A DNA stretch of 64,000 nt from Acidimicrobiales bacterium (GTDB lineage Bacteria > Actinomycetota > Acidimicrobiia > Acidimicrobiales > MedAcidi-G1): contig JAKURY010000009.1 in NCBI GenBank assembly GCA_022452145.1, forward strand, positions 18,120 to 82,119. Direction: 5' to 3'. Under the pieces are notes generated by a model. The model saw nothing but the letters and a program-made list of their open reading frames with translations. It searched no databases and was not told where the DNA came from. The translations under genes and the position numbers were made by a program. Positions 1 through 64,000 of this stretch are shown in pieces. Numbering within the stretch: the first letter of the stretch is position 1; each line of letters begins with the position of its first letter.

Positions 1-401
1 GCCACATACTCGTCGACCCCGAGGTGGTCGGCCAGCGGGGCAACGATCTCCACCGGGGACGCCGACACGAGGACGAGGAGCCGACCCTCAGCACGATGGT
101 GGGCGAATAGGTCGAGTGCCTCGTCGTAGACGATCGGCTCGATCACCTCGGCCAGGTGGTCGCGGGCGAACCGTCGCAGGCCCTCCTGCTCCCAGCCGGC
201 CGCCAGGCGCAGCGCCGTACGGCGGGCACGGTCCATGGTGGCCTCGTCGGCGCCGAAGAAGCGGAAGAGCAGCTGGCCCCAGGCCGCCCGGAGCACCATG
301 GGCGCACTGAGGTAGCCGGCACGACGGAGGGCGGGCCCGTAGGCGGCCATGGAGGCACGGGCTATGACCGTCTTGTCGAGGTCAAAGAATGCTGCCTCCA
401 C
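1..401 (-). CDS. HAD-superfamily hydrolase (subfamily IB, SerB-like), 3' end cut by window edge
   Basis: Minus-strand frame absent from the ORF track because it runs off the edge. GTG at 401, then VEAAFFDLDKTVIARASMAAYGPALRRAGY...LLVLVSASPVEIVAPLADHLGVDEYV. HAD motif I (FFDLDKT) and high GC3. Confidence 0.7.
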   Translation of the reverse strand, partial: MEAAFFDLDKTVIARASMAAYGPALRRAGYLSAPMVLRAAWGQLLFRFFGADEATMDRARRTALRLAAGWEQEGLRRFARDHLAEVIEPIVYDEALDLFAHHRAEGRLLVLVSASPVEIVAPLADHLGVDEYV

Positions 402-793
402 CTGGCCGAGCCTAGGGCGGGCCGAGGTGGCCGACCGGTACGGGTGTCGGACCGCACCACCGTGCTCGTCCACCATGCCGCCCGGGAGGGGGCCCGGGTC
501 GCTGCCGTGGGCGGGTCGACCCGTCAGGTGGAGGACACGGTTGTGGGATCCAGCGGGCTCCGGCTTCCGGGCATCGACGTCGAGCGCGTGGTGGCGGGCG
601 AGGTGGTCACCGTGACCGTGCGGCACCTGGCCCGGACAGATGTGCCGCTCATCGGCATGCTGCTGCCGGACGTGGTGCTGTCGGCCACCGTCTCGATGCG
701 GCGCGAGCGCAGGGGCGGCTGGCAACGACGTCCGGGTGGTACGACGGTCGTCTACCGTTGGGATGGTCGTAACAGTCGGCGGCGGGAGATCAG

Positions 794-1141
794 GTGCAAC
801 TTGACGTCCACCGCTATCCACGCGACAACTGCGTGGTTCTGGTCGTCCTCGGCGACCTGGACCTTGCCGGCGCCCCACGGCTCCGGCAGTCGGTGGTGGC
901 CGAGACCGCCACCGGTACCCGCCACCTGGTGCTGGACCTGACGGCGGTCGACTTCATCGACTCCACCGGCCTGGGCGTGGTGGTCGGTTCCCTGAGACGC
1001 CTCAGGGCCCACGACGCAGAACTCTCGGTGGTCTGTCCCGAGCAGCGGATCCGTCGCGTCTTCGAGATGTGCGACCTCGACCGGGTGTTCACGCTCCATG
1101 CCACCGTCGCCGATGCCGTGGCCGATCGGGAGTCGGTGTGA
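794..1141 (+). CDS. Anti-sigma factor antagonist (STAS domain, SpoIIAA/RsbV-like)
   Basis: ORF 794..1141 with GTG start. VVLVVLGDLDLAGAPRL...LDLTAVDFIDSTGLGVVV, with the conserved Ser in DSTGLG. Confidence 0.85.
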   Translation: MQLDVHRYPRDNCVVLVVLGDLDLAGAPRLRQSVVAETATGTRHLVLDLTAVDFIDSTGLGVVVGSLRRLRAHDAELSVVCPEQRIRRVFEMCDLDRVFTLHATVADAVADRESV

Positions 1142-1584
1142 AAGGCGGCACCAGCCCGAAGGGGGCTGTCGAGCTTCTCGTGCCCCCACGGTCCGAGTAC
1201 CTGCAGCTGGTACGGGCGATCGTCGGGGCGACCGCCGCCCTGGAGGACGGCCTGCACTCCGGTCGGGTCGCTGACCTCCGCCTGGTCGCGTCCGAGGCGG
1301 TCGCGAATGCCATCGTGGCCCAGGGATCGATTCTCGCCGCAGATCCGATCCTCGTGCGGTGCGAGTTGGCCGGTGACCGGATCGTCGTGGAGGTCACCGA
1401 CCATGGCCCGGGATTCGACCTGACCGCCGTCCCCGAACTCCCGGAGGTCGAGACACCGGAGCGCCTCCGCCACGAGTCGGGTCTTGGGGTGTCGCTCATG
1501 CATCGGCTCTCCGACACCGCCGAGGTGGAGAGTGGGCCCGGGGGCACGCTGGTGAGGCTCGTGATCGCCGTCGGGAACGCCTGA
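1138..1584 (+). CDS. Anti-sigma factor serine kinase (RsbW/SpoIIAB-like HATPase_c)
   Basis: In-frame GTG at 1138 overlaps the STAS stop (GTGA). N-box ASEAVANAI, G-boxes VTDHGPGF and GLGVSLM. The track ORF 1069..1584 is an upstream extension. Confidence 0.8.
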   Translation: MKGGTSPKGAVELLVPPRSEYLQLVRAIVGATAALEDGLHSGRVADLRLVASEAVANAIVAQGSILAADPILVRCELAGDRIVVEVTDHGPGFDLTAVPELPEVETPERLRHESGLGVSLMHRLSDTAEVESGPGGTLVRLVIAVGNA

Positions 1585-1633
1585 GACCAGCCACCGTCGG
1601 ACGGTTCCGGGTGGTCGCCCGTACTGTCATCCG

Positions 1634-3079
1634 GTGGCATGGGGTGGGGCGACCACTACGGTTTCCCCCGGCCGAACCCACCAGTGGACGGGACCGATGG
1701 CAGGCAGGCAACCGACGACAGACCTCACGTGGCTGGGCAGCAACCGGCCCCTGGCACGCGCCATCGGCCGGCCCATGGTGCGCTTCCTCGACATTGAGGC
1801 GTCTGGTGGAATCCTGCTGATGGTGGCCACCTTGGTGGCGCTGGTGTGGGCCAACTCGCCCTGGTCGGGGTCCTACTACGACTTCTGGCACACCGAGGTC
1901 CACCTGGCGTTCGGCGACGTGGTGTCACTCGACCAGGACGGGCACTCGCTCACCCTGGTGGGGTTCGTGAACGACGTCCTGATGGCCGTCTTCTTCTTCG
2001 TGGTTGGCCTCGAGATCAAGAGGGAGATGGTCACCGGCGAACTCCGGCGACCACGGGCCGCCATGCTCCCGATCGCCGCGGCCCTCGGCGGCATGGTGGT
2101 ACCCGCCCTAATCTTCCTGGCGTTCAACCGATCGGGTGCGGCCTCGACCGGCTGGGGAATCCCGATGGCCACCGACATCGCCTTCGCCGTGGGCGTGGTC
2201 TCGCTGCTGGGTCGGCGGGTGCCGACCTCGCTCAAGGTCTTCCTCCTGAGCCTGGCTATCGTCGATGACATCGGCGCCATCCTGGTGATCGCCGTCTTCT
2301 ACACCTCTGACCTCGCCATGGACTGGCTGTTCCTGGGTGTGGCGACCACGGTGGCCGTGGCGACGCTGACCCGGTTGAAGGTCTGGTACACCCCCTTCTA
2401 CATCCTGCTCGGATCGGTTCTCTGGTACGCCATGTTCAGGTCGGGGGTCCACACAACCATCGCCGGCGTGGCCATGGGCCTCCTGGCTCCGGCGAGGCCC
2501 CTGCTGGACAGGGCCGTGATGCCGCCGATCGAATTTGACCAGTTGGATGCCGAGGACCTGCGGGAGGCGAAGTTCCGCCTCAACGAGTCGGTCTCGGTGG
2601 CCTCCCGCCTGGAGCACCGGCTCCATCCCGTGACCGGTTTCGTGATCATCCCGGTGTTCGCCCTGGCCAACGCGGGAGTCGACATCAGCTGGGAGTCGCT
2701 CTCCAATGCCATGACCTCGGGCATCACCCTGGGCGTCGCCTTCGGCCTGGTGGTCGGCAAGGTCGTCGGAGTGTCGTCCTTCAGCTTTCTGGCGCTGCGC
2801 CTCGGCCTGGCCGTCTTACCGGCCGGGACGACCCGTCGGCACCTCGTCGGCATCTCGGCCATCGCCGGCATCGGGTTCACCGTCTCGCTGTTCGTCACCG
2901 GCCTGGCCTTCGATGCCGTCGCCCTCCAGAACGAGGCAAAGGTGGGCATCCTGGGAGCCTCCATTGTGGCGGCGGTGGTCGGCGTGATGATCCTTCTGGG
3001 AGCCCGGCCCGTGGTCGCCGAGGGCGACGGTGGGGGCACGGCGACGGTCGACGCAACCGGTCAGGAGCCGCTGGCATGA
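1634..3079 (+). CDS. nhaA: Na+/H+ antiporter NhaA
   Basis: LMAVFFFVVGLEIKRE and GWGIPMATDIAFAVGV signatures with about 11-12 TM segments. Start uncertain (GTG 1634 or in-frame ATG 1697). Stop overlaps the topA ATG (ATGA at 3076-3079). Confidence 0.9.
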   Translation: MAWGGATTTVSPGRTHQWTGPMAGRQPTTDLTWLGSNRPLARAIGRPMVRFLDIEASGGILLMVATLVALVWANSPWSGSYYDFWHTEVHLAFGDVVSLDQDGHSLTLVGFVNDVLMAVFFFVVGLEIKREMVTGELRRPRAAMLPIAAALGGMVVPALIFLAFNRSGAASTGWGIPMATDIAFAVGVVSLLGRRVPTSLKVFLLSLAIVDDIGAILVIAVFYTSDLAMDWLFLGVATTVAVATLTRLKVWYTPFYILLGSVLWYAMFRSGVHTTIAGVAMGLLAPARPLLDRAVMPPIEFDQLDAEDLREAKFRLNESVSVASRLEHRLHPVTGFVIIPVFALANAGVDISWESLSNAMTSGITLGVAFGLVVGKVVGVSSFSFLALRLGLAVLPAGTTRRHLVGISAIAGIGFTVSLFVTGLAFDAVALQNEAKVGILGASIVAAVVGVMILLGARPVVAEGDGGGTATVDATGQEPLA

Positions 3080-6000
3080 CCAGGGCCCTCGTCATCGTCG
3101 AGTCTCCTGCCAAGGCCAAGACCATCGCCGGCTATCTGGGCGACGGATTCGTCGTGGAGTCATCGATCGGCCACGTCCGCGACCTCCCCCAGCGGGCCTC
3201 CGATGTACCCGAGGGCCAGCGGGGCGCTCCGTGGGCCAAGTTGGGCATCGACATCGACAACGGCTTCGCGCCGTACTACGTGGTGAACAGCGACAAGAAG
3301 GAGCAGATCGCCCGGCTGCGCCGCCTCCTGAAGGAGGCCGACGAGCTGTACCTGGCCACGGATGAGGACCGGGAGGGGGAGGCCATCGCCTGGCACCTGC
3401 TGGAGCTCCTGAAGCCGACGGTGCCGGTGAAGAGGATGGTCTTCCACGAGATCACCCTGACGGCCATCACCGAGGCCCTCTCCCACACCCGTGAGGTGGA
3501 CCGCAACCTCGTTGACGCCCAGGAGACCCGACGGATTCTCGACCGGCTCTACGGTTACGAACTGTCCCCGGTCCTGTGGCGCATGATCGGCAAGGGCCTG
3601 TCAGCCGGTCGGGTGCAGAGCGTGGCCACCCGGATCGTGGTGGAGCGGGAGCGGGAGCGGATGGCGTTCCTGGCTGCCGGCTACTGGGACCTGACGGCGA
3701 CGGTCACGACCGCTGACGCCGGGTCGTTCACCACCCGTCTTGTCGCCGTCGACGGCACGCGGGTGGCGTCGGGTCGGGACTTCGGCGATGACGGCCGACC
3801 CACCCGCGACGACATGCTGGTGCTGGACGAGGCCGCGGCGGGCGCTCTCACCGCCGGCCTGGTCGGGCGCCGTCTGACGGTGGCGGGGGTCGAGCCGAAG
3901 CCCTATCGACGACGGCCTGCCGCACCCTTCACCACCTCGACCTTCCAGCAGGAGGCGGGCCGCAAATTGCGGATGTCGTCCTCGCTGGCCATGCACGCCG
4001 CCCAGGGTCTCTACCAGAAGGGCTATATCACCTACATGCGGACCGACAGCACCACGCTGTCGGACACGGCCGTGTCAGCCGCCCGGGCCGTGGCCCGTGA
4101 ACGGTTCGGTGCCGACCACCTCCCGGACACCCCACGGACGTATGCCAACAAGGTGCGCAACGCCCAGGAGGCCCACGAGGCGATCCGGCCGGCCGGCGAC
4201 CGGTTCCGCCATCCTGACGATGTGGCCGGCGAGGTGCCGACCAGCGAGGCCCGGGTCTACGAGATGATCTGGCAGCGCACCGTGGCATCCCAGATGACCG
4301 ACGTCGTGGGAGAGACGGTCCGGGTCACCCTCGCCGGTCCGGTGGGCCCAGAGGGTGCCGGCGTCGGGGGGGCGGTCACCTTTTCGGCCAGCGGCACGGT
4401 GATCAGCCATCACGGGTTCCGCCGGGTCTACCGGGAGGACGTCGACGATCCGGAGGAGGGCGACGACGAGAGGGTGCTTCCGGCGCTACAGGTGGGGGCG
4501 ACGGTCGACGTGGCCGAGGTGCTACCGGACGGCCACACGACCCAGCCGCCGGCCCGCTTCACCGAGGCCTCGCTGGTCAAGCGGATGGAGGAGTTCGGGG
4601 TGGGTCGGCCATCGACGTACGCCTCGATCATGGAGACCATCCAGCGCAACTACGTCTTCAAGAAGGGCTCGGCGCTCGTGCCGACGCTCAGTGCCTTCGC
4701 CGTGACCACCCTGCTCGAGCTCCACTTCCCCCGACTCGTGGACTACGACTTCACCGCCGCCATGGAGGAGGACCTCGACCAGATAGCCAACGGCCGAGCG
4801 GAGCGCGTGCCGTGGCTCGAAGCCTTCTACTTCGGGTCCGAGGACGACATCGGCCTGCATGCCAAGGTCACGACCCGGCTGGGCGACATCGACCCCCGCG
4901 GGGTCAGCACGGTAGAGCTCGGTGTCACGGACGACGGTGAGCTCGTGGTGGCCCGTTTCGGAAAGTTCGGACCGTACGTACAGGTGGGGGAGGACACCGC
5001 CTCGATCCCTGATGACGTGCCGCTCGACGAGCTGTCGGTCGCCCGGGCCCTCGGGTACCTGGACGCGCCGACCGATCGGGAGTTGGGGACCGACCCGGAG
5101 ACCGGCCTGGTGGTCATAGCCCGCTCGGGTCGGTTCGGGCCCTACGTGTCGCTGGGCAGGCTCCCCGACCGTCCGAAGCCCGGGTCCCCCGAGGGTCGGC
5201 TCATGTTGGTCCCGCGGAACCGCAGGGAGGTCAAGGTGGCGCTGGCGTACCTCCGCCTGGCGGCCGGGCGACTCGACTGGGCGGCAGCGAAGCAGGTGTT
5301 GAATGTCCCCAAGCGGGGAATCGGCAAGGGGGCCGTCGAACGTCTGGCCGTCGCGGTGGAGGACGGGGCGGCGCCTCTGGACGCCCTTCGCCGGGCCGAC
5401 GAGCTCGGGATCACCGGAAGGCCGTTGGCCGGCGTGCGGGCCTTCGTGGAGTTGGCCGACGACCTGGCGGTCGGGTCGGACGTCGCGCCCGACGAGGTGC
5501 TTCGTGGAGCGTTGCTGGCGTCGGGATTCCTGGCCGAGGTTCGCGACGGTGAGGGCTCCGACGCCCGACTGGCCAACCTGGACGTGCTGTTCGAGGCGGC
5601 CGGGAGCTTCGCCGACGCAGATGCGCTTCTGGACGAGCTGGATCGGCAGGCCGACGCCGACGAGGCGCCCCGCCCGAGGACGGCCTCGCTCTTCCAGACG
5701 ATGACCCTGGAGCGGATCACCTTCGAGGATGCCATGCAGCTCCTCAGCCTTCCGCGGGTGGTCGGGGTGGATCCGACCGACGGCATGGAGATAACAGTGC
5801 AGAACGGGCGCTTCGGGCCGTACCTCAGGAAGGGCTCCGACAGCCGCAGCCTGGAGTCCGAGGAGCAGCTGCTCACCATCACCCTCGACGGCTGCCTGGC
5901 CGTCCTGGCCCAGCCCAAGCGTCGTGGCAGGACGGTGGCGAGGCCACCGCTCCGGGAACTTGGGGTGGATCCGGCATCGGGCCGCACGATGATCCTCAAG

Positions 6001-6147
6001 GACGGCAACTGGGGTCCGTACGTGACCGACGGTGAACACAACGCGTCCTTGAAGCGGGGGGACTCGGTCGAGGAGCTAACCGACGAGCGAGCCGCCGAGT
6101 TGCTGGCCGAGCGGCGGATGAAGGGGCCAGCCCGGAAGCGTCGGTAA
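3076..6147 (+). CDS. topA: DNA topoisomerase I (type IA) with an unusual insertion in the C-terminal repeat region
   Basis: Toprim IVESPAKAKT and DEDREGE, active-site Tyr in GYITYMRTDS, and four C-terminal GxFGPYV/WGPYV repeats. Length 1023 aa. Confidence 0.95.
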   Translation: MTRALVIVESPAKAKTIAGYLGDGFVVESSIGHVRDLPQRASDVPEGQRGAPWAKLGIDIDNGFAPYYVVNSDKKEQIARLRRLLKEADELYLATDEDREGEAIAWHLLELLKPTVPVKRMVFHEITLTAITEALSHTREVDRNLVDAQETRRILDRLYGYELSPVLWRMIGKGLSAGRVQSVATRIVVERERERMAFLAAGYWDLTATVTTADAGSFTTRLVAVDGTRVASGRDFGDDGRPTRDDMLVLDEAAAGALTAGLVGRRLTVAGVEPKPYRRRPAAPFTTSTFQQEAGRKLRMSSSLAMHAAQGLYQKGYITYMRTDSTTLSDTAVSAARAVARERFGADHLPDTPRTYANKVRNAQEAHEAIRPAGDRFRHPDDVAGEVPTSEARVYEMIWQRTVASQMTDVVGETVRVTLAGPVGPEGAGVGGAVTFSASGTVISHHGFRRVYREDVDDPEEGDDERVLPALQVGATVDVAEVLPDGHTTQPPARFTEASLVKRMEEFGVGRPSTYASIMETIQRNYVFKKGSALVPTLSAFAVTTLLELHFPRLVDYDFTAAMEEDLDQIANGRAERVPWLEAFYFGSEDDIGLHAKVTTRLGDIDPRGVSTVELGVTDDGELVVARFGKFGPYVQVGEDTASIPDDVPLDELSVARALGYLDAPTDRELGTDPETGLVVIARSGRFGPYVSLGRLPDRPKPGSPEGRLMLVPRNRREVKVALAYLRLAAGRLDWAAAKQVLNVPKRGIGKGAVERLAVAVEDGAAPLDALRRADELGITGRPLAGVRAFVELADDLAVGSDVAPDEVLRGALLASGFLAEVRDGEGSDARLANLDVLFEAAGSFADADALLDELDRQADADEAPRPRTASLFQTMTLERITFEDAMQLLSLPRVVGVDPTDGMEITVQNGRFGPYLRKGSDSRSLESEEQLLTITLDGCLAVLAQPKRRGRTVARPPLRELGVDPASGRTMILKDGNWGPYVTDGEHNASLKRGDSVEELTDERAAELLAERRMKGPARKRR

Positions 6148-6151
6148 TTTT

Positions 6152-6225
6152 TGGGGGTGGTGCCCTTGGTGGGGGTGGTGCCCTTGGTGGGGGTGGCGGG
6201 TGCCGCCATCGGGGCGGGTGCCGCC
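6152..6225. repeat. Degenerate 18-bp tandem array (about 4 units), G-rich
   Basis: tgggggtggtgcccttgg at 6152-6169 and identical at 6170-6187. Diverged units follow, with ggcgggtgccgcc at 6195-6207 and 6213-6225 (18-nt period). Lies between the topA stop and the MFS start. Confidence 0.9.
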
Positions 6226-6243
6226 CTCCCGTAGAGTGGCGGG

Positions 6244-7707
6244 GTGAGCGGATCGACCGGACGAGACTCGGCCGACAGTCGGGAGGATCCGGTTCCCGGC
6301 GACGAGTTCACGCCGTTCCGGATCCTCGGACGTCCCTCGGTTCTGCGGTCCCGGCTGTTCAGCACCCCGGCCTTCTACCGCCTCTGGCTGGCCCAGGTGG
6401 TCTCGGCCACCGGTGACTGGTTGGGCCTGCTGGCCATCTCCATCCTCGCCATCCGGCTCGGCTCCGGGAACGAGGGTGCCGCCCTGAGCCTGGTGCTGGC
6501 CGCCCGAATCGTGCCCGGCTTCTTCTTCGGGCCGGTGGCAGGCGTGTTCGTGGACCGATGGGACCGCAAGAAGACGATGGTGACCTGCGACATGGGCAGG
6601 GCCATGGTCATGCTGGCCCTCCCGTTCGTCGACACCCTGTTCGGGCTGTTCCTCGCCTCGCTGCTCCTGGAGGCGTTCACCATGCTGTGGGGCCCGGCAA
6701 AGGAGGCATCGGTGCCACACGTGGTCCCCGTCGAGTCGCTGGCCTCCGCCAACTCGTTGTCGTTGGTAGCCGCCTACGGGACCTTCCCGCTGGGTGCCGG
6801 GCTGATGGCCCTCTTCGGACGGTTGTCGACGGCCCTGTTCGACTCGTCGTGGGCCGACAACGTGCGCCTCGACGACATGGGGCTGGCGTTCTACGCAAAC
6901 GCCCTGTCATTCCTCGTGACCGGCTACCTGATCTTCACCCTCGACCTCCCGAAGCGCCCCAGGGTCGAACGTGACCTGGCGAAGGGCCGCCGGGCCGTCC
7001 TGGCCCACCCGATCGATGAACTGCGCGAGGGCTGGCGCTTCGTCTTCGTCAACCCGGTGGTGCGCACCGTCAACATGGGCATGGCCACCGGGCTCATCGG
7101 AGGCGGCATGCTGGTTCCCCTGGGCGCTATCTATGCCGACGAGGTGCTGGGTGCGGGCAGGTCGGGTCTCGGGGTGCTGATCACCGCCCTGGGGCTCGGA
7201 GTGGCGGGCGGCGTGGCGCTCGTCTCGTGGCTCCAGCGACGGCTCGACAAGGCGCGGACGTTCACCTGGTCGTTGGTGGGTGCCGGTGTGTTCCTGGCCC
7301 TGGCCGCGTCCATTAGCCAGGTCCACCTCTCCACGACGATGGTGTTCGGCATCGGGATCTGTGCCGGGTCGGTCTACGTGCTCGGCTTCACCCTGCTCCA
7401 CGAGAACGTCGACGACCAGTTGCGGGGCCGGATCTTCTCCACGTTCTACGTGCTGGTCCGGGCCTGCGTCCTGCTGGCCCTGGTGGTCGGACCCCTGATG
7501 GAGGACCTGCTGGACCGGCTTTCCAGCGCGCTGTGGGATCGTCACGTGGAGGTGTTCGGGGTGGCGGTGGACGTGCCGGGGGTGCGTCTCACGCTGTGGT
7601 TGGCATCCCTGATCATCCTTGCCTCCGGGGCGGTGGCCATCGCCTCGCTGCGGGCCGGTGAGCTCGGCTACCGATCGTCTGACCCGGACCGGGAGCAGGC
7701 GCCGTGA
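6244..7707 (+). CDS. MFS transporter
   Basis: 487-aa ORF with about 12 TM segments. FYRLWLAQVVSATGDWLGLLA...FGPVAGVFVDRWDRKK is typical of MFS (EntS/DUF894-like). Confidence 0.8.
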   Translation: MSGSTGRDSADSREDPVPGDEFTPFRILGRPSVLRSRLFSTPAFYRLWLAQVVSATGDWLGLLAISILAIRLGSGNEGAALSLVLAARIVPGFFFGPVAGVFVDRWDRKKTMVTCDMGRAMVMLALPFVDTLFGLFLASLLLEAFTMLWGPAKEASVPHVVPVESLASANSLSLVAAYGTFPLGAGLMALFGRLSTALFDSSWADNVRLDDMGLAFYANALSFLVTGYLIFTLDLPKRPRVERDLAKGRRAVLAHPIDELREGWRFVFVNPVVRTVNMGMATGLIGGGMLVPLGAIYADEVLGAGRSGLGVLITALGLGVAGGVALVSWLQRRLDKARTFTWSLVGAGVFLALAASISQVHLSTTMVFGIGICAGSVYVLGFTLLHENVDDQLRGRIFSTFYVLVRACVLLALVVGPLMEDLLDRLSSALWDRHVEVFGVAVDVPGVRLTLWLASLIILASGAVAIASLRAGELGYRSSDPDREQAP

Positions 7708-8303
7708 CCGGACGCTTCATCGCCGTGGAGGGAGCAGACGGCACGGGCAAGAGCACGCAGGCCCGGTTGCTGGCAGAGCGGCTGGGGGCGGTGTTCACCC
7801 GGGAGCCGGGCGGGACGCCGCTCGGGGAGCGTATCCGGGCCCTAGTCCTGGACCCTTCCGGAGATTCTCCGGTGGACCGGGCCGAGGCCCTGCTGATGGC
7901 CGCAGCGAGGGCCCAGCACGTGGCCGAGGTGGTGGGACCGGCGCTGGCCGCCGGCCGGGACGTGGTGTCTGACCGGTACGTGGCGTCATCGGTCGCCTAT
8001 CAGGGCTACGGCCGCGGGCTGGGAGCCGAGGCGGTCGCCGAGGTGAACCGCTTCGCCACCGACGACCTGCAGCCCGACCTGGTCGTCCTGATCCTGGTGG
8101 ACGCACCGGTGGCGGGTCGACGCCTGGGCGATGACCTGGACCGGATCGAGCAGGCCGGCGATGGCCTCCAGGCAACGGTGGTGGCCGCCTATCGGGAGAT
8201 GGCCGCCGCCGATCCCGACAGGTGGCTCGTAGTGGACGGCAACGGCCCTGTAGACGAGGTGGCCGCCAGGGTGGCCGCCGCCGTCGAGGAGCGATTGGGA
8301 TGA
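7704..8303 (+). CDS. tmk: dTMP (thymidylate) kinase
   Basis: FIAVEGADGTGKSTQ P-loop and TREPGGTPLGERIR. GTG start overlaps the MFS stop (GTGA). Confidence 0.92.
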   Translation: MTGRFIAVEGADGTGKSTQARLLAERLGAVFTREPGGTPLGERIRALVLDPSGDSPVDRAEALLMAAARAQHVAEVVGPALAAGRDVVSDRYVASSVAYQGYGRGLGAEAVAEVNRFATDDLQPDLVVLILVDAPVAGRRLGDDLDRIEQAGDGLQATVVAAYREMAAADPDRWLVVDGNGPVDEVAARVAAAVEERLG

Positions 8304-8341
8304 CGGGTCCACGGTGACTGGCTCCCGATGACCGGTCCCCG

Positions 8342-9421
8342 ATGAACGACGACGCCCTCTGGGCGACGGTCGTCGGACAGGCCGCCGCGATCTCGCTCCT
8401 GCGGGCCTCCGTGGTCGCTCCGGTCCACGCCTTCCTGTTCGTGGGCCCACCCGGTGCCGGCAGGGAAGAGGCAGCCCGGGCCTTCGCCGGAGCGCTCTTC
8501 GCCGGGAGCGAATCGGCCGACGGTCCGGAGCCCGAGGCAGCCACGCGACACCGCCGGCTGGCCGTCGCCGGCCAGCATCCCGACCTCGTTCACGTGGAGC
8601 CCGACGGTCGCGCCCTCCTGGTGGCCGATACCGAGAGGATCACGGTCGAGGGTTGGCGGTCGCCGGTCGAGGCCGACCGCAAGGTGATCGTGGTGGATCG
8701 CTTTGACACGGCAGAGCCCGAGGCGGCGGCCAGCCTTCTCAAGACCATCGAGGAGCCGCCGGCCACGACGACCTTCGTGCTGTTGGCGGAGGAGGTTCCA
8801 GCAGAGCACGTGACCATTGCATCGCGCTGCTTCCGAGTGGACTTCCCGCCGCTGGCCGACGACGTGGTGGTCGCCGCCATGGTTGCCGACGGGATCGACG
8901 TGGACCGCGCGGCGGTGCTGGCGGAGGCGGCGGCGGGGAGTCTGAGCCGGGCCCGCCTGCTGGTCGACGATCCGGCCCTGCACGGTCGGCGGAACGCCTG
9001 GCATTCGGTGCCGTCCCGCCTGGACGGCAGCGGGGCGGCGGTGGCCGTACTGGTCGAGGAGCTCCGGGCCATGATCGATGACGCCCAGGCCCCCCTGGTG
9101 GCCCGCCACGAGGTCGAGCTGGAGGCGCTGGCCGAACGCGAGGAGGCGTTCGGAACTCGGGGGTCGGGCAGGCGCGAGTTGGTGGACCGTCAGCGACGCG
9201 AGGTGCGTCGCCTGCGTGACGACGAGCTCCGGTTCGGGCTGGCCACCATCAGCCGCGTCTACCGGGACACGGCTCGGGCGGCCAGCGAGGCTGGCCAGCC
9301 GGTGGACTCCGCCATGGACGCCACGGCCCGCATCACCGGAGCCACCGGCGAGCTGGTCCGCAACCCCAACGAGACCCTCCTGCTCCAGGCACTCCTCCTG
9401 GACCTGCCGACAGCCGGTTGA
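8342..9421 (+). CDS. holB: DNA polymerase III subunit delta'
   Basis: HAFLFVGPPGAGREEAA and KVIVVDRFD...LLKTIEEPP. The topA-tmk-holB synteny is typical of actinobacteria. Confidence 0.88.
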   Translation: MNDDALWATVVGQAAAISLLRASVVAPVHAFLFVGPPGAGREEAARAFAGALFAGSESADGPEPEAATRHRRLAVAGQHPDLVHVEPDGRALLVADTERITVEGWRSPVEADRKVIVVDRFDTAEPEAAASLLKTIEEPPATTTFVLLAEEVPAEHVTIASRCFRVDFPPLADDVVVAAMVADGIDVDRAAVLAEAAAGSLSRARLLVDDPALHGRRNAWHSVPSRLDGSGAAVAVLVEELRAMIDDAQAPLVARHEVELEALAEREEAFGTRGSGRRELVDRQRREVRRLRDDELRFGLATISRVYRDTARAASEAGQPVDSAMDATARITGATGELVRNPNETLLLQALLLDLPTAG

Positions 9422-9485
9422 GCCGCCGGCGGACCTGCGGCGCTGGGCCACGCCCCGTCCACGGGGACGGTGCCCCCCATCGGGT

Positions 9486-10283
9486 CTACTCGGGGGTCAC
9501 GTAGGCGGCGGTCAGGCCGCCGTCCACCGAGAAGTCGGTCCCGGTCACGTAGGAGGACTCGTCCGAGGCTAGCCAGAGGGCGGCACGCGCTATCTCACCG
9601 GCCTCCCCGAATCGGCCCATCGGCACGTGTACCAGGCGCCGCTGTCGCTTCTCCTCGGTGTCCAGGAACGACATCAGGAGCTCTGTGCGGAGCGGTCCCG
9701 GGCACAGGGCGTTGACCCGGATGCCCTCCCGGGCGTGGATCACGGCCAGTTCCCGCGTCATGGCCAGTACGCCGCCCTTGGATGCCGTGTAGGCCAGCTG
9801 GGGGGTGGCCGCCCCCACGAGGGCCACGAAGCTGGCCGTGTTGATGACGCTGCCCCCGCCGGAACGACGCAGTGCCGGAATGCCGTGGCGGCAGCCGAAC
9901 CAGACGCCCTTGAGGTTTACAGCCATGGTCAGGTCCCAGACCGCCTCCTCGGTGGTCTGGGCGTCGCCGTCCCCCGGATGCATGATTCCGGCGTTGTTGA
10001 ACAGGACGTCGAGACGACCGAACGCCTCCTCGGTGTCGGCGATCGCCCTAGCCACCTCAGCCTCGACGGCCACGTCGGCGGTGAGTGCGATGGCCTCGCC
10101 ACCGGCGTCGGCGATCTCTCCCACGACCTGCACCGTCCCGTCGGCGTCCAGGTCAACCGCTGCCACCCGGGCGCCCTCGGCGGCGAAGAGAATGGCGCTC
10201 TCCCGGCCGATCCCCGATGCGGCGCCGGTTATGAAGGCCACCTTCCCGGCCAGCCGGCCACCGAGTGGGCCATCGGTCGTCAT
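9486..10283 (-). CDS. SDR-family oxidoreductase
   Basis: KVAFITGAASGIGRE cofactor motif, NNAG, and the YxxxK element in AYTASKGGV. Trimmed to ATG at 10283 (MTTDGPL); the track ORF extends to 10373. Confidence 0.85.
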   Translation of the reverse strand: MTTDGPLGGRLAGKVAFITGAASGIGRESAILFAAEGARVAAVDLDADGTVQVVGEIADAGGEAIALTADVAVEAEVARAIADTEEAFGRLDVLFNNAGIMHPGDGDAQTTEEAVWDLTMAVNLKGVWFGCRHGIPALRRSGGGSVINTASFVALVGAATPQLAYTASKGGVLAMTRELAVIHAREGIRVNALCPGPLRTELLMSFLDTEEKRQRRLVHVPMGRFGEAGEIARAALWLASDESSYVTGTDFSVDGGLTAAYVTPE

Positions 10284-10435
10284 CGCGTACAGATCCCGGG
10301 ACCAGGTCCTCCGCAGGGGTCGTGGGAGCAGGATGTGCGTACGGGCAGGCTCATGGCTGCGAGCCTGCCACACCGGCCCGGCGGATCGCCGACCGCCGTC
10401 GTGGCTGACGCCCTCCGGCTCTGAAAGGCTTGGGC

Positions 10436-12508
10436 ATGGCCGATGCTGCTGCGGCGCAGACCGGGACCACCATCGTGAGGGGCGCCTGCCACCACGACTG
10501 TCCGGACACCTGTGCCTGGGAGGTGACGGTCGAGGGGGGGCGGGCCGTCCGACTCCGTGGAGCGGTCGACCATCCGTTCACCGCCGGCGAGCTGTGCCCG
10601 AAGGTGAATAGGTACCTCGACCGGGTGTACCACCCCGACCGGATCCTGCGACCTCTGCGTCGGGTGCCGGGACCGCGCGGGGGCGAGCCCCGGTTCGAGC
10701 CGGTGTCATGGGACGATGCGATCGCGGAGGTGGCCTCCCGGTTGACAGCGGCCATCGACCGCCATGGGCCTGAGACCGTGCTCCCCTACTCCTTCGCCGG
10801 CACCCAGGGCCTGGTCCAGATGGGGGTCATGTCCCAGCGCTTCTTCGATGCCCTGGGCGCCACCCGCGTGCACCGCCACCTGTGTGGGGTGACGGCATGG
10901 CTGGGGGCGGCCGACGTGCACGGGCTCCCACTGGGCATGGACCCCGAGGACCTCCGGCACTCCCGGACGATCCTGTTGTGGGGCACCAACACCCTGGTCA
11001 CCAACCGGCACCTGTGGCCCACGATCGAGGCGGCCAGGGCCGACGGCGCCGTGGTTGTGGTGGTGGACCCCGTCAGGACCACGACTGCGGAGCGGGTCGA
11101 CCACCACGTGCAGCTGCGGCCGGGGACAGACGTGGCCCTGGTCCTCGGCATGCTCCACGTCATCGACCGGGACGGCCTGGTGGACCGGGCGTTCCTGGAC
11201 GACCACACCACGGGTTCCGACGAGCTCCTCGCCGATGCCCGACGGGTCGACCTGGACGCCACGGCCGCCACCACCGGAATCGACGTGGCCACCATCGAGT
11301 GGCTGGCCACCACCTTCGCCACCGGGCGGCCGGCGGCCGTCCGGGTCCTCGTCGGCCTCGAGCACCGGCAGCACGGCCAGGAGGCCCACCGGGCGCTGGC
11401 CATGCTGCCCGCCGTCACAGGTGCCTGGAGGGAGAGGGGCGGCGGTCTCTGCCGCTCCACCCAGCAGTACTTCGACCAGGTGCTGGTCGACCCGGTGCCA
11501 CGGCGGACCGGGACGGTACAGCCGCGGGTGGTCAACATGGCCGCGCTGGGCGAGGTGCTGACCGATCCGGACCTGGATCCGCCGATCACGGTCCTGATCG
11601 TCCACAACTGCAACCCGGCGACCATCACCCCGGACCAGAATCCGGTGCTGGCAGGGCTGGCCCGCGACGACCTGTTCACGGTGGTCATGGAGCAGGCGAT
11701 GACCGACACGGCCCGCCATGCCGACCTGGTGCTCCCGGCCACCACCCAGGTGGAGCACCTGGACCTGATGAACGCCTGGGGCCACATGTACCTGTCGTTG
11801 AACCGACCGGCCATCGCTCCTGTGGGCGAGGCGCTGCCCAACACCGAGGTGTTCCGCCGGTTGGCCGTCGCCATGGGCCTCGACGCGCCGGGCCTTGCGG
11901 ACGACGACGAGACCATGGTCCGCCAGCTGCTGGACTCGGACCACCCATGGCTGGACGGCATCGACCTGGAGCGCCTGGACGCCGAGGGGTGGGTCCGCCT
12001 GAACGTCCCCGACGGCTTCATCCCGCCCATGGACGGGGCCACCGCGACGGCCGACGGCCGCCTAGCCCTGGGCCCACTGGAGTACCGGCCCGGAGACGAG
12101 ACACCCGACGGCGACGCCCGACTGGTGGCCCGGTACCCCCTGGGCCTGCTCACCCGCAAGCAGCACGTCAGGTTCCTGAACAGCCACTACGGCGGGTTCG
12201 CAGACCACCTCCCGGCCGAAGGGGAGCCCAGGCTGGACGTCCACCCGGACGACGCCGACCCCCGTGGCATCGTCGACGGCGACAGGGTCCGAGTCTTCAA
12301 CGACCGTGGATCGGTCGAGCTGCGGGCGGCGGTGGTCGACCGGGTACAGCCCGGGCTGGTGACCATGCCGTTCGGGTGGTGGTCGACCACGACATCGGAC
12401 GGTCGCGGGGCCAACGTCTTGACCAACCCCCGTCCGGGTCGCAACATCGGCTCGGCAGCCTTCCACGACACCCTGGTCCAGGTGGAACCGGTCGGGCCGT
12501 CATCGTGA
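10436..12508 (+). CDS. Molybdopterin (bis-MGD) oxidoreductase, cytoplasmic MopB family
   Basis: N-terminal 4Fe-4S motif CHHDCPDTCAW...C. No twin-arginine signal. C-terminal molydopterin-binding beta-barrel-like region. ATG 10436 is preceded by gaaagg. Confidence 0.85.
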   Translation: MADAAAAQTGTTIVRGACHHDCPDTCAWEVTVEGGRAVRLRGAVDHPFTAGELCPKVNRYLDRVYHPDRILRPLRRVPGPRGGEPRFEPVSWDDAIAEVASRLTAAIDRHGPETVLPYSFAGTQGLVQMGVMSQRFFDALGATRVHRHLCGVTAWLGAADVHGLPLGMDPEDLRHSRTILLWGTNTLVTNRHLWPTIEAARADGAVVVVVDPVRTTTAERVDHHVQLRPGTDVALVLGMLHVIDRDGLVDRAFLDDHTTGSDELLADARRVDLDATAATTGIDVATIEWLATTFATGRPAAVRVLVGLEHRQHGQEAHRALAMLPAVTGAWRERGGGLCRSTQQYFDQVLVDPVPRRTGTVQPRVVNMAALGEVLTDPDLDPPITVLIVHNCNPATITPDQNPVLAGLARDDLFTVVMEQAMTDTARHADLVLPATTQVEHLDLMNAWGHMYLSLNRPAIAPVGEALPNTEVFRRLAVAMGLDAPGLADDDETMVRQLLDSDHPWLDGIDLERLDAEGWVRLNVPDGFIPPMDGATATADGRLALGPLEYRPGDETPDGDARLVARYPLGLLTRKQHVRFLNSHYGGFADHLPAEGEPRLDVHPDDADPRGIVDGDRVRVFNDRGSVELRAAVVDRVQPGLVTMPFGWWSTTTSDGRGANVLTNPRPGRNIGSAAFHDTLVQVEPVGPSS

Positions 12509-12545
12509 CCGTTCGGGCTGCTCGAACCCGACGGCGGGCCGGTCT

Positions 12546-13409
12546 GTGACCACCACGGTCACCATCACGGGAACGGGTACGCCGATCCCCACGCCGGACC
12601 GCGCCGGGCCCGGGGTGCTCGTCACCCATCGGTCAGATGGCCGGCCACTGGACCTGCTGATCGACGCGGGGAGGTCCACGGTGATGCGCCTGCTGGGTGC
12701 CGGATCCGATCCCGGGCGACTCGACGCGGTCTTCCTCACGCACCACCATTCCGACCACCTCGTCGGCCTGGACGACGTGCTCCTCACCCGATGGGTGATG
12801 GACCGGGAGAGGAACCTCCCCACGCTTCCGGTCGTGGCGCCCGACGGACCCTGCATCCCCTTCGTGGACGGCCTGGCCGACCGGTGGGCCGACGACTTGG
12901 CGGTAAGGGCATCCCACTCCGGGCGCCGGGACGGCCCCTCGGTGGAGCCAGTCCCGTTCCCCTACCCGGGCGTTCCGACAGAGGTCTGGCGTGCTGACGG
13001 CGTTCGGGTGCTCGCCGGCCAGGTGCGCCACGAGCCGGTGCACCCGGCGGTCGGCTACCGGATCGAGACCCCGGATGGCGTCGTGGTCGTCTCCGGCGAC
13101 ACCCTGGTGTGTGACGAGGTGGCCGAACTGGCCACCGGAGCCGATGTGCTGGTCTACGAGGCCATGCGGTTCTCCGAGATCCGCAGCCTCCCGGAACGCC
13201 GTCGGTTCATCCTCGACTACCACGCCGACACGGTGGCCATCGGCCGCCAGGCCCAGGGCCTGGGCATTCCCCGACTGGTGCTCACCCACCTCATCCCGCC
13301 TCCGGGGTCGGTGGCCGCCGAACGGGCCTTCGAGGACGATGTCCGGTCCGGTGGCTACACGGGTGACGTGGTAGTGGCGCGGGACCTGACTGCGGTCACC
13401 CTTCCCTGA
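12546..13409 (+). CDS. MBL-fold metallo-hydrolase (RNase Z-like)
   Basis: FLTHHHSDHLVGLDD metal-binding motif; GTG start. Confidence 0.8.
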   Translation: MTTTVTITGTGTPIPTPDRAGPGVLVTHRSDGRPLDLLIDAGRSTVMRLLGAGSDPGRLDAVFLTHHHSDHLVGLDDVLLTRWVMDRERNLPTLPVVAPDGPCIPFVDGLADRWADDLAVRASHSGRRDGPSVEPVPFPYPGVPTEVWRADGVRVLAGQVRHEPVHPAVGYRIETPDGVVVVSGDTLVCDEVAELATGADVLVYEAMRFSEIRSLPERRRFILDYHADTVAIGRQAQGLGIPRLVLTHLIPPPGSVAAERAFEDDVRSGGYTGDVVVARDLTAVTLP

Positions 13410-13448
13410 GCTGGCCCCCGCCGCCCGGCCTGCGGTAGTGCCTCCTGG

Positions 13449-14543
13449 TCAGTCGGGGACCACCACGGTCCGGCGCCCGGACGTCGGGGCGGCGAACCAG
13501 GCGGGTACCTCGGATAGGCCGATGGTCCCGCCGACGAACTCGTCTAACGGCAGCTCACCGCTCCGATAGAGGTCGAGCAGTTCGGGCACGCCGACCCGGG
13601 GCTCGGTATCCCCGTAGATCGATGCCGTGATGGTGGCCCGCTTGAGAAACAGCTGGGGTAGGGCGATGGGCAGGTGGTCGACCGGTCGGGGCGAACCGAC
13701 CTGGACCACCGTCCCCCCGACGCCCAGGCAGCGGAAGGCCAGGGCCAGCACGTCGTGGTGGCCTGCCGCCTCGATGGCCACGTCCAGCCCCTCCCCGTCG
13801 GTGGCCCTCCGGATGGTGGTAGCGACGTCGTCGTCGGGGTCCAGGCAGAGGTCGGCGCCCAGCCGTCCGGCCAGGGCCCGCTGGTCGGGGTCGGGATCGA
13901 TGGCCACCACGGTGGCTGCCCCCGCCCTGGAGGCGGCTACCACGGCAGCTGTTCCCACCCCGCCGCAGCCGAACACCGCCACGTGGTCACCGGTCTCCAC
14001 GGCGGCCGTTCGGACGACCGATCCGTAGCCGGTCATCACACCGCACCCGACGATGCTGGTCGGGACGGGATCCAGGTCGTCGCCGACGGGGACGCACTGG
14101 CCGACGTGGACCAGGGCGTGACTTGCCATGCCGCCGATGCCGAACGCCCGGGCCAGGACCGCCTCGTCGGCGTCGACGGGAGCTGTGTCCGCGTGGACCG
14201 GTCGGAGGCAGAACGCCGGTCCCTGTCGTCGGCAGGGCCGACAGGTACCGCACGGGTTCCGCCACGCCAGCAGGACCCGCTGGCCGACCACCAGATCGAC
14301 GCCGGGCCCGGTGGCCTCGATCCTGCCCACCGTCTCGTGTCCGAGGATCAACGGCGGCTGCTCGGGGATGCCGCCGTGGATGGCCAGCACGTCGCTGTGG
14401 CAGATCCCACACGCCTCCATGGCCACCCGGACCTCGCCGGGTCCCGGCGGGCCGAGGTCCACGTCGACGATCTGGACCGGTCCGTTCCGCTCCCGGACGA
14501 CGGCCGCCCGTGTCCGGAGGACGCCGGCCGGGCCGGTCACCAA
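13449..14543 (-). CDS. Zn-dependent alcohol dehydrogenase (MDR family)
   Basis: MEACGICHSD...GHETVG zinc motifs and VAVFGCGGVGTAAV Rossmann motif. Confidence 0.85.
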   Translation of the reverse strand: MVTGPAGVLRTRAAVVRERNGPVQIVDVDLGPPGPGEVRVAMEACGICHSDVLAIHGGIPEQPPLILGHETVGRIEATGPGVDLVVGQRVLLAWRNPCGTCRPCRRQGPAFCLRPVHADTAPVDADEAVLARAFGIGGMASHALVHVGQCVPVGDDLDPVPTSIVGCGVMTGYGSVVRTAAVETGDHVAVFGCGGVGTAAVVAASRAGAATVVAIDPDPDQRALAGRLGADLCLDPDDDVATTIRRATDGEGLDVAIEAAGHHDVLALAFRCLGVGGTVVQVGSPRPVDHLPIALPQLFLKRATITASIYGDTEPRVGVPELLDLYRSGELPLDEFVGGTIGLSEVPAWFAAPTSGRRTVVVPD

Positions 14544-15559
14544 CTGAACTCCAGGACGATCTTGCCCACGTGGGTGTCGGCTGTCATGGCCTCGGCGGCC
14601 CCAGTCAGGTCGTCGGCGGGCAGCACCCGGTCGACAATGGGCACGACGGTGCCGTCGGCCAGCAGGGGGAGGACGTCACGACCCGCCGACTGGATAACCG
14701 TGGCCGCCTCCTCCTGGCTCCGGGTCCGGAAGGTGGTCCCGACGAGGGTCAGGCGCTTCCTGGCCAGCTCGTCGAGGTTGACCTTGTCGATGACCCCTCC
14801 GACCCGGCCGACCGACACGATCCGTCCCCCGAGGGCCGCCGTGTCCACGCTGGCCCGGAGGGTGCCGGCGCCCACCACGTCGATGGTGACGTCCACGCCG
14901 TCCGGAGCCACGGCCAGCACCTCATCGGTGAAGCCGTCCGACGGGCCGACGATGCCCGCAGTCGGGGCGAGGCCCAGGTCGGTGAGGCGGGCCAGCTTGT
15001 CGGTGCTGCGCGAGACGGCCAGGACGGACCCGGCGCCCAGGTGGGGTGCCAGTAGCAGGGTGGCCACCCCGATCCCCGACGAGGCGCCGTTGACCAGCAC
15101 CGTCTCCCCGGCCGACAGGCGCCCTGCGGTCACCAGAGCGTCGTGGACGGTGACGAAGTTGATGGGGACGGCAGCCGCCGTGGTCAGGTCCAGGGAGTCG
15201 GGAACGGGCAGCACTCGCCCGGCCGACACGACCAGTCGCCGACGGAAGGCGCTGTAGGTGAAGGCCATGGCCCGGTCGCCGACCTTCCAGCCATCGACGC
15301 CCTTGCCCACCGCCGTCACCCGCCCGGACACCTCGCCGCCGGCCACCGTCGGCCGGGACGACCGGTCCGGTTCGGACAGCGAGCGGCCTACCCGGTAGGC
15401 GCCTGCCAGGGCGTACACGTCGCCCCGGTTGAGTCCGCCGGCCACCGTCTCGATCTCCAGGTGACCGGGACGGACTTCGTGGAGCGGAACGGTCGAACGC
15501 GAGGGACCGTCGGGCCCAACCACGATGGCCTCGGTCTGCTCCGGGATCCGATCAGCCAT
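14537..15559 (-). CDS. Quinone oxidoreductase-like MDR (NADPH-dependent)
   Basis: LNRGDVYALAG and VLVNGASSGIGVA. The stop overlaps the downstream ADH start. Confidence 0.8.
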   Translation of the reverse strand: MADRIPEQTEAIVVGPDGPSRSTVPLHEVRPGHLEIETVAGGLNRGDVYALAGAYRVGRSLSEPDRSSRPTVAGGEVSGRVTAVGKGVDGWKVGDRAMAFTYSAFRRRLVVSAGRVLPVPDSLDLTTAAAVPINFVTVHDALVTAGRLSAGETVLVNGASSGIGVATLLLAPHLGAGSVLAVSRSTDKLARLTDLGLAPTAGIVGPSDGFTDEVLAVAPDGVDVTIDVVGAGTLRASVDTAALGGRIVSVGRVGGVIDKVNLDELARKRLTLVGTTFRTRSQEEAATVIQSAGRDVLPLLADGTVVPIVDRVLPADDLTGAAEAMTADTHVGKIVLEFSW

Positions 15560-16082
15560 CGGTGGGGATCCGGAGCGTCCGGACGAACAGGGCGATGCCG
15601 CGGTAGTTGGCCACGGTGAAGATCAGGTCGTGGACCTGCTCTCGGCGGAGGTGGCGGGACAGGTCCTCCCACGTGTCGTCGCCAACGTCGCCGTCCCGGG
15701 CCAACTCGAGGGCCGCTGCCACCACCGACCGCTCGGCCCCCCTGAAGGGGGTCGGGTCGCCGGCGATGGCCGCCTCGACCTCGTCATGCCGTAGGCCGAC
15801 CGCCGAGCCGATCTCCCGGTGGTGGTACAGCTCGTAGTCGCTGTTCTCAAAGCCGGCCGTGCAGAGGATGGCCAGTTCGCGGGCCCGGGCCTCCAGCGTC
15901 GACCGGTCGAGCAGGTGGGAGGCGAACGGCGCCCACTTTCGGAACAGCCACGGGTGGGCCACCATGCCCTTGAAGACGTTGGGGACCTCGCCGTCGGCGC
16001 CCCGGGGCAGGTGCCGGATCAACTCTGGGTCGATCTCCGCGGTCGCCGGGAGGTTGACCCGGGGCGTTCGGTCGGTGGTCAT
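15552..16082 (-). CDS. Carboxymuconolactone decarboxylase (AhpD-like) family protein
   Basis: CMD-like helices: FRKWAPFASHLL...LEARARELAILCTAGFENSDYELYHH. Overlaps the QOR start by 8 nt. Confidence 0.75.
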   Translation of the reverse strand: MTTDRTPRVNLPATAEIDPELIRHLPRGADGEVPNVFKGMVAHPWLFRKWAPFASHLLDRSTLEARARELAILCTAGFENSDYELYHHREIGSAVGLRHDEVEAAIAGDPTPFRGAERSVVAAALELARDGDVGDDTWEDLSRHLRREQVHDLIFTVANYRGIALFVRTLRIPTDG

Positions 16083-16101
16083 CAGATCGCCCGGTCGGCC
16101 T

Positions 16102-16932
16102 TCAGGCTGGTCGGGGGGCGGCGGCCGTGCCGCTGCCGTCGTCGAGGGCCGAGACCCGCCAGAGCTCCCGCCTCGCCGACCCGTAGTCGTGGACGGCGTA
16201 GTGCTGGCACGTCCGGTTGTCCCAGATGAGGACGTCGCCGGCCGCCCACCGGTGCCGGTAGACGAGGTCGGGCGTGGTGGCGTAGTCGAAAAGGGTCCGG
16301 AGGAGTCCCCGTCCCTCCTCGACGGTCATGCCCTCGAACCGGTCCACGTAGGCGGCGTTCACGTACAGGAATCGCCTTCCCGAGCGGGGGTGGATCCGGA
16401 CCACGTCGTGTACACGGCGCGGGGCGTCGGCCGGGTCGGCCCCCATGATCCGGGCGAAGGCCGCCCCCGAGTGGACGGCCCGGAGGCCAGCCAGGAGGTC
16501 CTTCATCCGGTCGGAGAGGCCATCGTGGGCCCGGACCTGGTCGGCGAACATGGTGTCCCCACCACTGGGCGGGACCTCGACAGCGTTCAGCAGGCAGACG
16601 GTCAGCTCGTCGGCGAAGTAGGTGCTGTCGGCGTGCCATCGCTCGGTGATCCGCTGCTCCTTGCGCACGTCGGTCACGTGGATGATCTCGTCATGGTCGG
16701 GGTGGCGGAGGCCGTAGTCGGTGCGCTGGAGCGGGCCGAACAGCCGACCGACGGCCAACTGCTCCTCGGGCGACAGTAGCTGGTCCGGGAGGTGGAGCAC
16801 CCCGTGAGCATCCAGCAGGTCGAGGACCTTCTCGGCTCCCCGTGCGTCGAGGCCGGCCAGGGCAAGGCCCTCGACCCGGGCGCCGAAGGTACCCGTGTCG
16901 GGATCGCCGGTCAGCGGGGTCACGGTAGGCAC
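16102..16932 (-). CDS. TauD/TfdA-family Fe(II)/2-oxoglutarate dioxygenase
   Basis: WHADSTYFADE (HxD) ... GGDTMFADQ ... WDNRTCQHYA are typical of taurine dioxygenase-like enzymes. Confidence 0.85.
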   Translation of the reverse strand: MPTVTPLTGDPDTGTFGARVEGLALAGLDARGAEKVLDLLDAHGVLHLPDQLLSPEEQLAVGRLFGPLQRTDYGLRHPDHDEIIHVTDVRKEQRITERWHADSTYFADELTVCLLNAVEVPPSGGDTMFADQVRAHDGLSDRMKDLLAGLRAVHSGAAFARIMGADPADAPRRVHDVVRIHPRSGRRFLYVNAAYVDRFEGMTVEEGRGLLRTLFDYATTPDLVYRHRWAAGDVLIWDNRTCQHYAVHDYGSARRELWRVSALDDGSGTAAAPRPA

Positions 16933-16999
16933 GACGGCGATGGTAGTGATGCACGGTCGGGCCCGCGAGGCCGCTGGTCGTGGGTCCGGAGTTAAACGT

Positions 17000-17713
17000 T
17001 CAGGAGTCGTGGAGGACGAACCGGATCCGCTTGAAACCCTTCCCCTTGGACTCCGTCTTGACGACCTCCAGGCGCCCGACCTGGCCGGTGGACGACACGT
17101 GGGTCCCGCCGTCGGCCTGCTTGTCCAGGCCGACGATGTCCACCACCCGGATCTCGTCCACCGACTCGGGGACCAGGTTCACCTTGGTCCGGATGAGCTC
17201 CCGGTCCAGCACCGCCTCGCCACGGGGGAGGAACGACACCTCGATGGGTCGGTCGGCGGCGATCTCGGCGTTGCAGAGGGCCTCCACCTCTGCGGCGAAG
17301 CCCTCCGGGAGTTGGTCCACCTCGAAGTCCATGCGTCCCGAGAGGGCGTCCATGTTGCCTCCGGTGACCACCCGCCTCCAGTTCTTCCACATCACGCCGC
17401 AGAGGACGTGCATGGCGGTGTGGGTGCGCATCATCTGGCGCCGTCGGGCGTCGTCCACCTCGCCTGTAACCGTCGTGGCGACCTCGGGTACCGGGCCTGC
17501 CAGCGTGTGGAGCACCCGTCCGTCGACGGTACGGACGTCCAGGACGGCGGCGGCCCCGGTGGCCCACACCAGGTGGCCGGTGTCATGCGGCTGGCCACCG
17601 CTGGTGGCGTAGAAGGCGGTCCGGTCCAGTTCCACGCGGTCGCCGTCGACGGCAACGACGGCGGCCTCGAACGAGCGCAAGTCGGCGTCTCGCAGGTACA
17701 GCCGGTCGGTCAT
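17000..17713 (-). CDS. Alanyl-tRNA editing protein (AlaX-M-like, tRNA_SAD)
   Basis: GGQPHDTG and HTAMHVL...GGTHV zinc/editing motifs. Trimmed to ATG 17713 (MTDRLYL); the track ORF 17000..18100 is an upstream extension. Confidence 0.8.
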   Translation of the reverse strand: MTDRLYLRDADLRSFEAAVVAVDGDRVELDRTAFYATSGGQPHDTGHLVWATGAAAVLDVRTVDGRVLHTLAGPVPEVATTVTGEVDDARRRQMMRTHTAMHVLCGVMWKNWRRVVTGGNMDALSGRMDFEVDQLPEGFAAEVEALCNAEIAADRPIEVSFLPRGEAVLDRELIRTKVNLVPESVDEIRVVDIVGLDKQADGGTHVSSTGQVGRLEVVKTESKGKGFKRIRFVLHDS

Positions 17714-17744
17714 GGCCCGGCCTCCTGGCGTGCTGGTCGCCCGC

Positions 17745-18239
17745 TCATGGCCCAGCCTCCCAGTCGGCCGGGCGGGTATCGCCGACGTCCACCCGCAACT
17801 CGCCCTCCACCACCTGCCAGGCCATCTGGTCGAGGCCCTCGCCGTCCGGCGGCCAGGTGACTTCCGGAGCGCACGAGTCCGTGAAGACCGAGGCCGTGCC
17901 GTCCCACTGGACAAGGCAACGGGCTTCACGCCCCGGGACCCGGGCCGAGAACGCGGCCCAGCCGAAGGCCGGGTCGTCGCCTGCATGGGTGATCCAGATC
18001 GGCCGGTCCCTGCCGGCCAGGTCGGGGAACGGGACCGGTCCGTTCCGGGCGATCTCGGTGGCGAGGTCGGCGGCGTGGATGCCGCGGAAGTCTGGGTCAC
18101 CCAGCTTCACCTCGATGGCGTCAGTCGAGCCGGCCAGCCACAGCACCAGCATTAGGGCTCCCACGGCGGCGGCCAGCCCGGTCATCGTCACGGCGATGGC
18201 CCGCGGCACGTCGAGCCGCATTCCCCGGGCGACGGTCAT
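17745..18239 (-). CDS. Hypothetical membrane-anchored protein
   Basis: 164-aa ORF with one N-terminal TM (AIAVTMTGLAAAVGALMLVLWLAG) and coding-like GC3. No family recognised. Confidence 0.5.
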   Translation of the reverse strand: MTVARGMRLDVPRAIAVTMTGLAAAVGALMLVLWLAGSTDAIEVKLGDPDFRGIHAADLATEIARNGPVPFPDLAGRDRPIWITHAGDDPAFGWAAFSARVPGREARCLVQWDGTASVFTDSCAPEVTWPPDGEGLDQMAWQVVEGELRVDVGDTRPADWEAGP

Positions 18240-18418
18240 GGCTTGCAGGCCCCTCTCGATCGTCGGCCGGTGGTGTGTCGGAAACCCGGGCCGTAGTTCG
18301 GTCCCACTGGGTCGGTCCCGGCGGGGTGCTGCCTAGTATCGCTCCGGTCCGGCGTCGATGACAGCAGGCGGCGACCATCCGACGAGACCGACCGTGAGGT
18401 CCGCAGGAGGCGACTGGC

Positions 18419-19588
18419 GTGGATCTGTTCGAATACCAGGGCAAGCAGTTCTTTGCCCAGTACGGCATGCCGGTATCGGACGGCGAGATCGCCTTCACCG
18501 TCGACGAGGCGGTGACGGCCGCCGAGCGGCTCGGCACACCGGTCATGGTCAAGGCCCAGGTCCACACCGGTGGCCGGGGCAAGGCCGGTGGCGTCAAGTT
18601 CGCAGCGACCATCGACGACGTCCGGCAGCACGCGACGAACATCCTGGGCCTGGACATCGGTGGCCACGTCGTGGGCCGGGTGTGGGTCGAGCGGGCCTCG
18701 GACATAGCCGAGGAGTACTACGCCTCGTTCACCCTCGACCGCTCGGCGAAGAAGCACCTGGGGATGCTCTCGGCCGAGGGCGGCGTGGAGATCGAGACGG
18801 TGGCCGACGAGAACCCGGATGCCATCGCCAAGGTCTGGATAGATCCAGTGGACGGTCTAGACGAGGCGGGAGCCCGGGCCTGGGTGGCTGCTGCGAACCT
18901 GCCCGATGCCGCCGTCGAGGGCACGGTTGACGTCCTCCAGAAGCTCTACACCGCATACGTGGACGGTGATGCCGACCTGGTTGAGATCAACCCGCTCATC
19001 CTCACGCCCGATGGCCGGATCCACGTGCTGGACGCGAAGGTCACCCTGGACGGCAGCTCGGTGTTCCGCCACGAGGACTACGTGGAGTTCGATGAGACGC
19101 AGACCCGGGACGAGCGGGAGACGGCAGCCCACGCCCGGGGCCTGCAGTACGTGGGACTGGACGGCTCGGTGGGCGTGATCGCCAACGGCGCCGGGCTGGC
19201 GATGTCCACCGTGGACGTGGTCAACCAGGTCGGGGGCAGCCCGGCCAACTTCCTGGACATCGGCGGCGGCGCCAACGCAGACGTCATGGCCGGGGCCCTG
19301 GAGGTCATCAACAACGACCCGGCGGTGCGGTCCATCTTCATCAACATCTTCGGCGGCATCACCAGGGGCGAGGAGGTGGCCAACGGCATCATCGGGGCCC
19401 TCGAGCGGGTCCGGATCGACGCCCCGATCGTGATCCGACTTGATGGCACGAACGCCGAAGAGGGTCGGGCAATCCTGGAGCCGCACCTGTCCGACACCCT
19501 GCAGATGGCGCCGACGATGCTGGATGCGGCCCGACGGGCCGTGGAGCTGGCCACAGCGGCGGGCACCGACGAGAACCGGGGGGTCTGA
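18419..19588 (+). CDS. sucC: Succinate--CoA ligase subunit beta
   Basis: MDLFEYQGKQFFAQYGMPV...VKAQVHTGGRGKAGGVKF. aggagg lies 10 nt upstream of the GTG. Confidence 0.95.
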   Translation: MDLFEYQGKQFFAQYGMPVSDGEIAFTVDEAVTAAERLGTPVMVKAQVHTGGRGKAGGVKFAATIDDVRQHATNILGLDIGGHVVGRVWVERASDIAEEYYASFTLDRSAKKHLGMLSAEGGVEIETVADENPDAIAKVWIDPVDGLDEAGARAWVAAANLPDAAVEGTVDVLQKLYTAYVDGDADLVEINPLILTPDGRIHVLDAKVTLDGSSVFRHEDYVEFDETQTRDERETAAHARGLQYVGLDGSVGVIANGAGLAMSTVDVVNQVGGSPANFLDIGGGANADVMAGALEVINNDPAVRSIFINIFGGITRGEEVANGIIGALERVRIDAPIVIRLDGTNAEEGRAILEPHLSDTLQMAPTMLDAARRAVELATAAGTDENRGV

Positions 19589-19591
19589 GCC

Positions 19592-20479
19592 GTGAGCGTC
19601 TTCGTCGACTCTGCCACGAAGGTCGTCTACCAGGGGCTGACCGGCAGCCAGGGCCGCTATTACGGCCTGCTGAACCGGGACTACGGCACGCGGGTGGTGG
19701 CCGGGACGAACCCCAGGAAGGCCGGGACCGACGTTGACGGCATACCTGTCTACGCTTCGGTCGCCGAGGCGGTCGCCGAGACCGGGGCCACCGCGTCGTG
19801 CATCTTCATCCCGGCGCCCGGGGTGCGCGACGCCGTGCTGGAGGCCGCCCGGGGTGGCGTGGAGTTCATCGTGGCGATCACCGAGGGTGTACCGGCCCAT
19901 GACGAGGCCGACCTGTACAACCGGCTCCGCCGGGACTTCCCGGGCGTGCGGCTGCTGGGCCCCAACTGTCCGGGGATCATCTCGCCCGGCCAGTGCAACA
20001 TAGGCATCACCGCCGGTCACATCGCCCTGCCCGGCGGTCCGGTTGGCATAGTGAGCCGGTCCGGCACGCTCACCTACCAGGCGCTGTACGAGCTCAAGGA
20101 GAAGGGCATCGGCTGCACGACGTGCATCGGCATCGGTGGCGACCCGGTGCCCGGCACGTCGTTCATCGACTGCCTGGCCGCCTTCGAGGCTGACCCCGAC
20201 ACGAAGGCCGTGATGATGATCGGCGAGATCGGCGGGTCGGCCGAGGAGGAGGCCGCCGAGTTCATCGCCGACCACATGACCAAGCCGGTGTCGGCCTACG
20301 TGGCCGGCGTGACCGCTCCGCCCGGCAAGAAGATGGGCCACGCCGGTGCCATCGTCTCGGGAGGTCGGGGAACGGCCCGGGCCAAGATGGATGCGCTGCG
20401 GGACGCCGGGGTCAGGGTCGGCCTGAACCCGACCGAGGCCGGCGAGCACATGGCCGACATCGTCGCCGAGCTGGGCTGA
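19592..20479 (+). CDS. sucD: Succinate--CoA ligase subunit alpha
   Basis: VVYQGLTGSQGRYY...SRSGTLTYQ...GHAGAIVSGG (phosphohistidine loop). Confidence 0.95.
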   Translation: MSVFVDSATKVVYQGLTGSQGRYYGLLNRDYGTRVVAGTNPRKAGTDVDGIPVYASVAEAVAETGATASCIFIPAPGVRDAVLEAARGGVEFIVAITEGVPAHDEADLYNRLRRDFPGVRLLGPNCPGIISPGQCNIGITAGHIALPGGPVGIVSRSGTLTYQALYELKEKGIGCTTCIGIGGDPVPGTSFIDCLAAFEADPDTKAVMMIGEIGGSAEEEAAEFIADHMTKPVSAYVAGVTAPPGKKMGHAGAIVSGGRGTARAKMDALRDAGVRVGLNPTEAGEHMADIVAELG

Positions 20480-20486
20480 CAGGGAC

Positions 20487-20538
20487 CCGCCTGCCGTCCA
20501 CAGGGGGCACAGGTCCGCCTTTCGTCCACAGGGGGCAC
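20487..20538. repeat. Two 24-bp direct repeats (28-bp period) in the sucD-purN spacer
   Basis: ccgcctgccgtccacagggggcac (20487-20510) and ccgcctttcgtccacagggggcac (20515-20538), followed by a partial gcctgcctgcc. Confidence 0.85.
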
Positions 20539-20638
20539 GCCTGCCTGCCCCACCTCACCGCAATCCAGGGGAACGCGCCCGGTTCCTACCGCCATTTCGC
20601 CATCAGCGGTTGCGGGGGCCGCTGGTACGGTCGCCCCC

Positions 20639-21232
20639 ATGTCGTTGGCGGTGCTGGTCTCGGGTACGGGCTCGATCCTGGATGCGATGGTGTCGGCCGG
20701 CCTGCCGGTCGCCCTGGTCGTGTCGGACCGACCGTGTCCGGCCATCGGGATGGCGGCAGACCATGACGTGGAGGCCGTGGTGGTGCACCGGGACTCCTAT
20801 GGAGACGACTTCGACCGGGACGCCTACACGTCCCGCCTGACCGACCTGCTGGTCGACCGGGGGGTCTCGCTGGTGGCCATGGCGGGGTTCGGCACGATCC
20901 TCGGCCAGCCGATCTACAACCGCTTCGCCGGACACATCCTCAACACCCACCCCGCCCTGCTGCCCGCCTTCCCCGGCTGGCACGCGGTACGTGACGCTCT
21001 CGCCCATGGGGTGACCGTCACCGGCTGCACCGTGCACATGGCGACCCTCGAGGTGGATGCCGGTCCGATCCTGGCCCAGGGGACCGTAGAGGTGCGTCCC
21101 GACGACGACGAGGTCAGCCTCCACGAGCGCATAAAGGCCGTCGAGCGGCGCCTCTACGTCGACACCATCCGATCCGTCCTGGGTGGCGAGCCGCCCGTTC
21201 CGGCGGGTGCCTCCGGTGGAGCATCGGCATGA
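20639..21232 (+). CDS. purN: Phosphoribosylglycinamide formyltransferase
   Basis: LAVLVSGTGSIL...ILNTHPALLPAFPG...GCTVHMA. The stop overlaps the purH ATG. Confidence 0.92.
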   Translation: MSLAVLVSGTGSILDAMVSAGLPVALVVSDRPCPAIGMAADHDVEAVVVHRDSYGDDFDRDAYTSRLTDLLVDRGVSLVAMAGFGTILGQPIYNRFAGHILNTHPALLPAFPGWHAVRDALAHGVTVTGCTVHMATLEVDAGPILAQGTVEVRPDDDEVSLHERIKAVERRLYVDTIRSVLGGEPPVPAGASGGASA

Positions 21233-22779
21233 GCGCCCCGACGGGCCGCCGGGCTCTGCTGTCCGTCTACGACAAGACGGGGATCGTGGAGCTCTCCCGC
21301 GGGCTGGTCGAGCTGGGGTGGGAGCTGGTCTCCAGCGGGGGTACGGCCTCGGTCCTGGTTGACGAGGGCCTGCCCGTCACCGAGGTCGCTCAGGTTACTG
21401 GCGCCCCCGAGATGCTGGGCGGACGGGTCAAGACACTCCACCCAGCGATCCACGGCGGGATCCTCGCCGACCGGTCCGACCCCGATCACATGGCCGAACT
21501 TGAGGCCCATGGCATAGACCCCATCGATCTGGTGGTGGCCAATCTCTACCCGTTCGCTGAATGGCCGGGCGTCGAGATGATCGACATCGGCGGGTCGGCC
21601 ATGGTGCGGGCGGCGGCCAAGAACCATGCACACGTGGGGGTGGTTGTCGACCCGAGCGACTACCCGGACCTCCTAGATGAGTTGCGGTCAGGCAACCTCC
21701 TGTCCGAATCCACTCGACTGGCCCTGGCCCGTAGGGCTTTTTCCCATACCGCCTCCTACGACGCGTCAATTATGGCTTGGTTCGATTCCGGCCTCCCGGT
21801 TTCCGACACTGATTCCGGCTTCGCCGCAGCCCTTCCCGACACCCTGCATCTAAGCCTGGAGCGGGTCGATGAACTTCGCTATGGGGAGAACCCCCACCAA
21901 GCAGGAGCCCGGTACCGGTGGGCCGCCGACCTGACCGGTTGGTGGGATGCAGCAATCCTCCACGGCGGCAAGGCCATGTCCTACCTGAACGTTTTCGACA
22001 CTGAGGCCGCATGGCGCCTGGTGAACGAACTGGGCGATGAGCCAGCCGCAGTGGTCGTAAAGCACGCCAACCCGTGCGGGGTGGCCGTGGCCGAGAACGT
22101 CTCCGACGCCTACCGGGCGGCTCACGGCTGTGATCCCGTCTCCGCCTTCGGGGGAATCGTGGCGCTCAACCGGATGGTCACCATGGCGGTTGCCGAACCG
22201 CTCTCCGAGGTGTTCACCGAGGTAGTCGTGGCCCCGGCCTACGAACCCGAGGCCCTCGAGGCGCTCCGAGCCCGGGCCAACCTGAGGATCCTTGAAGGCC
22301 CACCTCCCGGGCGAGCCGACTGGATCCTGGATTTGCGCAGTATTGACGGAGGGCTACTCGTCCAGACCGTCGACCAGGTCGATGATGATTCGCCGGCCTG
22401 GAGGGTGGTAACCGACCGGGAACCCACCGACTCGGAGTGGGCCGATCTCGCCTTGGCGTGGAAGGTGGCGGCCAGGGTGACCTCGAACGCCATCGTGCTC
22501 GTCAAAGACCGCCAGGCCGTCGGCATAGGGGCTGGCCAGCAGAATCGGCGCGACGCCGCCCGTATAGCCGCGGAGAAGGCCGAAGGTCGGGCCACCGGGG
22601 GAGCCTGCGCCAGCGACGCCTTCTTTCCGTTCCGCGACGGCCTCGATGCCGCCATCGACGCCGGTGCCACTGCGGTCATCCAGCCGGGCGGTTCGGTACG
22701 CGACGACGAGGTCATTGCGGCCGCTAACGAGGTCGGTTTGGCCATGGTGTTTACCGGCCGACGCCACTTCCGTCACTGA
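21229..22779 (+). CDS. purH: Bifunctional AICAR transformylase / IMP cyclohydrolase
   Basis: ALLSVYDKTGIVEL...GGRVKTLHPAIHGGIL...VVKHANPCGVA...TGRRHFRH C-terminus. Confidence 0.95.
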   Translation: MSAPTGRRALLSVYDKTGIVELSRGLVELGWELVSSGGTASVLVDEGLPVTEVAQVTGAPEMLGGRVKTLHPAIHGGILADRSDPDHMAELEAHGIDPIDLVVANLYPFAEWPGVEMIDIGGSAMVRAAAKNHAHVGVVVDPSDYPDLLDELRSGNLLSESTRLALARRAFSHTASYDASIMAWFDSGLPVSDTDSGFAAALPDTLHLSLERVDELRYGENPHQAGARYRWAADLTGWWDAAILHGGKAMSYLNVFDTEAAWRLVNELGDEPAAVVVKHANPCGVAVAENVSDAYRAAHGCDPVSAFGGIVALNRMVTMAVAEPLSEVFTEVVVAPAYEPEALEALRARANLRILEGPPPGRADWILDLRSIDGGLLVQTVDQVDDDSPAWRVVTDREPTDSEWADLALAWKVAARVTSNAIVLVKDRQAVGIGAGQQNRRDAARIAAEKAEGRATGGACASDAFFPFRDGLDAAIDAGATAVIQPGGSVRDDEVIAAANEVGLAMVFTGRRHFRH

Positions 22780-22837
22780 CCGGCCCAGGTCGTCGGACCG
22801 ACCCGCCCGGAGTCATCGAGGGATAGCGTGCCCCGCC

Positions 22838-23695
22838 ATGACTGCACAACTGCTCGCTGGTGGGCCGGTCGCCGAGGCCGTGCTCGATGATGTCCGCTCC
22901 CGGGTCGAAGCGCTCGCCGCCAGGGGGGTCACGCCGGGACTTGGCACGATCCTCGTTGGCGACGACGGCGCTAGTGCCGGTTACGTACGCAAGAAGCACG
23001 AGACCTGTGAGTCGGTGGGCCTCGCCTCCAGCCACATCCAGGTCCAGGCCGGTGACCCCCCTGCGGCGCTGGACGAGGCCGTGGCCTCGTTCAACGAGGA
23101 CCCGTCGGTCCACGCGTACATCATCCAGCACCCGGTGGCTGAAGGCTTCGACTTCAACGCCGCCCTGTCGGCCATGGATCCAGCCAAGGACGCCGATGGC
23201 CTCCACCCGACCAACCTCGGCAGGTTGGTGCTCCAGGAGGACGGTCCGGTGCCGTGTACGCCGGCCGGCATCCAGGCCCTTTTCGTGCACTACGACATCG
23301 ACATCAGCGGCAGGCACGTGGTCGTGATCGGCCGCGGTCCGACCCTGGGCAGGCCGCTGTCGCTGCTGCTCACCACCAAGGCCCCGGGCGCCAACGCCGC
23401 GGTGACCGTGGTGCACTCGGCGGTTCCCGACCTGGCCGACCTGACCCGTGAGGCCGACATCGTCATAGCCGCCCTCGGCGTTCCGTCCTTCGTTCAGCCC
23501 GACATGGTGAGGTCGGGAGCGGTCGTGGTGAGCGGCGGCATCTCCTGGGAGGGTCGCAAGCTGCTGGCCGACGTCGACGAATCGGTGGGCGAGGTGGCGT
23601 CGTGGATCACCCCCCGCCTTGGTGGCGTGGGCCCGACCACGGTGGCCATGCTGCTGCGCAACACCGTCGAGGCTGCGGAGCGCTCCGTCTCCTAG
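22838..23695 (+). CDS. folD: Bifunctional methylene-THF dehydrogenase / methenyl-THF cyclohydrolase
   Basis: GLGTILVGDDGASAGYVRKK...PGGVGPTTVAMLL. Trimmed to ATG 22838; the track ORF 22646.. overlaps purH. Confidence 0.92.
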   Translation: MTAQLLAGGPVAEAVLDDVRSRVEALAARGVTPGLGTILVGDDGASAGYVRKKHETCESVGLASSHIQVQAGDPPAALDEAVASFNEDPSVHAYIIQHPVAEGFDFNAALSAMDPAKDADGLHPTNLGRLVLQEDGPVPCTPAGIQALFVHYDIDISGRHVVVIGRGPTLGRPLSLLLTTKAPGANAAVTVVHSAVPDLADLTREADIVIAALGVPSFVQPDMVRSGAVVVSGGISWEGRKLLADVDESVGEVASWITPRLGGVGPTTVAMLLRNTVEAAERSVS

Positions 23696-23846
23696 CCGTA
23701 CCGGCTCCCGGACCGGTGGCCCGGTCGGACCCCTGACCCGGCGGGTCGACGGCCCCGTTTGATGGCCCTGTGGCCCGGCGGCCCGACCCGACAGGCCGGC
23801 TGGTCCACTGGATGTTGACGGGTCGGGAATCGGTAGGGTCGGCCCC

Positions 23847-25043
23847 ATGGCAGAGAAGATCACGATGGGCGCAGGCGGCGTCCTGAACGTTCCGGACGAC
23901 CCGATCATCCCGTTCATCGAGGGTGACGGCACCGGGGTCGACATCTGGCCGGCAGCTCGTCTCGTGTTGGACGCCGCTGCGGCGAGGTACGGCCACTCCA
24001 TCGAGTGGAAGGAGGTGCTCGCAGGGGAGAAGGCCTACAACGAGACCGGTGACTGGCTGCCCCAGGACACCGTCGACACGTTCTCCGAGTACATGATCGG
24101 CATCAAGGGCCCGCTGACCACGCCGATCGGTGGCGGGTTCCGCAGCCTCAACGTGGCCCTGCGCCAGATCCTGGACCTGTACGTGTGCCTGCGCCCCGTC
24201 CGCTGGTTCAAGGGTGTGCCCTCGCCGGTCAAGCGTCCCGATCTGGTCGACATGGTGATCTTCCGCGAGAACACGGAGGACATCTACGCGGGCCTCGAGG
24301 TGGAGGCCATGACCCCCGACGCCCTGAAGCTCCGGGAGCTGCTCGAGGACGCCTTTGGCTGGCGCATCCGTGAGGACTCCGGCATAGGGATCAAGCCCAT
24401 CTCCAGGACGGGATCCCAGCGACTCCAGCGGGCCGCCCTGCAGTACGCGGTGGACCGCGGCCGTCCCCGCGTCCACTGGGTCCACAAGGGCAACATCATG
24501 AAGTTCACCGAGGGCGCATTCCAGAAGTGGGGCTACGAGCTGGTGCGCGACGAGTTCTCCGACGTGGCAGTCGGCTGGGACGACTGCGGCGGCGAGCCGG
24601 GCGACAGGATCCTCGTGCAGGACACCATCGCCGACATCGCCCTGCAGCAGGTGCTGACCCGACCATCGGAGTTCGACGTGATCGCCACCATGAACCTGAA
24701 CGGCGACTACCTGTCAGATGCCCTGGCCGCCCAGGTCGGCGGCATCGGCATCGCGCCCGGTGGCAACACCAACTATGTGACCGGCCATGGAATCTTCGAG
24801 GCCACCCACGGCACCGCACCCAGGTACGCCGGTCAGGACAAGGTCAACCCGTCGTCGGTGTTGTTGTCCGGGGCACTCATGTACGAACACATCGGCTGGC
24901 AGGACGCCGCCGACGACATCGTGCGTGCCATCGAGTCTGCCGTCTCCGACAAGATCGTGACCTACGACTTCGCCCGGCTGATGGACGGAGCCACCGAGGT
25001 CAAGTGCTCGGAGTTCGCCTCGGCCGTAGCCGACCGGCTCTGA
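23847..25043 (+). CDS. icd: NADP-dependent isocitrate dehydrogenase (homodimeric type)
   Basis: [15 protein letters not shown]...[11 protein letters not shown]...NLNGDYLSD... Confidence 0.93.
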
Positions 25044-25065
25044 CCTGACCTCCGGGGACGCAGCC

Positions 25066-26913
25066 GTGCCGCGGTCCAGTACCGCCTCGGGGATCCCTGA
25101 GAGCGTGGTGAGGCGCGGGTGGCGGCTGACCCGACGTTCGCTGCGGGCCCATCCGCTGGCCCACGCCACGGCCATCATGGGCGCCAACGTGTTCGCCCTG
25201 GCCGTGGTGGGCTTCACCGTGGTCATCGGTCGGGTAACCGACGAGGTGATCGTTCCGGGCCTGGACGGCGACGGCGTCACCCGCCGGTCCCTGCTGATCG
25301 CGGTGGCCACTGTCGTGGGTATCGGCGTCGTGCGCGCTGCGTCGATCATGGTCCGCCGATGGTTCAACATGCTGGCGATCAGCAGGACCCAGCGGACCTG
25401 GCGGCTGGCGGTCACGGACCGGTTCCTGGACGTCCCGCTGGACTTCCACCGTTCCAGGCCGGCCGGCCTCCTGCTGGCCCATGCCGATGCCGACGTGGAG
25501 GTGGCCACCTCCATGCTCATGCCGCTGGCGTTCTCCATGTCGGTCGTGGTGCTGGCGCTGGCCTCGCTGGCCAGCCTGCTGGCCGTCCACCCATTGTTCG
25601 CGTGCGTAGCCCTGCTCCTGTTCCCGACGCTGACGGTGCTGAACCAACGCTTCACCAGGGCCGTCGAGGCACCATCGGCTCGGGGCCAGGCTGCGGTCGG
25701 CGTGCTCTCGGGCATCGCCCACGAGAGCCTCGACGGCGTGATGGTGGTGAAGACCCTCGGCAGGGAGCGCGAGGAGCTCGAACGGTTTGCCGAGGTGGCG
25801 GACGAACTGCGCGGGCACCGCCTGGAGGCCGGTCGGCTCCGCAGTGGATACGCGCCGGTCATCTACTCGCTGCCCAACCTCGGGGTCATCGTCCTGCTGG
25901 TCCTGGGCACGTGGTTGGTGGGCCGAGGGTCGGTGTCGATCGGAGACGTGGTCCGGGCCATGTCCCTGTTCAGCATCCTGACCCTGCCCATGGAGATCCT
26001 GGGCTACATGTTCCAGGAGATGCCGCGCTCGGTGGTCGCCATGGACCGCATCGACCGTGTCCTGGCAGTCAGCCCCGAGTCCAGGCCGGACCCCGTGCCC
26101 GACGTACCGGATCCGGTCGCCGTGGAGTTCGACCGGGTGTCCTACGCCCACCCGCCTGCCGGATTGGTTGCCGGTCGGGCCCCGACCGCCAGGACGCCCG
26201 TCCAGGCCCCGGTGCTGGTAGACCTGTCCTTCCGGGTGCGGCCCGGAGAGTCGGTCGCCATGGTCGGTGCCACCGGCTCGGGTAAGAGCACCGTGGTCTC
26301 CCTGCTCTGCGGCCTCGTCCCGCCAACCGGTGGCCGGATACTGCTCGGTGGAGTCGACGTCGCCGACCTCGGTTCGGACGGCGCAGCCGGCGTCGTGGCT
26401 CCGGTCCTCCAAGAGACCTTCCTCTTCGCCGACACCGTTCTGAACAACCTGACCCTGGGGCGCGACGTACCGGCCGAAGAGATCCAGGATGTCCTGGCCA
26501 TCGTGGCGGCCGACGGGTTCGTGGCGTCGATGCCCGATGGCCTCGACACCGTGGTCGGAGAGCGGGGCGTGACCCTGTCGGGCGGACAGCGCCAACGCCT
26601 GGCCATTGCCAGGGCCCTGCTCCGTCGGCCCCGGGTGCTGGTGCTGGATGACTCCACGTCGGCCGTCGACCCCACCATCGAGGCCGGGATCCTCCGAAAC
26701 CTCAGGGTCACGCCGTCGGCCGGACCTGCCAGCTCGGACCGAGCGGTGCCGACCCTGCTCGTCATAGCCCACCGACTGGCCACCATCCGCTTGGCCGACC
26801 GGGTCCTGTTCCTGGACGGCGGGCGCATCGCCGCCTCGGGCACCCACGAGGACCTGCTGGACGTACCCGCCTATGCCGCCCTGGCCCGTGCCTACGAGGA
26901 GGACAGCCGGTGA
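25066..26913 (+). CDS. ABC exporter, fused permease/ATPase (half-transporter 1)
   Basis: 6-TM N-terminus, Walker A GATGSGKST, signature LSGGQRQR, Walker B VLVLDD. GTG start. Confidence 0.9.
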   Translation: MPRSSTASGIPESVVRRGWRLTRRSLRAHPLAHATAIMGANVFALAVVGFTVVIGRVTDEVIVPGLDGDGVTRRSLLIAVATVVGIGVVRAASIMVRRWFNMLAISRTQRTWRLAVTDRFLDVPLDFHRSRPAGLLLAHADADVEVATSMLMPLAFSMSVVVLALASLASLLAVHPLFACVALLLFPTLTVLNQRFTRAVEAPSARGQAAVGVLSGIAHESLDGVMVVKTLGREREELERFAEVADELRGHRLEAGRLRSGYAPVIYSLPNLGVIVLLVLGTWLVGRGSVSIGDVVRAMSLFSILTLPMEILGYMFQEMPRSVVAMDRIDRVLAVSPESRPDPVPDVPDPVAVEFDRVSYAHPPAGLVAGRAPTARTPVQAPVLVDLSFRVRPGESVAMVGATGSGKSTVVSLLCGLVPPTGGRILLGGVDVADLGSDGAAGVVAPVLQETFLFADTVLNNLTLGRDVPAEEIQDVLAIVAADGFVASMPDGLDTVVGERGVTLSGGQRQRLAIARALLRRPRVLVLDDSTSAVDPTIEAGILRNLRVTPSAGPASSDRAVPTLLVIAHRLATIRLADRVLFLDGGRIAASGTHEDLLDVPAYAALARAYEEDSR

Positions 26914-28751
26914 GCAGCGCAGACCCGGCCCGCGAGGCGCGGGCGTTGGACGACATCGAGGGTGCCGGCGCCTTCGGCGTCCTTCGACGGGGGTTGGCCG
27001 CCTCGCCGGAACTCCGTGACGGGCTGGCCTTCACCGCCTGCATGGCCCTGGCCGTCGCAGGTTCCAAGCTGCTGGTACCGCTGACGATCCAGGCGGTGCT
27101 GGACGGCGCGGTCAGCGCCGACGGCGTACGGATGGGACGGGTGCTGGTGTTGTCCGGAGGGGCCGCCGCGCTGGTCATCGGCAGCATCCAGCTGGGCCGG
27201 GCCACCTACTACCGGTTGGTCCAGACGGCCGAGAACGTGCTCTACGGCCTGCGGGTGCGCACGTTCGAGCACCTCCACCGGCTGAGCCTCGCCGAGCACA
27301 CGGCATCCAGCAAGGGCGCCCTAACGGCCAGGGTGACCAGCGACGTCGAGACCCTGACCAAGTTCGCCCAGTGGGGCGCCGTGGCGTGGATCATCAACTC
27401 GGTCCAGATCGTGGCCGTGCTGGCCATCATGGCCGCCTACTCGTGGCAGCTCACGCTGGTGACCCTCGGCCTGCACATCCCCCTGCTGCCGATCCTGCGC
27501 TGGATGCAGAAGCGCCAACTGCTCGCCTACGACCTGCTTCGTACCCGGGTCTCGGAGACCCTCGGGGTGATCTCCGAGACGGTGCACGGGGTCGAGGTGG
27601 TCCGTACCTACGGCTACCGGGAGCCGACCCGCCGTCGGATCCGATCCGCCGTAGACACCCAGTACCGACAGCAGATGGTGGCGGCCCGCTACTTCTCGCT
27701 GGTGCTGCCCGCATCCGACGCCTTCGGGGTGACGGCCATCGCCTCGGTCATCGGTGCCGGCGTCTGGTGGGGTGGTGGCTGGGGCGTGAGCTCGGGTGAA
27801 CTGGTGGCGTTCGTGTTCCTGTCGAACCTGCTGGTGGGCCCGATCACCGAACTGGGCGAGGTGCTGGACCAGACCCAGACGGCGTTGGCTGGGTGGTGGA
27901 AGATCCTGGACGTGCTGGACACCGAGGTGGAGGTAGTCGACCCCGCCGAGCCGAGGCCGGTTCCCGGCGGGGCGCTGGAGGTGCGGGTCGAGGCCCTGGA
28001 GTTCGCCTACCGGACCGGCGACAGGGTCCTCCACGGGATCGACGCGGTGCTGCCGGCAGGTTCCTCGGTGGCGGTCGTGGGCGAGACCGGATCGGGAAAG
28101 ACCACCTTCGTGAAACTGCTGGCCCGGCTGGCTGATCCGACGGCAGGTCTGGTGCTGGTCGGTGGGATCGACCTCCGGGACGCGTCACCCGACGACCGGC
28201 GAAGGGCCGTGCGGATGGTCCCCCAGGACGGCTTCCTGTTCGACACCACCGTCAGGGCGAACGTCCGCTTCGGCCGGACCGGTGCCACCGACGTCGACGT
28301 CGACGCGGCAATCAACCTGCTCGGCCTACGGGAGTGGGTGGACCGCCTGTCCGACGGCCTGGACACGAGGGTGGGCGAGCGGGGCGAGGGCCTGTCGGTG
28401 GGCGAGCGGCAGCTGGTGGCCCTGGCCAGGGCCCAGTTGGGCGATCCGGGGCTCCTGATCCTGGACGAGGCCACCTCAGCCGTCGACCCCGAGACCGAGA
28501 TGGCCCTCGAGCGGGCGCTGGAGCGCCTTGCCGTCGGCCGGACCACGGTCAGCGTCGCCCACCGGCTTTCCACGGCAGAGCGGTCCGACTTCGTGCTGGT
28601 GTTCGACGCCGGCCGGATAGCCGAGCGTGGTACGCACGCCGAACTGTTGGACCGGGGCGGCATCTACGCAGGGCTCCACGCCTCGTGGATGGGCAACACC
28701 CGTGCCGTCGGGTCCGTCGGGACGTCGGACGTGGTTGGAACCGATGTCTGA
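26910..28751 (+). CDS. ABC exporter, fused permease/ATPase (half-transporter 2)
   Basis: Walker A GETGSGKTT, LSVGERQ, LLILDEATS. The start overlaps the stop of half-transporter 1. Confidence 0.9.
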   Translation: MSSADPAREARALDDIEGAGAFGVLRRGLAASPELRDGLAFTACMALAVAGSKLLVPLTIQAVLDGAVSADGVRMGRVLVLSGGAAALVIGSIQLGRATYYRLVQTAENVLYGLRVRTFEHLHRLSLAEHTASSKGALTARVTSDVETLTKFAQWGAVAWIINSVQIVAVLAIMAAYSWQLTLVTLGLHIPLLPILRWMQKRQLLAYDLLRTRVSETLGVISETVHGVEVVRTYGYREPTRRRIRSAVDTQYRQQMVAARYFSLVLPASDAFGVTAIASVIGAGVWWGGGWGVSSGELVAFVFLSNLLVGPITELGEVLDQTQTALAGWWKILDVLDTEVEVVDPAEPRPVPGGALEVRVEALEFAYRTGDRVLHGIDAVLPAGSSVAVVGETGSGKTTFVKLLARLADPTAGLVLVGGIDLRDASPDDRRRAVRMVPQDGFLFDTTVRANVRFGRTGATDVDVDAAINLLGLREWVDRLSDGLDTRVGERGEGLSVGERQLVALARAQLGDPGLLILDEATSAVDPETEMALERALERLAVGRTTVSVAHRLSTAERSDFVLVFDAGRIAERGTHAELLDRGGIYAGLHASWMGNTRAVGSVGTSDVVGTDV

Positions 28752-29520
28752 GCCGCGGGAGCCGCTGGATCACCATGGCCCGGGAGAACCGCTGGACCCG
28801 GTGACGGGTCGGAGGGCCGGTGAGTGGGCCGCGGTGGTCGCCAGCCTTGCTCCCGTCGACGGGCCCTGGCCGCCTACGGGACCGATAGTGGTCGTGGCTC
28901 CCCATCCGGACGACGAGCTGCTGGCCGCCGGTGCCACCCTGGCTGCAGCCTCGGACGCCGGGACGGAGATAAGGGTGGTGGCCGTCACCGACGGCGAGCT
29001 GTCCCATCCGCACCTGACCGGGAGCGCCCGCGACGACCTGGTGGGTCGGCGGCTGGCCGAGACCGACCGGGCCTATGCGGCGGCCGGCATCGTGGCCTCC
29101 CGCCACCGCCTGGCGCTGCCCGACGGCGCCGCCTCGAACCATGCAGATCGGTTGGCCGACCAGTTGACGCCCCTGCTGGACGGCGCCGGCTGGTGCCTCG
29201 CTCCCTGGGAGGGCGACGGTCATCCCGACCACGACGTGTGCGGTCGGGTGGCCGGCGACGCCTGTCGGGACCTGGCGGTGCCGTTCGCGAGGTTCCCGAT
29301 CTGGTCCTGGAACTGGGACGATCCGTCATCGCCGTCCATCCCGTTCGACGGGGCCGTGGCCTGGTCGTTCGATGACGACCTGAGGGCCCGCAAGCAGGCT
29401 GGCATCGCCGCCTACGCCAGCCAGGTGCGGCCCGTCGACGGTCACCGTCCGATTCTCCCGGCGGGGTTCCTGGAGCACTTCGCCCGGAACTCGGAGGTGT
29501 TCCTGCCGGTCGCCCGCTGA
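28744..29520 (+). CDS. PIG-L/LmbE-family deacetylase
   Basis: VVAPHPDDELLAAG...DGHPDH zinc-site motifs. ATG 28744 overlaps the ABC stop by 8 nt. Confidence 0.8.
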   Translation: MSEPREPLDHHGPGEPLDPVTGRRAGEWAAVVASLAPVDGPWPPTGPIVVVAPHPDDELLAAGATLAAASDAGTEIRVVAVTDGELSHPHLTGSARDDLVGRRLAETDRAYAAAGIVASRHRLALPDGAASNHADRLADQLTPLLDGAGWCLAPWEGDGHPDHDVCGRVAGDACRDLAVPFARFPIWSWNWDDPSSPSIPFDGAVAWSFDDDLRARKQAGIAAYASQVRPVDGHRPILPAGFLEHFARNSEVFLPVAR

Positions 29521-29658
29521 GCGGGCGACAGAACGATGCTGGCCTCATTCGGGCAGGCCCCGTACGTGAGCCGCGTGTCACGCCCACGCGCTGCGGACCG
29601 AGATCCGGGCGATCGGTAGCCTCGTATCCGTTCGACAGCCGCTTCCGAGGAGCATCCC

Positions 29659-30648
29659 GTGAGCCCCACCCCCGTCCGAGTCGCCGTAACGGGCGCCGCC
29701 GGCCAGATCGGCTACAGCCTCGTCTTCCGAATCGCCAGCGGTGCCATGCTGGGCCCGGACCAGCCGGTCGTCCTCCAACTCCTGGAGATCCCCCCGGCCA
29801 TGGGAGCCCTAGACGGCGTGGCAATGGAACTCGACGACTGTGCCTTCCCGCTCTTGGCAGGTCTGGAGTTGAGCGACGATCCCGGGACCGCCTTCAACGG
29901 GGCGAACGTCGCCCTCCTGGTCGGTTCCCGTCCCCGGTCCAAGGGCATGGAGCGCCAGGACCTGCTGGAGGCCAACGGTGCCATCTTCACCGGCCAGGGG
30001 CGTTCCCTGAACGACCACGCGGCGGACGACCTGCGGGTCCTGGTGATCGGCAACCCGGCCAACACGAACTGCCTGATTGCCATGAACAGTGCACCGGACG
30101 TGCCCGACGAGCGCTTCACGGCCATGATGCGCCTGGACCACAACCGGGCCCTGACCCAGGTGGCCCAGAAGCTCGGCACGAGTGTCAACGACGTGTCGCG
30201 GATGACCATCTGGGGCAACCACTCCGCCACCCAGTATCCGGACCTCGTCCACTGCGAGGTTCCAGGTGGCACCGCCGCCGCGGTGATCGACGACCAGGCG
30301 TGGCTGGAGGGCGACTTCATCCCGACCGTGCAGCAGCGTGGGGCGGCGATCATCGAAGCGCGGGGAGCTTCCAGCGCAGCCTCGGCGGCCAATGCGGCCA
30401 TCGACCACGTGCACGACTGGATGTCGGGTACCCCGGCTGGCGACTGGGTCTCCATGGGAGTTACGTCCGATGGCAGCTACGGCGTGCCGGAGGGGCTGCT
30501 GTGCGGGTTCCCGGTCACCTGCGCGGACGGTGCCTACGAGGTCGTCCAGGGCCTAGAGATCGACGACTTCTCCCGGGCCCGCATCGATGCCTCGGTCGCA
30601 GAGCTGGCCTCCGAGCGGGACATGGTTCGGGATCTCGGGCTGATCTAG
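29659..30648 (+). CDS. mdh: Malate dehydrogenase
   Basis: [14 protein letters not shown]...[16 protein letters not shown]...IGNPANTN...WGNHS. Confidence 0.93.
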
Positions 30649-30695
30649 GCGGAGCACCCGGCCAGCGGGAGGCCTGCCGGTCGGCGGTAACCCGG

Positions 30696-31064
30696 TCAGC
30701 CGGCGCGGACCGCGGCGAACACGTCTCCCAGGCCGTCCATCACGGCCCGATGGTCCACCAGCACCCGTGGGTCGCCGCCCAGGACCACGTCGCCGTCGAT
30801 CACCGCCCGTAGCGGGTCCAGGGTGCCGTTGGCCATGGCGGTGGCGGTGGACGAGTTGGTGGTGAAGCGGAGGTCCGGCTCGTCCGCCGGACCGGCGATA
30901 ACCCCGACCGTTCCCCGCTCCATACGTACGTGCCAGGTGGCGCCGTCGACCACCCGGTACTCGAGGACCAGGACCACTTCGGTGGTGGCCTTCCGGAGCC
31001 CGTTATGGGTCGACGCCGCCACGTCCATGGCCTCGATCCAGGCGTCGGTGAGGGGCTCGACCAC
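30696..31064 (-). CDS. SCP2 (sterol carrier protein 2-like) domain protein
   Basis: 122 aa. ...RFTTNSSTATAMANGTLDPLRAVIDGDVVLGGD is typical of the SCP-2 C-terminal helix. Confidence 0.7.
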   Translation of the reverse strand: MVEPLTDAWIEAMDVAASTHNGLRKATTEVVLVLEYRVVDGATWHVRMERGTVGVIAGPADEPDLRFTTNSSTATAMANGTLDPLRAVIDGDVVLGGDPRVLVDHRAVMDGLGDVFAAVRAG

Positions 31065-31230
31065 GGTTGCGCAGCCTAGGTGCCGGGTTCAGGCCGGTGG
31101 CTGCCGCATGGCGGGTGTGCAGCCTGTTCCGCTCCGCCCGGACACCGCGGTGACGGCTACGGTCCGCTCCACCATCCCGGTCGCCACGGCCGGGAGCGGA
31201 GCCGAGGTGGGATTACGAAGGGATGACCGC

Positions 31231-31581
31231 GTGACCGAGATCGGGCGTGGCCAGAAGACCTACGACTACGGGCCCCGTCGCGGCCGGTGGCGTCGCCTGG
31301 AGGGCCCCGATGACGTCCTGGACCTGATGGACCACGGCGCCGACGGAATCGTGGCCGTGATCAGGGATGCGGGTGCCACGTTCCTGGGCCCCATCTTCGA
31401 GGAGTTGGCCGGCGTGGTGTGCACCGGTGGCACCATCCGGAGCCACATCGGGATAATCAGCCGGGAGTATCGGATCCCCGGTGTGATCGCCGCCGGGCTC
31501 ACCTACGACCCGGACGACGGGACCGAGGTGGAGTTGGATGGCTCGGGCGACGAGGGCGTGATCTCTCTGGTGGCCGGATGA
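31231..31581 (+). CDS. Stand-alone PEP-utilising enzyme mobile (phosphohistidine swivel) domain protein
   Basis: GIVAVIRDAGATFLGPIFEELAGVVCTGGTIRSHIGIISREYRIPGVI, with the catalytic His codon at 31444-31446. GTG 31231 is preceded by gaaggg. The track ORF 30823.. overlaps the SCP2 gene. Confidence 0.75.
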   Translation: MTEIGRGQKTYDYGPRRGRWRRLEGPDDVLDLMDHGADGIVAVIRDAGATFLGPIFEELAGVVCTGGTIRSHIGIISREYRIPGVIAAGLTYDPDDGTEVELDGSGDEGVISLVAG

Positions 31582-32765
31582 TCGCCGATCCGGGCGGGGA
31601 TGCCGACGGTGGTTCGGGTGGACCGGCCGCCTATGCCGACGGCGGGAACGGAGGCTCGGACCGTGACCGGGTGAACGCCTGGCTGGCCGCCATCAACCCG
31701 GTCACGAAGCGGCTGGTCGCCGAACGCACGTCCTACTCGTCCCAGCTCATCCCGGTCACCCCGTACGTGACCGTGTCGTGCATCGAGGCATTCCTGCGGT
31801 ACCCGGAGGCGGTGGCCACGATCACAGCCGCCATGTCGCCAGAGGAGATCGGTGCAGCAGCCCGACGGCCCGGTTGCCAGGTCGACTCGGTGTTCCTGTG
31901 GGGGCTGGCCAACTTCTTCCTCATCGGCCGAAACGTCATGGCCATGGTCGACCCGACGCTGGACTCCGTCGAGCGGACCCACACCGTGCTCGACTTCTGG
32001 GCCCGCGCCTCACGGGCCTACAGGGGCGGCCGGCACCTGCATGCCGCCGAGGTGGGAAACCGCCTCGACGTGTTCCACCCCGACATGGTGTCCCACCTGG
32101 CCGCCGGGGCCGGTTGGGTGGACGACGAACGCCGTGACCGGATCCGTCGTGCCAACGCCACGATCATCAACCACCTCTTCCTGCTCTACTTCGACACCCG
32201 CGTGGGCCACGCAGACACCGGTCCGTACCGCCTGGATGATGGGCGCACCCTGATAGTCCGGGACTTCTACCGCCTGGCCGAGAGTGACTTCGCCTGGTCC
32301 GGCGTGGCCGCCAACGTGCCCCACCGGAACCTCACCGCGGCCCTGGTCCTGGGTCCGGAGGTGGACGTGACGATCACCGACTACGGGACGACCATCTCGA
32401 CGCCCGAGAACTACCTGGACCACCTGACGGGGTTCGGGCTGTTCAGGACCGATGGGGTCGTACCCGGTGGGCTGCCGGTTCCGCTCTCGGACCGGGACCT
32501 GGAGGCCACTGCCGTTGCGGCGAAGGCCGCCCAGAGGCAGCACTACCGGGACATAGTCGCCATGGGCCGCGACGAGCGGATCGCCTGCGGGTCCTACGTC
32601 TACTTCACCTTCCTGCGACCGTTCGCCGAGATGGCCGGCGTAGCCGACGACATCGACTGGACGTGTCCCCGGGACACACCGGCAGATCTGTACCCGCTGG
32701 TCACTGCCGACATGGATCCGCCGGAGCGCGATCCGGACGCCGACATCTATCCGGCCTTCGCCTGA
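31578..32765 (+). CDS. Hypothetical protein (395 aa), translationally coupled to the swivel-domain gene
   Basis: ATG 31578 overlaps the upstream stop (ATGA). Coding-like GC3 throughout. G/D-rich N-terminus. No family recognised by eye. Confidence 0.65.
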   Translation: MIADPGGDADGGSGGPAAYADGGNGGSDRDRVNAWLAAINPVTKRLVAERTSYSSQLIPVTPYVTVSCIEAFLRYPEAVATITAAMSPEEIGAAARRPGCQVDSVFLWGLANFFLIGRNVMAMVDPTLDSVERTHTVLDFWARASRAYRGGRHLHAAEVGNRLDVFHPDMVSHLAAGAGWVDDERRDRIRRANATIINHLFLLYFDTRVGHADTGPYRLDDGRTLIVRDFYRLAESDFAWSGVAANVPHRNLTAALVLGPEVDVTITDYGTTISTPENYLDHLTGFGLFRTDGVVPGGLPVPLSDRDLEATAVAAKAAQRQHYRDIVAMGRDERIACGSYVYFTFLRPFAEMAGVADDIDWTCPRDTPADLYPLVTADMDPPERDPDADIYPAFA

Positions 32766-32771
32766 GGCGGA

Positions 32772-33716
32772 TCAGCCTTCCGAACGGGCCAGGTGGTCGA
32801 CGCCGAGCACCACGACGACGGCCGCCACGGCCAGGGCGGTCGGCACCACCAGGCCACCCGCGGCGTCCGGCCATCCGAGGCCGGCGCCTCCCACCGTCTC
32901 TTCAGCGTGGCGGCTCACCACGCCCACCCCGTAGGGCCATGGCCAGAGCACCCGCAGGGAACCCGCCATCAGCCCGACCATCACTGCCAGCACGTCGTCG
33001 TGGCGCCGTTCCAGCAGGCCGGCCAGCACCGAGGAGAAGCACGCCAGGCCGACCACCGCACCGATGCCGAACACTGCTGCGTCGACGAGCAGGCGCTCGT
33101 CCACCACCGCGATCACGGCGGAGTACATCCCGAGCATGAGCAGCAGAAATGAGCCGGAGATGCCCGGCAGGACCATGGCGCACACGGCCACCGCCCCGGA
33201 GGCCAGCAGCGCCAGGAGTGGCGGATCGGTTACCGGAGCACCCTGGAGTCCCAGTCCGGCGAACACCAGGACGGCCACCAGCGCGCCAGTGCCGAGACGC
33301 CCAGGTGTCCACGCCACGTTGCGACGTGTCACCAGCACCGAGGCCACCACCAGGCCCAGGAACAGGCCGGCCATGGGCTCCGGGTGGTCGACGAGGGCGT
33401 CCTCGATCACGCCAGCCAGCAGGACGACCGTGGTCAGCAGCCCGACCAGCAGGGGGACGAGGAACCACCAGTCGACCTCGCCCAGATGTCGGAGGCCGCC
33501 ACGGAGATCGCCCCGGGCGAACCGGCCCAGCGCCCGGGAAGCGCAGCGAATGGCATCCAGCAACCGCTCGTAGATCCCGAACAGCAGGGCCAGCGTTCCG
33601 CCGGACACGCCGGGGACCACGTCGGCGGCTCCCATGCAGGCACCGCGCCCCACCTGGGTCAACACCGTGCGGGTGTCGGGACGGGTCGGGTCGTGGTGCT
33701 GCCCCGTGCCCGCCAT
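32772..33716 (-). CDS. DUF368-family membrane protein (undecaprenyl-phosphate translocase family)
   Basis: GAADVVPGVSGGTLALLFGIYERL and a second PGISGSFLLLMLGMY repeat. Trimmed to ATG 33716, which shares one nt with the upstream thioesterase stop (TGATG). Confidence 0.8.
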   Translation of the reverse strand: MAGTGQHHDPTRPDTRTVLTQVGRGACMGAADVVPGVSGGTLALLFGIYERLLDAIRCASRALGRFARGDLRGGLRHLGEVDWWFLVPLLVGLLTTVVLLAGVIEDALVDHPEPMAGLFLGLVVASVLVTRRNVAWTPGRLGTGALVAVLVFAGLGLQGAPVTDPPLLALLASGAVAVCAMVLPGISGSFLLLMLGMYSAVIAVVDERLLVDAAVFGIGAVVGLACFSSVLAGLLERRHDDVLAVMVGLMAGSLRVLWPWPYGVGVVSRHAEETVGGAGLGWPDAAGGLVVPTALAVAAVVVVLGVDHLARSEG

Positions 33717-34153
33717 CAGGCCCCTGTATCCCCGTCTGACACCAGGTAGGGGGCCAGGCGGGAGGCCATGTCCGCGGAGAAGCGGGTGGGCCTCCCGTTG
33801 GTGCCGGTCACCGCCGCGACCACCTCCTGGGTGGCGAGCACCTCGTCTCCGCGGAGGAGCCGTTGGCCCCACCGGGACGAGGCCCGACGCAGTTCCAGAA
33901 CCTCCGTCTCGATGACCAGTGCATCGCTGGCGATTGCCGGGACCAGGAACCTGGTGGCGATCCGGGAGACGACGAACCGGTAGCCGTCGCCCTCCAGGTC
34001 GTGGAGGCCGAGCCCCGCCTCGTCCAGCAGCTCGATTCGGCCGGTCTCGAACAACTGCACGTAGACGCTGTGGTTCAGGTGGCCGTAGGGGTCCAGCTCG
34101 TAGAAGCGGACCTTGACCGGATGGCGATGGGGAGCGGTCGGAGCATTCGGCAC
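33716..34153 (-). CDS. Acyl-CoA thioesterase (4HBT/YbgC-like hot-dog)
   Basis: VKVRFYELDPYGHLNHSVYVQLFE...YRFVVSRIATRF. Confidence 0.8.
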   Translation of the reverse strand: MPNAPTAPHRHPVKVRFYELDPYGHLNHSVYVQLFETGRIELLDEAGLGLHDLEGDGYRFVVSRIATRFLVPAIASDALVIETEVLELRRASSRWGQRLLRGDEVLATQEVVAAVTGTNGRPTRFSADMASRLAPYLVSDGDTGA

Positions 34154-34248
34154 GCAGGTGACGCTAGCCGTCGGCGTTCCCGGGGCCGGGGCCGCCCAGG
34201 GGCTGTCGGCGGGCTGGCGTCCGATGGCACAGGGCTACCCTCGACTCC

Positions 34249-35103
34249 ATGGCAGGTACAGGCTCACCGTTCGAAGTCGAGATCCATTCCGAGGTGTTCG
34301 AGCCGGAGTCCGCGGCATCGGAGGGCGGCGCGGTTCTGCTGGTCTCGGGAGCCGATTCGCACTGCACGCGCTGGACGCCGGAGTTGATCCAGCCACTGCT
34401 GGCCCTCGGCCATCGCGTCGTGCGCTACGACCACCGGGACAGCGGCCTCTCGACCAAGGTGCCTGTGGAGGTCGGCTACACGCTGGACGATCTTGCCGAT
34501 GACGCCTGCGCGGTCATGGACGGCCATGGGATCGACCGGGCACATCTGATCGGCCGATCCATGGGGGGCATGGTCGGTCAGGTCATGGCGCTGGACCATG
34601 CCGACCGGGTGGTCACGTTGACGCTGCTGGGCTCCACCCCGGGTCTGGGCGACGAGAGCCTGCCCCCGGCCGCCGACTGGCTGGTCGACAGGATGGCAGA
34701 GCGGCTCTTCGCCCCACCCCCGGCCAGCCATGGGGAACGGGTGGCCTGGATCGTGGAACTGGACGAGATGTTCGCCGGGAGTCGCTATCCGGTGGCCATC
34801 GAGGACCGGATCCGGGTGGCCCTCGATGAGGTGGAGCGGTGCTGGTATCCGGAGTCCGGACACGGTCCGGCGGTCAACTCCTCGCCCTCCCGGCTCGACC
34901 GGTTGGGTGAGGTGGTGGCGCCGACCCTCGTCGTGCACGGAACTGCGGATCCGGTGTTCCCGGTCGAGCACGCCCTGGCTTTGGCCGAGGGGATTCCCCG
35001 CGCCGAACTCTGGCTGGTGGAGGACCTGGGCCACGAGCTGCCCGATGGCCTCGTGCCCGAGTTCATGGACTGCATGAGGGCCCACCTGGTCCGCGGGGCG
35101 TGA
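34249..35103 (+). CDS. Alpha/beta hydrolase
   Basis: Nucleophile elbow HLIGRSMGGMVG, with C-terminal ...DLGHELP (His). Confidence 0.8.
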   Translation: MAGTGSPFEVEIHSEVFEPESAASEGGAVLLVSGADSHCTRWTPELIQPLLALGHRVVRYDHRDSGLSTKVPVEVGYTLDDLADDACAVMDGHGIDRAHLIGRSMGGMVGQVMALDHADRVVTLTLLGSTPGLGDESLPPAADWLVDRMAERLFAPPPASHGERVAWIVELDEMFAGSRYPVAIEDRIRVALDEVERCWYPESGHGPAVNSSPSRLDRLGEVVAPTLVVHGTADPVFPVEHALALAEGIPRAELWLVEDLGHELPDGLVPEFMDCMRAHLVRGA

Positions 35104-35116
35104 CTTGACCCACCTG

Positions 35117-35136
35117 CAGGCCGGCCTGCCGGCCTG
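35117..35136 (+). terminator. Perfect 8-bp GC hairpin after the alpha/beta hydrolase stop (no U-tract)
   Basis: caggccgg-cctg-ccggcctg, starting 14 nt after the TGA at 35101-35103. Confidence 0.4.
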
Positions 35137-35503
35137 AACGCGTGGACCGACCATGCCGGACGCGGAAACGACGCCCTCCCGGCGGGTGGGAAGACGCCGT
35201 TCCGTCGGGGCCCTGTTCGAGTCGTCGCGCATCAACGTTCTCCATGGCCCAGCAGGGCTTTGGTCGCGAGAGCGTGAGGGGACCGGCTCGGTGCAGGGGC
35301 CTCGGGCTCACCCGCCAGGCGGGGCTCGACACCGTCCTTCGAACCGGTCGGATCGCACGTCGTGCCCTCCCTCGATCGCGATTGGGGACTGCGTCGATCA
35401 CCACCCCGCCGAAGGGGCGAGACAACTTTGAAACCGTCGCGCCACGGGGCTCATCTGTCAACCGCTGTGGCCATCTTGATTGGCGAATGCCGGGTGCCGG
35501 CCG

Positions 35504-36286
35504 TCAGCGCTGACCGGCCAGGGCCCGGTTCCTGACCTTCGCCTTCACGTAGTCGCGGTTCATGAAGGCGATGAAGTCGAGCGAGATCTCCTTCGGGCAG
35601 GCCTCCGAGCACTCGCCGTGGTTGGTGCACGAGCCGAAGAACTCCTCCATTGTCTCCACCATGGACTCGGTCCTGCTCCACCGCTCGGCTTGGCCCTGCG
35701 GGAGCAGCCCGAGGTGGCCGAGCTTGGCCGATGTGAACAGCTGTGCCGCCGAGTTCGGGCAGGCGGCCACGCAGGCGCCGCACCCTATGCAGGCGGCGGC
35801 GTCGAATGCCTGGTCAGCGGCCACCTTTGGCACCGGGATCAGGTTGGCATCGGACGCCGCACCCGTACCGACCGAGATGTAGCCTCCGGCCTCGATTATC
35901 CGGTCCAACGGGGAGCGGTCGACGGCCAGGTCGCGAATCACCGGGAATCCGGCAGCCCGGAACGGCTCGACCACGATCTCGTCGCCGTCCCGGAACTCCC
36001 GCATGTGGAGTTGACACGTGGCCGTGGCCTTCTGGGGGCCGTGGGCCCGGCCGTTGATCATGACGCCGCAGGTGCCGCAGATCCCCTCACGGCAGTCGCT
36101 CTCGAAGGCCACCGGCTCCTCGCCGGCGCCGTTGAGCTGCTCGTTCAGCAGGTCGAGCATCTCCAGGAACGAGGCGTCGGTGCTGATCGTCTGCTGGTGG
36201 ACGTCGAACCGGCCCGCGTCGTCGGGGCCGTCCTGGCGCCACACCCTGAGGGTGACGCTGATGGTCTCGCCGTGTCCTCCGGCCAT
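35504..36286 (-). CDS. sdhB: Succinate dehydrogenase / fumarate reductase iron-sulfur subunit
   Basis: Cys clusters [22 protein letters not shown] and [12 protein letters not shown]. Confidence 0.93.
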
Positions 36287-36365
36287 GTCGTCGTGGTCCT
36301 CTCCGGTTCCGGTCTTTCGGTCTATTGGTCCCTGTCGTGCGGTGCGCCTGGCCGGCCCTGCCGCC

Positions 36366-38320
<1,955 letters not shown>

Positions 38321-38324
<4 letters not shown>

Positions 38325-39220
38325 GGTGACACGCTCCCCGCCGAATCGGTCGTGTTCCCATCGGTGGTATGCCGGTCGGCCGCCGAACCCTCGGCCTCCT
38401 CGGCCAGGCAGGCGTTGCCCTCGACCTCACCGACCGGACAGACCCGTTCATCCTCGTCGATCAGCCCGGCCTGGGTGAGGATCGGGAAGCTCAGGTTTCC
38501 AACCAGGATCAGGCCTGCCAGCGCCGTGGCCAGGGTGCGTCGCAGGTGGTTGTAGCGGGGGTTGTTCACCCCGAGGCTCTGGAACATCGACCAGGCACCG
38601 TGGAATACGTGCCACGCCAGGGCGATGTTGGCCGCCACGTAGATGATGGCCACCGGTAGGTAGCCCATCGACTCGGCGACGTTGTGGTACGGGTCGCCCG
38701 ACACGAAGTCGTCGCCCAGCCACCAGCCCCAGGTCAGGTCGGCCAGGTGGAACAGGACGAACAGGGCGATGATCGGACCGGTCCAGCGCATGGTCCGGCT
38801 GGCATAGGTGGCGGCCACGTGGTCCCGGCCGCCCTCGTACTTCTTGGCGCCGCTGATGCGACCAGCCTTCTCGCTGGCGTTGCCGCTCATACGACTGAGG
38901 GTGATCGCCGAGTGGAGGTGGACGACGAACATGGTGAACAGGCCGAGGCGCATCAGCCACAGCACGCCACCCTTGGGGACCAGGCCACCGCCGATGGTCC
39001 GCAGGGACTCGGCGTACTCGTGCATGCGGGCCGGACCCTCGTACACGTGGAGGTTGCCGACCATGTGGACGATGACAAAGCCGATAAGGCCGATGCCGGT
39101 CAGGGCCATGACCCACTTGCGGCCGACCGCCGACTGGTAGAGGTTCAACGGGAAGGGCCATTCCCGTCCGCGTGGTTGGACCGGTGCCACGCGGTAGCGC
39201 TGGTCGGTGGTTTGTGCCAT
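38321..39220 (-). CDS. sdhC: Succinate dehydrogenase cytochrome b subunit (b558-type, single membrane anchor)
   Basis: 5 predicted TM with conserved His ([27 protein letters not shown]). Trimmed to ATG 39220 with GGAGA upstream. The track ORF extends to 39484. Confidence 0.8.
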
Positions 39221-39395
39221 GGACTCTCTCCTCGGGAGATCACCGTGGCGGCAGGCGGGCCGGGATGATCGCCGGGACGAGGGTAGCGCGTGGTCGTTGG
39301 GACGGTCCGTGCGGATGGTGGGGCCAGATAGCGGATCGCCGGGCTGGATGACGGGCCCGGTGGACCGCCGGGTGACGTGTCGCGTCGGCCGACCT

Positions 39396-41543
39396 TCAGC
39401 CTGCGCCGATGCGGCCCCGGTAGTGGTTGGTGGCGGTCCGCCCGCCGTCCGGGCCGGAGCGTTCTCCACTGCGTGCTCCGCCATCTGGTCCGGGCTGCGT
39501 CACCTGCAGGTCCAGCACCACCTCGCCGGTGGCGTCGCCGAGTCGATGTTCGACCGTCCCTATCAGGGTGACGGAGTCCGCCTCGATCGAGCCACCCCAC
39601 GACCATGTCTCATCCCGGCCGGCCACGGTGAGCACGGCGTCCACCCGGATGTGGTCTATCGGAGTCCGGCCGTCGTGGACGACCAGTATCCGGCAGCGCA
39701 TCGTCGACCTCGGGGTGATGGACACGGGTGGAGGGTCCGCCACCACGATCGTCTGCGCGCAGGCTGCGGCGACGGCCTCGAAGGCCGGCTTCGGAACCCG
39801 ACCGTGGTCCAGCAGGGAACCGGAGATGGCCGGGGACCCGTCCAGCAGGCGGTCGAGGGCGAAGCCCCCGGTGGGGAGGTACTTGCGACGTCGCAGTGAC
39901 TCGATCTGGATCCGCAGCAACTCGGCCTGATGGCGGCGGGTGGCTGCCGCCCATGATCCGGCGTCCGAATGGTCGGCCGGCGGGAACCGCCGGATCAGCA
40001 CGTCTGCTTCGGCTCCGTACTTGGCGGCCAGACGCAGCATGTCGACGTCTGGCCAGGTGGCCGGGTCGAGGGTGCCGTCGTCGAGGGCGGGAGAGCCCTC
40101 CGGAACCGACTGGGACCCGAATGCCGACACGAAGCGGCCGACCCGGGGCAGGCGGTCCAGGTAGTCGTCCAGGTCACCGCGCCGACCGCTGTACCAGCCG
40201 AACCACAGGTGGCTGTCGGCGTCGTCCAGGTGGGGCAGGTTGGGGAGTACCCCTGAATGGCTGATGACCGGTCGGGATGGGTCGGCCTGGTCCAGTGCCC
40301 TGCGGACCGTGCGGTCCAGGACGGTTCGGTTCCAGGTCGGCCGCTGTTGCTCCAGCAGCCGCGGCGCTGCCCTGGTGCGGTCGACCGGGTCGGGAGAATC
40401 GTGCCCGCACCACACCACCACCGACGGATGGTGGCCCAGCAGGTCGACCATTTCCCGGGCCTGTCGGGCCGCCTGTCCGCGTACCTCCCGGTGGTAGCCG
40501 CCGGTCAGGGGCATGTCCTGCCAGAGCAGCATCCCGGAACGGTCGGCCGCCTCGTACAGGGCTGGCGCCGATACGTGGCCGGCCACCCGCAGCAGGTTCA
40601 GGCCGGCCTGGCGAGCCCGGTCCAGGTCGGCGGCGGCCGATTCGACGGTCACCGATGACAGGCGGCGGTCCAGGGGCGGGACGATTGCCCCACGCAGGAA
40701 CAGCCGCTCGCTGTTCACCTGCCAGATGTGGTCGCGCATCCGGACCGACCTGAAGCCGATGGTGCGGACCGCGGTGTCGCTGACCAGGCCGTCCTCGGTG
40801 GCCACGTCCAGCACCACGTCGTTGAGGGGCTGGTCGCCGAGCTCGGCAGGCCACCACAGGGGGGGGCGGGGTACCCGAACCGTCCACTCCACCCGGTTCT
40901 CACCCCCGGCCAGCGGTTGGCCGTGGCGGTGGTCGATGCCCAGAACCCGGGTCCGGAACACAGCGGACCGTGGACGGTCGGCGTCGACCACTGCGCGCAA
41001 CGCCAGGGTGGCCACGTTGTCGGTGGCGTGGGTGCACACCACGCGGACGTGGCGGAGGTGGATCGGTCCGGTCCGGTGGAGGCGTACCGGTCGCCAGATG
41101 CCACCCGGGTTTACGTCCCCGGGGCCGCCCTGGGTAGAGCCGGTGAGGGTGCGCTTCTCGTCGGGGTTGCCGACCCTTGGACATGTGACCTCCACGGCCA
41201 GCAGGTGCTCGGATCGGGAGCGGGCGGCATCGGTGACCTCGAGGGCGTGGCGGTGGAAGTACCCCTCGGTGGGGCCGAGGTAGGAACCGTCCAGCCAGAC
41301 GTCGCCCTGGTAGGCCACCCCGTCCAACTCCAGCCAGAGCCGCTGGTCGGTGGCCGGTTCCACGGTCGGGAACCGGGTCCGGTAGAGCAACGGGCCCTCT
41401 TCCCCGCTGAAGTCGGCCTCGTCCTGCCAGTGCCCGGGGACGGCGACCTCCGTCCAGTCGCCATCGTCCAGGTCGTCGGCGGGGAAGGTCCGGCGGAGGG
41501 CGTCGTCGGCCACATGGGCCCGCCAGGGCCCCGGGAGCTCCAT
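39396..41543 (-). CDS. Glycoside hydrolase family 2 protein (beta-mannosidase/galactosidase-like)
   Basis: 715 aa. The N-terminal sugar-binding region (WTEVAVPGHWQ...LYRTRF...LELDGVAYQGDVWLDG) and the TIM-barrel region (NLLRVAGH...WQDMPL) resemble GH2. Confidence 0.75.
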   Translation of the reverse strand: MELPGPWRAHVADDALRRTFPADDLDDGDWTEVAVPGHWQDEADFSGEEGPLLYRTRFPTVEPATDQRLWLELDGVAYQGDVWLDGSYLGPTEGYFHRHALEVTDAARSRSEHLLAVEVTCPRVGNPDEKRTLTGSTQGGPGDVNPGGIWRPVRLHRTGPIHLRHVRVVCTHATDNVATLALRAVVDADRPRSAVFRTRVLGIDHRHGQPLAGGENRVEWTVRVPRPPLWWPAELGDQPLNDVVLDVATEDGLVSDTAVRTIGFRSVRMRDHIWQVNSERLFLRGAIVPPLDRRLSSVTVESAAADLDRARQAGLNLLRVAGHVSAPALYEAADRSGMLLWQDMPLTGGYHREVRGQAARQAREMVDLLGHHPSVVVWCGHDSPDPVDRTRAAPRLLEQQRPTWNRTVLDRTVRRALDQADPSRPVISHSGVLPNLPHLDDADSHLWFGWYSGRRGDLDDYLDRLPRVGRFVSAFGSQSVPEGSPALDDGTLDPATWPDVDMLRLAAKYGAEADVLIRRFPPADHSDAGSWAAATRRHQAELLRIQIESLRRRKYLPTGGFALDRLLDGSPAISGSLLDHGRVPKPAFEAVAAACAQTIVVADPPPVSITPRSTMRCRILVVHDGRTPIDHIRVDAVLTVAGRDETWSWGGSIEADSVTLIGTVEHRLGDATGEVVLDLQVTQPGPDGGARSGERSGPDGGRTATNHYRGRIGAG

Positions 41544-41644
41544 GACGGCGACGCTACCGGTGGCTCGGCGGTTGGGCGGGGCGACTGCGCGGCTTCCCGA
41601 CGTGGCTGGACGGCGGCGAGAACTCTCCTACCAGGGTGACCGCT

Positions 41645-41732
41645 ACCGGGGTGCGGTTGCCAAGGTGTCTGTAACAGGGGTGCGGTTACCAAGGTGCCGG
41701 TCACCGGGGTGCCCGTCACTAGGGTGCCCGCC
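41645..41732. repeat. Tandem direct repeats (2 x 29 bp, then 2 x 15 bp) abutting the AAA+ gene start
   Basis: accggggtgcggttgccaaggtgtctgta / acaggggtgcggttaccaaggtgccggtc / accggggtgcccgtc / actagggtgcccgcc, then ATG 41733. The GGGTGC core occurs 4 times. Confidence 0.85.
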
Positions 41733-43151
41733 ATGACGCGACCGACCACGCTTGGTGAACTGCGTTCGGTCGGCTGGGAGTCGGTGCCGGTAGCCGAGGA
41801 ACTCCGCCGCAACGCGGCGGCAAGGATCCGGTCCGGGGAGCCGTTGTTCCCGATGGTCCTGGGGTTCGAGGACACCGTGCTCCCACAACTCGAGAACGCC
41901 CTGCTCGCCGGGCACGACGTGATCTTCCTGGGCGAGCGGGGTCAGGCCAAGACCCGACTCATCCGGAGCATGACCGGGCTCCTGGACGAGTGGATGCCGA
42001 TCGTCGTCGGCTCGGAGATCAACGACGATCCGTACCGGCCGGTGTCCCGCCACGCCAGGGTCCTGGTGGCCGAGCTTGGCGACGACACCCCGTTGGGCTG
42101 GGTGCACCGCGATGACCGCTATGGGGAGAAGCTGGCCACCCCCGACACCTCGATCGCAGACCTGATCGGTGAGATCGACCCGATCAAGGTGGCGGAGGGC
42201 CGCTACCTGTCCGACGAGCTGACCCTCCACTACGGCCTGGTGCCTCGGACCAACCGCGGCCTGTTTGCCATCAACGAGCTCCCGGACCTGTCGGAGCGCA
42301 TCCAGGTCGGCCTGCTGAACGTGCTGGAGGAACGGGACATTCAGATCCGGGGCCACCGGATCCGCCTACCCCTGGACGTGGTGATGTTTGCCTCGGCCAA
42401 TCCCGAGGACTACACCAACCGGGGTCGCATCATCACCCCGCTGAAGGACCGCTTCGGCTCCCAGATCCGGACCCACTACCCCCTGGACGCCGATGTCGAG
42501 ATGGACATCGTGGAACAGGAGGCGTCCATCCCCGAGGTCGACGGGCTGACCGTGGCCGTGCCCGAGTTCATGAGCAGGGTTGTGGCGACGATCAGCCACG
42601 AGGCCCGACGCAGCCCGCACCTGAACCAGCGGTCCGGGGTGTCGGTGAGGATGAGCGTCGCCAACCAGGAGGCGATGGCGGCCAGCGCCATCCGTCGGGC
42701 CCTGCGGTCCGGTGAGACCGTGGCGGTGCCCAGGGTGTCGGACCTGGATGCCCTGACCGCCTCGATGGCCGGCAAGGTCGAGGTCGACAGCATTGACGAG
42801 GACCGGGACGGCGAGATCCTGGATCGGATCGTCCGGGCGGCCGTCCTGGGGGTGTTCCGTGAGGTGGTCCCCGGCGAGCTGCACCGGGGCGTGGTTGAGG
42901 CCTTCGAGGAGCACGATGGCGTGTCGGTCGGTGAGGCCGTGGGGTCAGCCGCCTACGTGGAGGTGGCCCTGGAGATTCCGGCGCTGGCCACGGCGGCCGC
43001 CGTCCTCCTGGGAGACGAGCCGGATGGGAGCGATCCTCCACCGGCGCTGGTCGCCAGTGCCGTGGAGCTGGTGCTCGAGGGCCTGCACCTGTCCAAGCGC
43101 CTCAACAAGGTGACGACCGGAAGCGGGTCCCGGTACCGGAACCGCGGTTGA
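41733..43151 (+). CDS. AAA+ ATPase (ChlI/MoxR-like, sigma-54-interaction-type fold)
   Basis: Walker A FLGERGQAKT, Walker B GLFAINELPD, and NVLEERDIQIRG...FASANPEDY. Start is ATG 41733, or upstream GTG 41694 inside the repeats. Confidence 0.8.
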   Translation: MTRPTTLGELRSVGWESVPVAEELRRNAAARIRSGEPLFPMVLGFEDTVLPQLENALLAGHDVIFLGERGQAKTRLIRSMTGLLDEWMPIVVGSEINDDPYRPVSRHARVLVAELGDDTPLGWVHRDDRYGEKLATPDTSIADLIGEIDPIKVAEGRYLSDELTLHYGLVPRTNRGLFAINELPDLSERIQVGLLNVLEERDIQIRGHRIRLPLDVVMFASANPEDYTNRGRIITPLKDRFGSQIRTHYPLDADVEMDIVEQEASIPEVDGLTVAVPEFMSRVVATISHEARRSPHLNQRSGVSVRMSVANQEAMAASAIRRALRSGETVAVPRVSDLDALTASMAGKVEVDSIDEDRDGEILDRIVRAAVLGVFREVVPGELHRGVVEAFEEHDGVSVGEAVGSAAYVEVALEIPALATAAAVLLGDEPDGSDPPPALVASAVELVLEGLHLSKRLNKVTTGSGSRYRNRG

Positions 43152-43205
43152 CCAACCCGCCGGGCGGGTTGCCCTGCGGGGAGGCGCATTTCGATGTGTG
43201 GCGCG

Positions 43206-44060
43206 TCACGCCCTACGGGTCATGACACCGGCGTCGAAGACCACGCGGTCGCCGACCCGGGTCTGGAACAGCACCCGCTCGCCATCGGGCCCGTCGTCCA
43301 CCCAGGCGCGTACGTCCAGCGTCTCCCCGGGCATGACCGGCGACCTGAACCTGCCACCCATGGAGGCGAACCGTGCCGGGTCAGAGTCGCAGAGCGCGTG
43401 TAGGAGCGCGCGGCCGATGAACCCGTAGGTGCACAGCCCGTGGAGGATCGGGGTGTCGAAGCCCGCCCCAGCGGCGAAGGTCGGATCGGAGTGCAGCGGG
43501 TTGCGGTCGCCGCTGAGCCGGTAGAGGAGGGCCTGGTCGCGCCTGATGTCGTAGGTGACCACGTGGTCGGCCTCGCGGTCGGGGAGTTCCCAGTCGTTGG
43601 ACGGGCCACGGTCGCCACCCCAGCCGCCCTCGCCGCCGATGAACAACCCCGAACGGGTGGACCACAGCGGGTTCCCGTCGGGATCGGTGACGTCGGTCTC
43701 CAGGTACACGAGCGCCGCCTTGCCCTTGTCGTATATCTCTCCGACCTTCCCCGTGGCGATGCCCGAGCCCGCGGCGGAGATCTCCCGGTGGCAGGTGATC
43801 TCCTGCTCGGCGTGGAGCAGGAACATGGGGTTGAAGTCGCCGAAGCCGGGGCTCCGACCGCCGGCGATGACCACACACTGGGTGGGAAAGGCCCGTTGCG
43901 CGATGCCGTCCGAGTTCTCGGTGGTGAATTCCAACTCGAAGCCGGTGGGGTCGGCTACGCCGGCACCGATGCCGAGGGAGTAGAGCAGGCTCTGCTTGGA
44001 GGTCCAGGAGATCTCGGTCGGTTCGCCGACCGAACCGGCGGCGTCGGGGTTGATGGGCAT
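43206..44060 (-). CDS. MaoC-family (R)-specific enoyl-CoA hydratase, double hot-dog
   Basis: C-terminal hydratase motif YRLSGDRNPLHSDP...GFDTPILHG, with an N-terminal pseudo-hot-dog. Confidence 0.8.
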   Translation of the reverse strand: MPINPDAAGSVGEPTEISWTSKQSLLYSLGIGAGVADPTGFELEFTTENSDGIAQRAFPTQCVVIAGGRSPGFGDFNPMFLLHAEQEITCHREISAAGSGIATGKVGEIYDKGKAALVYLETDVTDPDGNPLWSTRSGLFIGGEGGWGGDRGPSNDWELPDREADHVVTYDIRRDQALLYRLSGDRNPLHSDPTFAAGAGFDTPILHGLCTYGFIGRALLHALCDSDPARFASMGGRFRSPVMPGETLDVRAWVDDGPDGERVLFQTRVGDRVVFDAGVMTRRA

Positions 44061-44177
44061 GGGAACTCCATGGTTTCGTGGCGGCTAGTCGTTGTCGGCC
44101 GTCGTGGCGGTCGGTGTGGGCCGACGCTACGGGAGGGTTCCGGTGACGGCCCAACCGCGGAGCGAGGGTGGGGGCCG

Positions 44178-44247
44178 AGCCGACAGGGCGCCGTACGGAA
44201 CGTCGTCCGAAGGTGGTCGCCTAGCCGACGGGTAGCCGTCCGGAACG
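44178..44247. repeat. Two 25-bp direct repeats (45-bp period) in the maoC / VWA divergent spacer
   Basis: agccgacagggcgccgtacggaacg (44178-44202) and agccgacgggtagccgtccggaacg (44223-44247). Confidence 0.8.
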
Positions 44248-44266
44248 CCGGGGCTAGGGTCGATCC

Positions 44267-46279
44267 GTGACACGTTGGCGACGTTGGACACGCCGTCGGG
44301 TGACTCGACGGTCCACCTACTCCCGGTGGGACGGCACCCAGGACGTCCCGGACCTCGATGCCGATGCCCTCCTCCAGGCCATGGGCGACGAGCTCATAGA
44401 GCACGGTGACCCCGAGGCGGCCCTGCGACACATGATGCAGCACGGCCTCGACGTCGGGGGTCACCATCTCCAGGGCATCCGGGAGATCCTCGAGAAGTTG
44501 CGCCGTGCCCGGCGGGAGCGCCTGGAGCGCGACGACCTGGGCGGTGTGTTCGGCGAGATCGACGACGCCCTACGCGAGGTGATTGACGTGGAACGGACCG
44601 CCCTGGATGGTCCCGGACCGGATGCGACTGATCGGGGTGCGCCCGTCGTGGACGAGGCCCGGCAGGCCCGCCGGGACCACCTGGACCTCCTGGAGCACGA
44701 GAACCTGGCCGGGAAGGTCCGCGGACTCCAGGAGCACGACTTCGCATCGGAGGAGGCCCGGCGAAACTTCGAGGAGCTCCTGGAGAAGCTCCGCAACCAG
44801 CTCATGCAGCAGTTCGTGCAGCAGGTCTCCGACGCTACGCAGGCCATGACGCCCGAGGACCGATCCCGTATGGCCGACATGCTGGCCGAGCTGAACCGGA
44901 TGCTCGGGCAGCGGGCAGCGGGCCTGGAGCCGGACTTCTACGCCTTCATGGAGCGGTTCGGGGACTTCTTCCCCGAGAATCCGCGGACGCTGGACGAGCT
45001 CCTGGAGGTGCTGGCCCGTCGCATGGCGGCCATGCGGCAGGTCCTCAACTCGATGGCGCCCGAGCAGCGTGCCCAGCTCCAGGAGCTTTCCGACCAGCTG
45101 ATGCAGGACCTGGACCTCCAGTGGCAGGTCTCCCGACTGGGCGACTCGCTGCGCGACATCTTTCCGCGGATGGGATGGGATGAGTCCCACGAGTTCACCG
45201 GCGACCAGCCCCTCGACCTGGGCGGAGCCCTCGAGGCGATGGAGGAGCTGGCCGAGCTCGGGCAGCTCGAGCAGATGCTCCGGGGGGCGTCCTCGCCCGG
45301 CGCCCTGGCCGAGGTGGACACCGACCGCGTCCGGGACCTGCTCGACGAGGAGTCGGCGGAGAGCCTGAATCGCCTAGCCGAGATGACACGGCTGCTCACC
45401 GAGGCGGGCCTGATCGACAACACCGAGGGCCACCTGACCCTCACGCCGAGGGCCATCCGGCGACTCGGGCAGAATGCCCTGGCCGACCTCTACCGGCGAC
45501 TCAGCCTGGACCGGTCCGGACGTCACGAGCAGCCCCGGGCGGGGCTGGGCCACGAACGTGAGTTCACGACCCGCCCGTGGGAGTTCGGCGACCCCTTCGA
45601 CCTGGACATCGAGCAGACGGTCCGCAATGCGGTCTCCCGGGCCGGTGCCGGCGTCCCGGTGGTTCTCGCTCCCGAGGACTTCGCCATCGAACGCACCGAG
45701 TCCGAGGTCAGGGCCTCCACGGTCCTGATGCTGGACCTCTCCCTCTCGATGCCGATGCGGGGGAACTTCCTCCCGGCCAAGAAGATGGCGATGGCCCTGC
45801 ACTCGCTCATGTCCACCCGGTTCCCCAGGGACTTTCTGGGCGTTGTCACGTTCAGCGAGGTGGCCAGGGAGATCCGACCGGAGCGACTCCCCGAGGTGTC
45901 CTGGGACTACGTGTACGGCACCAACATGCAGCACGGCTTCGCGCTGGCCCGTGCGATCCTGGCCCGCCAGTCGGGTAACAGGCAGATCATCATGGTCACC
46001 GATGGCGAGCCGACAGCCCACCTGGCAGATGACGGCCGGCCGCTGTTCAGCTATCCGCCCACCCGGGAGACCGTGGACCGGACGCTTCGCGAGGTGCGAC
46101 GGTGCACCCGTGAGGACATCCGCATCAACGTCTTCGTGCTGGATGCCACACCGCACCTGGCCCGGTTCATCGAGGACATCACCCGGATGAACGGGGGGCG
46201 GGCCTTCTTCACCACCAACGAGAACCTGGGCGACTACGTCCTGGTCGACTTTGTGGAGAACCGCAGGGTGGCCCGCTGA
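44267..46279 (+). CDS. VWA domain-containing protein (partner of the AAA+ ATPase)
   Basis: C-terminal VWA with MIDAS MLDLSLSM (DxSxS) and VTDGEPT. Long acidic coiled N-terminal part. GTG start. Confidence 0.8.
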   Translation: MTRWRRWTRRRVTRRSTYSRWDGTQDVPDLDADALLQAMGDELIEHGDPEAALRHMMQHGLDVGGHHLQGIREILEKLRRARRERLERDDLGGVFGEIDDALREVIDVERTALDGPGPDATDRGAPVVDEARQARRDHLDLLEHENLAGKVRGLQEHDFASEEARRNFEELLEKLRNQLMQQFVQQVSDATQAMTPEDRSRMADMLAELNRMLGQRAAGLEPDFYAFMERFGDFFPENPRTLDELLEVLARRMAAMRQVLNSMAPEQRAQLQELSDQLMQDLDLQWQVSRLGDSLRDIFPRMGWDESHEFTGDQPLDLGGALEAMEELAELGQLEQMLRGASSPGALAEVDTDRVRDLLDEESAESLNRLAEMTRLLTEAGLIDNTEGHLTLTPRAIRRLGQNALADLYRRLSLDRSGRHEQPRAGLGHEREFTTRPWEFGDPFDLDIEQTVRNAVSRAGAGVPVVLAPEDFAIERTESEVRASTVLMLDLSLSMPMRGNFLPAKKMAMALHSLMSTRFPRDFLGVVTFSEVAREIRPERLPEVSWDYVYGTNMQHGFALARAILARQSGNRQIIMVTDGEPTAHLADDGRPLFSYPPTRETVDRTLREVRRCTREDIRINVFVLDATPHLARFIEDITRMNGGRAFFTTNENLGDYVLVDFVENRRVAR

Positions 46280-46301
46280 GCCCGGAGTTTCCCGTAAAAC
46301 C

Positions 46302-46347
46302 GTGATTCCCCTTGCAATTCCGGGAATCACAGTGGTGTAATTCCACT
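46302..46347. promoter_or_regulatory. Two adjacent hairpins/inverted repeats in the AT-richer spacer between the VWA gene and whiB
   Basis: gtgattccc-N11-gggaatcac (46302-46330, perfect 9-bp arms), then agtgg-tgtaatt-ccact (46331-46347). Either a terminator of the VWA gene or an operator of whiB. Confidence 0.5.
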
Positions 46348-46417
46348 GCTGGGACTTCCTCACGGGGATTTCCCCCATCGGGGGGACGTGCAAGCCAGCG
46401 GAAAGGCGGCAGTGACG

Positions 46418-46702
46418 ATGGGAATCATCGCGAAGCCCAATCTGGACACGGACTGGAAGGACTACTCCAACTGCCTCGGGGTGGATCCGGACCTGTTCTT
46501 CCCGGAGCGCGGTGCGAGCACCAGGGAGGCCAAGGAGGTCTGCCGGAGTTGTGTCGTCCAGAACGACTGCCTCGAGTACGCCCTGCAGAACGGCGAGAAG
46601 TTCGGCATCTGGGGCGGTATGAGCGAGCGCGAGCGGCGCCGCATCCGGCGCCAGCGCGCGCTGGAGCGACAGGCCGCAGAGCGGGCTGTCGAGGCGGTCT
46701 GA
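46418..46702 (+). CDS. WhiB-family [4Fe-4S] transcriptional regulator
   Basis: C...CRSCVVQNDC Cys pattern and GIWGGMSERERRRIRR turn. Start is ATG 46418, or upstream GTG 46388. Confidence 0.88.
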   Translation: MGIIAKPNLDTDWKDYSNCLGVDPDLFFPERGASTREAKEVCRSCVVQNDCLEYALQNGEKFGIWGGMSERERRRIRRQRALERQAAERAVEAV

Positions 46703-46756
46703 CCGGCGGCCGTGGGCGGGCGGTCAACGAGCTAGGCCCATGAGTAGGGTGTATCC

Positions 46757-46936
46757 ATGAACGCTCTAGCAGTGCTGGGTACCCAGGAGCTCCTGATCGT
46801 GGGCATAGTGGTTCTGGTCATGTTCGGTGGTAGCCAGATTCCGAAGCTTGCCCGCAACCTGGGCCGGGCCCAGAAGGAGCTCCAGAAGGGGCTGGCCGAG
46901 GGCCAGGCCGAGGTCGACGGCGACACCGACTCCTGA
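46757..46936 (+). CDS. tatA: Twin-arginine translocase subunit TatA/E (59 aa; not in ORF track)
   Basis: Own translation: MNALAVLGTQELLIVGIVVLVMFGGSQIPKLARNLGRAQKELQKGLAEGQAEVDGDTDS. It has TM-FGG-amphipathic helix architecture. Confidence 0.8.
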   Translation: MNALAVLGTQELLIVGIVVLVMFGGSQIPKLARNLGRAQKELQKGLAEGQAEVDGDTDS

Positions 46937-47052
46937 GCCAGCGGTGCCATCGGCCCGACCGACCCGGTGAGGTGATGGGTACACTGCCGGGCCGCCAGTC
47001 GACCAGCGGGCACCGCCGTGCCGGCCCCTCTCTCCAGGAGTGATCCACGCCG

Positions 47053-47328
47053 ATGAGCAACTTCACCGAGGAACTCCCGCCACAGCCGCCGATCGGCGAC
47101 GTGAGGGTCGTATACCTGGGCCCGGCCGCTCCCCACTGGGAGGTCCGTTCCACCTTCGGCGATGCTCGGTTGATCGAGTCCTTCCGGGACCGGGTACACG
47201 CCCGCCTGATGCTGCTCCCGCCGCATGACCCGCAGTTCCGACGCAACCGCGAGCGCATCAACCGCGATGCCGAGCGCGAGAACGTCCTCATCTCGTGGGA
47301 CCTCGGCTACGAGGAAGACGAGGGCTAG
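47053..47328 (+). CDS. Hypothetical protein (91 aa)
   Basis: High-GC3 ORF with aggag upstream. No family recognised. Confidence 0.5.
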   Translation: MSNFTEELPPQPPIGDVRVVYLGPAAPHWEVRSTFGDARLIESFRDRVHARLMLLPPHDPQFRRNRERINRDAERENVLISWDLGYEEDEG

Positions 47329-47414
47329 AACCCACGCATGGGCCACCGTCCCTCGACCAGCGGACACCTGCCCCATGTGGCGAGATCAGCCCCGGCTGGA
47401 ACGGGAGCATCCCC

Positions 47415-47453
47415 GACCAAAAGGACAGCAACCCCGACGATGGTCGGGGCTGC
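47415..47453 (-). terminator. Intrinsic terminator downstream of the minus-strand whiB paralog
   Basis: Stem gcaaccccgac/gtcggggctgc with a gatg loop (47428-47453). On the minus strand it is followed by TGTCCTTTTGG. It may also serve the convergent 91-aa ORF. Confidence 0.6.
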
Positions 47454-47489
47454 TGCCGGAACGGGGCGTGGAGGGGTCGCCCCGGGGGA

Positions 47490-47750
47490 TCAGGCGGCCA
47501 CGGCCACCAGCTCGTCCTTGCGTGCCGCGGCACGTCGGGCCTTCAGCATTCGGCGACGCTGGCGTTCCGAGCAGCCGCCCCAGACGCCGTGCTCGACGCG
47601 GTTGGCCAGCGCGTACTCCAGGCACGGCGCGGTGACGGTGCAGTCTGCACAGACCAACTTGGCTATCTCGACGCCGATGCCGTCGTGGGGAAAGAAGACC
47701 TCGGGATCGCTGCTCGCGCAAACCCCCCGTGCCATCCAGATCGTGTCCAT
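47490..47750 (-). CDS. WhiB-family [4Fe-4S] transcriptional regulator (second paralog)
   Basis: GVCASSDPEVFFP...CADCTVTAPC...GVWGGCSERQRRRM. Trimmed to ATG 47750 (MDTIWMARG); the track ORF extends to 47939. Confidence 0.85.
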   Translation of the reverse strand: MDTIWMARGVCASSDPEVFFPHDGIGVEIAKLVCADCTVTAPCLEYALANRVEHGVWGGCSERQRRRMLKARRAAARKDELVAVAA

Positions 47751-47831
47751 GGGTCGTTGTTCTCTACTTTCTCGTCGGCTCCGCCCGTGATTGGTGTATT
47801 TCTCCCACATCGGACCGAAAACCTCGGTAAA

Positions 47832-47850
47832 GCCCGGATATTCCCGGATT
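47832..47850. promoter_or_regulatory. CCCGGAT direct repeat (10-nt spacing) upstream of the Na/Pi transporter gene
   Basis: cccggatat-t-cccggattc lies in the AT-richer divergent spacer 47751-47860. Confidence 0.3.
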
Positions 47851-47860
47851 CCGGTGGCAC

Positions 47861-49036
47861 GTGGAACCCCCCGCGACGCTGATGGACACCGGACGCTCGG
47901 CCCTCTCTCCCATGGGGTCCTCCCGACGCGAGGTTTCAACCCCGGCGCGGGCGCTCCTGGTAGTTGCGCTGCTCTACCTGTTCCTGACAGGTGTGGAGCT
48001 GCTCAGCGGCGGCTTCAGGACCATGGGAGCGGGCTTCGTCGACAGCCTCTTCGAGGGGGTCTCGAACCCGTTGGGTGGTCTCTTCGTGGGCCTGCTGGCC
48101 ACGGTGCTGGTCCAGTCGTCGTCGGTGTCGACCTCGGTCATCGTCGGCCTGGTGGCCTCCGGCGTCGTAGGCGCCGACGACGCCGTGCCGATGGTCATGG
48201 GTGCCAACGTGGGTACGACGGTCACAGCCCTGTTGGCTTCATTGGGGCACATCCGTCGCGATGTCGAGTTCCGTCGAGCATTTGCCGCGGCGACCGTGCA
48301 CGACTTCTTCAACATCCTGGCGGTACTCGTCTTCCTGCCCCTCGAGCTGGCCACCGGCTACCTGTCCGAGACCGCCGGCTGGATCACCGAGCGCGTGATC
48401 GGGAGTTCGGGTGCCGAGTTCAAGAGCCCGTTGAGGGCTGCGGTGAAGATGCCGGCCGGCTGGGTCGAGGACCTGCTGTCGAGCTTCGGGGCAGGCGGGA
48501 ACTGGAAGGGCGGGCTGATGATCGTCATCGGCCTGGTGTTCATCTTCCTGGCACTGGCGTACATCACCCGCAACATGCGCCTGCTCGTGGCGGACCGGGT
48601 CGAGGCGGCCATCAACCGGACGTTGGGTGCCGGCTCCGGTGCCGTGGCGATCCTGCTGGGTGCCGTCATCACCATCTCGGTGCAGTCGTCGTCCATCACC
48701 ACCTCGGTTCTGGTGCCGCTGGCCGCTTCCGGCGTCCTCACGCTGGAGAACATCTACCCGGTAACCCTCGGGGCCAACGTCGGTACCACCGTCACGGCCC
48801 TGCTGGCCTCGTTGGCCACCGGCAATCCGGCCGCGGTCACCGTGGCCATCGTCCATACGTTGTTCAACGTGAGCGGGATCGTCCTCTTCTATCCGATCCG
48901 CGCCATGCGTCGCATACCGCTGCGCCTGGCGACGGGCCTGTCGGATCTGGCCGTCGAACGACGCAGCACGGCCATCGTCTATGCGGTGGGCATGTTCGTG
49001 GTCATACCGCTGCTCGGCGTGCTCATTCTTCGTTGA
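47861..49036 (+). CDS. Na/Pi cotransporter family protein
   Basis: Duplicated GANVGTTVTALLASL motif (two PNaS repeats). Start uncertain (GTG 47861, ATG 47882 or ATG 47912). Confidence 0.85.
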   Translation: MEPPATLMDTGRSALSPMGSSRREVSTPARALLVVALLYLFLTGVELLSGGFRTMGAGFVDSLFEGVSNPLGGLFVGLLATVLVQSSSVSTSVIVGLVASGVVGADDAVPMVMGANVGTTVTALLASLGHIRRDVEFRRAFAAATVHDFFNILAVLVFLPLELATGYLSETAGWITERVIGSSGAEFKSPLRAAVKMPAGWVEDLLSSFGAGGNWKGGLMIVIGLVFIFLALAYITRNMRLLVADRVEAAINRTLGAGSGAVAILLGAVITISVQSSSITTSVLVPLAASGVLTLENIYPVTLGANVGTTVTALLASLATGNPAAVTVAIVHTLFNVSGIVLFYPIRAMRRIPLRLATGLSDLAVERRSTAIVYAVGMFVVIPLLGVLILR

Positions 49037-49177
49037 TCTCATGTACACAGGATCGAACCACTGGAACATCCGACGAGACGTGACTAGACCCGACCCCACA
49101 AGCGGCAAGGGCCCGCCTTCTAGGGGACCCGGACCCCGCAGGACCGCCAGGACACCCAGCAACCAGGAGAACATCCC

Positions 49178-49864
49178 ATGGTCATGAGCTTCTTCCGCCG
49201 CAGCGAGGACAGCGGCATAGATCACATTGAGGCACAGGTACAGCGCATGGTGACCGATGCCCGTCACACCTTCGACCTGGCCATGAACGCCATCACCGGT
49301 GGTTCGGTGGCCTCGGTGGGGGAAGAGGTCCGGCGCACTGACCGCCGGATCAACGTCACCGAGATGGAGATCCGCCGCGAGCTGGTCGTCCACTTCTCCG
49401 TCCACGCCGACGGTGACGCCACCGAGATGCTCGTGTTCATGAACATGGTCAAGGACCTCGAGCGGATTGGCGACTACAACAAGAACGTCTTCGACCTGGC
49501 CGAGCAGGGCGTGTCGTTCCTGGACGCCGACGACCTGGACCGCATCCTCGGATTCCGTGACGAGATCTCATCCCGGATCGCCCTCATGGGCGAGATCCTC
49601 ACCATGAGAGACGTCGAGGCGGCCCGGGCCTACATCGCCCGGGGCGATGAGATGCGCCACGAGTTCGACGACCTCGTCACCGAGCTCGTCCACTCGACCG
49701 GGTCGGCGCACCATGCGGTGCCCAGGGCGCTCCTCTACCGGTTCCTGAAGCGGATTACCGCCCACTCGCTGAACGTGGTGACCGCCGTGGTCATGCCGGT
49801 GGACCGCCTTGACTACTTCGACGAGGACGACGAGGACGACGAGGGCCGCGAGGGCGACGCCTGA
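49178..49864 (+). CDS. PhoU-domain protein
   Basis: KDLERIGDYNKNV and a second PhoU-like repeat, with an acidic tail DEDDEDDEGREGDA. aggaga is upstream. Confidence 0.75.
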   Translation: MVMSFFRRSEDSGIDHIEAQVQRMVTDARHTFDLAMNAITGGSVASVGEEVRRTDRRINVTEMEIRRELVVHFSVHADGDATEMLVFMNMVKDLERIGDYNKNVFDLAEQGVSFLDADDLDRILGFRDEISSRIALMGEILTMRDVEAARAYIARGDEMRHEFDDLVTELVHSTGSAHHAVPRALLYRFLKRITAHSLNVVTAVVMPVDRLDYFDEDDEDDEGREGDA

Positions 49865-49937
49865 ACAGGTTCGGATCCGATCCCCGGACCGCCGCTGATC
49901 CCCGGGAACGGGACCGGCAGCCGTAGGGTCGACGACC

Positions 49938-50795
49938 ATGCGCATCCTCGTCACCAACGACGACGGGATCACCTCGTCCGGCCTGCACTCCCTGGCCGCA
50001 GCGGTCGTCGCCGCAGGGCACCAGCCGTTGGTGGCCGCACCGTCGTGGGACTGGAGCGGAGCCTCGGCCTGCCTGGGACCGCTGGACGACCCCGACCGCG
50101 TGCCGGTCGACCGGGTGGACCTTCCGGGTCCGGACGGATCGACGACGACCGGGTACTCGGTGGGCGCTCCACCGGCCCTGATCTCGATGCTGGCCGACCT
50201 GGGAGGGTTCGGCGAGCCACCTGAGATGGTCGTAGCCGGGATCAACCGCGGTCCCAACACCGGTCGATCCACCCTGTTCTCCGGGACGATCGGCGCCGTC
50301 CTGGCCGGCGAACGGTTCGGCTGGTCGGGCCTGGCCGTCAGCCTCGACGTGGCCGTGTCCGACGTGGCAACGTCGGTCGGGGACGGGCCCGGCGCCCGGG
50401 CCGGCCGGCCGGAGCCACACTGGGAGACGGCGGCAGACCTTGTCCGGACCGTGCTGCCGTGGCTGGTGGCGGCACCGGCGCGGACCATGCTCAACCTGAA
50501 CGTGCCCGATGCGCCGCGGGTCGACGTGCTGGGCCTGCGGTGGGCCGGGCTGGCCCCGGTGGGCGGCGTGCGGACCGTGATCACCGGGCGGGACGACCAC
50601 GGGCTGGACCTGGACCTGGTACCCAACGACCGACCGGTGCCCGAGGGCACCGACAGCGCTCTGCTCCGGGCCGGGTGGGCGACCGTCACCCCCCTCGTAC
50701 CGGCCAGCGCCGCCGACGTGCAGCTTCCCCTGGTGGAGTGGTCTGCATCCTGGCTGGATGGTCGGGCAGAGGGCGGATCGACCGGCGGCCCGTAG
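49938..50795 (+). CDS. surE: 5'/3'-nucleotidase SurE
   Basis: MRILVTNDDGITSSGL...GINRGPNTG...SGTIGA. Confidence 0.88.
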   Translation: MRILVTNDDGITSSGLHSLAAAVVAAGHQPLVAAPSWDWSGASACLGPLDDPDRVPVDRVDLPGPDGSTTTGYSVGAPPALISMLADLGGFGEPPEMVVAGINRGPNTGRSTLFSGTIGAVLAGERFGWSGLAVSLDVAVSDVATSVGDGPGARAGRPEPHWETAADLVRTVLPWLVAAPARTMLNLNVPDAPRVDVLGLRWAGLAPVGGVRTVITGRDDHGLDLDLVPNDRPVPEGTDSALLRAGWATVTPLVPASAADVQLPLVEWSASWLDGRAEGGSTGGP

Positions 50796-50868
50796 CCTCC
50801 GACCCGTGGCAGCCGACCTCCCGGGGACCGATCCCGCCGATGGGCCCGACCCGGCCCACAGGGGCCCC

Positions 50869-52158
50869 GTGAGCCCCTTCACGCGATTCGCCCGGATGCA
50901 TGCGATCGGGGCCATGTCGGACGCCATGATCGCGGTGGCTCTGGCCAGCTCGATCTTCTTCTCCATCGATCCGGATGCAGCCCGGTGGCGTGTCGCCGTC
51001 TACCTGGTCCTGACCATCGCCCCGTTTGCCGTGGTCACCCCGTTGATCGGACCGCTGGTGGACAGCGTCAGGGGCGGGCGCCGGGGAATGATCCTCATAA
51101 CGGTCGTCGGACGTGGGCTCATCGCATGGCAGATGGCCGCCTACCTGGACGGCCTGCTGCTCTTTCCGCTGGCCTTCGGCCTGCTGGTGCTGCAGAAGGG
51201 CTACTCGGTCGCCAAGAGTGCCGTGGTGCCGTCGCTGGTCCGCAACGAGCTGGAGTTGGTCGAGGCGAATGCCAAGCTGGCGATGCTGAGCGCAGTTGGG
51301 AGCATGCTCGGTGCCGGACTGGGTGGAATCGCCCTGCTGGTGGGACCGGCTGCTCCGACGAGGGTCGCGATGGTCGGCTATGCGCTCACGCTCGGCCTGG
51401 CATGGAGGGTGCCGACGGTGCTTGTGGCGGCAGCCCGGGCCACCGCAAGCGAGATCGCCGCACTCCGCCAGAAGGGCATCAGGGCCGCGTCGGCGGCCAT
51501 CGGCGTGCTCCGGTCGGTGGTCGGGTTCACGTCGTTCCTCCTGGCGTTCGAGTTCAGGGGCGGCGAGGAGGGCGTTCCGATCGATGGAGCGGGCCGCGCC
51601 GCCGGTGCCTCCACCGGCATCGTGCGGGGTCAGGACGTCCTGGGGAGTCCGGCCGCACCGGTCTGGCACTTCGGCCTGGTGCTCCTCTCGGTTGGCGTCG
51701 GGGCGTTCCTGAGCGCCACCCTGGCGCCGAGGCTTCGTCTCCGATTCTCGGAGGAGCGGCTCATCCGCGGGGTCCTGTTCGTCGGGGTGAGCGGCGCGGC
51801 GCTAGCCACATGGCTCGGGGGCATCCGGGGCGCCGTGGTGATAGGGGGGATGGTCGCCCTGTGCAGTGGGACGGCCAAGTTGGCCTTCGATTCGCTGGTC
51901 CAGCGGGACGCTCCCGGGGCGAACCACGGTAGGTCGTTCGCCAAATTCGAGGGGCGGTTCCAAATGGCCTGGGCGGTCGGGGCCTTCCTGGCCGTCTTCC
52001 TTCCGTTGCCGGTGGAACACGGCTACCTCATCGTGGGGGTGGCGATGGCCATGGCCCTGGCGTGGTTCCGGTTCGGGTCCCGGCCGCAGCAGCCCGTGGT
52101 CACCCCCGATGAGCCGGATCGTCCCGATGGACAACTTGGTTTCTGGCGCCGGGACTGA
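50869..52158 (+). CDS. MFS transporter
   Basis: Multi-TM protein; ...PLIGPLVDSVRGGRRGMIL... is an MFS loop motif. Start uncertain (GTG 50869; the track ORF 50758 overlaps surE). Confidence 0.7.
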   Translation: MSPFTRFARMHAIGAMSDAMIAVALASSIFFSIDPDAARWRVAVYLVLTIAPFAVVTPLIGPLVDSVRGGRRGMILITVVGRGLIAWQMAAYLDGLLLFPLAFGLLVLQKGYSVAKSAVVPSLVRNELELVEANAKLAMLSAVGSMLGAGLGGIALLVGPAAPTRVAMVGYALTLGLAWRVPTVLVAAARATASEIAALRQKGIRAASAAIGVLRSVVGFTSFLLAFEFRGGEEGVPIDGAGRAAGASTGIVRGQDVLGSPAAPVWHFGLVLLSVGVGAFLSATLAPRLRLRFSEERLIRGVLFVGVSGAALATWLGGIRGAVVIGGMVALCSGTAKLAFDSLVQRDAPGANHGRSFAKFEGRFQMAWAVGAFLAVFLPLPVEHGYLIVGVAMAMALAWFRFGSRPQQPVVTPDEPDRPDGQLGFWRRD

Positions 52159-52206
52159 CCCGGGCGTGGCACGTAGTCCGGTTCCCGATCCGGGGACCTG
52201 ACGGGT

Positions 52207-52500
52207 TCAGTCGGTGCCCTCGACGATGACTACGGTGCAGTCGGCGTTGGCGTGGCGCAGCGCGGCGACCGGTGCGTACTCCTCGGAGTTCACGAACCGG
52301 CGGGCCGCCTCGATGTCTGGGAACTCCACGACCACGATGCGGGTGGGCGACCAGAGGTCGTCCTCGATGACGTCGAGTTCTCCGCCCCGGGCCCGGTAGG
52401 TGCCCCCGTACCGCTCGACCATCGGGCCGGCGAGGGCCTTGTACTCCTCGTAGGCCTCCGGGTCGGAGATCCTCGTGTCGACGATCACCCACGCGCTCAT
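52207..52500 (-). CDS. DUF1330 domain protein
   Basis: MSAWVIVDTRISDPEAYEEYKALAGPMVERYGGTYRARGG...VVVEFPDIEAARRF. Confidence 0.75.
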   Translation of the reverse strand: MSAWVIVDTRISDPEAYEEYKALAGPMVERYGGTYRARGGELDVIEDDLWSPTRIVVVEFPDIEAARRFVNSEEYAPVAALRHANADCTVVIVEGTD

Positions 52501-52548
52501 GGGATCCTCCCTCCGGTCCAAGGCATGCGGCCTAAACCCGTAGGCCTG

Positions 52549-53901
52549 TCACGGCACGTCGGGCACATCGGGCAGGTCGATGCGGGCCAGCCACAGACCC
52601 GGTGCGTCGACCTCGGCCGGCGTCGGCAGGTTCCGCTCATCGGCCCAGAGGCGGTCCAGCCCCTCGCCACCGCTCCGCTCGACCACACCGTCGACGAAAG
52701 CCGCACCACGATCCACCTGTTCCTGGGTGAGGTCGAGGCCCAGGATCCGCTCCACGAACCGGTCGGCCTCGCCGGTGCCCACCCGACGCCGACGGACGGC
52801 CTCGGTCACCTGTCGGTACGACCCGATCAGGGTGCTGCCTATGTTGTCCATCACGTGGTCGACGTAGCCGATCACCACGGCGACCAGGGCCTCCAGCCGA
52901 GGAAGAAGTGCTTCCTGCTCCGGCGAGCGGACGGCCCCCAGCACCATCTCCGGGTCGAGCGACTCCTGGAGGCGGACCAGGGCCTCCGGACCACCGGTCA
53001 GGTCGATGTCGCCCAGCCGGTCCCGGAGGGCTGACGGGTCGTTGCGAAATGCCCCGGCGTGCCGGGTGAGGAGGTCGGTGAGCACGGTCCGGAGGTGGGG
53101 GACGCCGAGCACCGCGTGGTGGGCGACCTCGTGGAGGCAGATCCACAGCCTGAGGTCTTCGGCCGGCAGGCTCCAGTCGGTGGCGAATGCCTCGACGTTG
53201 GGAACGACGATGAGCAGCTCGTCGCCGTCCCGTGGGATGGGCAGGTCATAGGTGCCAAGGCTGCGAAGGGCGAGCCGACCGACCATCGTGCCTGTCGTGA
53301 TGCCGGCCATCATCGGCGCCATCGCGGCCAGGAGGCCCGAGAGCCAGGCAGTCGAAGGGTCGGCGTCCTGGCCCGACGGGTCGAGGTGGGGACCGGAGCC
53401 CATGTCCGACGGGCCACCCGGGTCGCCGGAGTCGCCCGGAATATGGGACATCCTGGTCAGGTATGGGCGATAGGCGTCGACCGATGCGGAGGCCCATGCC
53501 GTCCGGGTCACGGGCCGGAGGTGCAGGGCCGCTGCGTGAGCCACCTGCAGCCCGGTTCGGTCGGCGATCTGGAGCTCAGCGACCCGGAGCAGCGACTCGT
53601 AACCGATGCGGACCACCGGGTCGACGTTGGGTTCGCTACCGCCCTCGGAGGCGACGGCCATGGCGATCTGGCGGGCCGGATCCGAGCCGCCGGTCCCGCC
53701 ACCGGTCGGAAAGCCGCCGGGGAGTCCGGGGAGGCCGCCCGTGCCGGGAATACCGCTGCCGAACATCTCGCCGAGGGCCCCGAACAGCCCGGCGAACGGG
53801 TCCTGCGGATCGTCGGATGCCCCCGGACCCTCCGTGAAGTCAAGGTCCTCCGGATCTCCGGGACCGTCGCCGGGTGACTCTGGTGGATCCTCGTTGCTCA
53901 C
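52549..53901 (-). CDS. Zinc-dependent metalloprotease (DUF2342 / TIGR03624-like)
   Basis: HEVAHH zinc motif in LWICLHEVAHHAVLG. G/P-rich N-terminal region. Confidence 0.75.
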   Translation of the reverse strand: MSNEDPPESPGDGPGDPEDLDFTEGPGASDDPQDPFAGLFGALGEMFGSGIPGTGGLPGLPGGFPTGGGTGGSDPARQIAMAVASEGGSEPNVDPVVRIGYESLLRVAELQIADRTGLQVAHAAALHLRPVTRTAWASASVDAYRPYLTRMSHIPGDSGDPGGPSDMGSGPHLDPSGQDADPSTAWLSGLLAAMAPMMAGITTGTMVGRLALRSLGTYDLPIPRDGDELLIVVPNVEAFATDWSLPAEDLRLWICLHEVAHHAVLGVPHLRTVLTDLLTRHAGAFRNDPSALRDRLGDIDLTGGPEALVRLQESLDPEMVLGAVRSPEQEALLPRLEALVAVVIGYVDHVMDNIGSTLIGSYRQVTEAVRRRRVGTGEADRFVERILGLDLTQEQVDRGAAFVDGVVERSGGEGLDRLWADERNLPTPAEVDAPGLWLARIDLPDVPDVP

Positions 53902-53980
53902 GAGGGCACTCTATGACGGTGACCAGCCCCGCCTTCCTGCGCCCGACACGTTCCGGCGGGCCTTGCATGGGGTGCCTGGC

Positions 53981-55015
53981 ATGAGGGTCGTCGTCACCGG
54001 GTCCACCGGTGCCGTCGGGCGACGGGTCTGCGCCCGGCTGGCTGCCGATGGCCATGAGGTGGTGGGCCTGGATCGGCGCTCCAGCGTTCCACCCGCTCCG
54101 GGGGTCGAGATCAGGGTGGTGGACCTGGCTGTGGCCGACCTGCGGGACCTCCTTGCCGACGCCGACACGGTGGTCCACCTGGCGTCCGGCGTGACGGCAG
54201 GGGACGTGGGCGAGAACACCGGCCACGACCGACTGGCGGTGGTGGAGAGGCTGTTGGCCGCAGCTGGCGACGTGGGGGTCGGCCACCTGGTCGTGCGGTC
54301 CTCGGCCATGGTCTACGGGGCGTGGCCCGACAATCCGGTGCCGCTGACCGAGGATGCGCCGGTCCGCCCGTGTCCGGACTTCCTGTTCGCCGTCCATCGG
54401 GCACGATTGGAGGAGATGGCCGCCTCATGGGCCGCCGGCGACCCTGCGCGGGCGCTGACCGTGCTGCGCCCGGCGGTGACCGTGGCCGAGGAGCGACCGG
54501 GTGGGTTGGCCAGCGTGGTCGGTGCGGCGACATCCATACGAAGCCACGAGGGGGAGCCGCTCGGGCAGTTCCTGCACTCGGACGACCTGGCGGACGCCGC
54601 CGTGTGCGCGGTGGCCGCCCGATATCACGGCCCACTCAACGTGGCTCCTGATGGCTGGATAGGCGTGGACGTGATGGCCGAGTTGGGTGGGCCGGGGCCA
54701 CGACTCCGCCTGCCGGGCAACCTGGCTGCACTGGTGGGTCGGGTGCTCTTCCGGGTCGGCCTGTCGCCGGCGCCACCGGGGGTGTTCCCGTACACGGTGC
54801 ACCCGTGGGTGGTGTCCAACGACCGGTTGTGCGAGCTGGGCTGGAGGCCATCGCATTCCAATGAGGAGGCCTACGTGGCGGGCCACGAGCCGGGCGTGCT
54901 GGACCGCCTGGATGTCCGGGCCAGGCAGCAGTTGTCGCTCGCCGCCGCGGGGCTGCTGGTGGTGTCCCTGCTGGGGTTTGTCGTGTGGCTGGTGCGCCGC
55001 CCGCGCCGCCGTTGA
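53981..55015 (+). CDS. NAD-dependent epimerase/dehydratase family protein with C-terminal TM
   Basis: MRVVVTGSTGAVGRRV Rossmann motif. C-terminal LLVVSLLGFVVWLV. Trimmed from track ORF 53606.., which overlaps the protease gene. Confidence 0.75.
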   Translation: MRVVVTGSTGAVGRRVCARLAADGHEVVGLDRRSSVPPAPGVEIRVVDLAVADLRDLLADADTVVHLASGVTAGDVGENTGHDRLAVVERLLAAAGDVGVGHLVVRSSAMVYGAWPDNPVPLTEDAPVRPCPDFLFAVHRARLEEMAASWAAGDPARALTVLRPAVTVAEERPGGLASVVGAATSIRSHEGEPLGQFLHSDDLADAAVCAVAARYHGPLNVAPDGWIGVDVMAELGGPGPRLRLPGNLAALVGRVLFRVGLSPAPPGVFPYTVHPWVVSNDRLCELGWRPSHSNEEAYVAGHEPGVLDRLDVRARQQLSLAAAGLLVVSLLGFVVWLVRRPRRR

Positions 55016-55082
55016 GATCAACCGGTCGTGTCGGCTAGGCCGCGCCACCGGCGACCGGTCCGGCCCCATACGATTGCGCCCG

Positions 55083-55646
55083 ATGCTCGCTGGAACGTCT
55101 TCTGATTCGGAATCCGATGTGTCGGAACGCATGTCGTCCGCCGCGGGCGGTCCGACGGCGGAATCGACGGATCCGGATACCTGGCTGGGCCTGAGCGCCG
55201 AACCCCTCCCGGTTGATGAGATCACCCGCTGGGTCGGGCGCCCGGACTGTGGAGCGGTGGTGGTCTTCAGCGGCAACGCCAGGGACCATGCCGATGGGCG
55301 GGTAGGGGTCACAGGCCTGGAGTACGAGGCGTACGAGTCCCAGGTGGTCCCGCGTCTGTCCAGGATCACCACCGAGGCCCGTCGCCGCTGGCCGGCGCTT
55401 GGGAGGGTGGCGATGGTCCACCGTGTGGGCCCGTTGGCGATCGGCGAGGCGGCGGTGGTCGTGGCCGTATCGTCGCCCCACCGGGACGTGGCGTTCGACG
55501 CCGGACGGTGGTGCATCGACAGCCTCAAGTCGACCGTTCCGATCTGGAAGCGGGAGAAGTGGGAGGGTGGCGAGAGTTGGGGCCTGGACGCACAGCACGT
55601 GGCCGACGTGGACGGGCAGGCCGGCACGTCGGAGGCCCGTCGGTGA
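55083..55646 (+). CDS. moaE: Molybdopterin synthase catalytic subunit
   Basis: GAVVVFSGNARD...LEYEAYESQ...VVVAVSSPHRDVAFDAGRWCIDSLKSTVPIWKRE. It has an S/D-rich N-terminal extension of about 45 aa. Confidence 0.85.
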   Translation: MLAGTSSDSESDVSERMSSAAGGPTAESTDPDTWLGLSAEPLPVDEITRWVGRPDCGAVVVFSGNARDHADGRVGVTGLEYEAYESQVVPRLSRITTEARRRWPALGRVAMVHRVGPLAIGEAAVVVAVSSPHRDVAFDAGRWCIDSLKSTVPIWKREKWEGGESWGLDAQHVADVDGQAGTSEARR

Positions 55647-55888
55647 ACCCGGCGGTGCTGTTCCTGTTGGGCGGCGCGGCGCTTGCCGTCGTGCTCTCGG
55701 TGGTCGTGTGGTTCTTCAGCCGACCGAAGAACCGTGTCGACGACCCGAACCACCTGCGACTCACGTTGCGCACCCTGCGTACCGAGTCCAGGAGTCGTCC
55801 CAACCCGGCCCACGGTGAAGGTGATGTGCGGATCCTGGGTCAGGAGGGCCACGAGTCCCGATCCGGTAACGACCGGCGGGACGGCTAG
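55643..55888 (+). CDS. Small membrane protein (81 aa)
   Basis: GTG 55643 overlaps the moaE stop (GTGA). One TM (AVLFLLGGAALAVVLSVVVWFF). Lies 9 nt upstream of mreB. Confidence 0.5.
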   Translation: MNPAVLFLLGGAALAVVLSVVVWFFSRPKNRVDDPNHLRLTLRTLRTESRSRPNPAHGEGDVRILGQEGHESRSGNDRRDG

Positions 55889-55897
55889 GAGCAACGG

Positions 55898-56902
55898 ATG
55901 GCCCGCGACCTGGCGATCGACCTGGGGACGGCCAACACGCTGGTCTATGCGCGCGGCGAGGGCGTGGTACTGGCCGAGCCGTCGGTGATTGCCATCAACG
56001 AGCGCTCCGGCGAGGTCCTGGCGCTTGGTGAGGAGGCCTGGCAGATGATCGGGCGCACCCCGACGCATGTGGTCGCCAAGCGACCGTTGCGCCATGGTGC
56101 CATCACCGACTTCGACGTGACCCAGCGCATGGTGCGCCTCTTGATGCAGCGGGTGGGGGTGAGCCGGTTCAACCGGCCCAAGGTGCTCATCTGCGTGCCG
56201 TCGGCGATCACGGCGGTGGAACGACGGGCGGTCAGCGAGTCAGCCCGCAGGTCGGGCGCCGCCGATGTGCAGCTCATCGAGCAGCCGATTGCTGCGGCGA
56301 TCGGGGCGAACCTTCCGATCAGCGAGCCGGTCGGGAGCATGGTTGTGGACGTCGGGGGCGGGACCTCCGAGTCCGCCCTGCTGTCGCTGGGCGGGGTGGT
56401 GGCCCTGGAGGCGGTAAGGGTCGGATCGTTCGATATCGATGCGGCAATCCAGGCCTACGTGCGTCGTGAGTACGGGCTGTCGATCGGCGAGCGCACCGCC
56501 GAAGAGATCAAGTGCCACATCGGCTCTGCGGCACCGACGCCCGACGAAGTCCGGGCCGAGGTGAAGGGCCGGGAGCTCATGAGCGGTCTGCCCAAGACGG
56601 TGATCCTGTCGCCTGTCGAGATCCGCCAGGCAATAGAGGAGCCGGTGGCCACGATGGTGGAGTCGGTGGTGACCTGCCTCGCCCAGGCTCCGCCCGAACT
56701 CGCCCAGGACCTGTTGGCGCAGGGGATCTGTCTGGTGGGAGGTGGGAGCCTGCTTCGGGGCCTCGACGCCAGACTGGCAGAGGAGACGGGGGTCCCGGTG
56801 GTCTACGTGGACACGCCCATGGAATGCGTGGTTAAGGGTGCAGGCCAGTGCATCGAGTCGTTCGAGGCGATGCGGGCCATGTTCATGGAGGGTCGCCAGT
56901 AG
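55898..56902 (+). CDS. mreB: Rod shape-determining actin homolog MreB
   Basis: LAIDLGTANTLVY...VVDVGGGTSE...LVGGGSLLRGLD. Confidence 0.93.
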   Translation: MARDLAIDLGTANTLVYARGEGVVLAEPSVIAINERSGEVLALGEEAWQMIGRTPTHVVAKRPLRHGAITDFDVTQRMVRLLMQRVGVSRFNRPKVLICVPSAITAVERRAVSESARRSGAADVQLIEQPIAAAIGANLPISEPVGSMVVDVGGGTSESALLSLGGVVALEAVRVGSFDIDAAIQAYVRREYGLSIGERTAEEIKCHIGSAAPTPDEVRAEVKGRELMSGLPKTVILSPVEIRQAIEEPVATMVESVVTCLAQAPPELAQDLLAQGICLVGGGSLLRGLDARLAEETGVPVVYVDTPMECVVKGAGQCIESFEAMRAMFMEGRQ

Positions 56903-56972
56903 CACTGCCGGCCTGCCGGCGTGTTGGGCGTGTCGGGCCGCTCCGGCCTGATGCGCGTGCCGTGACCCCGGC

Positions 56973-57806
56973 TCAGCTGGTGGTGGAGTACGGGCCTGGC
57001 GTGACGTGTCCGTCGAAGGCCCGGCTCACGCCGAGCAGGTCCTCTGCGGCCTGCTGGACCTGCCAGTCGCGGTCGCTCAGGGCCCGCTTCAGGGCAGCCT
57101 CCACGTCGTCGCCCTCGAACGCGGCCAGGGCCAGGACGGCTCGACGGCGGATGGCAGGCCGATCCTCGAGGCCGCCTAGGACCGCTGCCCGGCCCCTTTC
57201 GTGTCCGAGTGCTCCGAGTGCTGCAACGGCGGCCTCTCTGCACAGCGCATCCTCGTGAGCCCCTTGTCCCCGAGCCGGTCCGGCGACCTCCACGAGGGCG
57301 TCGACGGTCGCCTCGGCGATCTCCGGGAGCTCGCCGGCCGCCCAGCAGGCCACCTCCAGGACGGAGTGGTCCGTATCGCCCAGGCAGGCCAGAAGCGGCC
57401 CGAGGAGTCGGGTGGCGCGGTCGTCGTGGTCACGCCTGCTTCCACCTGGCTGGTTCGGGTCGCTGAGCCGTCCCGGGCCGGCCAGGACCTCCAGTGCCCG
57501 CTGTCGGACGGCCGGTGCCGGGTCGGCCAGGCTCGCCGCCAACTCGTCGGTCGTCGGCCCGTCGGCCCTGTTGGTACGGGCGATCCGGTCCAGGGCGCCG
57601 AGGGCAGCTGCCCTGACGGGTGCCGCCGGGTCGGTCAGGAGGTCACGTGCCGCCCCGGCGTCGCCGTTGTGGCCGACGAGGATCGCCCTTCGACGGCGTG
57701 CCGCCACCTCGACGTCGGGTGCTGGATCGGGGTGGACGTGACGGCCAACCGGCCTGGCGGCACCGGTCGGTGCATCGGCGATCTCAGGGTGGTCGGGCTC
57801 GGCCAC
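56973..57806 (-). CDS. HEAT-repeat protein
   Basis: Repeated ...D.....VR.AA..AL... units (PAPVRAAALGAL, APAVRQRALEVL, EDALCREAAVAALGAL, PAIRRRAVLALA, DWQVQQAAEDLL). The GTG at 57806 lies 2 nt after the upstream stop. Confidence 0.7.
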   Translation of the reverse strand: MAEPDHPEIADAPTGAARPVGRHVHPDPAPDVEVAARRRRAILVGHNGDAGAARDLLTDPAAPVRAAALGALDRIARTNRADGPTTDELAASLADPAPAVRQRALEVLAGPGRLSDPNQPGGSRRDHDDRATRLLGPLLACLGDTDHSVLEVACWAAGELPEIAEATVDALVEVAGPARGQGAHEDALCREAAVAALGALGHERGRAAVLGGLEDRPAIRRRAVLALAAFEGDDVEAALKRALSDRDWQVQQAAEDLLGVSRAFDGHVTPGPYSTTS

Positions 57807-57808
57807 CG

Positions 57809-58312
57809 TCAGCCGATGGCCTGTTCGACGAGGAAACCCGAGAGGAACACCGTGATGCCGATTGCCGTGGCGGTGGCCACGCCGCCCATCACCACGAACA
57901 GGGCGAGCAGCACCACGGATCGGACCCGGTGCCACCAGCGGATGTGGGCCTGTCGGCCGGTGGGCACCCGCCGCGGTGGCTGGAACCAGATGCCCAGGCG
58001 GGCGGCCGGGCTCCATGGCCGGTCTATCGCGTACTCGAGGTCTCCAGTCGGTGGGAGGAGTGAGCTCCGAGCCTGGTGGACCATGCGCCGGAACCCGGCT
58101 GGCTGGTCCACCAGGATCGGAGCGATTCTCCAGGTGTCGGCGCGGGTGCTGGTGCCGGACGCGGCCGGGACCGTGGCAGGCTGGATGGCCCCCGGTGGGA
58201 ACCGGCGAGATCGCCCGTAGCCGACGGCGCCCAGGACAAGCACCATCAACGACCAGGACACCAGCAGCGGCATCGGTACCGATCCGACGGGAATCGCCGA
58301 CAGCATCTCCAC
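57809..58312 (-). CDS. Hypothetical membrane protein (2 TM)
   Basis: 167-aa ORF with TMs near both termini, immediately upstream of the HEAT-repeat gene. Confidence 0.5.
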   Translation of the reverse strand: MEMLSAIPVGSVPMPLLVSWSLMVLVLGAVGYGRSRRFPPGAIQPATVPAASGTSTRADTWRIAPILVDQPAGFRRMVHQARSSLLPPTGDLEYAIDRPWSPAARLGIWFQPPRRVPTGRQAHIRWWHRVRSVVLLALFVVMGGVATATAIGITVFLSGFLVEQAIG

Positions 58313-58406
58313 GACGGGAAAACTACCCGCGGTCGAGGGCGTTGCCGGGCGCGTTACCCGCCGATGGGGACGCTCCGGACCGACCTACGGCTCCGTCGCC
58401 CGCAGG

Positions 58407-59420
58407 TTGACCGGGGCAATCGTGCTCCTCATCGTGGTAGCGGCGCTGCTCCTCACCTTCCTCAGGCTGCCCTACTTCGTGTTCCGACCGGGCTCTGTCC
58501 AGGCGCTGAGCGACAGGGTGGTCATCACCCGCGGTGAGCGGTTCGACCCGGTCGGCGAGGTGTACTTCACGACGGTCCGCCAGGACTCCACGGTCAACGG
58601 GTGGGAGTACCTGGAGGCGAAGTTGAAGGGGTCCCTCACCCTCATCGAGGAAGACAAGGTGCTGGGCGGCCGGAGCCGCGACGAGAATCGGGTCTTCAAC
58701 ATGAGGCTGATGCGGGTGTCCAAGTCGACGGCGGTAGCGGTCGCCCTCCGCCACCTCGGCATCGAACCGATCGTGGCGACCGGTGTGGGCATGGCCCAGG
58801 TCGGCGGTCCGTCCACCGGACTGCTGACCACCGATGACGTGATCCTCTCGGTGGACGGCATGCCCATACGCGAGGCGATGGACCTCGTGCGAGCCATCGG
58901 TGGCCGGACCCCCGGTGACGTGGTGAGCCTCGAGGTGGAGCCGGTACGCGGCGGGAGGTCCCGGGTCGTCGAGGTCACCCTTGGTGCTCGGGAGGATGAC
59001 CCGGCGGTCGGCCTCCTCGGGGTCGTGCCCCAGACGCGGTGGGAGGACGTGGAGGACCTGCCCGTCGACGTGCTGGTGAACACCGGGGGCGTTGGAGGCA
59101 ACTCGGCCGGCCTGGCCCTGACCCTCTCCATCCTCGACCTTGTGACCCCGGGGGAGCTCACCGGTGGCCTGAGGGTGGCGACGACCGGCACCATCGACAT
59201 GGATGGCAACGTTGGTTCGATCGGGGGGATCATCCAGAAGGTCGTGGCGGCTGAGCGTGGCGGTATCGACCTGTTCCTGGTGCCGGTGCGCGAGCTGGGT
59301 GATGCCCGGGAGCACTCCGGTGGCCTCACCGTGGAGGGCGTGGCGACCCTCGACGATGCCCTGGCGGCCCTGGCCCGTCACGGCGGCGAGACCCGCGACC
59401 TGACGCTTCCCGCGACCTGA
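58407..59420 (+). CDS. PDZ-domain Lon-like (S16) protease, YlbL/SdrC-like
   Basis: N-terminal TM, PDZ (VILSVDGMPI...GDVVSLEV), and Lon_C with GGNSAGLALTLSILD...GGIIQKV. Confidence 0.85.
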   Translation: MTGAIVLLIVVAALLLTFLRLPYFVFRPGSVQALSDRVVITRGERFDPVGEVYFTTVRQDSTVNGWEYLEAKLKGSLTLIEEDKVLGGRSRDENRVFNMRLMRVSKSTAVAVALRHLGIEPIVATGVGMAQVGGPSTGLLTTDDVILSVDGMPIREAMDLVRAIGGRTPGDVVSLEVEPVRGGRSRVVEVTLGAREDDPAVGLLGVVPQTRWEDVEDLPVDVLVNTGGVGGNSAGLALTLSILDLVTPGELTGGLRVATTGTIDMDGNVGSIGGIIQKVVAAERGGIDLFLVPVRELGDAREHSGGLTVEGVATLDDALAALARHGGETRDLTLPAT

Positions 59421-59535
59421 GCCGCCCCGGGGTCGAGACGCAGCCCCGCTACTCGTCCCGGCTCCCGTGAGGCTCCGGCAGGATTCCCGTCAGGCCACTG
59501 CCCGGTGGTCGGAGCCCGCCCCATAGGCTCTCTAC

Positions 59536-62500
59536 ATGCGCCCCGAAGATGCCCCGCCACCCGGTCGGCGTCCCTTCCGCGGTCCCCGGCGGCGCCGCTC
59601 CCAGAGTTCCACGAAGTTCCGCTTGCTGGTCGGTGGCGTCGTGTCGGCGTTCTTCGTCCTGCTGTTGTCGTTGCGGGGCATAGCGGGCTTCTGGACCGAC
59701 TACCTGTGGTTCGACGCCCTCGGCCACGAGGACGTGTTCGTCTCGGTGTTCGGCGCCCAGGTCGTCCTGGTGGTGTTGTTCACAGCGCTCTTCTTCGGGA
59801 TCCTGTTCGGCAACCTCACGATGGCCGATCGCCTGGCGCCGCGCATCCGACCGCCGGGGCCGGAGGAGGACCTGCTGCGCGGCTACCACATGATGGTGGG
59901 CCATCGGAGGCTGCTGGTCCGACTGGTGCTTTCCGGCCTATTCGCGCTGATCTCGGGGCTCAGCGTGTCGGGGCGCTGGCAGGAGTGGCTGCTGTTCACC
60001 AATGCCGTGGATTTCGGCATCCTCGATGCCCAGTTCGATCGCGATCTCGGCTTCTACGTCTTCCGCCTACCGTTCATGAGTTTCGTGGTCGGCTGGTTGT
60101 TCGCCACGCTGATCATCACCCTCGTCCTCACCACGATCTTCCACTACATCAACGGTGGCATCCGGCTCCAGACGATCGGCGAGCGCGTCCAGCCACAGGT
60201 CAAGGCCCACCTGTCGGTGCTGCTGGGCCTCATCGCCCTGGTGCGGGCCGGTGACTACTGGCTGGCCCGTTTCGAGTTGACCACCTCGGATCGCGGCGCC
60301 GTGGTGGGAGCCACCTACACCGACATCAAGGCGCAGTTGCCGGCCACGAACCTGCTGATCCTCATCTCCCTCTTCGCAGTGGCGCTGCTGCTGGTGAACA
60401 TCAGACGGCGGGGCTGGGTGCTGCCCACGCTGGCCGTCGGGCTGTGGGCGTTTGTGGCTCTGATCATGGGCAACATCTATCCGGCTGTCATCCAGAACCT
60501 GCGGGTGGAGCCGGCGGAGTCCGAGAAGGAACAGCCCTACATAGCCCGCAACATCACGTCCACCCGGCTGGCGTTCGGACTCGACGGGATCACCGCGGTG
60601 CAGCTCGCCGACTTCGACAACGAGATCACCGCGGCCGACCTGCGGGCCAACGGGGGGACGGTTCGCAACATCCGCATCCTCGACCCGCTGGTCGTCCAGG
60701 GCACCTTCGACCGCCTGCAGGGCGAGCGCGAGTACTACTCCTTCGCCGCCGAGATGGACACCGACCGGTACACCATCGACGGCGAGACCACCCAGGTGCT
60801 GTTGGGCACCCGTGAGTTGGACCTCAACGAGACACGATCGTGGGAGAATCAGCATGTGGCCTTCACCCACGGCTACGGCGTGGCCATGGCGCCGGTCAGC
60901 CGGGTGAAGGGTTCGGGCGACCCGGACTTCCTGGTCGGGGACCTCCCGGTGGTCATCGATCCGTCGGTCGAGGTGACCCTGGACCGGCCGCAGCTCTACG
61001 TGGGCGAGGGCCTCGGTGGCTATGCGGTGGTCGGTGCCAGCCGCTCCGAGGTGGACTTCACCGACGAGAACCAGGAGACCCAGACCGTCCGGTATGCGGA
61101 CATCGGCGGCGAGGGTGGTGTCGGCATGGGATCGATGACCCGGAGGGCGGCGTTCGCCCTGCGGTTCGGCCAGTTGGAGCCGCTGATCTCCAACTTCGTG
61201 ACCGGGGATTCACGCGTCTTCTACGTGCGCGACGTGCGACAGCGAGTGGAGAAGCTGGCTCCCTTCCTGCACTTCGACGCCGATCCGTATCCGGTGCTGA
61301 TCGATGGCCGGATCGTCTACGTGGTGGACGGGTACACGACCACCGACCGGTATCCGTATGCCCAGTTCGCCTCCACCGTGGACCTGTCGCGGTCCAGCGG
61401 CCTCCGCCACCGGTTCAACTACGTGCGGAACTCGGTGAAGGCGACAGTGGACGCATTCACCGGTGAGGTCGTGCTGTACGTGGTGGACGTAGACGATCCG
61501 CTGGTGGCTGCGTACGGAGCGGCCTTCGACGGCCTGTTCACCCCGGCGTCGGAGATGCCGCCGTCTCTGGTCGAGCACCTGAGGTACGCCGAGGACCTGT
61601 TCCGGGTCCAGACCGAGATGTGGGGTCGCTACCACGTCGAGGACACCGAGAACTTCTACCAGCGGGCCTCGGAGTGGGCGGTCTCCCAGGATCCCGGCCG
61701 GACCGGCGAGGGTGCGGCGAGCCTGGCGCTGGTCGACGATCAGGGCTTCAGGATCGGCACGGCGCGCAGGCGCATGGCGCCGTACAGGACCATGGTCGCC
61801 CTGCCCGACGGCGACGATGCCGAGTTCGTGATCATGCGGGCCTTCGTGCCGCTGGACGAGGATGACGCTCGCAAGGAACTGGCCGCGTTCATAGTGGGCC
61901 GGAGCGATGGCGACCACTACGGCGAGCTGGTGGTCTACCGCCCGCCCTCGTCGAACTTCGACGGTCCGGCACTGGCCGAGGAACGGATCCGAAACGACGA
62001 GGCGGTGGCGAGCCTCCAGACCCTGCTCAGCCAGCGCGGGTCGAACGTGCTGTTCGGCGAGCTGCTGCTCGTGCCGATCGAGAACTCGATCCTCTACGTG
62101 CGCCCGCTGTACGTGCAGGCCGAGGGCGACAACACGGTGCCCGAGCTGGAGAGGGTGATCGTGGCGGCGGGCGAGAAGGTCATCATGGCCAGCTCGCTGC
62201 AGGAGGCCCTAGAAGAGCTCACCATGTCGCGTCTGGGAACCCTCTTCTCCGGCATCGACGGTGGGGCCGTGGGCTCGGAGCCGGCCTCGACGGATCCGGG
62301 AGACGGAACCGCGTCGGGAACCGGCGGTGTGGAAGATGCGGGCGGTTCGGACGTCGAAGCCGGGGATTCCTTGCCTGACGGCGAGGTCCCCGAGGACGTG
62401 GAGTCGATCGTGGCCGAGCTCTCGCGCCTACAGCGGGCTACCGCTGTCGCTCTCTCCGAGGATCCTGCCGATTGGCGGGAGTTCGGGCTCATCCAGGCAC

Positions 62501-62556
62501 GGATGCAGGATCTGCTGGACGCCCTGCTGGACGCCCTGGAGGTGTCCGTCGACTAG
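59536..62556 (+). CDS. UPF0182-family large membrane protein
   Basis: FWTDYLWFDALGHEDVF start, about 7 TM plus a large extracytoplasmic domain, 1006 aa. The pairing with a PDZ-Lon gene matches mycobacterial synteny. Confidence 0.85.
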   Translation: MRPEDAPPPGRRPFRGPRRRRSQSSTKFRLLVGGVVSAFFVLLLSLRGIAGFWTDYLWFDALGHEDVFVSVFGAQVVLVVLFTALFFGILFGNLTMADRLAPRIRPPGPEEDLLRGYHMMVGHRRLLVRLVLSGLFALISGLSVSGRWQEWLLFTNAVDFGILDAQFDRDLGFYVFRLPFMSFVVGWLFATLIITLVLTTIFHYINGGIRLQTIGERVQPQVKAHLSVLLGLIALVRAGDYWLARFELTTSDRGAVVGATYTDIKAQLPATNLLILISLFAVALLLVNIRRRGWVLPTLAVGLWAFVALIMGNIYPAVIQNLRVEPAESEKEQPYIARNITSTRLAFGLDGITAVQLADFDNEITAADLRANGGTVRNIRILDPLVVQGTFDRLQGEREYYSFAAEMDTDRYTIDGETTQVLLGTRELDLNETRSWENQHVAFTHGYGVAMAPVSRVKGSGDPDFLVGDLPVVIDPSVEVTLDRPQLYVGEGLGGYAVVGASRSEVDFTDENQETQTVRYADIGGEGGVGMGSMTRRAAFALRFGQLEPLISNFVTGDSRVFYVRDVRQRVEKLAPFLHFDADPYPVLIDGRIVYVVDGYTTTDRYPYAQFASTVDLSRSSGLRHRFNYVRNSVKATVDAFTGEVVLYVVDVDDPLVAAYGAAFDGLFTPASEMPPSLVEHLRYAEDLFRVQTEMWGRYHVEDTENFYQRASEWAVSQDPGRTGEGAASLALVDDQGFRIGTARRRMAPYRTMVALPDGDDAEFVIMRAFVPLDEDDARKELAAFIVGRSDGDHYGELVVYRPPSSNFDGPALAEERIRNDEAVASLQTLLSQRGSNVLFGELLLVPIENSILYVRPLYVQAEGDNTVPELERVIVAAGEKVIMASSLQEALEELTMSRLGTLFSGIDGGAVGSEPASTDPGDGTASGTGGVEDAGGSDVEAGDSLPDGEVPEDVESIVAELSRLQRATAVALSEDPADWREFGLIQARMQDLLDALLDALEVSVD

Positions 62557-63005
62557 CCGGCTGGTTGCCAGCCGCTGGTGCGCCGGCTGGATCCGGCCTC
62601 ATCTGCCGGAGGTGTGCCGGTGCGGGCCCGGGCCGGCGAGTCGGCGGTGAGGTCGACGAACGATTCGTCGGCTGCCAGGTCCGGGGTGGGTACGGGGGCG
62701 ACGGAGTCATCGCTCAGCGCCACGCCGGCCGATCCGGCTACCTCGGCGATGCGGGCGTTGATCTCCACGGCGACGCGGGAGAGCTCAGCTGACAGCCGGG
62801 CAATCTGGAGTCGGAGGTCCATGATCCCGTCGTCGTCGTGACCGGTGGTTCCGGCCGCGGGGTTACCGAGCACGTCGAACTGTCGTTCCATGGTCGAGAC
62901 CCGTTCGGTGAGGTCCCGTAGCCCGTTGACCAGGTCGAGGAGGGTCTGGTCCGGGGCGGACAGGTCAGCGTGGGCACTCGTCCTGTGGGAGCGGCGGAAG
63001 GCCAT
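62553..63005 (-). CDS. Hypothetical protein (coiled-coil-like N-terminal half)
   Basis: 150-aa ORF with good GC3. Its stop overlaps the UPF0182 stop within a CTAG. Confidence 0.45.
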   Translation of the reverse strand: MAFRRSHRTSAHADLSAPDQTLLDLVNGLRDLTERVSTMERQFDVLGNPAAGTTGHDDDGIMDLRLQIARLSAELSRVAVEINARIAEVAGSAGVALSDDSVAPVPTPDLAADESFVDLTADSPARARTGTPPADEAGSSRRTSGWQPAG

Positions 63006-63127
63006 GGGGCGACTGTACCCATGGCCGGTGGTGGGTCCGGGGCACGCCTAGGTCAGGCACGCTCTGGCCCGGACCCGATGCCAGGCTGCGCCATGTCGCG
63101 TCATGCCATGTCACTACCCTGCCGACC

Positions 63128-63979
63128 GTGACCAGGTTCCGGATCTCCGTGCTTCTGCTGGTCGTCGTCGTGGTCGGTCCGTCGTGCTCAGGGCACGACG
63201 GCCGGGAGATGGTCGCCAACGGCATCGGGTTCACCCCCGAGCCGAGCGTGCTGGTCGGCGAAGCAGTGCCGACGCATTCGGTCTCGGCGGATCGTGCCCG
63301 TGTCCAGGGTCAGAACACCGTCGGCGCGGTGGTCCTCGAGACGACTTCGGGAACGGTCGGGACGCTCGGTTCCCTCGGTTCCTACGAGGTCTCCACCCTG
63401 CAGTTGGGCGGCGTATGGGAGGACGATCCGCTCAACGTGGCCCTCAGGAAGCCGGTGCTGGCCGAGATCGCCAGGTTCGCCGACGACCTGGTCGTGGACG
63501 AGGAGGCTCCCGCTGTGGCGGGTCTCCTGACCGGTCGGCCGGTAGTGCACCTGCTGGACGACCGGCTGCTGAGCGTGGTGTACGACTTCGAGGTCATCCC
63601 AGGTGGTGCCGCCCGCCCGTCGGCGGTGGTCCGGTCGGTACTGCTGGACCTGGAGACGAGCGAGCCTGTGGCGATCGGCGACCTGTTCTTGGCCGGGAGC
63701 CCGTGGCCCGAGACGGTCGCCTTCCTGGCCAGGCAGGACCTGCAGGCGCGGCTGGGAGCGGGAGCGGTCTGGGACGAGGGCGCCGGCGATCGGTACGGGT
63801 TGGGGGCGGAGTCGGGGAACTTCCGCCTCTTCGGGGTCACGACGGAGCACCTGGTGCTGCGCTTCGAGCAGTATCAGGTCGGCCCGGGCGCGTTGGGGGC
63901 ACCGGAGGCGACGATCCCGTGGTCGTCGCTGGTCGGGCTGGTTGATCCCGGCGGCCCGGTGGGGCATCTGCTGCCGTAG
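63128..63979 (+). CDS. Secreted/lipoprotein candidate, DUF3298 (RsiV C-terminal-like) region
   Basis: Signal peptide ISVLLLVVVVVGPSCSG with an atypical lipobox. The C-terminal ...FRLFGVTTEHLVLRFEQYQVGPGALG resembles DUF3298. Confidence 0.55.
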   Translation: MTRFRISVLLLVVVVVGPSCSGHDGREMVANGIGFTPEPSVLVGEAVPTHSVSADRARVQGQNTVGAVVLETTSGTVGTLGSLGSYEVSTLQLGGVWEDDPLNVALRKPVLAEIARFADDLVVDEEAPAVAGLLTGRPVVHLLDDRLLSVVYDFEVIPGGAARPSAVVRSVLLDLETSEPVAIGDLFLAGSPWPETVAFLARQDLQARLGAGAVWDEGAGDRYGLGAESGNFRLFGVTTEHLVLRFEQYQVGPGALGAPEATIPWSSLVGLVDPGGPVGHLLP

Positions 63980-64000
63980 CCGGCTCGTGCCGTAGGCGGG

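Follow-up and report, generated by a model that had tools for sequence, protein, structure and literature searches.

The topA gene of an Acidimicrobiales bacterium, located in the window considered here (the whole stretch of DNA that was analysed, 64,000 nucleotides in length), raises the question of what a long segment is doing inside one of the C-terminal repeats of a housekeeping topoisomerase. The initial annotation had read this segment as a relative of the 2B subdomain of UvrD/PcrA helicases, grafted in frame into TopA. In the following, we address the identity of the segment, its authenticity and history, and the function that it may add to the enzyme.

The topA gene and its split repeat

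The gene (3076..6147, plus strand) is one uninterrupted and complete open reading frame of 1023 amino acids plus the stop codon, the frame being continuous as first described, and it encodes the single housekeeping type IA topoisomerase I. The product matches the TopA equivalog model TIGR01051 (topA_bact) over its full length, with 751.7 bits against a cut-off of 456.4. The catalytic N-terminal domains D1 to D4 (residues 1 to 600; 3076..4875, plus strand) include the Pfam domains Toprim (residues 5 to 126, 82.2 bits) and Topoisom_bac (residues 141 to 579, 355.6 bits). In an alignment of 18 sequences, the acidic TOPRIM motif D96-E97-D98 is invariant, as is the Y320-M-R-T-D-S segment, which we take to be the place where type IA enzymes have the catalytic tyrosine (Y320). 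Domains D1 to D4 apparently are intact.

The C-terminal region starts with repeat D5 (4909..5055, plus strand), a Topo_C_Rpt domain with the sequence FGKFGPYV, recognized both by Pfam and by alignment to MsmTOP1 (6pcm), and ends with repeats D7 (GRFGPYL) and D8 (GNWGPYV), the basic linker that connects them and a very short basic tail (MKGPARKRR), all at 5767..6144 on the plus strand. Motifs of the G(R/K)(Y/F)GPY type occur at residues 628 to 634, 685 to 691, 911 to 916, and 977 to 983, and the Toprim_C_rpt profile reaches a total of 194.1 bits over five stretches, which correspond to four repeats, one of them split. Judged from these matches, the protein is a TopA with a C-terminal region of the actinobacterial type, made of tandem Topo_C_Rpt domains. 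The mycobacterial enzymes MsmTOP1 and MtbTOP1 share with it the architecture, the number of repeats from D5 to D8, the insertion loop between beta3 and beta4 of D6, and the stacking residues.

The split repeat is D6. Its N-terminal half (beta1 to beta3; 5077..5157, plus strand), containing GRFGPYV with F687 and Y690, matches positions 1 to 21 of the Toprim_C_rpt profile and aligns to residues ~725 to 733 of MsmTOP1, while its C-terminal half (beta4 and the crossing helix, PRPRTASLFQTMTLERITFEDAMQLLSLPRVVG; 5668..5766, plus strand) matches positions 25 to 50 and aligns to MsmTOP1 residues 759 to 791, with T869 and S871 corresponding to T762 and S764. In particular, ARSGRFGPYVSLG covers residues 682 to 694 (nucleotides 5119 to 5157), and PRPRTASLF begins at residue 865 (nucleotide 5668), so that the insertion point falls, according to the alignment with MsmTOP1, in the beta3-beta4 loop of D6, between the residues that stack on single-stranded DNA (ssDNA). 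When the two halves are spliced in silico, they give one contiguous Toprim_C_rpt match (positions 1 to 50 of 57, 45.6 bits, E=6.6e-12), which bears out the proposal that the second C-terminal repeat is split in frame. The junction positions originally given are also correct to within a few bases. The size of about 175 amino acids was somewhat too high, even though the segment is indeed large and in frame: 170 residues lie between the half-repeats, and comparison with insert-free orthologues, which read ...GRFGPYVSLGE|VTDDGPRPKTASLF..., gives a net insertion of about 165 residues (695 to 859; nucleotides 5158 to 5652).

Identity of the inserted segment

The insert begins with an N-terminal linker (residues 695 to 714, RLPDRPKPGSPEGRLMLVPR; 5158..5217, plus strand) that is specific to TopA, is not found in helicases and is strongly conserved (R695, P697, L709, and P713). 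It is followed by an all-helical core (residues 715 to 855; 5218..5640, plus strand), homologous to UvrD residues 384 to 522 and PcrA residues 388 to 527, and by an acidic C-terminal end that returns to the loop (residues 856 to 864; 5641..5667, plus strand), the net insertion ending near residue 859 (nucleotide 5652). The matches to helicases begin at residue 21 of the insert. In the AF2 model (pLDDT 88, pTM 0.81), the linker forms a short helix along which the pLDDT climbs from ~68 to >90, and the core stays above 90.

The homology of the core with the 2B subdomain emerges from searches of different kinds. When the insert alone was compared with the PDB, it matched residues 384 to 522 of E. 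coli UvrD with E=2.6e-10 and also retrieved Deinococcus radiodurans UvrD, PcrA, and Mtb UvrD1; the NCBIfam model TIGR01075 (uvrD) aligned to it over profile positions 379 to 521 with E=1.3e-16. A profile built from 15 sequences of the insert family found PcrA residues 388 to 527 with E=1.2e-26, D. radiodurans UvrD with 3.5e-24, Mtb UvrD1 with 1.7e-22, and Rep with 1.3e-11. Thus, profile searches identified the insert as an SF1A 2B subdomain, in line with the resemblance first noticed by eye, and HMMER aligned all three pairs of motifs as they had been matched to UvrD. The comparison of the predicted structure led to the same result, since the top 29 Foldseek matches in the PDB are all SF1A helicases (the 2B subdomains of UvrD, PcrA, Rep, AddA, and AdnB), with a probability of 1.00 for the first 25, and the model superposes on 3lfu with a query-normalized TM-score of 0.65 and an rmsd of 3.0 A over 153 columns. 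By contrast with these searches, a single insert sequence scores 25.0 to 25.3 bits with Pfam UvrD_C, just below the gathering score of 25.6 bits, which is why routine annotation misses the 2B segment; some relatives have a precomputed PF13361 match, marked as "faint."

The presence of the GIG motif, which contacts the duplex in helicases and had been part of the original reading, was confirmed as well: the hairpin P745-K-R-G-I-G-K-G752 (5308..5331, plus strand), locally basic with a charge of +3 or +4, aligns to PTRGIGDR of E. coli UvrD (P414 to R421). This hairpin is the best-conserved patch of the insert, with P745 and G748 present in 100%, R747 in 97%, and G750 in 89% of the TopA representatives, and it is canonical in 42 of 51 species genes. 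The other nine carry degenerate versions (PGSGIAKG, PARGVSAA) and belong to two subclades, which include the nearest relatives of the TopA in the window. Besides the P-x-R-G-I-G hairpin, the Y-L helix, the SGY motif, and the R-x-x-N-L helix are preserved in the insert, whereas drift is seen at positions that hardly vary in helicases, D721 being replaced by V and N731-P732, R740, N743, and E837 being variable. The domain is net acidic (median -4.5), with a net charge of about -5 in residues 845 to 865.

The rest of a helicase is missing. No Pfam match to PF00580 or AAA_19 was found in TopA, and the match to UvrD_C is limited to profile positions 109 to 150; with TIGR01075, whose cut-off is 1144, the full protein reaches only 57.8 bits, over no more than positions 379 to 594. 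On these profile matches, the protein is not an SF1A helicase of the UvrD/PcrA/Rep type. We also considered whether the 2B homology runs on into the C-terminal half of D6 and into D7, as alignments with TIGR01075, phmmer, and BLAST against P0140 might indicate, but the extension is sparse and gapped, and the score gains no more than about 4 bits from it (with TIGR01075, 60.0 bits for the insert and 57.8 for the full protein; with phmmer, 43.7 and 47.8, respectively). It was rejected because the C-terminal half of D6 and D7 are native TopA sequence, present also in insert-free enzymes.

It follows that, with near certainty, the insert is a complete SF1A 2B subdomain of the PcrA/UvrD type, placed long ago in the beta3-beta4 loop of D6 and devoid of a motor. 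It is homologous to, and has the same all-helical fold as, the 2B subdomains of E. coli UvrD (378 to 550 region), Geobacillus stearothermophilus PcrA, Mtb UvrD1, Rep, AddA, and AdnB, and like them it is inserted into its host by two adjacent termini. Its host is different, however: the helicase 2B sits in the RecA-like 2A domain and the TopA insert in a small beta-sheet repeat that binds ssDNA, in a protein without the 1A, 1B, 2A, or Tudor domains of the helicases. The domain itself differs from the helicase 2B in the new conserved Pro-rich linker in front of it and in the loss of several helicase-invariant residues. Its nearest relatives among helicases are of the PcrA/UvrD1 type with Tudor domains, with 38 to 49% identity across the domain.

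Authenticity, distribution, and evolution

Insert-bearing TopAs occur in 62 species-level genomes of Acidimicrobiia, forming a clade of uncultured, mostly marine organisms, so the insert is a feature of the clade rather than a peculiarity of this genome. The cluster of the window's TopA at 90% identity has 187 members, all of those listed being 1023 amino acids long, from independent JGI, ENA, MGnify, and NCBI assemblies; the relatives come from more than 100 independent contigs, with the insert junctions colinear in all carriers. The synteny nhaA-topA-MFS-tmk-holB is conserved, and topA-tmk-holB is kept both with and without the insert. We regard it as nearly certain that topA is the orthologous, single-copy housekeeping gene rather than a paralogue. 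One insert-bearing TopA is indexed in 128 blocks of the assembly collection, and the architecture is therefore common in ocean metagenomes. The few matches obtained with the insert alone should not be read as rarity, as the word-indexed search missed even an identical TopA (P0005) and returned four helicase fragments, a result corrected by full-length searches and by exhaustive searches of representatives. A frameshift in one locus (L058) is biologically meaningless, since it stems from a consensus of low quality that contains 35 ambiguous bases.

Even though every carrier is a MAG or a SAG and the Pfam scores of single sequences fall just under the threshold, the highly improbable explanation that the insert arose by chimeric assembly with a helicase gene or by fusion in annotation, or is an intein or the remnant of an insertion element, is already refuted: independent assemblies agree with colinear junctions, the composition is fully ameliorated and selection is purifying, no Hint or intein Pfam domain is present, the junction residues (R695, D860/P865) include no Cys, Ser, or Thr, and neither direct nor inverted repeats of note flank the insert. 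The view of the initial annotation that this is a genuine domain graft thus holds, as does its remark on composition, since the insert and the rest of topA are close in GC content (0.72 and 0.69) and in GC3 (0.87 and 0.89).

Across the clade, the GC3 of the insert follows that of the host gene (r=0.98) over a range from 0.23 to 0.96, and its length is constant at 162 to 167 amino acids even where identity drops to 30%. Streamlined, low-GC marine genomes of the MedAcidi type (GC3 ~0.2) retain all 165 amino acids. The insert is the fastest-evolving part of TopA, with identities of 30 to 65% compared to 61 to 91% for the N-terminal domains, and it evolves two to three times faster than the rest of the protein; in the 40 closest pairs, dN/dS is ~0.10 to 0.33 for the insert and ~0 to 0.20 for the rest of the gene. 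Furthermore, a closely related group of orthologues of 864 amino acids, with the same synteny, has neither the insert nor a compensating basic loop. In a first neighbor-joining tree this group was nested inside the insert clade, which would have implied secondary loss. The nesting, however, hung on P0027 and P0029, two apparently chimeric sequences in which the identities of the N- and C-terminal parts do not agree, and without both the group was nested in only 52 of 100 bootstraps, so that it may be either a sister lineage or a product of secondary loss.

Possible roles and significance of the grafted 2B domain

The initial annotation had suggested that the insert could alter how TopA engages DNA or partners, RNAP being one example. 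As the most likely explanation, although with a little less than an even chance of being right, it is possible to hypothesize tentatively that the grafted 2B is a handle for duplex DNA or for the junction between single- and double-stranded (ss/ds) DNA, serving the ssDNA-binding C-terminal region, because the domain keeps the hairpin that contacts the duplex in helicases. The GIG motif of 2B touches duplex DNA in the complexes of UvrD, PcrA, and UvrD1 monomers with DNA (PMC11912403, PMC13238157), and D6 of MsmTOP1 binds ssDNA via F725, a tyrosine in beta3, T762, and S764 (PMC7192597). By analogy, D5 to D8 would capture the ssDNA T-strand by means of the stacking F687 and Y690 (beta3) and of T869 and S871 (beta4), residues that directly flank the insertion point, while the basic hairpin PKRGIGKG could provide a folded, sequence-independent grip on the adjacent duplex. 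In this way, TopA might be anchored where single- and double-stranded DNA meet in an underwound bubble, such as one trailing RNA polymerase or one at an R-loop, and the handle may help to hold the non-scissile DNA during strand passage. In mycobacterial TopA, the same job would be done by the disordered, basic, DNA-binding insertion of the same loop together with the long lysine-rich tails. Strand passage depends on basic stretches of the TopA C-terminal region, to which non-scissile DNA binds (PMC3753633), and the beta3-beta4 loop of MsmTOP1 D6 has a disordered, positively charged insertion of ~20 residues (PMC7192597, PMC10969213); the insertion described here, by comparison, has ~165 residues and is folded, with a net acidic charge and a single basic hairpin. 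In the insert clade, the long basic tail of the mycobacterial enzymes has shrunk to 0 to 15 residues, whereas insert-free outgroups have lysine-rich tails of 40 to 70 residues. On the other side, folding alone may explain why the glycines of the GIG hairpin are conserved, 9 of the 51 species genes have a degenerate hairpin, the domain is acidic overall, and the 864-amino-acid orthologues manage without the insert or a replacement basic loop. In helicases, moreover, the contact between 2B and the duplex needs the geometry of the 1A, 2A, and 1B domains, which are absent in TopA.

A docking role, which we consider rather unlikely, would assign to the domain the 2B-2B interface of helicases, mediating either a TopA dimer or a heterodimer in which the partner is the 2B of PcrA/UvrD1 from the same cell; the heterodimer would couple the helicase to the topoisomerase at R-loops or at DNA that is underwound in the course of transcription, and might also activate the helicase there. 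Dimerization through 2B-2B contacts is known for UvrD1 and E. coli UvrD; such contacts compete with duplex binding and activate the helicase, and MutL, PriC, and RepD also work through 2B (PMC11912403, PMC13238157), while PcrA/UvrD suppress R-loops at RNA polymerase, overlapping with the role of TopA (PMC8318588). The closest helicase relatives of the insert are of just this type, and a co-evolving interface could account for its faster evolution. The equivalents of the UvrD1 interface (the post-GIG helix at residues ~757 to 764 and the loop at ~779 to 784), however, are poorly conserved in the TopA family, no cysteine occupies the position equivalent to C451, and no helicase gene is linked to topA in the window or in the 67 fetched loci. 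Doubtful in our judgment is the more specific proposal that the TopA 2B pairs with the 2B of PcrA/UvrD1 and relieves the autoinhibition of the helicase, so that helicase and topoisomerase IA would transiently form one machine at R-loops or transcription bubbles.

Equally, it seems rather unlikely that the insert is a tolerated passenger, namely, a self-contained domain with close termini that sits in a permissive surface loop, adds little or no function, and is kept because its deletion or unfolding would harm D6. The tolerance of the same loop for a disordered insertion in mycobacteria fits this explanation, as do the two- to threefold-higher dN/dS of the fastest-evolving part of the protein, the orthologue group that cleanly lacks the insert at the same locus, and the decay of the GIG hairpin in two subclades. 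However, dN/dS remains ~0.2 and the length stays within 162 to 167 amino acids across a very broad divergence, in 62 species and at GC3 values from 0.23 to 0.96; streamlined genomes of low GC content still keep the full insert; and the hairpin and the TopA-specific linker are selectively kept while other helicase-invariant residues drift, which suggests a retained surface function rather than maintenance of the fold alone.

Lineage-specific modules on the type IA core are known from the SWIB domain of Chlamydia TopA, the lysine repeats of Streptomyces, and the Zn-ribbon C-terminal domains, and presumably tune the engagement with DNA or partners. These, however, are terminal fusions or tandem repeats, whereas the 2B of TopA is nested inside a repeat and derives from a helicase. 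If docking is right, reverse gyrase and the association of RecQ/Sgs1/BLM with Topo III become relevant as links between a helicase and a type IA topoisomerase, although these use complete SF2 ATPase motors and the TopA described here has only an SF1A regulatory subdomain and no ATPase. Nor is this TopA a reverse gyrase as judged by the model TIGR01054: with a cut-off of 471.7, the score is 277.8 bits, and the match is confined to profile positions 867 to 1166, which represent the topoisomerase core. The pairing of TopA with PcrA/UvrD1, if true, would be an SF1A counterpart of RecQ-Topo III or of reverse gyrase, obtained from a borrowed regulatory domain.

A literature search for a TopA-2B or TopA-UvrD architecture found no description, and two reviews of TopA C-terminal diversity make no mention of UvrD, helicase, or PcrA. 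As the insert-bearing proteins are labeled in their source annotation just as "type I DNA topoisomerase," the insert is no well-annotated standard feature of TopA. For topoisomerases, it represents a C-terminal accessory module of a new kind, namely, a folded domain lodged inside a Topo_C_Rpt, in the loop that in mycobacterial TopA holds a basic stretch of the type needed for strand passage, and the prediction would be a TopA that anchors at junctions or couples to a helicase. For helicases, 2B is central to the current rethinking of how the UvrD family is regulated, by duplex binding, dimerization, or partner binding (PMC13238157, PMC11912403), and the clade is a natural case of a 2B retained for very long without any motor domain; therefore, any remaining activity, be it duplex binding, dimerizing, or recruiting, would belong to 2B itself. 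Abundant marine Acidimicrobiia of the MedAcidi type are among the carriers.

The topA gene and its split repeat

The topA gene (3076..6147, + strand) is a single uninterrupted ORF whose 1,023-aa product is a bacterial topoisomerase I (TIGR01051, 751.7 bits versus a cut-off of 456.4), with Pfam matches to Toprim, Topoisom_bac, and Toprim_C_rpt. The initial annotation had described such a continuous ORF, with the second C-terminal repeat (D6) split by about 175 aa. Both peptides that it quoted were found, at aa 682 to 694 (nucleotides [nt] 5119 to 5157) on the N side and from aa 865 (nt 5668) on the C side, but the net insertion in the alignment with insert-free orthologues, which read GRFGPYVSLGE and then VTDDGPRPKTASLF at the site, is ~165 aa (aa 695 to 859, nt 5158 to 5652). 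The N half of D6 alone matches positions 1 to 21 of the Toprim_C_rpt profile and the C half positions 25 to 50, and splicing them in silico gave a single contiguous match (positions 1 to 50 of 57, 45.6 bits), as expected of one repeat split by the insert.

In the alignment to Mycobacterium smegmatis TopA (PDB 6pcm), the insertion falls between GRFGPYV (D6 beta3) and PKPRTGSLF (beta4). The same beta3-beta4 loop of MsmTOP1 carries a disordered, positively charged insertion of ~20 residues, and its D6 binds single-stranded DNA (ssDNA) by stacking on F725 and a beta3 tyrosine and through T762 and S764 of beta4 (PMC7192597; PMC10969213). In the window TopA, the equivalent positions are taken by F687 and Y690 on the N side of the insert and by T869 and S871 on its C side, each within a few residues of the junctions.

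The stop of the upstream nhaA gene (1634..3079) overlaps the topA start (ATGA, 3076 to 3079), which suggests translational coupling. nhaA also lies directly 5' of topA in distant carriers of the insert (1-nt overlap in locus L065, 30-nt gap in L063); none is found upstream of the insert-free 864-aa orthologue at locus L067. Unrelated to the insert, the product of a 1,006-aa ORF (59536 to 62556) matches the UPF0182 family over its full length (812.7 bits).

A helicase 2B domain inside TopA

A PDB search with the single insert sequence retrieved Escherichia coli UvrD (384 to 522, E = 2.6e-10), followed by Deinococcus radiodurans UvrD, PcrA, and Mtb UvrD1, and the NCBIfam uvrD and pcrA models matched the insert (1.3e-16 and 3.3e-15, respectively), confined to profile positions ~379 to 521. 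With a family profile built from 15 diverse TopA inserts, the matches were PcrA (388 to 527, 1.2e-26), D. radiodurans UvrD (3.5e-24), Mtb UvrD1 (1.7e-22), E. coli UvrD (6e-21), and Rep (1.3e-11). Furthermore, AlphaFold2 predicted a confident all-helical domain (pLDDT of >90 through the insert; mean pLDDT 88 and pTM 0.81 for the insert-only model), for which the top 28 to 29 places in Foldseek against the PDB were all SF1A helicases (UvrD, PcrA, Rep, AddA, and AdnB) aligned over the 2B region, with a query-normalized TM-score of 0.65 and an rmsd of 3.0 A over 153 columns against 3lfu. Thus, the likeness to 2B noticed by eye in the initial annotation is borne out by profile searches, model, and structural comparison alike. 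No helicase motor domain was found in TopA by Pfam search; the protein is a TopA that has taken in a 2B domain rather than a fusion of a helicase with a topoisomerase.

The helicase-homologous core spans aa 715 to 855; the first 20 residues of the insert (RLPDRPKPGSPEGRLMLVPR) have no helicase counterpart, yet they are conserved among TopA inserts. The single sequence scores 25.0 to 25.3 bits with Pfam UvrD_C, below the gathering score of 25.6, and the insert therefore goes unannotated; precomputed Pfam tables hold a faint UvrD_C match on a few relatives. When only the 171-aa insert served as the query, a word-indexed protein search yielded four helicase fragments but not the TopA cluster that is 100% identical to it; the full-length query did recover that cluster. 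HMMER and BLAST alignments to UvrD/PcrA continue past 2B into native TopA (aa 865 to 963, nt 5668 to 5964; TFEDAMQLLSLPRVVG against tWQDAVQLMTLHSAKGLEF), which we judged to be chance similarity, since the gain is ~4 bits at most and the region is present in insert-free TopAs. Many of the helicases nearest to the insert (P0136, P0146, P0166, P0187, P0227, and P0254) carry inteins (Hint or Intein_splicing) in their motor domains.

When 36 TopA inserts were compared with 123 helicase 2B domains, a common fold core emerged (Y725, A770, F790, G817-Y818, L838, and F845), together with the GIG hairpin (aa 745 to 752; P745 100%, R747 97%, G748 100%, and G750 89%). Different from these, D721 (now V), N731-P732, D734, R740, N743, and E837, nearly invariant in helicases, have drifted in TopA. 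The hairpin region has a local charge of +3 or +4 within a domain whose net charge is negative overall (median, -4.5). The canonical P-x-R-G-[IVL]-G occurs in 42 of 51 species genes; the hairpin is degenerate in two subclades, the nearest relatives of the window among them, and reads PKRGIGKG in the window TopA itself.

Distribution and history of the insert

The 90% cluster of the window TopA has 187 members, those listed all being 1,023 aa long and from independent assemblies, which rules out an assembly chimera. Of the best 120 full-length homologues listed, ~95 have the insert, the most divergent of them at 56% overall identity. When one genome of each GTDB species was scanned with a single junction motif, hence giving a lower bound, at least 62 carriers were found, all of them MAGs or SAGs of Acidimicrobiia (Acidimicrobiales, Microtrichales, MedAcidi-G1 and G3, and "Ca. 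Microthrix" UBA bins) and none a cultured isolate; the insert is thus clade-wide. One conserved block, sigma-HAD-STAS-antisigma-(nhaA)-topA-MFS-tmk-holB, is shared by distant carriers and an insert-free 864-aa orthologue, so the insert-bearing gene is the housekeeping topA.

Insert length is steady at 162 to 167 aa, while its identity drops to 30%, versus 61 to 67% for the remaining protein. As the initial annotation had observed for this gene, the composition of the insert follows that of the host topA (GC3 of insert and gene, r = 0.98 over GC3 0.23 to 0.96). For the 40 closest pairs, Nei-Gojobori dN/dS was ~0.10 to 0.33 in the insert, ~0 to 0.20 in the N-terminal domains, and 0.02 to 0.18 in the remaining C-terminal region; the insert is under purifying selection, 2 to 3 times more relaxed than the rest of TopA. 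No intein signature or flanking repeats were found at the insert. An apparent frameshift within the insert of one locus (L058:5900-6800) coincides with 35 ambiguous bases, that is, a low-quality consensus rather than decay. MAG JAKURX01 (ALOHA_A2.5_66) has two different insert-bearing topA loci (L004 and L022, with 62% and 45% identity, respectively, to the query region); these are probably not paralogues but the sign of a mixed bin.

Because the junctions are colinear in all carriers, a single gain would be the simplest account. The insert-free 864-aa group is nested within the insert clade in 52 of 100 bootstraps, after removal of two relatives (P0027 and P0029) that had distorted a first tree, which is compatible with loss of the insert as well as with a sister lineage. 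The N- and C-terminal identities of these two relatives to the window protein are discordant (80/90% and 76/91%), P0027 being nearly identical to another relative, P0006, from alignment column ~300 on; either their assemblies are chimeric or their topA genes are recombinant.

Possible role of the insert

The identity of the domain is established; its function we infer throughout. In helicases, 2B contacts duplex DNA via GIG in autoinhibited monomers; it also provides the 2B-2B interface of the dimer, by which the helicase is activated, and it is where partners such as MutL, PriC, and RepD bind (PMC13238157; PMC11912403). The basic C-terminal stretches of mycobacterial TopA bind the non-scissile DNA and are required for strand passage (PMC3753633). 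We tentatively favor a DNA handle: appended to the ssDNA-binding D6, the grafted 2B would grip duplex DNA or an ss/ds junction. This reading is suggested by the position at the ssDNA-binding face, by the retained basic hairpin, and by the parallel with the basic loop and the long tails of mycobacterial TopA; such tails are much shortened in this clade. The C-terminal tails here (6121 to 6144, TopA alignment) are of 0 to 15 aa, basic, or absent, and insert-free outgroup TopAs have lysine-rich tails of 40 to 70 aa; the short tails could have been traded off against the insert or could be no more than a clade trait.

Less likely than a DNA handle, the insert may be a tolerated passenger, in view of the 864-aa group that manages without it and of its being the fastest-evolving part of TopA. 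About as likely as a passenger is 2B-2B docking with the cell's PcrA/UvrD1 or a second TopA; the interface-equivalent segments are poorly conserved in TopA inserts, and no helicase gene is linked to topA in the loci examined.

In the literature searched, reviews of TopA C-terminal diversity included, no type IA topoisomerase was described as carrying a module that derives from a helicase or resembles UvrD, so this is not an already described standard feature of TopA. The insert can best be compared with the 2B subdomain of helicases, with the basic stretch that mycobacterial TopA holds in its D6 loop, and with other lineage-specific additions to TopA (SWIB, lysine repeats, and Zn ribbons). What appears to be new is a nested accessory domain inside a type IA topoisomerase, and this clean, ancient, and abundant domain graft bears on the active debate over what 2B does.
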